Assembly (NCBI RefSeq): GCF_000020385.1
Contig: NC_010814.1
Span: 90,001 to 122,000 of the forward strand
Direction of reading: 5' to 3'
Length of the DNA stretch: 32,000 bases
DNA from: Trichlorobacter lovleyi SZ
GTDB lineage: Bacteria; Desulfobacterota; Desulfuromonadia; Geobacterales; Pseudopelobacteraceae
Positions 1-32,000 of this stretch are shown here, one piece after another (within the stretch, counting starts at the first letter, position 1; each line of letters opens with the position of its first letter). The notes under the pieces are model-generated. The model ran no database searches. It saw nothing but the letters and a program-made list of their open reading frames with translations, and was not told the DNA's origin. The translations under genes and the position numbers were made by a program.

Positions 1-118
1 CCGGTTGACCTGCCGGGGGCGGTCTTTATGCCCCCGGTCACGGTCTGACCGGCTTGTTGGGATGTCTCTTAAGTTCCATTTTCAAGGTCTGCCCCCTCAT
101 CTTGTTCTTCCAAGAGAG

Positions 119-991
119 TTAACAATCAGTTACGACATGTTCTTGTATTTCCTCAATTGCATTTCTTGGGTTGTAAATTTCCGAATTAAATGGCCATAGA
201 GGGTGCATCAGGGGAAATCTTGATATGTTGATTTGGGAAGGGTAGGAAGCACTTCTGAATGAAAGGTGGTTGTCGTACTGAGCTGACAAATAGTATCCTT
301 CGTGCCCTTTCATCGCAGCAGCCTGGATATTCCCACCGACAAGTAAGTTTTGAGGATCCTCGATTTCTCTTCTTATTGCTCTTACACAAGCAATTTCCAA
401 TGCAGTCTCGATCGGCATTCGTGGCTTACAAATCAATAACTTATTAACCTCACATAGAATAATACCCTTTATTTCGTTTTTTCTATCGCCAATAACTCCG
501 AAATAGACACCGTGTTCATTCGGAACTTCCTCTAACGGGTATACTTCTCTAGGAGTTCCAATTTTTTCAAAAATCCTGGTTCGTCCTGAGTCATCTGCAA
601 GCATAAATAAGTATTCAATTTCTTTGTCATAAGCAGTCCGCCAGAAGTTGTCTATAGTTTCGTCTATTATTTCGATCAGTTGATCAAATTTTGCTCCACC
701 AAGCAATCCGATTATGACAGCTTCTAAATGTATTATGCTTTGAAGTCCAAGGGAGACTGCTCCTGCAACAGATGCAACAATGTCTCGGCGACCTCGTTTT
801 CTATCCGACTTCATGACGTGCAGTTTGATTCCAAAATCATTTTGATGACATATTTCTGTATCTGATGGGATGTTGACAAAACCATTCTCGACATTCTTAT
901 TCCTCACTACTGTCAGTCTTGAATCTGAGAGTGCCATGGCTTGATCATATGCTTCTCTATTAAAATGTCTGTATGAAATACAAAGCGTCAT
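119..991 (-). CDS. hypothetical protein, AT-rich orphan (no family recognised)
   Basis: 290-aa ORF and the only long ORF here. DNA is visibly AT-rich against GC-rich flanks. Amino-acid composition is balanced, unlike shadow ORFs. It lies directly downstream of, and co-oriented with, the Fic gene. I can name no catalytic motif. Confidence 0.5.
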   Translation of the reverse strand: MTLCISYRHFNREAYDQAMALSDSRLTVVRNKNVENGFVNIPSDTEICHQNDFGIKLHVMKSDRKRGRRDIVASVAGAVSLGLQSIIHLEAVIIGLLGGAKFDQLIEIIDETIDNFWRTAYDKEIEYLFMLADDSGRTRIFEKIGTPREVYPLEEVPNEHGVYFGVIGDRKNEIKGIILCEVNKLLICKPRMPIETALEIACVRAIRREIEDPQNLLVGGNIQAAAMKGHEGYYLSAQYDNHLSFRSASYPSQINISRFPLMHPLWPFNSEIYNPRNAIEEIQEHVVTDC

Positions 992-1030
992 AGTATTGTC
1001 GAGTTCCCTGAAGTGACCAACTAGTTATTG

Positions 1031-1062
1031 ACCGGTTAACGCGCGCACGCGCGTGAACCGGT
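1031..1062 (-). terminator. GC-rich hairpin between the Fic gene and the AT-rich orphan gene
   Basis: ACCGGTTAACGCGCG-CA-CGCGCGTGAACCGGT gives 15-nt arms with one mismatch. It lies 43 nt after the Fic stop. There is no clear U-tract, so terminator function is uncertain. Confidence 0.4.
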
Positions 1063-1104
1063 GATCTACCCAAATGGAATGTTTATCAATTGCGCCAGCC
1101 AGTG

Positions 1105-2319
1105 CTACCCAAGGCTTGCCTCAACTCCCTCGGGATACAGGCGCGGAAAATAATATCCTGCCAGCTCTGCTGGAAAACCAAGCCTGACCGGGCCTTTTTC
1201 AGAATCTGAAACCAGATAGCCTTTGCCTACAAGCGCGCTGATCACCCGGCGGGCCGAGCGTTCCGGCATGCCGATAATTTTGGGTATTTCTCCCCGTGGC
1301 AGTTCTCCCCGCAGGAAGATATCCCGCAGCAGATGACCGGCTTCTGGCTTCAGTTCACCCAGCAAAACCTGACGGTCAACCACCGCCTGTATCCGTTGCT
1401 GCATGCCATCCAGCTCCAGCAGGCCTGCCATAAAATCAATCTGGTCAATGGCGGTTTTTAGAAAGAAGCTGCAGAATGCCAACAGACCGGCTTGGGTCAG
1501 GTTTCCCCGGCCATCCAGATCACCCCGCCGGGGCTGATCAGCCCCGGCCAGGGCCGTAAGGTATGCCTCGCGATTTCTGGCAAATCCCCGGGAGACAGTC
1601 CATAAGCCATGCCCGTCCAGTCCGGCCTTTTTCAGGTAGGCATGGGTCATCAGACGGGTAACACGGCCGTTGCCATCAAGAAACGGGTGGATCCAGGCGA
1701 GGCGATGATGTGAGGCTGCCACGGCAATAACCTGTTGCTGGCTGTTGAGTATGCCGGGGTTGTAGACCTCTTCAAATCTTTGCATAAATGCGGACAGGCA
1801 GGCCGATTTGGGCGGCAGATGCCGTCCTACCTTAACCTCAGAGGTCCTGAGTAGGCCGGGAATCACTCGTTCTACGTTTCCGTCGGCATGCTGGACAACG
1901 CGGAACTCTTCCGGCATCCGTTCATAAAACTCGCTATGTATCCAGCAGAGAAAGTCCTTCGCAGTAATGATGGTTTCCGGGGCGGCCTCAAGCCGGGCTT
2001 CAATGGCTTTCTGTACCTCAATATGCGCCTTGCTTTCCAGTTGGCGCGCCCGTTTGGCAGGGTCTGCAAAAAAATCGTTCCGCATGGCCCGATCAATGTC
2101 TACGGGGTGGGTAGTATGCCCTTCTATCAGATTGGAATAGTAGCTGTTCATCTTTCTGACCAGCTCTACAATGCCGCGACGGGTAACGGGATGAACTGCT
2201 GTACTGACGGCAGCTGATTTGCGAATTACCGCAATTGCCAGATCAGCCAGTTCACCGGTGGGGTCGGCGGGCAGCATCGGTTCCATTTCTGAAATGTTGG
2301 TATAAAAGCCGTCTTGCAT
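1105..2319 (-). CDS. Fic family protein (class II, N-terminal inhibitory helix, C-terminal winged-helix)
   Basis: Canonical Fic motif HPFLDGNGRVTR. The inhibitory motif [ST]xxxE[GN] is present as SNLIEG near the N-terminus. The C-terminal part (GMPERSARRVISALVGKGYLV) looks wHTH-like. Confidence 0.9.
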   Translation of the reverse strand: MQDGFYTNISEMEPMLPADPTGELADLAIAVIRKSAAVSTAVHPVTRRGIVELVRKMNSYYSNLIEGHTTHPVDIDRAMRNDFFADPAKRARQLESKAHIEVQKAIEARLEAAPETIITAKDFLCWIHSEFYERMPEEFRVVQHADGNVERVIPGLLRTSEVKVGRHLPPKSACLSAFMQRFEEVYNPGILNSQQQVIAVAASHHRLAWIHPFLDGNGRVTRLMTHAYLKKAGLDGHGLWTVSRGFARNREAYLTALAGADQPRRGDLDGRGNLTQAGLLAFCSFFLKTAIDQIDFMAGLLELDGMQQRIQAVVDRQVLLGELKPEAGHLLRDIFLRGELPRGEIPKIIGMPERSARRVISALVGKGYLVSDSEKGPVRLGFPAELAGYYFPRLYPEGVEASLG

Positions 2320-2334
2320 GCTGGCTCCATTGAC

Positions 2335-2355
2335 TTGGCCGATATTTTGGCCGAT
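2335..2355. repeat. two tandem TTGGCCGAT boxes (12-bp period) in the Fic 5' leader
   Basis: TTGGCCGAT at 2335-2343 and 2347-2355, 16 nt upstream of the Fic ATG (2319). Confidence 0.8.
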
Positions 2356-2424
2356 TATTGTTTATACCATAACATACTATAATCATATTAATTAAATAAA
2401 TTTATACGGTACTAGTACGACATT

Positions 2425-2445
2425 TTGGCCGATGTTTTGGCCGAT
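2425..2445. repeat. two tandem TTTTGGCCGAT boxes (12-bp period) distal to the Fic promoter
   Basis: TTGGCCGAT at 2425-2433 and 2437-2445, in the same orientation as the proximal pair. The pairs are separated by a roughly 70-bp very AT-rich segment containing TATAAT-like hexamers. Confidence 0.8.
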
Positions 2446-2489
2446 GTTGTCATCGTTGCCACAGCAAGCAGTTTTGTTTCGGCCTCGCC

Positions 2490-3422
2490 TTACTCCACAA
2501 TCTCCCACTTTCCGGCCGGGTTGCGCACCACGGTCAGGCGGGGTGGGTAGAGGGTAAACAGGGCCATGGCAGCGCACATCTGGTTTTCATCGCCCTTGAT
2601 CTTCTCAAAAGCAGCCCGGTTAAACGGATGCAGCGGGCTGCCACCCTTGCCCTGCAGCACCAGCTCAGGGCTGTTGGAAATAACCGCTTCCAGTTGTTCT
2701 GCGGTGGGTGCCTTGACCCGGATGCCGACCTTGTAGGCGTTTTCCAGGCATTTGGCCTTTTGCATGGCCGCTACGGTCAGGTTGGGCTGTTTCTCCAGCA
2801 GTTTGTAGGCAGCAGCAAAGTTGGGCTTGAACAGTGTAGCCCGCTCTTTCAGCAGGGCTGCAAGGCTGGACTTGTCTGCCGGGCTTACAACGGTGATGGG
2901 CGGATAATGGTGCCAGGCGCGGTCAACCGCAAAATCAGCAGTAAAGGCCCGCTCAAACACCACCTTACCCTTAACCGGGCGTTCTTCCTTGCCGGTGCCG
3001 CCATAGTTGGTGGCAGTGCTGCGACCGGCACCATCATCAGTGCGGGTTTCCTTATCAGTGACTTCCGACCAGCTGAAACGGGCCAGGTAGGGCTGGGTGG
3101 GATTGGCCGGGGTAAACTCGACCCGGATGCTGTTCATCCCTTTACGCAGGCCCGGTCCCATGGAGCTGGCCGGTATCCAGACCGCCGGCGAGATCTCGCG
3201 CTCTTCAAACAGCACCGGCAGGTCGCGCTTTTCAAGTTCCTGTTCCGCAAGCACCTGGTTGTTGAGAAAGACCACCGCCTTGCCCGGTATGGTGTCAACC
3301 TGCTTGGCGTTGGGGTCAGCAGGGGCAAGATAGGGGGTAAAGTTGAACTCCACATTGATCACGGCGGCAGAGGCAGGCAGGGTGGCAAACAACAGACAGA
3401 CAACCAGCAAAAGGGTACGCAT
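2490..3422 (-). CDS. secreted hypothetical protein
   Basis: 310-aa ORF with signal peptide MRTLLLVVCLLFATLPASAAV. The opposite-strand ORF 2628..3476 is R/G/A-rich and looks like a shadow ORF. Confidence 0.7.
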   Translation of the reverse strand: MRTLLLVVCLLFATLPASAAVINVEFNFTPYLAPADPNAKQVDTIPGKAVVFLNNQVLAEQELEKRDLPVLFEEREISPAVWIPASSMGPGLRKGMNSIRVEFTPANPTQPYLARFSWSEVTDKETRTDDGAGRSTATNYGGTGKEERPVKGKVVFERAFTADFAVDRAWHHYPPITVVSPADKSSLAALLKERATLFKPNFAAAYKLLEKQPNLTVAAMQKAKCLENAYKVGIRVKAPTAEQLEAVISNSPELVLQGKGGSPLHPFNRAAFEKIKGDENQMCAAMALFTLYPPRLTVVRNPAGKWEIVE

Positions 3423-3522
3423 GGGAGAGCCCTCCTGAAAGGTGAGATAGCTGATAATACCGCAGTAATCCGCTGAGTCAAACAGGGGACCCGGCCATTG
3501 CGGTCAGCACTAGCTGCAGGGG

Positions 3523-4710
3523 TCAGCAGGTGGTCGCAGCGTTGTTGGTGCGTTTGGAAATCAGCAGCAGGAACAGCAGCATGGTCAGCAGGGCAATGAC
3601 ACCGGCAGCAACAAAACCGGTGGGATAATCCACCCATTTGAAGGCGATCCCCATGGCGGTGGAGCCGGTCATCATCCCCAGGTAGATGCAGCTGTTGTAC
3701 ATCCCCATGGCAAGCCCGCGCTGCACCGTGGGAACCTGTTCAACGATCAGCGCACTGATGGCGGTGAAGGTGAAGGCCATGCCGATGCCCATCCCCACGG
3801 CACAGAGCACCATCCAGGACAGCTGCGTGGTCTGTCCCAGGGCAGGCAGGGCCAGGGCAAGACAGAACAGCCCGGCGCTGACCAGCAGGCGGCGCTCAAG
3901 CCGGTCGGCTATCATGCCGATCGGTACCCGCCCCACCACGTTGGTGATGGCCTGGGCAGCAAACACCAGGCCGACCTGGCCCGGATCAAGGCCGTGGGAT
4001 GCGGCAAACAACGGCAGGAAGGTCAGAAACAGGCCGAAGCCGATGCAACTGCCGGTGGTGGCCAGCAGGCAGGCCCGCAGGGGGCGGTTGTGCAGCAGGG
4101 TCAGGCTGGCAGCCAGGGCGGCATGCAGTTCGGTCTTGTGACGGGCAGCGGTGCGGGGCAGTACGAGCAGGGCAAGCAGCGCCATGGTTGCCAACATGGT
4201 GCCGGAGACTAAAAAGACATTGCGCAGGCCGACCGTCTTGGCCAGATAGCCACCGGTTGCCGGTCCGATGGTCATGGCAACGTAAATGGCAGTGGTGTAC
4301 CAGCCATAGGCCCGGCCCAGCCGTTCAGAGGGCACAATATCCGCCACCAACGAGAGCATGGCCGGGGCAAAGGCGGCCAGTCCGGCTCCAAACAGCAGGT
4401 AGACTGCTACCAGCTGCAGCGGAGAGCTGCACTGGGTTACCAGCAGTGATGACGCTGCGGTGGCCACAATGCCGCCGATTACCGGTTTGGTGCGGCCAAG
4501 CCGGTCCACCAGCAGACCGGCCGGGATGGACAAAATCCCGGCCGTCACCATGAAGGCGCCGTTGATCAGTCCCACCTGGGCCGGACCTGCCCCCAATGTT
4601 GCCGCAAACAGCGGCAAGACCGGGATGCGCAGGTACGAACTGAAAAAGGTGGCTGATCCGATCAGGCAGAGCAGTACAAAGGAGGCCCTGCCATGCTTAG
4701 TGTGCGTCAC
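3523..4710 (-). CDS. MFS transporter
   Basis: 395 aa and about 12 hydrophobic helices. MFS loop motif GLLVDRLGRTKP between TM2 and TM3, and a second copy-like IGMIADRLERR. Confidence 0.85.
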   Translation of the reverse strand: MTHTKHGRASFVLLCLIGSATFFSSYLRIPVLPLFAATLGAGPAQVGLINGAFMVTAGILSIPAGLLVDRLGRTKPVIGGIVATAASSLLVTQCSSPLQLVAVYLLFGAGLAAFAPAMLSLVADIVPSERLGRAYGWYTTAIYVAMTIGPATGGYLAKTVGLRNVFLVSGTMLATMALLALLVLPRTAARHKTELHAALAASLTLLHNRPLRACLLATTGSCIGFGLFLTFLPLFAASHGLDPGQVGLVFAAQAITNVVGRVPIGMIADRLERRLLVSAGLFCLALALPALGQTTQLSWMVLCAVGMGIGMAFTFTAISALIVEQVPTVQRGLAMGMYNSCIYLGMMTGSTAMGIAFKWVDYPTGFVAAGVIALLTMLLFLLLISKRTNNAATTC

Positions 4711-4718
4711 GGGCGTGG

Positions 4719-5726
<1,008 letters not shown>

Positions 5727-5815
5727 CGCTGTACTCCTCTTTGGACATCTGCACTGTAAGCCGCTGGTTATCATCCCTCAACAATCGTAAGGAGACAATG
5801 GTTTTTATGGTGCCT

Positions 5816-7621
5816 TCAAGGAGCCTTTTCAAGCCGGTAGCCGGAAAAGCTGAGTTGCTCTTTGCCGTTTTCCTGCAGCACCCGGATGGTTTCGCCCATG
5901 CCGCGCCAGAGTCCGACGGTTACTGCCTCATTGTCGGACAGAGGCCGGATAACCTGGCTGATTCTGGCATTACCGAATTCGCGCATGGTGTACTCGATCA
6001 GCAGCAGGCCGTCAGCCAGCCGCAGGCTAATCTCGTCGGCAAACTGCGTGTCGTCACCAAGGTTGGTGATACGATAGCTGCCCAGCCGTTGCTGCCAGGC
6101 CGCTGACAGTGCCACCGGTGTGACCTTCTCGCCAATTACCACTTCCTGCTCTCCATCCGATGCCTTCAGCAGTTCGTGACCGCTTACGTTTACGCGGCTG
6201 ACGCCATAGTGGCCAAGCTCCCCCAGATCAATCGGAAACAGCCCCAACAGCCGGTACTGAATCTGCAGTTTTTTGTCCTGCCGTGGCACCAGCCGGAATG
6301 AACGATCCATCAGCTCTGCCTTGAGATACCCTGGTCCAGCAGTCAGCGTCCCCAGACCGGCCATGGTGGCATAGCTGCCTTCATAGGCCTTCAGCTCGTC
6401 CGCTGACAGGAATTCGCCGGTGAGAATCGGCTTCTTCTCCGGTTGTTTCCGGCCGGTCTTGATTTCAACCGCAAGCTTCAGTGCCTCGGTGGAAATGGTA
6501 TTTACCAGCCCCTGGGCGCTATTGGAGTTGGATAGCACAATCACCCCCAGTTTGACCTGGGGCAGCACCACCAGCTGGGCACGGTGGTACAGGGTGGCGC
6601 CGCTGTGGTGGGCCACGGTACCGACATTTTTGATGTTGATGCCGCCCAGACCATCCAGCATCCAGCCCAGGCCGATCCGGAAGCCCTGGTCAAGCGCTAC
6701 GCTGCTGTTCTGGGGCCGCAGCATCTCACGGACGGTTTCCGGCTTGATGATTCTCTGGCCGTTAAACTCCCCTTCGGCCAGGATCATGCGGATAAACCGG
6801 CTCATATCGTTGACCGATGCATTCAGGCCTCCAGCCGGCATATCACGCAAAGGCGGCTCCGGCTTTTCATCGCTGCCACTGTAGGCCCTGGCCGCAGGAG
6901 CCGCACTGCCAATGCCGGGAGAGAACGCAGAATGCTGCATCCCCAACGGCGACAACAGGGCCTGCTGCATATAGCCGGCAAACTCCTGACCGCTGACGTT
7001 CTGTACTGCCAGCCCCAGCAGTGACATCCCCAGATTTGAATAGGATAAGAACGTGTCGGGCGGAAATGCAGCGTATTCATCCCTGATCAGAGCAGGCAGG
7101 CTACTGATCGGCTGAGGCTGTCTGGTCCACATCCCCTTGGCATAATCAGACGGGATGCCGGAATGGTGGGTCATGATACTGCGCAGGGTAATTGGTTTGG
7201 CATTGCTGAATCTGGAGCGGAGCGAAAAATCAGGGATGTAGGTTGCCAGCGGCGCATCAAGATCAAGCCTGCCCTGTTCCACCAGTTGCATGGCAGCGGT
7301 GCTGGTGAACAGCTTGGAAACCGAGCCGATCCGGTAGACCGTATCAGCCGTGGCCGGAAGCCTGGCAGCGGTATCGGCATACCCAAAACCCTCCGCCCAG
7401 ACCACCTGCTGATCATCCACCAGTGCAATGGAGAGCCCCTGGACATTGTTTTTTGACATCTCTTTACGGATCAGCCAGGTTATATGCTCTTTCAGGTAGC
7501 CATACTCACCGGGAACCAGGGCCTGCGGTCTGACTGGTGGTGAAGCGCAGCCTGCAAGCAGAGCCAGCATCAGGAGAGCAGACAGTAGTAAGCATGCAAT
7601 TTTCTTGAATGGGTGATGCAT
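5816..7621 (-). CDS. serine hydrolase, beta-lactamase/AmpH-like fold, lipoprotein, with long C-terminal extension
   Basis: SxxK (SVSK), YSN and HSG motifs. Lipobox LLAGC. Start chosen at ATG 7621, preceded by AAGGAGA. Confidence 0.85.
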   Translation of the reverse strand: MHHPFKKIACLLLSALLMLALLAGCASPPVRPQALVPGEYGYLKEHITWLIRKEMSKNNVQGLSIALVDDQQVVWAEGFGYADTAARLPATADTVYRIGSVSKLFTSTAAMQLVEQGRLDLDAPLATYIPDFSLRSRFSNAKPITLRSIMTHHSGIPSDYAKGMWTRQPQPISSLPALIRDEYAAFPPDTFLSYSNLGMSLLGLAVQNVSGQEFAGYMQQALLSPLGMQHSAFSPGIGSAAPAARAYSGSDEKPEPPLRDMPAGGLNASVNDMSRFIRMILAEGEFNGQRIIKPETVREMLRPQNSSVALDQGFRIGLGWMLDGLGGINIKNVGTVAHHSGATLYHRAQLVVLPQVKLGVIVLSNSNSAQGLVNTISTEALKLAVEIKTGRKQPEKKPILTGEFLSADELKAYEGSYATMAGLGTLTAGPGYLKAELMDRSFRLVPRQDKKLQIQYRLLGLFPIDLGELGHYGVSRVNVSGHELLKASDGEQEVVIGEKVTPVALSAAWQQRLGSYRITNLGDDTQFADEISLRLADGLLLIEYTMREFGNARISQVIRPLSDNEAVTVGLWRGMGETIRVLQENGKEQLSFSGYRLEKAP

Positions 7622-7651
7622 CGGATTTCTCCTTGTTACTGTCAAACCGAT

Positions 7652-7960
7652 CTATGGCTTAACCGTAGTTGGCGTTTGGGGACGGCCATCACTTTGCTTT
7701 TGGGTCGTGTTGGTGGCGGCGCCGATTGCCATCCCTTCCAGAAGCCGCCAGGCCCATGGTTTTTCAGCAAGCTGCCGGTCTGTTTTTTTCTCCACGGTTT
7801 GAAGCAGTGGATCAACCGCAGGTTCAGCGAGCGTAGCAGGCACTAACACAACCGGCGGTTTTGGGTTTTCAGCCGGCACAGATTCCTGGGCATTACAGGC
7901 AGCTGCAGCCGCAATCAGGCCAAATACCAGTACAACTGTTGTTCTGCGGGTTGTAACCAT
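7652..7960 (-). CDS. small putative lipoprotein, hypothetical
   Basis: 102 aa, signal peptide plus lipobox (LIAAAAAC), and a GGAGGAAAGG SD. It sits 30 nt upstream of the serine hydrolase start, so they are probably co-transcribed. Confidence 0.55.
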   Translation of the reverse strand: MVTTRRTTVVLVFGLIAAAAACNAQESVPAENPKPPVVLVPATLAEPAVDPLLQTVEKKTDRQLAEKPWAWRLLEGMAIGAATNTTQKQSDGRPQTPTTVKP

Positions 7961-8007
7961 CGCCTTTCCTCCGGATAATACGCTGTAGAGCTATCTCAGC
8001 GGTTGAA

Positions 8008-8064
8008 ATTTATTGTTGAATGATATAGTACTACAATAATAAATTATTGTATTGCAATAATTAT
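8008..8064. promoter_or_regulatory. AT-rich promoter/operator region with nested ATTATTG/CAATAAT inverted repeats
   Basis: ACAATAAT-AA-ATTATTGT (8033-8050), then ATTATTG...CAATAAT (8043-8061), and an upstream ATTTATTGT (8008-8016). It lies immediately 5' of the DUF2975-HTH operon. Confidence 0.5.
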
Positions 8065-8081
8065 TTAGGGGCGTGCATGCG

Positions 8082-8609
8082 ATGAAACAACAAAATCTGA
8101 CCACAACAAGCCGTACCCTGCAGTGGACGATTGTAGGGCTCTGGCTGCTGACGCTGCTGATTGCCGTGCTGCGTTGGACTGCGGCAAACCTGGTGGCCTG
8201 GCTGCCGCCAACACTGGCAGCCCAGGTTGGTAGCAGCAGCGTGACACCCGCTATCCGGCTGGCCTGTTTTGTGGTAGAGCTGATTCCGCTGGCTGCGGCC
8301 TATTACGCACTTGCCGCGCTGTATCGCATCTGCAGGGCCTATGGCAGGGGTGAAATCTTCAGGCTGGAAACCGGTATCCTGTATCGCCGCTTTGGCAGGG
8401 GGCTTTTGCTGCTGGGTGGGGCAAATGCGCTCTATACATCGCTGTTGTCCGCCCTGCTGTCGTTTGCAGTACAGGGAAAACTGACCATCTCGGTTGGCCT
8501 GAGTACCGCTGACCTGTATCTGCTGATCGTCGGCTGTGCCGTGCAGATGCTGGGGATGGTGATGGATGAGGCCTACCGGCTGCATGATGAAAACAGTCAG
8601 ATTGTGTAA
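8082..8609 (+). CDS. DUF2975-type membrane protein
   Basis: Four-helix membrane protein ending ...LHDENSQIV and followed 10 nt later by a YozG-type HTH gene, which is the classic pairing. ATG 8082 is preferred over GTG 8073. Confidence 0.75.
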   Translation: MKQQNLTTTSRTLQWTIVGLWLLTLLIAVLRWTAANLVAWLPPTLAAQVGSSSVTPAIRLACFVVELIPLAAAYYALAALYRICRAYGRGEIFRLETGILYRRFGRGLLLLGGANALYTSLLSALLSFAVQGKLTISVGLSTADLYLLIVGCAVQMLGMVMDEAYRLHDENSQIV

Positions 8610-8618
8610 GGGGCAGGC

Positions 8619-8831
8619 ATGTCGATTGTCGTTAACCTGGATATCATGCTTGCAAAACGCAAGGTCAAATCAAAGGATCTGGCCGAGCAGATCGGCATTA
8701 CCGAAGCAAACCTGTCACTCCTGAAGAGCGGCAAGGTCAAAGGGGTGCGCTTTGCCACACTGGAGGCGATCTGTCGCTATCTGGACTGTCAGCCCGGCGA
8801 TCTGCTGGAATACCAGCCGGATCAGGAATAA
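8619..8831 (+). CDS. XRE/Cro-type HTH transcriptional regulator (YozG-like)
   Basis: 70 aa. The sequence NLDIMLAKRKVKSKDLAEQIGITEANLSLLKSGKVKGVRFATLEAICRYLDCQPGDLLEY is a near-textbook YozG-family sequence. Confidence 0.9.
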   Translation: MSIVVNLDIMLAKRKVKSKDLAEQIGITEANLSLLKSGKVKGVRFATLEAICRYLDCQPGDLLEYQPDQE

Positions 8832-8884
8832 ACAGGCCACATAGCAGCCCAACTTTCGTTTTGGCTTCCGTGAGTTGCTGGGCT

Positions 8885-8922
8885 ACAAAAAACTACGGGC
8901 GTCCGGTTATGGACGCCCGTAG
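8885..8922 (-). terminator. rho-independent terminator between convergent HTH and pirin genes
   Basis: Perfect 12-bp stem CTACGGGCGTCC-GGTTAT-GGACGCCCGTAG (8893-8922), followed on the minus strand by a T-run (A-run 8886-8892 on plus). Confidence 0.8.
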
Positions 8923-8946
8923 CTCTCTGCGCAACAGCGGCCTGCG

Positions 8947-9867
8947 CTACTTCACAAAGCTGCCGTTATGGTACTCTTCAAAGGCGATACGCAGCTCTTC
9001 GCGACTGTTCATCACAATCGGCCCCTGCCAGGCAATCGGTTCACCCAGCGGCTGTCCGACCAGCAGCAGGAAGCGCAGCCCCTGCTCACCGGCAGTCACC
9101 CGGATGCCCTCCCCTTGGTGCTCGTACAGTATGGTTGTCTCGGGGCCAAAGCAGCAGTCCCGCTCCAGATCCAGCCAGCCCGTACCGGCATAGTCGTAGG
9201 CATAGGGATCACGGCCCTGATCAAAATAGCCCTGGCCGCTCAGCAGATAGGCCACCACGGTGTAGCCATCGGTTACGGCATGCTCAAAAACGGTGCCCGG
9301 CAGCAGGCGTACATCCAGCAGTTCCGGATCGGCCAGGATATCCTGTACCGGTCCCTGCACACCGGCCACCTTTCCTGCGATCACTTTAATTGAGGCACCA
9401 TTCTCCAGGGTTACTTCGGGGATGGTGGCAGCCGGGACATCGCGGTAGCGGGGGGCGATCATCTTTTGGCTGGCCGGCAGGTTGGTCCAGAACTGGAAGC
9501 CCCACATGGTGCCGCTGGGACTCAGTTTGGGCATCTCTTGATGGATGACGCCGCTGCCGGCCGTCATCCATTGTACGTCGCCGGCCCCGATCACCCCGCT
9601 GTTGCCCATGCTGTCGCCATGTTCCACCCGCCCCTCAAGGATGTAGGTGATGGTCTCGATCCCGCGGTGGGGATGCCAGGGAAAGCCTGCCAGATACTCG
9701 TCCGGGTTGTTGGTGTGGAAATCGTCCAGCATCAGGAACGGGTCGAACAGCGGGAGCTGGTGATAACCAAAGGCCCGCTTGAGGTGGACACCGGCTCCCT
9801 CTATGGTGGGAACGCTTTTAAACACCTTGCTGATGGAACGTGGTTGCATGTCTGGGTACCTCATCAT
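8947..9867 (-). CDS. pirin family protein
   Basis: HPHRGIETITYILEG motif and a bicupin-length protein. The start could be ATG 9849 (MQPRSISK, GAGG SD) instead of 9867. Confidence 0.9.
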   Translation of the reverse strand: MMRYPDMQPRSISKVFKSVPTIEGAGVHLKRAFGYHQLPLFDPFLMLDDFHTNNPDEYLAGFPWHPHRGIETITYILEGRVEHGDSMGNSGVIGAGDVQWMTAGSGVIHQEMPKLSPSGTMWGFQFWTNLPASQKMIAPRYRDVPAATIPEVTLENGASIKVIAGKVAGVQGPVQDILADPELLDVRLLPGTVFEHAVTDGYTVVAYLLSGQGYFDQGRDPYAYDYAGTGWLDLERDCCFGPETTILYEHQGEGIRVTAGEQGLRFLLLVGQPLGEPIAWQGPIVMNSREELRIAFEEYHNGSFVK

Positions 9868-9870
9868 GGC

Positions 9871-10443
9871 CTACTTTTTCAAGAGGCGGTAGGGATCGGC
9901 CCTGGTCAGCCAGGGGCTGTCAGGGTAGCCGGCTGCCAGCCGGTCATAGATGGCGACCAGATTGGCAACATCGTGGGTCTCGATATAGCGTGAGACGCCG
10001 TTCAGGTAGAGCGCCTCCGGGGCCTGGGGGCTTGCCGGATAGCGGTCGATGATGCTGCTGAAGCAGTCGCAGGCTGCCGGACGGTCAGGCTGGTTGAAGC
10101 GGGCCTTGCCGATGCCGAGCAGCAACGAGGGGATCAGCTCCTGCGGCGGATAAAAGCCAAGTGTACGGTACTGTTCCACCCCTTCTGCGTCAAGGATCAG
10201 CAGCGTTGGGGTCCACTTGATCCGGTAGCGCGGTCCCAGCAGCGGGTCGGCCGCTGCCAGCCGCAGGGGCACCAGGGTATCGTTTACAAATCCAATCACC
10301 TCGGCATCGATGTACGCGACCGCGTCCATCTGTTTGCAGCCGATTCAGTTGGGGTTGAAGAAATCGGCAAAGATCAGTTTATTTTCTGAGCGGGCCTTTT
10401 GGAGCCCCTCCTCAAACGATTCAATCCAGGCAATCTTTTCCAT
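9871..10443 (-). CDS. thioredoxin-fold protein, predicted selenoprotein (UxxC redox motif) with TPR-like tail
   Basis: The frame stays open from ATG 10443 (AGGAGAG SD) through a single in-frame TGA at 10345-10347 to stop 9871. Translation is MEKIAWIESFEEGLQKARSENKLIFADFFNPN-U-IGCKQMD..., and the U replaces the first Cys of the WCxxCKxMD motif of Thioredoxin_7/DUF255-like proteins. A SECIS-like hairpin lies downstream. Confidence 0.7.
10309..10330 (-). other. candidate bacterial SECIS stem-loop
   Basis: The minus-strand RNA GAUGGACGC-GGUC-GCGUACAUC starts 14 nt after the UGA. It has a 9-bp stem with one G/A mismatch and a GGUC apical loop. Confidence 0.55.
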
Positions 10444-10463
10444 GGCTCTCTCCTGTTGATTTT

Positions 10464-10967
10464 TCAGCCCTTCATCGCCCTGACCAGCAGCTCATAATCC
10501 TCCAGCAACGCCTGCAGGTCTTCCTCATGTTCAATCTCCTGCTGCAGGATGGTGAGGACCATGTTGTAGGTAACCGGGTCCTTGTCACGGGTGATGTCCA
10601 TCAGGCGTTTATAGACCCCGATGGCGCACTGCTCTCCCTTGATGTTCTGTTCCAGCAGGACCTTGACAAACGGGTCATCCGGGGCATCGTACCCGCAATT
10701 GGTATGCCGGTACCACTCCTCAGGTCTGGTAACCGGGGTTCCCCCCAGTTGAATGATCCGCATGGCCACCATGTCGGCATGCAGCAGCTCTTCGGTGGCA
10801 TGCTGCAACAGCTCGGCCCCGACCGCATCCTTCATCGGACCTTTGACCAGCTTGGCCCCCAGCCAGTACTGGTAGTAGGCCAGCCATTCATCGGAAAAGG
10901 CCCTGCGCAAAAGTTCCAGCAGCTCATCGACATCCATCCCGATAATTTCGCGTCCCTTTGATCCCAT
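10464..10967 (-). CDS. DPS-like (DPSL) ferritin-superfamily protein
   Basis: Four-helix ferritin-like sequence ending QQEIEHEEDL, with the Cys pair (HTNCGYDAP and GEQCAIGVY) that I recall as typical of the DPSL clade. AAGGAA SD. Confidence 0.8.
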   Translation of the reverse strand: MGSKGREIIGMDVDELLELLRRAFSDEWLAYYQYWLGAKLVKGPMKDAVGAELLQHATEELLHADMVAMRIIQLGGTPVTRPEEWYRHTNCGYDAPDDPFVKVLLEQNIKGEQCAIGVYKRLMDITRDKDPVTYNMVLTILQQEIEHEEDLQALLEDYELLVRAMKG

Positions 10968-10993
10968 GCGCGGTTTTCCTTTCGTTGGTGTGG

Positions 10994-11608
10994 TCAGGCG
11001 GTCAGTCTGGCGGTAATTTTTGCCACATGCGCCCCCTGAAACCGCGCAATGGCAAGCTCATTTTCAGAGGGGCGGCGGGAACCGTCGCCACCGGCCAGGG
11101 TGGTTGCCCCGTACGGGCTGCCGCCGCTGATTTCATCCATGGTCAGCAGACGTTGCTCCGTATAGGGGACACCAACGATAATCATGCCGTGGTGGAGCAG
11201 CGTGGAGTGAAAACTGGTGATGGTGGTCTCCTGGCCGCCGTGCTGGGTGGCGGTGCTGGCAAAGACGCTGCCGACCTTCCCCACCAGTCCGCCGCTCAGC
11301 CAGAGCTTGCCGGTCTGGTCCAGAAAATTGCGCATCTGGGCCGCCATGTTGCCGAAACGGGTCGGTGTGCCGAAGATGATGGCATCGGCCTCGGCCAGTC
11401 TCTCCACCGTGGCTGTCGGGATATGGGCAAAGGCGGCGCGGGCGGCTTTGGCCCCGTATTTTTCAAGTACCTCTTCGGAGATCAGTTCAGGCACCTGCAG
11501 CAGTTCCGCGCTGCAGCCCCCGACACTCCGCACGCCATCGGCAACGGCCTCGGCCATGGTATGGATGTGGCCGTACATGCTGTAAAACACGATCTGGATT
11601 TTTGACAT
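10994..11608 (-). CDS. wrbA: NAD(P)H:quinone oxidoreductase WrbA
   Basis: [22 protein letters not shown] is the flavodoxin-like WrbA N-terminus. Start set at ATG 11608 (CAGGAGG SD), not the extended ORF start at 11719. Confidence 0.9.
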
Positions 11609-11897
11609 GACAACCTCCTGAGCAGATTTTCTATGGCGTATGCCACAGCGGTTACCAAGACAGTCTAACACAACTTGTGCATAACGCTTTCTATGCAATG
11701 CAGATGCCTGTTTTGTCATAATAATGATCTGTGCCGGCGGCTGGTCGGCAGGATGGCAGGAGCGTCTGGACGGCAGCAGTCTTGCATGGCGTTCGGTCTT
11801 GTTTGGCAGGGGGCAGGGACAACAAGAGAGGCTGTCGGTTCAGCCCTGATACGGTCTCATGCTGAGATCCGGTTTCAAATTGAGACCGTCTGTGAGA

Positions 11898-11942
11898 GAC
11901 GCTGTAGCCGCAGCTACCTGTTCTTTCTGCGGCTACAGCGTC
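11898..11942 (-). terminator. hairpin downstream of the OYE gene
   Basis: Perfect 16-bp inverted repeat GACGCTGTAGCCGCAG (11898-11913) / CTGCGGCTACAGCGTC (11927-11942), 19 nt after the OYE stop. No strong U-tract. Confidence 0.55.
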
Positions 11943-11960
11943 TGGTAGAAAATGTATTGC

Positions 11961-13055
11961 TTACGGCATGGCAGGATAGTCGGTGTAACCGGCCGGACCC
12001 GGTGAATAAAAGGTCGTCTGGTCCGGCAGCGCCAGCGGATAACCGGCCTTGATCCGTGCCACCAGATCCGGGTTGGCGATGAAGGGGCGCCCAAAGGCGA
12101 TCAGATCTGCTGCGCCGCTCTGCAGGTCAGCCTCGGCCCGTTCTCCATCATAGCCACCGGAAAGGATCACCCCAGCGCCGCCGCCGGCACGGAAGGCCCG
12201 GCACATGGCCTGCACCGTGGCCGGTTCAGGTCTGGGTGCCCCCATGGCAGAGTGATCCACCAGATGCAGGTAGGTCAGCCCCAACCCGCCTGCTGCTGCA
12301 GCCAGTGCGACATACTGATCGGCAATCCCGTCGTAGGCGCCGCTCATCTCATTGAAGACACCATAGGGTGAAAGCCGGATACCAACCCGCTCTGCCCCGA
12401 TTTCAGCGATTACGGCAGCAGCGACATCCAGGGCAAAGCGGTTACGGCACGCAGCATCGCCGCCATACTCATCACTGCGCCGGTTTGAACCGGGATCAAG
12501 GAACTGATTGATCAGATAGCCGTTGGCGCCATGCACCTCAACACCGTCAAATCCGGCTGCCAGGGCATTTTGGGCTGCCAGCACATACTCGTTAATGGTC
12601 TGCTCGATCTCATGCAGGCGCATCTCCCGCGGCGGATCATAGGGCTGCTCACCCTGGCTGTCGGTCCAGATCTTGCCGCTCAGGGCACATGCCGAGGGAG
12701 CCACCAGTTCTGCACCCGGCGGCAGATTGAGTCTGCTGCCCACCCGGCCGCAATGCATCAGCTGCATGAAGATCCGGGCGCCACCGGCATGGGCGGCATC
12801 AGCTACCCGTTGCCAGCCCGCGGTCTGCTGCGGGGAAAAGGCACCGGGGATCCGGGCGTAACCAAGCCCGTTGGGGGATGGCGAGGTCCCCTCGGTGATG
12901 ATCAGACCGGCACCCGAGCGCTGGCCGTAATAATCGGCCATCAGGCTGTTCGGCAGATTATCCGTGGCCCGCGAACGGGTCATGGGCGACATGACGACCC
13001 GGTTCTGCAGCTTGACGGTACCCAGTGTGTACGCTGAAAAAAGTTTCATGGTCAT
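11961..13055 (-). CDS. NADH:flavin oxidoreductase, Old Yellow Enzyme family (alkene reductase)
   Basis: SPMTRSRA and HGANGYLINQFL motifs; 364 aa. Confidence 0.9.
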   Translation of the reverse strand: MTMKLFSAYTLGTVKLQNRVVMSPMTRSRATDNLPNSLMADYYGQRSGAGLIITEGTSPSPNGLGYARIPGAFSPQQTAGWQRVADAAHAGGARIFMQLMHCGRVGSRLNLPPGAELVAPSACALSGKIWTDSQGEQPYDPPREMRLHEIEQTINEYVLAAQNALAAGFDGVEVHGANGYLINQFLDPGSNRRSDEYGGDAACRNRFALDVAAAVIAEIGAERVGIRLSPYGVFNEMSGAYDGIADQYVALAAAAGGLGLTYLHLVDHSAMGAPRPEPATVQAMCRAFRAGGGAGVILSGGYDGERAEADLQSGAADLIAFGRPFIANPDLVARIKAGYPLALPDQTTFYSPGPAGYTDYPAMP

Positions 13056-13080
13056 GTTCCTCCTTCACCGATTAGAGCTG

Positions 13081-15420
13081 TCAGCAGCCCGGAAGATGCC
13101 GCTTGAGTTCCTGCAGCAGGACCTCAAGGGGGATCGGTTTGATCAGGCAGCCGTCAAACCCCTGGTGTGCCACCTGTTCCTTGATCTGCACCGAGGCATG
13201 CCCGGTCAGGGCAATGATCGGCAGATGCCTGTGTGTGTCCCGCTCCTTCTGCCGGATCACCCCGACCGCCTCGATGCCGCTTACGACCGGCATGCTCACG
13301 TCCATCAGAATCAGGTCAAAGTCGTGCTGTTCCCACAGTTGCAGGGCCTCCTGGCCGTCACGGGCCTGAACGACCGTATGGCCGAATTTTTCCAGCAGCC
13401 TGCTGGTGAACTTCAGGTTGATCTCATGGTCATCGGCAAGCAGGATGCGCAGTGGAGGGCCATCCCATTCCGTTGCGGCCGGCGGAGGCGCGTCAAGCGG
13501 ACATTCCGCGTCTTGCTGCGTGCAGAGGGAAAACGGTGCTGCCAGATGGAAGGTGCTGCCACCCCCTGCAACGCTCTCGGCCCACAACTGCCCGCCCATC
13601 ATGGTGACCAGCCGTTTGCAGATTGCCAGGCCCAGGCCGGTGCCGCCGTATTTTTTGGTCAGGGAGGTTTCTGCCTGGGTAAACGGTTCAAAAATCATTT
13701 CAAGCATCTGGGGAGAGATCCCGATGCCGGTATCCTTGACATCGATCTCAAGTAGCAACTGGTCGTTGTGCTGCTCTTTCAGCCTCACCGATACGGTAAT
13801 GCCGCCCGTCTCCGTAAATTTGACCGCATTGCCGAGCAGGTTGAGCAGTATCTGCTTGAAACGGGTCTGGTCGCCTTTCAGGCAATCCGGCACACTGTCC
13901 GGGATCTGCAGCTCTATCTGCAGGCCCTTGGACTGTGCCAGTGATTTCAGCGATTTGATAACGCCGTCAATACTCGCACGCAGCCTGAAGTCCAAAGACT
14001 CAAGCGTGATCTTGCCGGCTTCGATCTTGGAGAGATCAAGCACATCATTCAGCAGCGACAGCAAGGTGCTGGAGGATGATTTGATATCGGCCAGGTAGTC
14101 CTTCTGTTCACCGGTCAAGCGGGTAAACTCAAGCAGCTGTGCCGTGCCGACGATGCCGTTGAGGGGGGTGCGGATTTCGTGGCTCATGTTGGCCAGAAAC
14201 GCGCTTTTGGCACGGTTGGCTGCCTCGGCAGCCAGTCTGGCCTGTCTGGCCTCTTCCTGTGCCTGCACCAGCTGGCCGATGTCGACAAAGGCGGCTACCA
14301 CACCGGTTATGCTGCCGCTGGCATCCCTTAACGGCACGGCATTGCCGTAGACCGAGACGCAGTCTCCGTTGTCGAAGAGGATCTCTTCTTCAAAGTTGCA
14401 GACCGGCATCCCGGTTGCTATCGCCTGTTGCAGCGGTAATTCCGCAACGGACAGCTCCTTGCCCTGGTGCAACACCTTGAAATGACTGGTCTTGGCATCA
14501 GGATTGCTTTTTGAGGTATTGCTGCCGTACTCCATCCGCAGCAGCTCGTAGGCGGCATGGTTGCCGGTGATGACGTGACAGTGCGGGTCATGGCTGATCA
14601 GAACGGCGGCCGGAACTGCCTGCATCAACGCCTCCAGCTCAGCCAGGCGGGCATGCTCAACTTCGGCATTTCTTTTCAGCTCCGCTTCGGCTTCCTTGCG
14701 CTTGCTGATCTCCCGGACCAGGCTGAGCAGGATCCGGTCATCACCGATATCAACACCGCAGGAGCTGACCTCCACCGGAAATGCCCTGCCCTCTTTGGTG
14801 CGGTGTACGGTCTCAAAGAGGATCCCGTGGGTGTCTGCCTCCTCCATCTGGGCAGGTGCAGGTGCTGCACAATCCGGCGTCCTGAGGTCATATATCGTCA
14901 TGCCCAGCAGCTCATCATGGCTGTAGCCGTAGGTCCTGACAGCCGCATCATTCGCCTCCAGGATGCGGCCGTCGCCCCGCCGGATAAACAGGGCGATGTC
15001 GCGGCTGTACTTGGAGAGCAGCTCATAACGCCGCAGGACATCTTCAGCCTGCTTGAGCTTGGTGATATCCTCGGAAAAAATAACGATACCGCCAATCTCG
15101 TCAGGGGTGACGAACCAGGGCCGGATTTCCCAGCGCAACCACTGGACGGTGCCGTCAGCACGCACAAAACGGTCTGAGTCTGCAGACAGGGACTCTCCTG
15201 CAAGACAGCGGCTATGCAGCTCTTTCCAGCGCTGCTGGATTTCAGGAAAGACATCATAGTGCGACAGGCCCCGCAGGTCCCGGTCACCCAGCCGGTAGTC
15301 AGTCAGCCAGCGGCGGCTGACATACAGGTAACGCATCTCACGATCAAACATGGCCAGGGCTGCCGGCGCATATTCGACAAAGAGCCGCAGCTTCTCTTCA
15401 TTCATCCGTAGTTCTTCCAT
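13081..15420 (-). CDS. hybrid sensor histidine kinase (multiple PAS, HisKA, HATPase_c, C-terminal receiver)
   Basis: H-box [12 protein letters not shown]-box [10 protein letters not shown]-boxes DTGIGI and GGTGLGL, and a receiver with LILMDVSMP. The N-terminal half is PAS-like. Confidence 0.9.
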
Positions 15421-15729
15421 CAGTGTAACGGCCCCTTATCAGCGGTTAACGGTCAGGCGGTGAGGCTGCAGTCATGATAACAACAAGAGAGTTTCATCTT
15501 GTTTTATCACTCTGTTGCGCCCTGTCCAGTCCTTGAGCCGGTTCTGCATCAACAAAATTATTCAGGCAGGTCTGTGCGATCCTGTCTTTGTTCAGCATAC
15601 CCTGAAACCGCGACGACAACAAATTTGAATCGTTGTCTCTGCCGGGCTGTGCTGTATACGTTTCATGATGACCTATCCTGTCACAGCCCTGTGCTATACT
15701 CCCCGACATAATTTTTAAGGAGAGCTTCT

Positions 15730-17019
15730 GTGGCAACGGATCTGATGGACAGGCTGAAAATACTGGCAGACGGGGCAAAATACGATGTCTCCTGTTCTTC
15801 CAGCGGCAGCTCCCGCAGTAACAGCAACGGGATCGGTTCTGCTGCTTCCTGCGGTATCTGCCACAGCTGGACCAGTGATGGTCGCTGTGTCTCCCTGCTC
15901 AAGATCCTGATGACCAACCGCTGCATCTACGACTGCGCCTACTGCGTCAACCGCCGCAGCAATGACGTGCAACGTGTGGCGCTTTCTCCGGCCGAGGTGG
16001 CAGAGCTGACCATCGGCTTTTACCGCCGCAACTACATTGAAGGGCTCTTTCTCAGTACCGGCGTGGTCCGTTCTGCCGACTACACCATGGAACTGCTGAT
16101 TCAGGCAGTACGTACCCTGCGGGAGCAGTACCGTTTTAACGGCTACATCCATCTCAAGCTGGTGCCGGGTGCTGATCCGCTGCTGGTGCAGCAGGCCGGG
16201 CTCTGGGCGGACCGGGTCAGCGTCAATCTGGAACTGCCCACCCGTGAAAGTCTGCAACTGCTGGCACCGGATAAAACCCGTGATAGCGTGGTGGAGCCGA
16301 TGCGTCAGGTCAGCAACCTGATCACAACCAATCGGGCCGAGCGGAAGCAGTCCCGCAAGGTAGCCCGCTTTGCGCCGGCTGGTCAGAGCACTCAGCTGAT
16401 CGTGGGGGCCACGGGTGAATCTGACCGCCAGATTGTGACCCTGTCGGAACAGCTTTACCAGCGGCTTGATCTGAAGCGGGTCTACTACTCCGCCTTTATC
16501 CCCGCCGTGGCCGACAGCCGTCTGCCTGCCCGGCCCGAGGCTCCGCTCAAGCGTGAACATCGCCTGTACCAGGCCGACTGGTTGCTGCGCTACTACGGCT
16601 TCTCGGCCCATGAGCTGCTGGATGAGGGCTCCCCTAATCTGGACAGCGAGCTTGATCCCAAGACCGGCTGGGCCCTGCGCCATATTGAGCTGTTTCCGGT
16701 GGAGATCAATCGGGCCAGTTACGAAGAACTGTTGCGGGTGCCGGGGGTGGGAGTGCTGTCTGCCCAACGGATTGTCCGGGCCAGACGGCAAGGACATCTG
16801 GGACTGGATGATCTGTTCCGACTGGGAGTGGTAATGAAGCGGGCCCGCTACTTTATCACGGCCCGCGGCAGATCGCTGGAAGCTGCAGCGCTGGACAGCA
16901 GCAGCCTGCGCAGTCGCTTGATCGACAGAACAATGAGCCGGAAGCCACAGCAGCTCAGCCTTGATTTCAGTAATCCGGTTGACGACGAAACCCGCAGCCT
17001 GATTACGGGTGAACTGTAA
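15730..17019 (+). CDS. putative DNA modification/repair radical SAM protein (TIGR03916-like)
   Basis: N-terminus LKILADGAKYDVSC, CxxxCxxC as CIYDCAYC, and a C-terminal helix-hairpin-helix LLRVPGVGVLSAQRIV. GTG start with AAGGAGAG SD. The antisense ORF 15715..16797 is a shadow. Confidence 0.85.
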   Translation: MATDLMDRLKILADGAKYDVSCSSSGSSRSNSNGIGSAASCGICHSWTSDGRCVSLLKILMTNRCIYDCAYCVNRRSNDVQRVALSPAEVAELTIGFYRRNYIEGLFLSTGVVRSADYTMELLIQAVRTLREQYRFNGYIHLKLVPGADPLLVQQAGLWADRVSVNLELPTRESLQLLAPDKTRDSVVEPMRQVSNLITTNRAERKQSRKVARFAPAGQSTQLIVGATGESDRQIVTLSEQLYQRLDLKRVYYSAFIPAVADSRLPARPEAPLKREHRLYQADWLLRYYGFSAHELLDEGSPNLDSELDPKTGWALRHIELFPVEINRASYEELLRVPGVGVLSAQRIVRARRQGHLGLDDLFRLGVVMKRARYFITARGRSLEAAALDSSSLRSRLIDRTMSRKPQQLSLDFSNPVDDETRSLITGEL

Positions 17020-17768
17020 TGTCCGGTTGTTACTGCTATGACGGCACCCTGGCCGGGCTGCTGACCCTCTATGCCCGGTTATTGCCGGAACGGGTTGCCG
17101 TGGAACGGATCAGTGCTACCCCGCCTGATCAGCAGAGCCTGTTCAGCAGCGAGATCTGCATTGCCACGGATCAGGCCGTGGCAGAGGCGTTCTGGCAGCG
17201 TCTGACCAAACGTCTCTCCGGCAATTCACTCAAACTGTTGCGGCGCTGCCTGCTGGCTGATCATCCCCAACAGGAACTGCTGATCTACCACTATCTTCTG
17301 TTGGAGGCTGAACAGGGCTGGAAGGTTGACGGAATGCTGGCCCATCCACAGGTAGCACCGGTCTGGAAGCTGTCCCGGCAGGTGGGACGGGAGGCGCACC
17401 GCTACCTGGGCTTTGTCAGGTTTCAGCAGCTGCAGGACGGGCTGTACTATGCCGCCATTGCGCCGGATCATCGGATTCTGTTGCTGATCGGGGCCCACTT
17501 TGCCGAGCGGTTCCGTGACCAGCAGTGGATAATCCATGATCAGCGCCATGGTGAAGGAATTGTGTACGACTGTAACAGTAAGGAGTGGCTGCTGCTGCCG
17601 ATGGAGGTAACCGCCCAACCTGATGTCACTCCAGAGGAGGCTCAGTTTCAGAAGCTGTGGCACAGTTACTTCACCACCCTGGCCATCCCGGAACGCAGGA
17701 ATCTGAAGCTGCAGCAGGGCAAGGTACCGCTGAAGGTGCGGAGCTACCTGACGGAGTTTACGGTGTAA
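17019..17768 (+). CDS. TIGR03915-like probable DNA metabolism protein (DUF4130), partner of the radical SAM protein
   Basis: Its start overlaps the upstream stop (TAATG). The N-terminus YDGTLAGLLT is typical of the family. There is no fused uracil-DNA-glycosylase domain. Confidence 0.8.
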   Translation: MSGCYCYDGTLAGLLTLYARLLPERVAVERISATPPDQQSLFSSEICIATDQAVAEAFWQRLTKRLSGNSLKLLRRCLLADHPQQELLIYHYLLLEAEQGWKVDGMLAHPQVAPVWKLSRQVGREAHRYLGFVRFQQLQDGLYYAAIAPDHRILLLIGAHFAERFRDQQWIIHDQRHGEGIVYDCNSKEWLLLPMEVTAQPDVTPEEAQFQKLWHSYFTTLAIPERRNLKLQQGKVPLKVRSYLTEFTV

Positions 17769-18267
17769 GGGTAGCAGTCATATGGGCGCGCAGGTCGTAG
17801 CTGGCCGGAAGTGAGCCGCAATACAGGTTGAACTTGTATTTTTCGCAGTACATGTGCCGCTGCAGCTTATCGCCGCTCACCACATCCTTGACACTGTACT
17901 GTATCCAGAGTCCCTGGCCGTCAGGAAACTGCTGTGCCTTTGCCAGCGCCTTGCCGGGATAGGCACCGTCGGCATCCGGCGTGGTCATGATATTGTGGCC
18001 GCTCACAAAAGGGGTGGGATGATAGCGCACTACCCCCATGCTCTTCGGTTCAAGCGATATCTCTGAAAATACGGTCTTCTTGCCCAACTGCTTCCGCTTC
18101 TCCTTCATCTTGCTGATGGCGATACTCTCGTTTTCGCAGCCGGTAACCACAATCTCATGCACGGCATGCACAACCGCAGCATAGGCGGCGGGCAGAGAGG
18201 AATCGGCCGGTGATCCAAGGCAGACACAGGCGGGTAGGGTGATAACGCGTAGCAAGAATTTTTTCAT
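17758..18267 (-). CDS. secreted hypothetical protein
   Basis: 169 aa with an N-terminal signal-like segment MKKFLLRVITLPACVCLG. The 3' end overlaps the convergent gene by 11 nt. Confidence 0.55.
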   Translation of the reverse strand: MKKFLLRVITLPACVCLGSPADSSLPAAYAAVVHAVHEIVVTGCENESIAISKMKEKRKQLGKKTVFSEISLEPKSMGVVRYHPTPFVSGHNIMTTPDADGAYPGKALAKAQQFPDGQGLWIQYSVKDVVSGDKLQRHMYCEKYKFNLYCGSLPASYDLRAHMTATLTP

Positions 18268-18413
18268 GGGCTAAAACAAGATCGTTATGCACGAACAGTG
18301 TGCGAACGGCATGCTCCTTTGCTGCTCAGCGGCCTGCAAAACAGGCGGTATTTTGTGCCGGGCGGGCGGCGCATCGGCTTACCCGGGCGCCGCCCGGTTG
18401 ATTCCGGCCACGC

Positions 18414-18716
18414 TTACTGGAGCTTTTCAGCGCCGGCCGGCAGATCCTCTTCCAGCACCTTGACGTAGCCCCGTACCCCCATGCAATCCTTCATCCGGGT
18501 GGAAATTACCTCTTTGTCACCCCGTTTGTCCATATGCTTGGCAAACAGGGCCGCCTCCTCCTCGCACTGCAGATGATCCTGCTTGAATGCCGCCTGATCC
18601 CTGCCGGCCTGATACCAGACATAACTGGCCCCGCCGCAGCCGCCGAGCAGCAGGCAACCGGCGCTTGCGCAGCCCAGCAGCACCATTTTAATTCCCAGAC
18701 AGGTAACCTGTTTCAT
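18414..18716 (-). CDS. small lipoprotein with two-Cys module
   Basis: Start set at ATG 18716 (GGAGGA SD). MKQVTCLGIKMVLLGC is a lipobox. It lies 26 nt downstream of the thaumatin-like gene and shares a C-x26-C module with that protein's N-terminus. Confidence 0.65.
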   Translation of the reverse strand: MKQVTCLGIKMVLLGCASAGCLLLGGCGGASYVWYQAGRDQAAFKQDHLQCEEEAALFAKHMDKRGDKEVISTRMKDCMGVRGYVKVLEEDLPAGAEKLQ

Positions 18717-18741
18717 ACTGTCCTCCAAAAGAGTCTGCCGG

Positions 18742-20325
18742 TTATTTGCAGAGATTGGTAAAAGGCTGATTATCCTCGGCATCCCGGCCGTTCTGGATGG
18801 CATCCTTGTTCGGGATGCCGAGGTTGAGATCATGCAGCCGGTCTTTGGCCTCATTCCATGAAATGGCACCCACCACCGGATTTTTACAGGTTTTGTCGTT
18901 GGTGGTGAAGTTGGTTTTGCTGTTGTAGGTCATCAGACAGGTCAGCTTGCCGCCACCGCTGCAGTTTCTGACCAGGGTGAGGATCGTGCCGTCTTTGACC
19001 CGCAGCGGCACGGCATCAGGGCTGGTGAACGGGTGCGCGCTGCCGCTGTCGATACTGTAGGTCCCGCTTAGTCCGCCGGTCGGATGCAGCAGGAAATTGG
19101 GCAGCTGGATCGGGATCGTACCTGCTGCCCGTTTCCCGAAGCTGATCGTAAACCCCTTGATCTCGTTTGCCTTGCAGTTGCCCAGGCTGCCCGCGTCATC
19201 ATACTGCCAGGTGTAGGCGCCACTGCAGCCGCTGTTCTTGATGGTGTCGGGATAGCGTTTTGATGCCGCATCCCACACAAATTTGCAGCCGTCCTCCTGC
19301 TCAATGCAGACCACCTGATTCTGGGCGGCCTTATCCACCGGCTTGCCCGGTTTGCCCTGCTTGTCCTTGCTATCACCCCATTTGCCGTAGTCGCCCGCCT
19401 TCAGGGCCAGCGGCGAGCAGCCGGCCGAAGCGATGCCGGTGACCGGGTTTTTGTCAGGGCAGGGCGCCTTGTCGCTACACTGGTTACCGCAGCCGCAGGT
19501 GCTGTCGCTGGCGCATTTTGCTGCCAAAATAAAATACTGCTGCTTTTTCAGGAAATCCTTGTTGTCGGCCTCAAAAAGCTTGTACGGGGCAAGGCAGACG
19601 CCGCCGGCCGGGCGATCGGTCCAGGGACAGGCGGGCAGTGCGCTGCAGCCGACCGTCTTGGTGCAACTGCTGCTGGCGGTGGTGGTCAGGGTGATCTGGA
19701 TAGGGAAGTTATAGCCATCCACGTAACTGACGTTGTACCAGCTCTTGCCGTCCTTGTCGTTCAGGGTAAATTCTGCCATAGAGGCCGGCTGATTGCCGGT
19801 GGTGCAGGTATTGTCGCCGCAACCGTTGCCGCCGGAATCCTGGCAGCAGTCTCCCACGGCGCACTTGTTGCCCTCGCAGCCGGTCCTGGCAACAAACCGG
19901 CCGTTAAAGGTGGATGGAGCGCACCAGCTGCGGGTCTTGCCCGCCTCAAGCTTCCAGTCCGGAAAGCTGCTCTTGTCGGGAGCCTGGCCCCTGTTGGCCT
20001 TGCCCAGCCAGACCCCCAGAAAGATATCCTCCCCCGAGTTATTGACAAAATTCAGCGGAACGCAACTTTCTGCCTGTGGCAGGGCAACCGCGGCCTGTAG
20101 CGGTCGGGGAGCGGCCTGGGCAGCCTCCAGGCACTCCTGGAGGTGCCGGGCAAAGATTTCCTGATCGCCGGCCTTATCAAGGTTGTAGGTGTACTCAGCC
20201 GCCTTCTTCTCGCATTCGTAGCGGAGCTTTGAAAACCCCGGTGCTTCGGCAGCCTGGCCCACCGCTGCAACCAGACAGGTGGTGATGCTCAACAGTGCCA
20301 ACAGCTTCAACCGGACAGATGCCAT
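18742..20325 (-). CDS. secreted thaumatin-like protein (TLP domain plus extra N- and C-terminal regions)
   Basis: Start at ATG 20325 (AAGGAGGA SD) with signal peptide MASVRLKLLALLSITTCLVAAVGQA. Thaumatin-family blocks are present: GRFVARTGC, CAVGDC, ASMAEFTLN, WYNVSYVDGYNFPIQIT and AYTWQYDDAGSLGNC...GFTISF. Very Cys-rich. Confidence 0.75.
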   Translation of the reverse strand: MASVRLKLLALLSITTCLVAAVGQAAEAPGFSKLRYECEKKAAEYTYNLDKAGDQEIFARHLQECLEAAQAAPRPLQAAVALPQAESCVPLNFVNNSGEDIFLGVWLGKANRGQAPDKSSFPDWKLEAGKTRSWCAPSTFNGRFVARTGCEGNKCAVGDCCQDSGGNGCGDNTCTTGNQPASMAEFTLNDKDGKSWYNVSYVDGYNFPIQITLTTTASSSCTKTVGCSALPACPWTDRPAGGVCLAPYKLFEADNKDFLKKQQYFILAAKCASDSTCGCGNQCSDKAPCPDKNPVTGIASAGCSPLALKAGDYGKWGDSKDKQGKPGKPVDKAAQNQVVCIEQEDGCKFVWDAASKRYPDTIKNSGCSGAYTWQYDDAGSLGNCKANEIKGFTISFGKRAAGTIPIQLPNFLLHPTGGLSGTYSIDSGSAHPFTSPDAVPLRVKDGTILTLVRNCSGGGKLTCLMTYNSKTNFTTNDKTCKNPVVGAISWNEAKDRLHDLNLGIPNKDAIQNGRDAEDNQPFTNLCK

Positions 20326-20562
20326 GGCTATCCTCCTTTTCCAGCGCTGCGTTGTGGGATTGATGCTGCAGATTGGATTATATACTTCTAACAGAGTGCG
20401 GAGCGATGTCAAATCAGTCAGCTGGAAAGGGGGAGAGAGAACTGATGCAGTAACTGGGGTGTCTTGGTTTATGAAATCATACATACTTGCAATTATCGCA
20501 GTTGTTCCCTAAATAGATAAAATTACGCTGCCTCGTGCAGGCACGACATCACGGAGGATTCT

Positions 20563-20880
20563 ATGGCCTGGACCTATCTTATTCTTGCCGGACTGCTCGA
20601 AATCGGCTGGCCGATCGGCCTCAAACTAGGCTGGACGGAGAACGGCCCGCGACCGCTCTGGCTCGGCTTTGCCGTACTCTGCATCATACTCAGCGGTTCG
20701 TTCCTGTTACAGGCGCAACGGGTCATACCGATGGGAACGGCCTATGCGGTCTGGACCGGCATCGGAGCGGTGGGTACCTTTGCGGTGGGGATCGTGGCCT
20801 TTGGCGACGCCGTCAGCATGCTCCGGATCGCCTCGGCCGGTCTGATCATCGCCGGGGTGGTGGGACTCAAATTCGCCTGA
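20563..20880 (+). CDS. sugE: SMR-family SugE/Gdx (guanidinium/quaternary cation) exporter
   Basis: 105 aa, four TM helices, LLEIGW and GTAYAVWTGIGAVG motifs characteristic of SugE. Confidence 0.9.
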   Translation: MAWTYLILAGLLEIGWPIGLKLGWTENGPRPLWLGFAVLCIILSGSFLLQAQRVIPMGTAYAVWTGIGAVGTFAVGIVAFGDAVSMLRIASAGLIIAGVVGLKFA

Positions 20881-20998
20881 ATATCGACAGCCCCGTTACT
20901 TGCCAGGTCAGCAGTCTGCATCTCCGGCAGACTCGTTGCCGGATCTGTCCAAAATCAACACGGTCTGCGGCTTCACCTGAAGCCCGTGGTTACACGCC

Positions 20999-21760
20999 TC
21001 AGGTCCTCCCCGGAGGCGGTTCCGGGGAGCCTTTGCACCTGTTCAGCGGGTCGCAGCTCGTATCCTCGTTGCAGGGGGGCAGATCCCAGGTCTGCGGGGC
21101 CGCCCCTTTTCGCATGGTAACGCAAAACAGGTCGCGGGGCAGACTGCCCTCCTCCATGCGGTTAACCTGCAGAAGCTCATAGCCCCGGGACAACCGGCGG
21201 ATCTTTTCAGCCGTAAAGAACTGGACCGCAAATCCACCGATTTCGTAGATATCTTCACCCCAATGGGTGCCTGCCCGGTAATGCCTGTCAAAGTTGCTGC
21301 GGACCGAATACAGGGCCAATCCGCCCGGTTTGAGAACGCGGTGCATCTCGCGCAGGACAAAGGCGATCTCAGCGTTGGAAAGCTCCATGCACAGCAGCAT
21401 GTGGGAATAACATGCGTCGAACTGCTCGTCGGCAAACGGAAGGGCCTCCCGCACGTCGTGGCTATGGGGGTGTATCAGGGCAAGCAGGCCTGCATCTGCT
21501 GCCTTTTTCCGAACTGCCGCAACAGCAGCTTCTGAATAATCAAGGGCGGTCACCGCCAGCGCCTGCCCGGCAAACAGAACCGTATCGCGACCCTGGCCGC
21601 ACCCAACCTCCAGCAGTGAGCGCACGCCGTTTTGCCGGAACAGCTCAAGCGAGACCCTGGCGAACTCGCTTGGCTGCTCACCGAAAAATGCGTCAGACCG
21701 GCTAAACTGGCTGTCCCACTGTTCTTGCTGGTCCGGTTTCACTGGTTCTGCCCGATCCAT
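20999..21760 (-). CDS. class I SAM-dependent methyltransferase
   Basis: Motif I LLEVGCGQGRDT and a post-I acidic residue (ALDYS). The C-terminal roughly 30 aa are Pro/Cys-rich and could be read-through. Confidence 0.8.
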   Translation of the reverse strand: MDRAEPVKPDQQEQWDSQFSRSDAFFGEQPSEFARVSLELFRQNGVRSLLEVGCGQGRDTVLFAGQALAVTALDYSEAAVAAVRKKAADAGLLALIHPHSHDVREALPFADEQFDACYSHMLLCMELSNAEIAFVLREMHRVLKPGGLALYSVRSNFDRHYRAGTHWGEDIYEIGGFAVQFFTAEKIRRLSRGYELLQVNRMEEGSLPRDLFCVTMRKGAAPQTWDLPPCNEDTSCDPLNRCKGSPEPPPGRT

Positions 21761-21798
21761 GACATGCTCATTTCTTCAGGCTGCGCTGCCTGGTTTAG

Positions 21799-21940
21799 CA
21801 GGCTGTTGAAAAACTACTACGGAGCCCGTCTACGGCGTTGCGCGGTGCTCGCTCCTTCTCCTAACTATACGTTATGTCTCAGTCGCTGTGCGCCGTGCGC
21901 CTTGTAGCCGTGCTTCCTCATAACGTTTTTCAACAGCCTG
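21799..21940. repeat. intergenic imperfect-palindrome repeat, copy A
   Basis: Perfect 16-bp terminal inverted repeats CAGGCTGTTGAAAAAC (21799-21814) / GTTTTTCAACAGCCTG (21925-21940). The interior aligns with 30379-30509, for example CTACGGCGTTGCGCGGTGCTCGC against CTACTGCGTTGCGCGGTGCTCAC. Confidence 0.8.
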
Positions 21941-21948
21941 TTAGTCCG

Positions 21949-22185
21949 TTACTCCTTGATCAGCCTGTGCTGCCGGAAGATCGCCTCCACCAGGGGGCCG
22001 TCTTCCACGGTAAAGCCGATCTTGACCCACTGGCTCTTCAGGTCGGCCATAAAGATCCTGTCGCGCCTGGGCCGGTCGTAATCTGCCGGAAACCAGGTCT
22101 TGATGTTGCCGGTGCCGTGCAGGCAGGGGCCAAAGCTTTTGTCTCCTGTTGGCTGACCGAAGGCGCAGGCGACAGGCGTACCCTG
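21949..22185 (-). pseudogene. 5'-truncated gene remnant (C-terminal 78 codons, family not recognised)
   Basis: Protein-like open frame ...VACAFGQPTGDKSFGPCLHGTGNIKTWFPADYDRPRRDRIFMADLKSQWVKIGFTVEDGPLVEAIFRQHRLIKE* with no usable start codon. The frame opens right after a TGA at 22186-22188 and overlaps the low-complexity tail of the Mrr-like ORF in another frame. Confidence 0.5.
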
Positions 22186-22826
22186 TCAATCAGGCTCTTC
22201 AGTTGAGGGCCGTCAATCAACTCAAGGTTAAGTCCTTGAGCAAACTTTATTGCCTCATCGGTATACACGCCAGAGGTCACAAAGTAGCCGCCGGCCGCGC
22301 CATTTGCAGCCATGACACCGTAAAACTCACGCACCGGCTGGACCCCGACCTTGTAGGCCTTCCACTGTTTGCACTGCACCAGATGCTTTTCGCTGTTTTT
22401 GCGTACTACAAGGTCGATGCCGCTGTCAGGGCCATTGCCGCCTGCCCGGCTCACCTGAAAACCGGCACGCTGGAAGTGCTCGGCAACCAATCGCTCAAAA
22501 TCGCCCCAGCTCATCTGATTGAGCGCAGTTGCATCAGCTGCTGCTGCCGCTTTCTCATAGAGCCTTTTTTGGCGCAGTGCGTTTATGCCTGAAATGAGCG
22601 CGGCCAGTCCAAAGCCAAAAGGCAGGATGTATTGACCAAGCATGGCAAGGGATGCCAGCATGCCTTTTACCACCATCTCACCCACTGTGGCTGATGTAAG
22701 CGGACGGCCGGCAATCTGGTGCAGCACGGCATAGGAAACCAACGCCAATACGATTCCGACCCACCAGGGGAGCCTGCTGGTCGCCAGTACTAACTCTTCA
22801 AATGGGCTTGTCTTCTGTCTGGGCAT
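22038..22826 (-). CDS. membrane-anchored Mrr-type (PD-(D/E)xK) restriction endonuclease domain protein, C-terminus probably aberrant
   Basis: N-terminal TM helices, then Mrr_cat-like WGDFERLVAEHF...GIDLVV...LVQCKQW...GYFVTSG. After ...LIDGPQLKSLIDR the last roughly 45 aa are A/P/S/T/G/R low complexity, consistent with read-through into foreign sequence. Confidence 0.7.
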   Translation of the reverse strand: MPRQKTSPFEELVLATSRLPWWVGIVLALVSYAVLHQIAGRPLTSATVGEMVVKGMLASLAMLGQYILPFGFGLAALISGINALRQKRLYEKAAAAADATALNQMSWGDFERLVAEHFQRAGFQVSRAGGNGPDSGIDLVVRKNSEKHLVQCKQWKAYKVGVQPVREFYGVMAANGAAGGYFVTSGVYTDEAIKFAQGLNLELIDGPQLKSLIDRVRLSPAPSVSQQETKALAPACTAPATSRPGFRQITTGPGATGSLWPT

Positions 22827-22950
22827 ACCGTTTCTTCATCTCATGATGCAGCCTGCAGGCTGGCATTGGTATATCTGTGACCTGACTCCGGCTTCTGCTA
22901 CAAAAAATATGGCTTTAAAAATCAGCTATATTGATAAGTTACAAGAAAAC

Positions 22951-24288
22951 TCAGCATTGTCCGGTTAGGGACTTGCATGTGCTGGGTATTCTGTTGAAGT
23001 TTCTGTTTTTGCATCGTTTTCATATTCAGCCATCATTTGTATGATTTCGTTGTGTATGGCAATTCTCAGTTCTCTGACACGTTGAATACTGACTTTTTCC
23101 TGATGTTCTTCATGGCAGTAAATGGCCAGTAACAGATAGGTGATCAATCCACCCATAATCTGCGCCATCAAGCCATTGGGACTGCGAGCTATCAGGTGGT
23201 ACACCTTGAGGTGCTGCTTCCACCAGCCAAAGAAGATCTCAATGTCCCATCTGAGCTTGTAGATGAGGGCTATTTCTTCAGCTTTCAGGTCAAACCGGTC
23301 TGTGGCAACATAGAAATCCTTGTTCTCCACCTTGTAGCCGATGACACGAACTGGCTTTTCTGTCTGGTTTTGTCCTTTGGTTCCCAGAAGGCATTCTACG
23401 TCCAGAAAGACATGGCTGCCTTCAAGAAGTTCCCGCTCTTTCAGAACCGTCTTTCTGGTGGCCTTTCTGATACGGCAGACAAAGTGTTTCTCAGCCTCCT
23501 GCCACTCATCGAAGTTCTTGTGGCACTGGTAGTAGCGATCCATAACGCCGGTCTGCCCAGACTTCAGGATCTTGGCAACAAAGGGGCGTTCATCAGCCTT
23601 GCCTGCAGACAGAAAGAGCTTTTCAGGAATGCCTCTATTCAGGTCAAAACCAACATGTACCTTGGCCTTGTGTGCGCCGTCCCGGTAATCAGCCCACTGC
23701 ATGGAGGCCATGGCATCGATCAGTGAGCCGTCAATGCCGATCAGGTCACCCCATTCTGGATGGGCAGCAGGAAGCAACTTCTTTGCCTGGCCTTGCAGAT
23801 AGTGATACATCTCGATCAACTGCTGCACCCCACGGGTATTCATGGCCTCAAAAAAGGCGCCCCGACTTACCCCTTCGGGTGGTGCAATATGGTCCTTGGC
23901 AAAAGCATCTTGATCGAGCACCTGCAGTAACTCACGTCCTGACTGGTGGTCGTGAAGATGGAACCAGGTAAGTGAAGACAATTGGTGTTCAAAGGTAAAG
24001 GTCAATGGGCGGTTACTCCTTGATTTCAGAGGTGTCAAAGAGGGTAACCCATCAACCAGCGGTTTGAATAGTCTTGAGTACACAAGCGGCTTTCCATGAC
24101 GGCAGAATGGTCTGAAATGACGTGGCATACACAACCTCGCAATATCAATATCTTACGAGGTGGCGGCGCGCCGATTTTGCACTCAAAGTCAAGCAAAATG
24201 TACTTCATCATACTATTTTTATTGATGTTTTAAAGAACCATTCTACTGCCGTGCTTATGAATGCATATTTCTAACCGGACACTGCTGA
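22951..24288 (-). mobile_element. complete IS element (IS4/IS5-superfamily DDE transposase), 1338 bp
   Basis: Terminal inverted repeats TCAGCATTGTCCGGTTAG (22951-22968) and the reverse complement of 24271-24288 (TCAGCAGTGTCCGGTTAG) match 17/18. It is flanked by a 7-bp direct repeat AGAAAAC (22944-22950 and 24289-24295). Confidence 0.85.
22965..24134 (-). CDS. DDE transposase (DDE_Tnp_1 type)
   Basis: GIDGSLIDA, VMDRYY and YKLRWDIEIFFGWWKQHLK (the Y-R-E-K signature region). Start could be the second ATG (MPRHF...). Confidence 0.85.
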   Translation of the reverse strand: MCMPRHFRPFCRHGKPLVYSRLFKPLVDGLPSLTPLKSRSNRPLTFTFEHQLSSLTWFHLHDHQSGRELLQVLDQDAFAKDHIAPPEGVSRGAFFEAMNTRGVQQLIEMYHYLQGQAKKLLPAAHPEWGDLIGIDGSLIDAMASMQWADYRDGAHKAKVHVGFDLNRGIPEKLFLSAGKADERPFVAKILKSGQTGVMDRYYQCHKNFDEWQEAEKHFVCRIRKATRKTVLKERELLEGSHVFLDVECLLGTKGQNQTEKPVRVIGYKVENKDFYVATDRFDLKAEEIALIYKLRWDIEIFFGWWKQHLKVYHLIARSPNGLMAQIMGGLITYLLLAIYCHEEHQEKVSIQRVRELRIAIHNEIIQMMAEYENDAKTETSTEYPAHASP

Positions 24289-24313
24289 AGAAAACTGTAA
24301 AATTTCTTTACAC

Positions 24314-24350
24314 CTTGAAAAAACGAAAAACCCGCCTTTTGGGCGGGTTT
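24314..24350 (-). terminator. rho-independent terminator (minus-strand orientation)
   Basis: AAACCCGCC-TTTTG-GGCGGGTTT (24328-24350), followed on the minus strand by TTCGTTTTTTC. Confidence 0.75.
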
Positions 24351-24571
24351 GGGTGTCAGCATATACGCTGTATGGAAGGCCGGTTGGGCATGGGCTTTCC
24401 TCTGTGATGTAGTGGTTGGCTATCTAGTAGCGCAACTGGCGGATGCTTGTCCAGTTAAAACAGCTTGCCAGCTGCATTTCTAAAACTGCCCTCCAAAGCC
24501 CTGATCAGACAGGCAAGCAGACGTTCCTGATTGTCCAGAGTGTTGGTTCGTATGAGATGAACTCTGAATAT

Positions 24572-24604
24572 GAATAGATACAGAATAGATACTGAATAGA
24601 TATC
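24572..24604. repeat. three tandem 11-bp repeats GAATAGATAC(A/T)
   Basis: GAATAGATACA, GAATAGATACT and GAATAGATATC at 24572, 24583 and 24594. A half unit GAATAT lies at 24566 and a further GAATAGAT at 24661. Confidence 0.85.
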
Positions 24605-24709
24605 TTGTTGTGACTGTGTAGTCTTATCAATAAGTTAAATGTTTTGTCGCGACTATTTGCGAATAGATTGTTTGATTGATTTGAAGGGCACTGAACAGGA
24701 GGTTGAAGC

Positions 24710-25261
24710 TTAGGCGGGCTGCCTGGCGCGCCTGATCGAGCGTACCAGTATGGGTGCCATAAACATTATGCCAAGCACGATCAGCATGGTGGTGTCAGGG
24801 TCGCGTATGTACCTGTTCAGGCGCAGCGTTGTGATCGCAATAACGGCAAAGTAGAGCATGTCTCCGGCAATGGCAAAGGCCCAGCCGGCAATAAACCCGT
24901 GTCCTGCTGCCAGTGCCGAGGCGCGGCCGGTCATGGGATCAACACCAAAGGCGATCATGACCAGTGCAAAGGGACCGGCACCGGTACCGCTGAACTGCGC
25001 TGTGCTGCGCGCCATGGCAACCTTGAAGGCTGCGTTGAAGCGGGCCAGAAACGGGATCTTTCCGAACAGCATTGCGAGCATCCGCAGGATCGGTTCAAAG
25101 ACAATGGCCAGCAGCAGGTCGGAAACCAGATAGATTCCGGCGGTGAGGGGCCAGGTCAGCCCTTTGGCCTGGGCAAGCATGACACCGGCAGGGATTCCGC
25201 CGCCGACCGGGATAATGAACAGCTTCAGTACACCAAGCATGCTGGGGGTGGATGGGGTCAT
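24710..25261 (-). CDS. small multi-pass membrane protein (putative small multidrug export protein family)
   Basis: 183 aa, 4-5 hydrophobic helices, and a Gly-rich IPVGGGIPAG segment reminiscent of COG2426/PF06695. The family call rests on memory only. Confidence 0.5.
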   Translation of the reverse strand: MTPSTPSMLGVLKLFIIPVGGGIPAGVMLAQAKGLTWPLTAGIYLVSDLLLAIVFEPILRMLAMLFGKIPFLARFNAAFKVAMARSTAQFSGTGAGPFALVMIAFGVDPMTGRASALAAGHGFIAGWAFAIAGDMLYFAVIAITTLRLNRYIRDPDTTMLIVLGIMFMAPILVRSIRRARQPA

Positions 25262-25288
25262 GGTGTAACTATCCCTGGCTGAACAGCC

Positions 25289-25648
25289 TTATACCCCGTA
25301 ATGGGCAAAGGCCTTGACCACCTTGCCGTCCGGCCCGAAATGAAAGACCTCGGCAGCCAGCCGGTCCAGTGCGCCGCGATAGTAGAGGGTAATGCTGCTG
25401 ACCCCGGCAAGTACGGTGATCAGTTCAAACTGCAGATCCGGCAGCAGTTGCAGGGCCTGGCTCCAGTAAGCCCCCACCGCCTGCTTGCCCTGCAGCATGC
25501 CGGACGGTTCACCCGCAATCTGGGCAATTACCGGCGAGTGCATCTCAAAGTCATCGGCATAGTGACTGAGTACCTGCTCCAGATCATGGTTGTTCCAGGC
25601 TTCGATCCATTCATTGGCAAAACTGTGTGCAAAGGCCTGATCAATCAT
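25289..25648 (-). CDS. NTF2-like/SnoaL-like (ketosteroid isomerase fold) protein
   Basis: 119 aa. The N-terminus FANEWIEAWNNHDLEQVLSHYADDF is typical of SnoaL-like domains. Confidence 0.75.
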   Translation of the reverse strand: MIDQAFAHSFANEWIEAWNNHDLEQVLSHYADDFEMHSPVIAQIAGEPSGMLQGKQAVGAYWSQALQLLPDLQFELITVLAGVSSITLYYRGALDRLAAEVFHFGPDGKVVKAFAHYGV

Positions 25649-25721
25649 TGTTGTCCCCCGTTGCCTGGAGTCTGTTGGACTTAGGAAGTCGTAGTAGATT
25701 TATCCTGAGTCCGACAGGTTC

Positions 25722-26510
25722 CTAAATTATCCCCTTCAGCTTTAACGCCTCCATCACTATCTGCTGACGGTAGGCCCCCTCTGCCGGTTTGGTTATAGCC
25801 ATGTTCAGGGCAAAAAACCAGACCTCAGTGCCGGTTTCAACATAGCCCACATACCAGCCGGTTTGCGGCGTGTTTTTTTCTCCATAACCTGCCCAGCCGG
25901 TCTTGGCGTACAGGCGGTAGCCGGGCTTTTCCTCCATCAGCATGATCCTGGCCAGGGCATCGTAGGAGCTTGCCTTGAACGGCAGCTCTCGCTTGTACAG
26001 CTTATGCAGAAACAGCATCTGCTGCACCGCGCTGATCCGCAGATCACCGGACAGCCAGAAGCTGGTCAGCCCCGGCCCGGGATCGGCATTACCGTAGTCG
26101 ATCTTTTTCAGCCACTGCCGGTAGCGTGCAATGCCGATCCGCTGTGCCAGTTCCTGATAACACCAGACGCAGGAGTTTTTGAAGGCGCTGGTCAGGGTCT
26201 GATCCCGGTTCCAGGCCGGCACCCCTCTGTCTGTGCCATCCCATTTCAGTCGCTCCTGTTCAGTGACTACCCCTTCATCAAGGGCGATCAGGGTGTTGGG
26301 GATCTTGAAGGTGGAGGCGGGCAGCAGCGGCTTGTTGGCGCGGGCCTCGTCATGCAGGTGCAGGGCGTTACCCTTCAGGTTGGCGATCAGGAGGGTGCCG
26401 CTGACCTTGCGATCACTGAACAGCCTGGCAAGCACGGCATCTTCGGCCCTGGCAGGTGTTACAACACAGATCAGTAGCAGCAGCACTGCGTACAGGTGTA
26501 AGCGAGGCAT
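25722..26510 (-). CDS. class D (OXA-type) beta-lactamase
   Basis: All four class D blocks are present: STFK, SAV, YGN and KTGW. Signal peptide MPRLHLYAVLLLLICVVTPARA. Start set at ATG 26510 (AAGGA SD); the ORF track starts at 26531. Confidence 0.85.
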   Translation of the reverse strand: MPRLHLYAVLLLLICVVTPARAEDAVLARLFSDRKVSGTLLIANLKGNALHLHDEARANKPLLPASTFKIPNTLIALDEGVVTEQERLKWDGTDRGVPAWNRDQTLTSAFKNSCVWCYQELAQRIGIARYRQWLKKIDYGNADPGPGLTSFWLSGDLRISAVQQMLFLHKLYKRELPFKASSYDALARIMLMEEKPGYRLYAKTGWAGYGEKNTPQTGWYVGYVETGTEVWFFALNMAITKPAEGAYRQQIVMEALKLKGII

Positions 26511-26546
26511 GGTGTCACATCCTTTGCTCATAATATAAACGGCAAG

Positions 26547-26972
26547 CTACTTCTGCATCCATGATGCCTTGGTGTCGTGACGCTTGCCATCCTCCAGGGT
26601 GGCCTGAGTCAGGCTGCCAGCCTCGGCCTGGATGCAGATGAAGTACAGGTCTTCATCGCCGGCCTTCCAGCCCCGCTCCCCCTCCGGTGCCACCCGGACC
26701 AGGCTGCCTTCCTGAATCGGAAATTCATCGCCATCCACGTAAAACATACCGCTGCCCCGCAGTACGATATACAGCTCTTCGTTCTTTTTGTGGCTGTGGA
26801 TGAACGGCATCGCCTTGCCGGCCGGCAGACGGTTGAGGGAGACCTCGCAGCCGGTCAGGCCCAGTTCCTTGCCGATGAAGTATTTACCGTGAAAGCCCAT
26901 GAAATCCTTGTTCAGCAGTTCTTCAAACGGGCCGATATGGTCTGCGCTGTAGTTTTGTGCCGTGGTTGTCAT
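26547..26972 (-). CDS. cupin domain protein
   Basis: 141 aa. MPFIHSHKKNEELYIVLRGSG...V and a second beta-barrel motif. GGGAG SD. Confidence 0.75.
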   Translation of the reverse strand: MTTTAQNYSADHIGPFEELLNKDFMGFHGKYFIGKELGLTGCEVSLNRLPAGKAMPFIHSHKKNEELYIVLRGSGMFYVDGDEFPIQEGSLVRVAPEGERGWKAGDEDLYFICIQAEAGSLTQATLEDGKRHDTKASWMQK

Positions 26973-27017
26973 CTCATCTCCCTTTCCTTGTGGCTGAAGT
27001 ATAAAATCTGTGGCTTG

Positions 27018-27875
27018 TCACTGCAGTGCAACCGGCACCCGTGCCTCACACGGGATCTTGACCTGGCACAGGCCGCAGGGTGTCGCCCCGGTGCCGTAGG
27101 TTGCGGTTGCATAGGGGGTGGTTGTTTCACGGATGTAGGTGAAACAGGCCTGTTTATCATGTCCGTTGGCTGTGGTGATGGCATCAACCGGACAGCGTTT
27201 GGCGCAGGCGCCGCAGCTGCCTTTGGCATACCAGAGGCACCAGGCATGATGGTCATCGCCGTACACCCGTGGGGTGACCGGCAGGTTGATGCGCGACACC
27301 ACCGAGCCAAAGCGAACCGCCTTGCCCCAGCGGGTGATCAGGGCATCAGAGAGGCCAAAGGTGCCGTGTCCGGCAACAAAGGCCACATGCCGTTCTGACC
27401 AGTTGGAAGCCAGACCAAAGCGTTCCGACTGGCGGTAGGCAAAGCCGGGTAGCCGCTCCGGCGCCACAGCAGGATAGCCAAGCTGGGTGAGTGTTGCTGC
27501 CAGGTGCAGACGCAGTTCGCAGTTGAACTCTTCTCCATGAAAACGTGAGCGGGCCCAGCGTTCAGCCGGCACCGTGGTTTCCTGACACTGGTCAGCACGG
27601 GTCTCCGGTGTCTGCGGCAGGAGATAGCTGATTACCCGCAGCTCTTCGGCAGCTGCCGGCGCTTTAGGGAATGCCTGGGCATAGGCCTCTTGCGGGGTCC
27701 AGAGGAAAGGACCGATCAGCTCTTTGATGCGCAGAAACAGGGGATCGTCTCCCCGCGCTATGGCCAGCTGTGGCTCTAGCCAGGCCTTTTCTCCGGTTGC
27801 AAGATGCAGGCTGTTGCTGGGGTGCGATGCCCAGAAGCTGCGAATGATGTTTTCGATCTGCATGACAGCATCCAT
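27018..27875 (-). CDS. 4Fe-4S protein of the QueG/reductive-dehalogenase superfamily (short form)
   Basis: SERHVAFVAGHGTFGLSDALIT resembles the QueG core. Cys clusters CGACAKRCP and CGLCQVKIPC. At 285 aa it is shorter than canonical QueG. Confidence 0.6.
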   Translation of the reverse strand: MDAVMQIENIIRSFWASHPSNSLHLATGEKAWLEPQLAIARGDDPLFLRIKELIGPFLWTPQEAYAQAFPKAPAAAEELRVISYLLPQTPETRADQCQETTVPAERWARSRFHGEEFNCELRLHLAATLTQLGYPAVAPERLPGFAYRQSERFGLASNWSERHVAFVAGHGTFGLSDALITRWGKAVRFGSVVSRINLPVTPRVYGDDHHAWCLWYAKGSCGACAKRCPVDAITTANGHDKQACFTYIRETTTPYATATYGTGATPCGLCQVKIPCEARVPVALQ

Positions 27876-27886
27876 AGATTCCTCTC

Positions 27887-28011
27887 ATTCCGATTCCATT
27901 TCAAGGCGCAATCTTCGTTGGCTCGTCTCCGGCTCCTCGATGTACTGCGTGTACACCTGCGTCGCCGGATTCCTCGTCGCCTTGCTATCATCCTTGAACT
28001 GGAATCGGAAT
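27887..28011. repeat. intergenic imperfect-palindrome repeat, copy B (short form)
   Basis: Ends ATTCCGATTCCATTTCAAGG (27887-27906) and CCTTGAACTGGAATCGGAAT (27992-28011) are inverted, 19/20. It shares TTTCAAGGCGC and an identical 20-mer GGCTCCTCGATGTACTGCGT with copy C. Confidence 0.8.
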
Positions 28012-28037
28012 CACCACCTGGCTGACCAAACGAAAGG

Positions 28038-28592
28038 TTACCATGTTCCGTAATGCACAAACTCGCTGAGCGGCTTGCGGGGCGGGCCGCCCTTGGCCTC
28101 ACCGGCCGGGTAGCCCAGGGGAAACAGACCCACAATCCGGATATGGGCCGGAATACCCAGCAGGCCTTTGAGCTGCTCCTCATCAAACACACCGACAAAG
28201 ACCGTGCCCAGCCCCAGGTCATGGGCAGCCAGCATCAGGTTCTGGGAGGCAATGCCCAGATCAGCCATGTAGTACTGCTCGCCGCGCAGGTCGCCGGACT
28301 GTTGCGGGTCGGCACAGGCCACCAGCACGATCGGCGCCTGGGCCAGCCCTTTCTGGGCCGGGTTGCTCTTGTAGCCGTAGGTGGCAAAGAACGATTCCAC
28401 AAACGACAGCTCGCTGATCCTGTTGCGCAGATCCTGATCCTGCACCACCACCAGGCTCCAGCACTGCCTGTTTGACCAGGAGGGGGCCTGCTGTACCGCC
28501 TCCAGCACGGCCTGCAGTTTTTCCGGCTCAACCGGCTGATCGGAAAACTTGCGGATACTTCTGCGGGTCTTGATCGCTTCCAATGTTTCCAC
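28038..28592 (-). CDS. nitroreductase family protein
   Basis: [17 protein letters not shown]-terminal signature; 184 aa. Confidence 0.9.
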
Positions 28593-28640
28593 CTGATTTT
28601 CCTCCTTGCAGCAGATCTGAAAAAGACGAACAGCGGGTCG

Positions 28641-29087
28641 CTATAGTAAAAGCCTTAACGGCACCATTTCCGAAAGCGCAAACCCATGGCGCTCATAAAA
28701 ACGGATGGCGCCGCTGTTGGTCCGGTCGGTGAGCAGGGTGATACGCAGACAGCCCTGCTGCCTCGCAAATGCAATCGCACCGTCAAGTAGGCGGGAGCCG
28801 CCACCGCCGCCACGGTAACCGGGGTCAATAATCATATCCTCCAGAATCGCTACCCGGTCGCCCAGGGCCGTGCTGACGGTATAGAGCAGGTTGACCATGC
28901 CGACGATGGCAGAATCTTCCCGCAGCACCAGTATATGACCCAGTGCGGGATTCTCGATGATCTGGCGAAGGCCCGCGGACTGCCTGGAAAGATCGGGCCG
29001 GAAGTCGGCTTCCTGGGTAAAAAGAATCGCCAGCAGTTCATTCAAGCGGGGGATATCTGCCGCGGTTGCCAGTGCAATACTTGACAT
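28641..29087 (-). CDS. GNAT family N-acetyltransferase
   Basis: Acetyl-CoA motif region YRGGGGGSRLLDGAIAFARQQG and AIRFYERHGF. Confidence 0.85.
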   Translation of the reverse strand: MSSIALATAADIPRLNELLAILFTQEADFRPDLSRQSAGLRQIIENPALGHILVLREDSAIVGMVNLLYTVSTALGDRVAILEDMIIDPGYRGGGGGSRLLDGAIAFARQQGCLRITLLTDRTNSGAIRFYERHGFALSEMVPLRLLL

Positions 29088-29149
29088 AGCGCTCCTTTCG
29101 AGGGTGCCTTGTATGCAGCAGCCCTGTTCAAGGCCGCAACGGTCACCTG

Positions 29150-29722
29150 TCAGGCCATCAGGTGCCGTGCTGCCTCAGCCGCCTGCTGCAGGGCTGTTTC
29201 CGGTGCTTTGTCATTGCCGTTGGCCGGACCGATACCACAGGCCCGGATCAGTCTGGTCTCCGTAAAGCCCATCCACTTCAGGAAAAAATCGTAGCGTGGG
29301 AAGATATCCGCAAACATGGCCTCTTCAGGCTGGCCCTGGGTCAGGATGAAGACCAGCTTTTTGGAAGAAAGACGGCTGGGTTGCGGATTGGTCAGGTAGT
29401 CCGGCACCAGATAGGAATAGCTGCGGTCAATGAAACCTTTCAGCTGGGCGGTGATGTCGCCGTAATAGACCGGCGTGGCCAGCACCACGGCATCTGCAGC
29501 CTGTACTGCGGCCAGAACTTCTGTCAGGTCATCGTTCAGCACACAGTCTTCCCTTCCTTGCTTGCAGGCATAGCAGGCCTGACAGCCGCGATAGGCCAGA
29601 CGGTTCAGTTCAAAGGTCTGGGTTTCGGCACCCAGTCCGGCAGCGGTCTGCAGCAGGTGCCTGGCAATGGTGGCGCTGTTACCGGTGCTTCTGGGGCTCC
29701 CCAGCAGGCTGACAATCTTCAT
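29150..29722 (-). CDS. flavodoxin-like NAD(P)H-dependent FMN reductase (iron-sulfur flavoprotein-like)
   Basis: MKIVSLLGSPRSTGNS, a Cys-rich CQACYAC segment, and ATPVYYGDITAQLKGFIDR. The start overlaps the upstream stop (ATGA). Confidence 0.8.
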   Translation of the reverse strand: MKIVSLLGSPRSTGNSATIARHLLQTAAGLGAETQTFELNRLAYRGCQACYACKQGREDCVLNDDLTEVLAAVQAADAVVLATPVYYGDITAQLKGFIDRSYSYLVPDYLTNPQPSRLSSKKLVFILTQGQPEEAMFADIFPRYDFFLKWMGFTETRLIRACGIGPANGNDKAPETALQQAAEAARHLMA

Positions 29723-30303
29723 GGTGATTCCTCCGTTGTGATGGTTTTACCGATCTCCCAGGCCGTGCCAAGGTACTCCCCCAGCCCGAAGTAGCGGCGG
29801 TGGGCCGCATCCCAGATGAACGGCTTGACCTTGGTGATGTCCGGGTACCCCTTGGCGCCCAGTACGGTTTCGTCGGCCTTGATATCCACGATCTCCCCCA
29901 CAAACTGGGTGTGCAGGCCGATCTCCAGGGTGTGCAGCAGGCGGCATTCGATCACCAGCGGCGCCTCACTCACGTAGGGGGCATCCACCAGCTCGCTCTT
30001 GACCGGGGTCCAGTTGCAGGCGCCGAATTTGTCCGTATCACGGCCCGAGGCGATTCCGCAGAAGTCCGCCTCTGCCACCTGTTCTGCCGAAGGGATGCTG
30101 ACCGTAAAGGCCTTGCGGGCCTCAATGGCTGCGTAGCTGTGGGTGGCCTTGCGCAGGGAGACCGTCACGCAGGGCGGGGTAGAGCAGCAGATGCCGCCCC
30201 AGGCGATGGTCATGATGTTGGGTTTGTTGTCGGCATCATAGCTGCCCACCAGCCAGACCGGGGTCGGCATGGCCAGGGTCTTTGCTCCCACTGACTGTTT
30301 CAT
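29719..30303 (-). CDS. flavin reductase-like (FMN-binding split barrel) protein
   Basis: 194 aa. PNIMTIAWGGICCSTPPCVTVSLR is typical of the flavoredoxin/flavin reductase domain. GGAGGAA SD. Confidence 0.8.
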   Translation of the reverse strand: MKQSVGAKTLAMPTPVWLVGSYDADNKPNIMTIAWGGICCSTPPCVTVSLRKATHSYAAIEARKAFTVSIPSAEQVAEADFCGIASGRDTDKFGACNWTPVKSELVDAPYVSEAPLVIECRLLHTLEIGLHTQFVGEIVDIKADETVLGAKGYPDITKVKPFIWDAAHRRYFGLGEYLGTAWEIGKTITTEESP

Positions 30304-30331
30304 GGTGTTCCTCCTTGATTATTGAGGCCGC

Positions 30332-30509
30332 TTCCGTTTCAAGGCGCTCTCGTCGTCGGCTCCTCGATGTACTGCGTAGTTCGAAAACTATTGCGGTGAC
30401 TGTCTACTGCGTTGCGCGGTGCTCACATCCTCGTCTAACAGGTAGTTATGCCTCGGATGCTGCGCTCCGGGCGCCTTGTATTCAGTCATCCTCATGACGT
30501 TTTCGTGAC
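30332..30509. repeat. intergenic imperfect-palindrome repeat, copy C (composite long form)
   Basis: The 5' part (30332-30377) matches copy B and the 3' part (30379-30509) matches copy A over about 130 nt. Internal CAAGGCGC / GCGCCTTG pairing. Confidence 0.8.
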
Positions 30510-30516
30510 GCACCTC

Positions 30517-30543
30517 GCAAACTAGACCGGTCGTCTAGTTTGC
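30517..30543. promoter_or_regulatory. operator-like palindrome between tetR and the downstream redox genes
   Basis: GCAAACTAGAC-CGGTC-GTCTAGTTTGC has perfect 11-bp arms. Its core AACTAGACCG..GTCTAG resembles the palindrome upstream of tetR. Confidence 0.55.
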
Positions 30544-30554
30544 GGCTAAATTTT

Positions 30555-31136
30555 TTAACGCAGGGTCACGTTAAAAAGCACCTCGATAAAATCCTGCAGC
30601 GGTTGCGGCGACTTCATGACCTTGGCCCGCAGGATCGCCCCTTCCCAGCCGGACAGGATAAAGGAGGCCATTGCATCGGCATCAAGACGGCTGTCCAACT
30701 CTTTAGCAGCCTGGGCTTCCCGCAGACAGTCGCCAAACAGCGCGCGCCAGTCGTCGAATATCTCATCCAGCCGGGCGCGAAAGCGTTCATTCTGATCGGC
30801 CATCTCCTGTCCCAGGTTGCCGATCAGGCAGCCCTTGCTGCACTGGTTGTTGCTGAAGCGCTGCAGCGAGCCTTCCAGCAAGGTGCGGATACGGCTTAGA
30901 GGGGATAGCTCTGTGTCCTGCAGCAGGGCGGTCATGCGCCGGCTGTAGTAGTCGGCAAAGACGTCCATGACGGCCAGACCGAACTCTTCCTTGCTCTTGA
31001 AGTAGTGGTAGAACGAGCCCTTGGGTACTCCGGCCTCTTTCAGCACCATCTCAATGCCGGTGGCGTTATAGCCCTGGCGGGAGATCAGCTCGGTACCGAT
31101 TTTGATGATGTCGCTGCGGGTGTCTTTCTTTTCCAT
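30555..31136 (-). CDS. TetR/AcrR family transcriptional regulator
   Basis: N-terminal HTH GYNATGIEMVLKEAGVPKGSFYHYFKSKEE; 193 aa. Confidence 0.9.
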   Translation of the reverse strand: MEKKDTRSDIIKIGTELISRQGYNATGIEMVLKEAGVPKGSFYHYFKSKEEFGLAVMDVFADYYSRRMTALLQDTELSPLSRIRTLLEGSLQRFSNNQCSKGCLIGNLGQEMADQNERFRARLDEIFDDWRALFGDCLREAQAAKELDSRLDADAMASFILSGWEGAILRAKVMKSPQPLQDFIEVLFNVTLR

Positions 31137-31147
31137 GGGGGGATAAC

Positions 31148-31163
31148 TAGACCGATCGGTCTA
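31148..31163. promoter_or_regulatory. perfect 16-bp palindrome, probable TetR autoregulatory operator
   Basis: TAGACCGATCGGTCTA lies 12-27 nt upstream of the tetR ATG and overlaps a TATAGA -10-like hexamer on the minus strand. Confidence 0.6.
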
Positions 31164-31255
31164 TAAAGTCAAGCGGTTTTTGGACAACCAATCCTCACAA
31201 GCACCTGTTGACCGGTCGCGAATGTGATAGTAAGGGCCTTTGCGCCAATCGGAGT

Positions 31256-31975
31256 TCAGCGCAGCAGGCTGACCAGCAGCGGCAGCAGCAGTGCCGTAAG
31301 CAGGCCGTTCAGGGCCATTGCCAGTGCCGAAAAGGCGCCGGTCACCCGGCTCTTGTGCATGGCATGGGCGGTGCCGATCCCGTGGGAGGCGATCCCGAAG
31401 GCCATGCCGCGGGCTGTTTCGTCATGCACCTTCATCCGGTTGAGCACCAGATCGCCAATCACAACGCCGGTGATGCCGGTCAGTACCACCGCAACCGCGG
31501 TCAGGGCGGGCAGGCCGCCGATCTGTTCAGAGATCCCCATGGCAATCGGGGTGGTGACCGACTTGGGGGAGAGGGTTAACAGCAGTATCCGCTCACCCCC
31601 CAGCAGCCGGGCGATCCCGACTGCGCTGAGTATGGCGGCCAGCGAACCGGCAAACAGGGCGACGATGATCGGCATAAATGATTTGCGGATTACGGCAATC
31701 TCACGGTAGAGCGGAATTGCCAGGGCGACCGTGGCCGGGCCCAGCAGAAAATGGATGAACTGGGCTCCGCGAAAATAGGTCTGGTAGTCGGTAGCGCTGA
31801 GCTTCAGCAATAGGACCAATACCAGGACTGCGGTCAGCACCGGGTTGAGAAGCTGGCTGCAGCCGCAGCGCTGGAAACACCAGACCCCCAGCTGATAGGC
31901 CAGCAGGGTTACGGTCAGCCATAACAGCGGGCTGGTGGACAGGTAGCACCAGAGCTGGCTCATGTCGCTGTTCAT
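31256..31975 (-). CDS. lrgB: LrgB/CidB family membrane protein
   Basis: 239 aa polytopic membrane protein with LrgB-like blocks (PKSVTTPIAMGISEQIGG, GIASHGIGTA). Confidence 0.85.
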   Translation of the reverse strand: MNSDMSQLWCYLSTSPLLWLTVTLLAYQLGVWCFQRCGCSQLLNPVLTAVLVLVLLLKLSATDYQTYFRGAQFIHFLLGPATVALAIPLYREIAVIRKSFMPIIVALFAGSLAAILSAVGIARLLGGERILLLTLSPKSVTTPIAMGISEQIGGLPALTAVAVVLTGITGVVIGDLVLNRMKVHDETARGMAFGIASHGIGTAHAMHKSRVTGAFSALAMALNGLLTALLLPLLVSLLR

Positions 31976-32000
31976 GGCTGCACCTCCTGATGATCCGGCG
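31972..32000 (-). CDS. 3' end of an upstream gene (LrgA/CidA-like expected), truncated by the window edge
   Basis: The open minus-strand frame ends with a TGA overlapping the lrgB ATG (ATGA), the usual lrgAB arrangement. Only 9 codons are visible, so identity is inferred from context. Confidence 0.3.

Follow-up and report, generated by a model that had tools for sequence, protein, structure and literature searches.

Does the in-frame TGA at 10345-10347 on the minus strand of the window (the whole 32-kb stretch of DNA analysed here) end a gene, or is it read as selenocysteine (Sec) inside a longer one? The ORF list splits the locus into a 152-aa ORF at 9871..10329 (-) and a 32-aa ORF at 10345..10443 (-), the latter with the sequence MEKIAWIESFEEGLQKARSENKLIFADFFNPN. 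The first-pass annotation of this DNA had followed the frame of the ORF that begins at 10329 upstream through the TGA to an ATG at 10441-10443, and its coordinates are correct: in the translation of 9871-10470 (-), the frame is continuous from this ATG through the TGA to the TAG at 9871-9873, with only one internal stop, located between FFNPN and IGCKQMDAVAY, and with LLKK as the last residues. The 32 added codons, followed by U-IGCKQMD at a UxxC position, are seen in the same single-frame translation, and the AGGAGAG Shine-Dalgarno sequence that had been described as well spaced is found at 10448-10454, with AGGAG 6 nt from the ATG. No Shine-Dalgarno sequence stands ahead of the internal ATG at 10327-10329, where the preceding sequence is GCAAACAG, and the residue it encodes, Met39, is invariant in relatives and forms part of the active-site helix. 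We conclude, in support of the first-pass interpretation, that the TGA at 10345-10347 is almost certainly a selenocysteine codon, which places Sec in the active site of a thioredoxin-fold protein of 190 residues. It is also highly probable that 9871-10443 (-) forms a single gene whose product, a cytoplasmic selenoprotein of 190 residues, is an ortholog of the described "Thiol:disulfide interchange protein" family (PF13098, UxxC). The features of the locus are listed in Table 1.

Table 1. Positions of the predicted selenoprotein gene, its parts and its neighbours in the window
Feature	Position	Strand	Remarks
Complete CDS of the predicted selenoprotein	9871..10443	-	190 codons plus TAG 9871-9873; UGA as Sec at codon 33; single frame, one internal TGA
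Shine-Dalgarno AGGAGAG	10448..10454	-	AGGAG ends 6 nt 5' of ATG 10441-10443; read from sequence
Predicted Sec codon UGA	10345..10347	-	First position of UxxC, U33-I-G-C36; Cys36 is TGC 10336-10338
Internal ATG, Met39 of the CKQMD motif	10327..10329	-	Gene callers' start; the 152-aa ORF begins here
Core SECIS-like hairpin GAUG-G-ACGC [GGUC] GCGU-A-CAUC	10309..10330	-	Loop 10318-10321; -8.3 kcal/mol alone
Extended element, UGA to possible lower stem	10301..10347	-	UCGGC 10339-10343 with GCCGA 10301-10305; tentative
DsbD-gamma-like thioredoxin-fold domain	10090..10443	-	Residues about 1-118; Pfam Thioredoxin_2, model, PDB matches
C-terminal helical TPR-like domain, YbgF/CpoB/BamD type	9874..10089	-	Residues about 119-190; weak Pfam TPR_6 and YfiO matches
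Upstream neighbour, ferritin-like protein	10464..10967	-	Pfam Ferritin E = 4.8e-27; stop 20 nt before selenoprotein start
Downstream neighbour, pirin	8947..9867	-	Pfam Pirin and Pirin_C; start 3 nt after selenoprotein stop
Terminator-like hairpin and T-run after pirin	8833..8851	-	Consensus scan; possible end of transcription unit

Much of the evidence for read-through is comparative. Database relatives were gathered with a profile built from the 152-aa parts, and the full-length relatives' loci, 34 in number, belong to Geobacterales, Desulfuromonadales, Desulfobulbales, Syntrophobacterales and Syntrophales (five deltaproteobacterial orders). The ortholog in the window is from a Trichlorobacter-like organism, with 91% identity to the T. 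thiogenes locus and 99% to a metagenome protein. The column of the TGA holds TGA in 34/34 of these loci, never TAA or TAG, and the shared motif around it is DFFNP[NG]-U-IGC[KQ][QR]M. The possibility that homologs start at the MDAV methionine is not borne out, as the true start lies upstream in all 34 loci and the 32 upstream codons are kept as protein with free synonymous variation. Because the normalised synonymous entropy of upstream codons 2-32 (0.69) is close to that of codons 61-186 (0.75), codons 2-32 must be translated. Both flanks of the TGA are under purifying selection, and there are no frameshifts and no further stops. In three divergent members of roughly 40-50% identity the TGA is retained and is followed by a hairpin in the corresponding position, its stem made of other sequences. 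The expectation of Cys or Sec at this column also holds beyond the TGA loci, since at least 19 full-length representatives carry Cys there in CIGC, CVGC and CPGC forms (for example P0121, FFNPGCIGCKQM, and P0130, FFNPACIGCKQMD). These observations bear directly on whether the TGA is a sequencing error or the mark of a pseudogene, that is, a nonsense mutation of a Cys codon in a thioredoxin-like gene of which fragments are left. In favor of this, TGC and TGT are each one nucleotide from TGA, and gene callers and RefSeq give a 152-aa hypothetical protein. However, the TGA occurs in all the loci of five orders, in the three divergent members and in the genes published for G. metallireducens, G. 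uraniumreducens and S. aciditrophicus, and the selection on either side of it, with synonymous sites free to change and the frame intact, is not that of a pseudogene. The probability of a pseudogene or error is thus negligible, and the comparative data effectively refute it.

The same alignment helps to decide whether the region might hold two genes, one for a leader peptide of 32 aa that stops at the TGA and one for a TPR protein of 152 aa translated from the ATG at 10327-10329, with the hairpin acting in translational coupling or attenuation. Such an arrangement is favored by the independent calling of both ORFs in many metagenomes and by the overlap of the hairpin with the internal ATG. However, the 15 nt between the TGA and the internal ATG always encode I-G-C-K/Q-Q/R in frame, the full-length Cys-form relatives are continuous with CxxC placed exactly across the junction, and only TGA is ever used as the stop, a restriction that a plain terminator would not call for. 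Moreover, the internal ATG is without a Shine-Dalgarno sequence, and the 152-aa product would be a thioredoxin fold that lacks strand beta-1 and the active-site residue. Two separate genes are therefore extremely improbable.

Starting 14 nt after the UGA, the RNA folds as GAUGGACGC-GGUC-GCGUACAUC, and the GGUC loop (10318-10321) occupies nt 24-27 after the UGA with 23 nt (10322-10344) intervening, as the first-pass annotation had described. The hairpin is present in both the MFE and centroid folds. Published bSECIS criteria (PMC13188914 Fig. 2) comprise a loop of 3-9 nt, a stem of 4-16 bp, a G in the first two loop positions (the loop usually starting with GG or GU), a spacing of 16-37 nt and an MFE <= -7.5 kcal/mol. 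Here the loop has 4 nt, and the stem consists of ACGC/GCGU (4 bp), a G.A mismatch and GAUG/CAUC (4 bp). The loop reads GGUC in the window and most orthologs, AGUU in loci L016 and L017, and AGUUAC and CGUGAC in divergent members, with G-U retained in all loops. The spacing of 23 nt is invariant in the 33-sequence alignment, and the 22-nt hairpin folds at -8.3 kcal/mol, a 48-nt element that includes a possible lower stem at -16.1 kcal/mol. Taken alone, this sequence folds only marginally better than its shuffles and not clearly better than chance (z = -0.5 over 71 nt; z about -2 whether the 22-nt hairpin or the 48-nt element is scored); the significance of the hairpin comes from comparative data. 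The five core pairs are intact in 33/33 aligned sequences, with one compensatory change from C-G to U-A, and formal covariation statistics among close orthologs are weak because the stem hardly varies among them. The normalised synonymous entropy averages 0.72 over the gene and is lowest, at 0.17, in codons 40-44, which lie under the hairpin (z = -4.6). Residues 40 and 44 are coupled (D-Y 24, N-F 6, D-F 2, N-Y 0), and their combinations match G.A, A-U and G-U at hairpin position 28/41. The entropy minimum, the compensatory pair and the divergent stems at the same place indicate a constraint on the RNA beyond the protein code, and the expected stable hairpin after the UGA coincides with the strongest synonymous constraint of the gene. 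The locus is a clean example of a putative SECIS within active-site codons, where synonymous sites are frozen and two amino-acid positions are coupled.

In relatives, an analogous lower stem, GGCUGC/GCAGUN (alignment columns 13-18 with 52-57), is 86% paired, and because no two-sided (compensatory) changes are seen, the lower stem is only tentative. A pairing of GGCUGC with GCGGUCG (columns 12-18 with 31-37), which RNAalifold prefers, was not adopted: it shows no two-sided changes, would consume the GGUC loop and does not account for the lack of synonymous change in codons 43-44 of the 3' arm, and it is a possible alternative conformer. Rfam gave no match to the whole window at gathering thresholds, nor to 10230-10400 at E <= 10, and the element falls outside every curated SECIS model there. 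In the mechanism that we propose, translation would start at the ATG at 10441-10443 behind its good Shine-Dalgarno sequence, and the UGA at 10345-10347 would be read as selenocysteine with the help of the hairpin 14 nt past it, a putative bacterial SECIS that would recruit SelB carrying Sec-tRNA(Sec).

The UGA might also be decoded without Sec, if a suppressor or a near-cognate tRNA for Trp or Cys reads it, to give a W/CxxC protein. In favor of this, no tRNA or tRNA-Sec was found by ARAGORN in the 32-kb window, no Trichlorobacter SelA is named among the 120 SelA matches listed, and the database record P0253 is translated with W at this column. However, UGA is normally a stop in the window, because TGA terminates 9 of its 22 confident ordinary genes; the element downstream agrees with all bSECIS criteria and has a GGUC loop as in E. 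coli fdhF; and Trp at the catalytic position would abolish redox activity, the W of P0253 being most simply explained by translation with the wrong code. The taxa that carry the selenoprotein gene are, moreover, documented Sec users: SelA was found in G. metallireducens RCH3 and many Geobacteraceae, and Geobacter SelA, SelB and SelD are given in the supplements and Table 3 of Zhang et al. (2006). Read-through independent of Sec is thus very improbable, and we infer that Sec is inserted in the source organism. The pseudogene, the two-gene and the Sec-independent readings were all rejected in favor of a selenoprotein gene.

This family of selenoproteins is already known, having been predicted about 20 years ago. 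The Geobacter metallireducens ortholog is listed under "Thiol:disulfide interchange protein", with U at the Sec position, in additional file 4 of Zhang et al. (2006, Genome Biol 7:R94), and the window protein shows 70% identity with that sequence over 190/190 residues without gaps (E = 1e-106). The published sequence agrees by eye with our translation of locus L040. The same motif is present in the members from G. uraniumreducens and S. aciditrophicus, and the 2006 census (Zhang et al. 2006) counts three Sec members of the family. Two reviews of 2022 and 2026 (PMC9312934, PMC13188914) list the family as PF13098, UxxC, with WP_011366075.1, trace it to Kryukov and Gladyshev (2004) and give its status as a predicted selenoprotein. 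Because the family had been predicted as a selenoprotein, the gene in the window is a correct call and not a discovery.

The domain searches point to a thioredoxin fold. With U replaced by C, the 190-aa product has its best Pfam match to Thioredoxin_2 (PF13098), with 33.9 bits against a cutoff of 27 over residues 17-104. The 152-aa ORF alone stays below this cutoff, and passing it requires the upstream 32 codons. The first-pass annotation was right in expecting a thioredoxin-fold Pfam family, and the assignment to a Thioredoxin_7/DUF255 type has to be replaced by Thioredoxin_2, since Thioredoxin_7 (21.6 bits) is below cutoff and DUF255/Thioredox_DsbH (26.8 bits) falls just short of 27. The profile of the thioredoxin domain also matches PDB 2kuc and DsbD. 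The TPR-like region has NCBIfam matches to YbgF and BamD and PDB profile matches to CpoB (6g5s) and YbgF (2xev), and an AlphaFold model of a Cys-form relative (pLDDT 98) has four to six helices in the C-terminal region. Neither a signal peptide nor a hydrophobic segment was read in the 190-aa sequence; since there is no signal peptide, the protein is presumably cytoplasmic. In the chemistry that we propose, Sec33 would be the N-terminal attacking residue of U-I-G-C at the start of helix alpha-1 in a DsbD-gamma-like thioredoxin fold and Cys36 the resolving residue, and the predicted activity is disulfide reduction or exchange through a selenylsulfide intermediate. The C-terminal YbgF/CpoB-type TPR-like helices may provide a partner- or substrate-binding surface, in an overall Trx+TPR layout that would resemble YbbN/CnoX.

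The gene neighbourhood gives less guidance. Pirin, the downstream neighbour, is probably co-transcribed with the selenoprotein gene, and a full-length pirin gene follows immediately in 6/34 loci of the clustering, the window and 5 others. The neighbourhood is otherwise poorly conserved: pirin alone recurs (6/34), OYE is found occasionally, and the ferritin-like and WrbA-like neighbours are specific to the lineage of the window. The ferritin-like gene should be considered context and not a conserved partner, because it is absent from the corresponding position in T. thiogenes. The case for the terminator-like hairpin after pirin is weak, since the consensus scan yielded 5 sites and chance alone would give 3.1. 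The pirin, ferritin-like and WrbA-like neighbours could point to a role in stress response; given the poor conservation, an operon-based function beyond this weak redox or stress flavour is unjustified. A CnoX-like client-binding reductase that acts together with pirin in a stress operon would, if the Trx+TPR layout has this meaning, amount to a new assignment of function.

It is also evident that the family is poorly annotated. That standard callers would truncate the gene had been foreseen, and the best 120 database homologs are indeed all 151-154 aa long and all cut at the internal Met. A database search with the N-terminus only returned 32-aa mini-ORFs and no full-length annotated record. 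In RefSeq/GenBank, close relatives are entered at 152-154 aa, without the catalytic residue, as "hypothetical" or "tetratricopeptide repeat" proteins (for example WP_078788788.1, WP_173201304.1, WP_320371480.1 and EHP89026.1). The family has no model in NCBIfam release 20, whose selenoprotein models (TsoB, Trx7/PDZ, VPGUxxT and others) stay below cutoff, the best being seleno_TsoB with 31.2 bits against 805, and the published G. metallireducens member and the Cys forms likewise reach no NCBIfam cutoff. Among the nearest 120 cluster representatives (50% identity), 87 start at or after the motif Met, which was taken as the signature of a truncated Sec form, and full length is reached by about 25, of which 19-21 carry Cys; truncated Sec forms thus outnumber full-length forms by about 3 to 1. 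With hundreds of database clusters against 3 published Sec members, we tentatively raise the possibility that the literature understates the family, which could be far bigger and more strongly dominated by Sec forms. The biology is confirmatory and the practical value lies in annotation: hundreds of database clusters would be put right by a family-specific profile model that includes a Sec exception.

How does the locus compare with known systems? In the E. coli fdhF SECIS, better characterised than any other in bacteria, the loop G and U contact SelB. The GGUC apical loop of the fdhF element is confirmed: a 45-nt fdhF stretch, present without any mismatch in the fdhF genes of at least 5413 E. 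coli genomes, forms a hairpin with GGUC as its loop. Both hairpins lie just 3' of the UGA inside coding sequence and have the identical GGUC apical tetraloop on a short G+C-rich upper stem. Directly beneath that stem the helix is irregular in both, with a bulged U in fdhF and a G.A mismatch in the window. The distance differs, the loop starting 18 nt after the UGA in fdhF and 23 nt in the window, and the stem sequences are unrelated. For the N-terminal domain, the best structural and profile match is DsbD gamma, the periplasmic thioredoxin domain at the C-terminus of DsbD (PDB 1vrs/1uc7/2fwf; 2fwe-h), with a target-normalised TM of 0.72-0.76, an rmsd of about 2-3 A, 28-29% identity and the CxxC/UxxC in the same place. 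However, DsbD is a multi-domain protein with a membrane and an alpha domain, whereas the selenoprotein is predicted to be soluble and stand-alone, without signal peptide, membrane or alpha domain, and to have Sec for the first Cys and an extra TPR-like domain. The match to the DsbD model of NCBIfam (NF001419) is confined to the gamma-domain region (model positions 458-566) and reaches 26.6 bits against a cutoff of 330, below family membership. The chaperedoxin YbbN/CnoX of E. coli (PDB 3qou, 3qdn) has the same layout, an N-terminal thioredoxin fold followed by TPR helices, and the E. coli protein carries SxxC in place of a redox-active CxxC. Foldseek aligns about 190 columns with a probability of 1.0 and 13-16% identity; the rmsd is 10-12 A, and therefore the domain arrangement differs, and the TPR part of the selenoprotein is shorter and of YbgF/CpoB type. 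The published family ("Trx-like 2", PF13098/cd02953, UxxC) is the same protein, with the same FFNP[GN]-U-IGCKQMDAV motif, Pfam family and SECIS core sequence, and in the same taxa, Geobacteraceae and Syntrophus. Most of its relatives lack the context of the window ortholog, which lies between a ferritin-like gene and pirin, and nothing essential differs in the window ortholog.

In the mechanical ORF list, the window gene (9871-10443, minus strand, 190 codons) appears as two separate ORFs, but translation of 9871-10470 on the minus strand gives one continuous frame that contains just one internal stop, MEKIAWIESFEEGLQKARSENKLIFADFFNPN*IGCKQMDAVAY...RADPYRLLKK*. The first-pass annotation had placed this TGA (codon 33) in one frame with an upstream ATG preceded by an AGGAGAG Shine-Dalgarno motif and followed past the UGA by a GGUC-loop hairpin; because coordinates, frame and hairpin all check out (see table), its statements on the sequence are correct, and the observation is confirmed. 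UGA is also a normal stop in this organism, since 9 of the 22 ordinary genes of the window end in TGA.

Table. Coordinates of features at and around the predicted selenoprotein gene
Feature	Position	Strand	Source
152-aa ORF	9871..10329	-	mechanical ORF list
32-aa ORF, separate	10345..10443	-	mechanical ORF list
In-frame TGA	10345-10347	-	read from sequence
Start ATG	10441-10443	-	read from sequence
AGGAGAG; AGGAG ends 6 nt 5' of start ATG	10448-10454	-	read from sequence
Internal ATG; GCAAACAG in front, without ribosome-binding site	10327-10329	-	read from sequence
Hairpin GAUGGACGC-GGUC-GCGUACAUC, 14 nt past UGA	10309-10330	-	MFE and centroid structures
Ferritin-like gene, 20 nt before selenoprotein gene	10464-10967	-	
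Pirin gene, 3 nt after selenoprotein gene	8947-9867	-	
Terminator-like sites	11829-11846 and 8833-8851		consensus matches only

Among 5.8 billion proteins, 314 relatives were found, and the best 120 of these are all 151-154 aa long and cover about 80% of the query; each is therefore truncated at the same Met, as expected from the suggestion that standard callers truncate the gene. A scan of species-representative genomes yielded 39 loci, and the tblastn alignment crosses the stop in 33 of them. The extracted loci keep the motif DFFNP[NG]-stop-IGC[KQ][QR]M[DN]AV, and with the window included the stop is TGA in 34/34 sequences and TAA or TAG in 0/34. Carriers include Trichlorobacter thiogenes (91%), Geobacter hydrogenophilus and Desulforhabdus sp. 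TSK, together with MAGs labelled Geobacteraceae, Desulfuromonadales, Desulfobulbales, Syntrophobacteraceae, Syntrophus and Smithella. The 32 codons upstream of the TGA had been proposed to be conserved, and indeed their amino acids are conserved while third positions change freely, with a normalised synonymous entropy of 0.69 vs 0.75 for codons 61-186. These codons are translated.

We also ran an exhaustive profile search over 1.84 billion cluster representatives with the 152-aa part as query. Two populations are evident: one has lengths of about 150 aa and aligns from residue 1, the other has 186-203 aa and aligns from residue 37-54. The longer relatives are uninterrupted and carry Cys at the UGA column (P0121, FFNPGCIGCKQM; P0130, FFNPACIGCKQMD; P0136, CIGCRQMDAV), apart from a few SxxC variants, so that the column holds Cys in these proteins and TGA in all 34 loci, in agreement with the expectation of Cys or Sec in homologs. 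Among 120 family-sized representatives, 87 begin at or after the motif Met and about 25 span the full length, with Cys present in 19-21 of the latter. Three of the divergent short members were examined as DNA; in each a mini-ORF ends 15 nt upstream, and read-through gives FFNPG-TGA-IGCKQMGAV, FFWPT-TGA-GGCKKMNTV and FFLPT-TGA-GGCQRMDTV. These results support the selenoprotein interpretation. One database record of the family, P0253 (NPGWIGCQQMDAV), has Trp at the Sec column and is degenerate past about 120 residues, and the Trp apparently reflects translation by some pipeline with a UGA-as-Trp code. Beside one divergent member (locus L042), an AhpC-TSA gene (L042:2629-3117, minus strand) is split into calls of 48 and 107 aa; read through, it gives ...LIYRGHW-TGA-AMCRQQ..., with an in-frame TGA at a UxxC position, and is probably a peroxiredoxin-like selenoprotein that is gene-caller-truncated too.

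The hairpin past the UGA is present in both the MFE and centroid folds. On the window sequence by itself the fold is not impressive, with a z-score of -0.5 for 71 nt, and z of about -2 both for the 22-nt hairpin (-8.3 kcal/mol) and for the 48-nt element (-16.1 kcal/mol). In an alignment of 33 sequences, the pairs G27-C42, A29-U40 and C32-G37 (alignment columns) are formed in 33/33, as are C30-G39, with one C-G to U-A double change and one U-G, and G31-C38, with two G-U; position 28/41 is G.A in 25, A-U in 6 and G-U in 2 sequences. Shuffle-based covariation is weak because the stem is nearly invariant among orthologs. Synonymous constraint is stronger evidence for an RNA element than covariation: codons 40-44 (GAC GCG GUC GCG UAC) have a per-codon synonymous entropy of 0-0.33 bits vs the 1.8-2.0 reached by flanking four-fold codons, and are the whole-gene minimum in a 5-codon sliding scan (0.17 vs a mean of 0.72, z = -4.6). 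Residues 40 and 44 in the active-site helix (codons within 10312-10326, minus strand) are D-Y in 24, N-F in 6, D-F in 2 and N-Y in 0 sequences; they co-vary because of the single SECIS-stem position 28/41 (D-Y = G.A, N-F = A-U, D-F = G-U). In divergent members the stems differ (GGGUGC/GUACCC, GAAUAC/GUAUUC) while the hairpin distance and the G-U in the loop are unchanged. The bSECIS model calls for a loop of 3-9 nt, an upper stem of 4-16 bp, a G at loop position 1 or 2, a spacing of 16-37 nt and MFE <= -7.5 kcal/mol (PMC13188914). The window element (4-nt GGUC loop; 4-bp stem, with 4 further pairs under a mismatch; GG at the loop start; spacing 23 nt; -8.3 kcal/mol) lies within these limits and thus agrees with all published bSECIS criteria; it has no match to an Rfam model.

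With U changed to C, the 190-aa product matches Pfam Thioredoxin_2 (33.9 bits, cutoff 27, residues 17-104), whereas Thioredox_DsbH/DUF255 (26.8) and Thioredoxin_7 (21.6) stay below threshold; the best match is Thioredoxin_2 rather than the proposed Thioredoxin_7/DUF255 type. On its own, the 152-aa ORF stays under every thioredoxin cutoff in Pfam. No NCBIfam model covers the 190-aa protein, the best being TsoB and DsbD gamma-domain regions far under their cutoffs, and weak TPR_6, YfiO, YbgF and BamD matches (Pfam, NCBIfam) lie in the C-terminal third. An AlphaFold model of the Cys-form relative P0130 (23-sequence alignment) is of very high confidence (pLDDT 98.1, pTM 0.92). It starts with a helix and a strand, helix 33-42 has the CxxC at its N-terminal end, the remaining strands and helices of the thioredoxin fold extend to about residue 116, and four to six helices follow; a profile search of PDB sequences relates the C-terminal part to the TPR domains of CpoB and YbgF and to BamD. 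The N-terminus (MEKIAWIESFEEGLQK...) reads as hydrophilic, so that the selenoprotein is presumably cytoplasmic. Sec33 is the predicted attacking nucleophile of a disulfide reductase/exchanger and Cys36 the predicted resolving residue, with the TPR-like domain as a putative partner or client binder.

Further upstream of the ferritin-like gene lie a WrbA-like FMN reductase (10994-11719, minus strand) and an OYE flavin oxidoreductase, and the two terminator-like sites may delimit a unit made up of the WrbA-like, ferritin-like, selenoprotein and pirin genes. The mechanical ORF of the WrbA-like protein is probably overextended by about 37 codons, since its Pfam match begins at residue 43 and the flavodoxin-like sequence starts inside it. 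In T. thiogenes (L001:2600-3010), the end of OYE lies about 390 nt upstream of the selenoprotein gene, and neither a ferritin-like nor a WrbA-like gene is present there; window 10464-11719 (minus strand) is a two-gene indel among close relatives. Pirin is the only neighbour that recurs in relatives (the window and 5 other loci, 6/34). The context is suggestive of redox or quinone stress, but the neighbourhood is not a conserved system.

Elsewhere in the window, a 580-aa ORF (18742-20484, minus strand) has a Thaumatin-family domain at residues 158-313 (PF00314, E = 7.7e-20). Thaumatin-like proteins are chiefly eukaryotic, and the gene is therefore unusual for a bacterium. A radical-SAM plus helix-hairpin-helix protein (15730-17019, plus strand) is followed with a stop/start overlap by a DUF4130 protein (17019-17768); the arrangement resembles a conserved pair of genes for DNA modification or repair. 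An Mrr-type restriction endonuclease (22038-22826) adjoins a DDE transposase (22965-24134; both minus strand), and the two mark a mobile or variable segment.

No tRNA was found in the 32-kb window. Zhang et al. 2006 (Genome Biol 7:R94) documented SelD as a selenoprotein and gave SelA and SelB sequences of G. metallireducens and G. uraniumreducens. Our SelA search found it in G. metallireducens RCH3, G. pickeringii, Geotalea, Geomonas and Desulfuromonadales, with no Trichlorobacter SelA named among the 120 matches listed.

The family has been described before. It is among the predicted selenoprotein families of a 2022 review (PMC9312934), is "predicted with high confidence" in a 2026 review (PMC13188914, citing Kryukov & Gladyshev 2004), and was named "Trx-like 2 (cd02953, DsbD-gamma)" in the GOS paper. 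Under "#Thiol:disulfide interchange protein", additional file 4 of Zhang et al. 2006 lists the G. metallireducens sequence MAQIEWITSLAEGLSMAGRENRLVLLDFFNPGUIGCKQMDAVAYPD...RADPYKLLKR, as well as members from G. uraniumreducens and S. aciditrophicus that share the motif. A 152-aa "hypothetical protein" of G. metallireducens RCH3 clusters at 90% identity with the G. hydrogenophilus homolog; it is encoded at a locus divided into 32 aa + 152 aa as in the window, and the read-through translation of that locus equals the published G. metallireducens sequence at every residue (compared by eye). The window protein is 70% identical to this member over 190/190 residues without gaps. Taken together, the cluster, the split, the published U and this identity make the finding a correct re-discovery, and the window gene belongs to a known, predicted selenoprotein family. 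Only three members are on record, whereas the family seems to be much larger and more dominated by Sec forms, and it is still systematically mis-annotated, with RefSeq records of 152-154 aa, no NCBIfam model and an N-terminus represented by mini-ORFs only.

In structure, DsbD-gamma (1vrs, 1uc7, 2fwe-h) gives the top Foldseek PDB matches for the thioredoxin domain (target-normalised TM 0.72-0.76, rmsd about 2-3 A, 28-29% identity), which explains the historical name "Thiol:disulfide interchange protein". In overall layout, the thioredoxin-TPR protein YbbN/CnoX (3qou, 3qdn) aligns along the entire length, yet with an rmsd of 10-12 A. At the RNA level, the GGUC loop proposed for E. coli fdhF is borne out by folding: this 45-nt sequence, which at least 5413 genomes share in fdhF with 100% identity, has a GGUC tetraloop like that of the window element and a bulged U, and its loop starts 18 nt past the UGA, 5 nt closer than in the window element.
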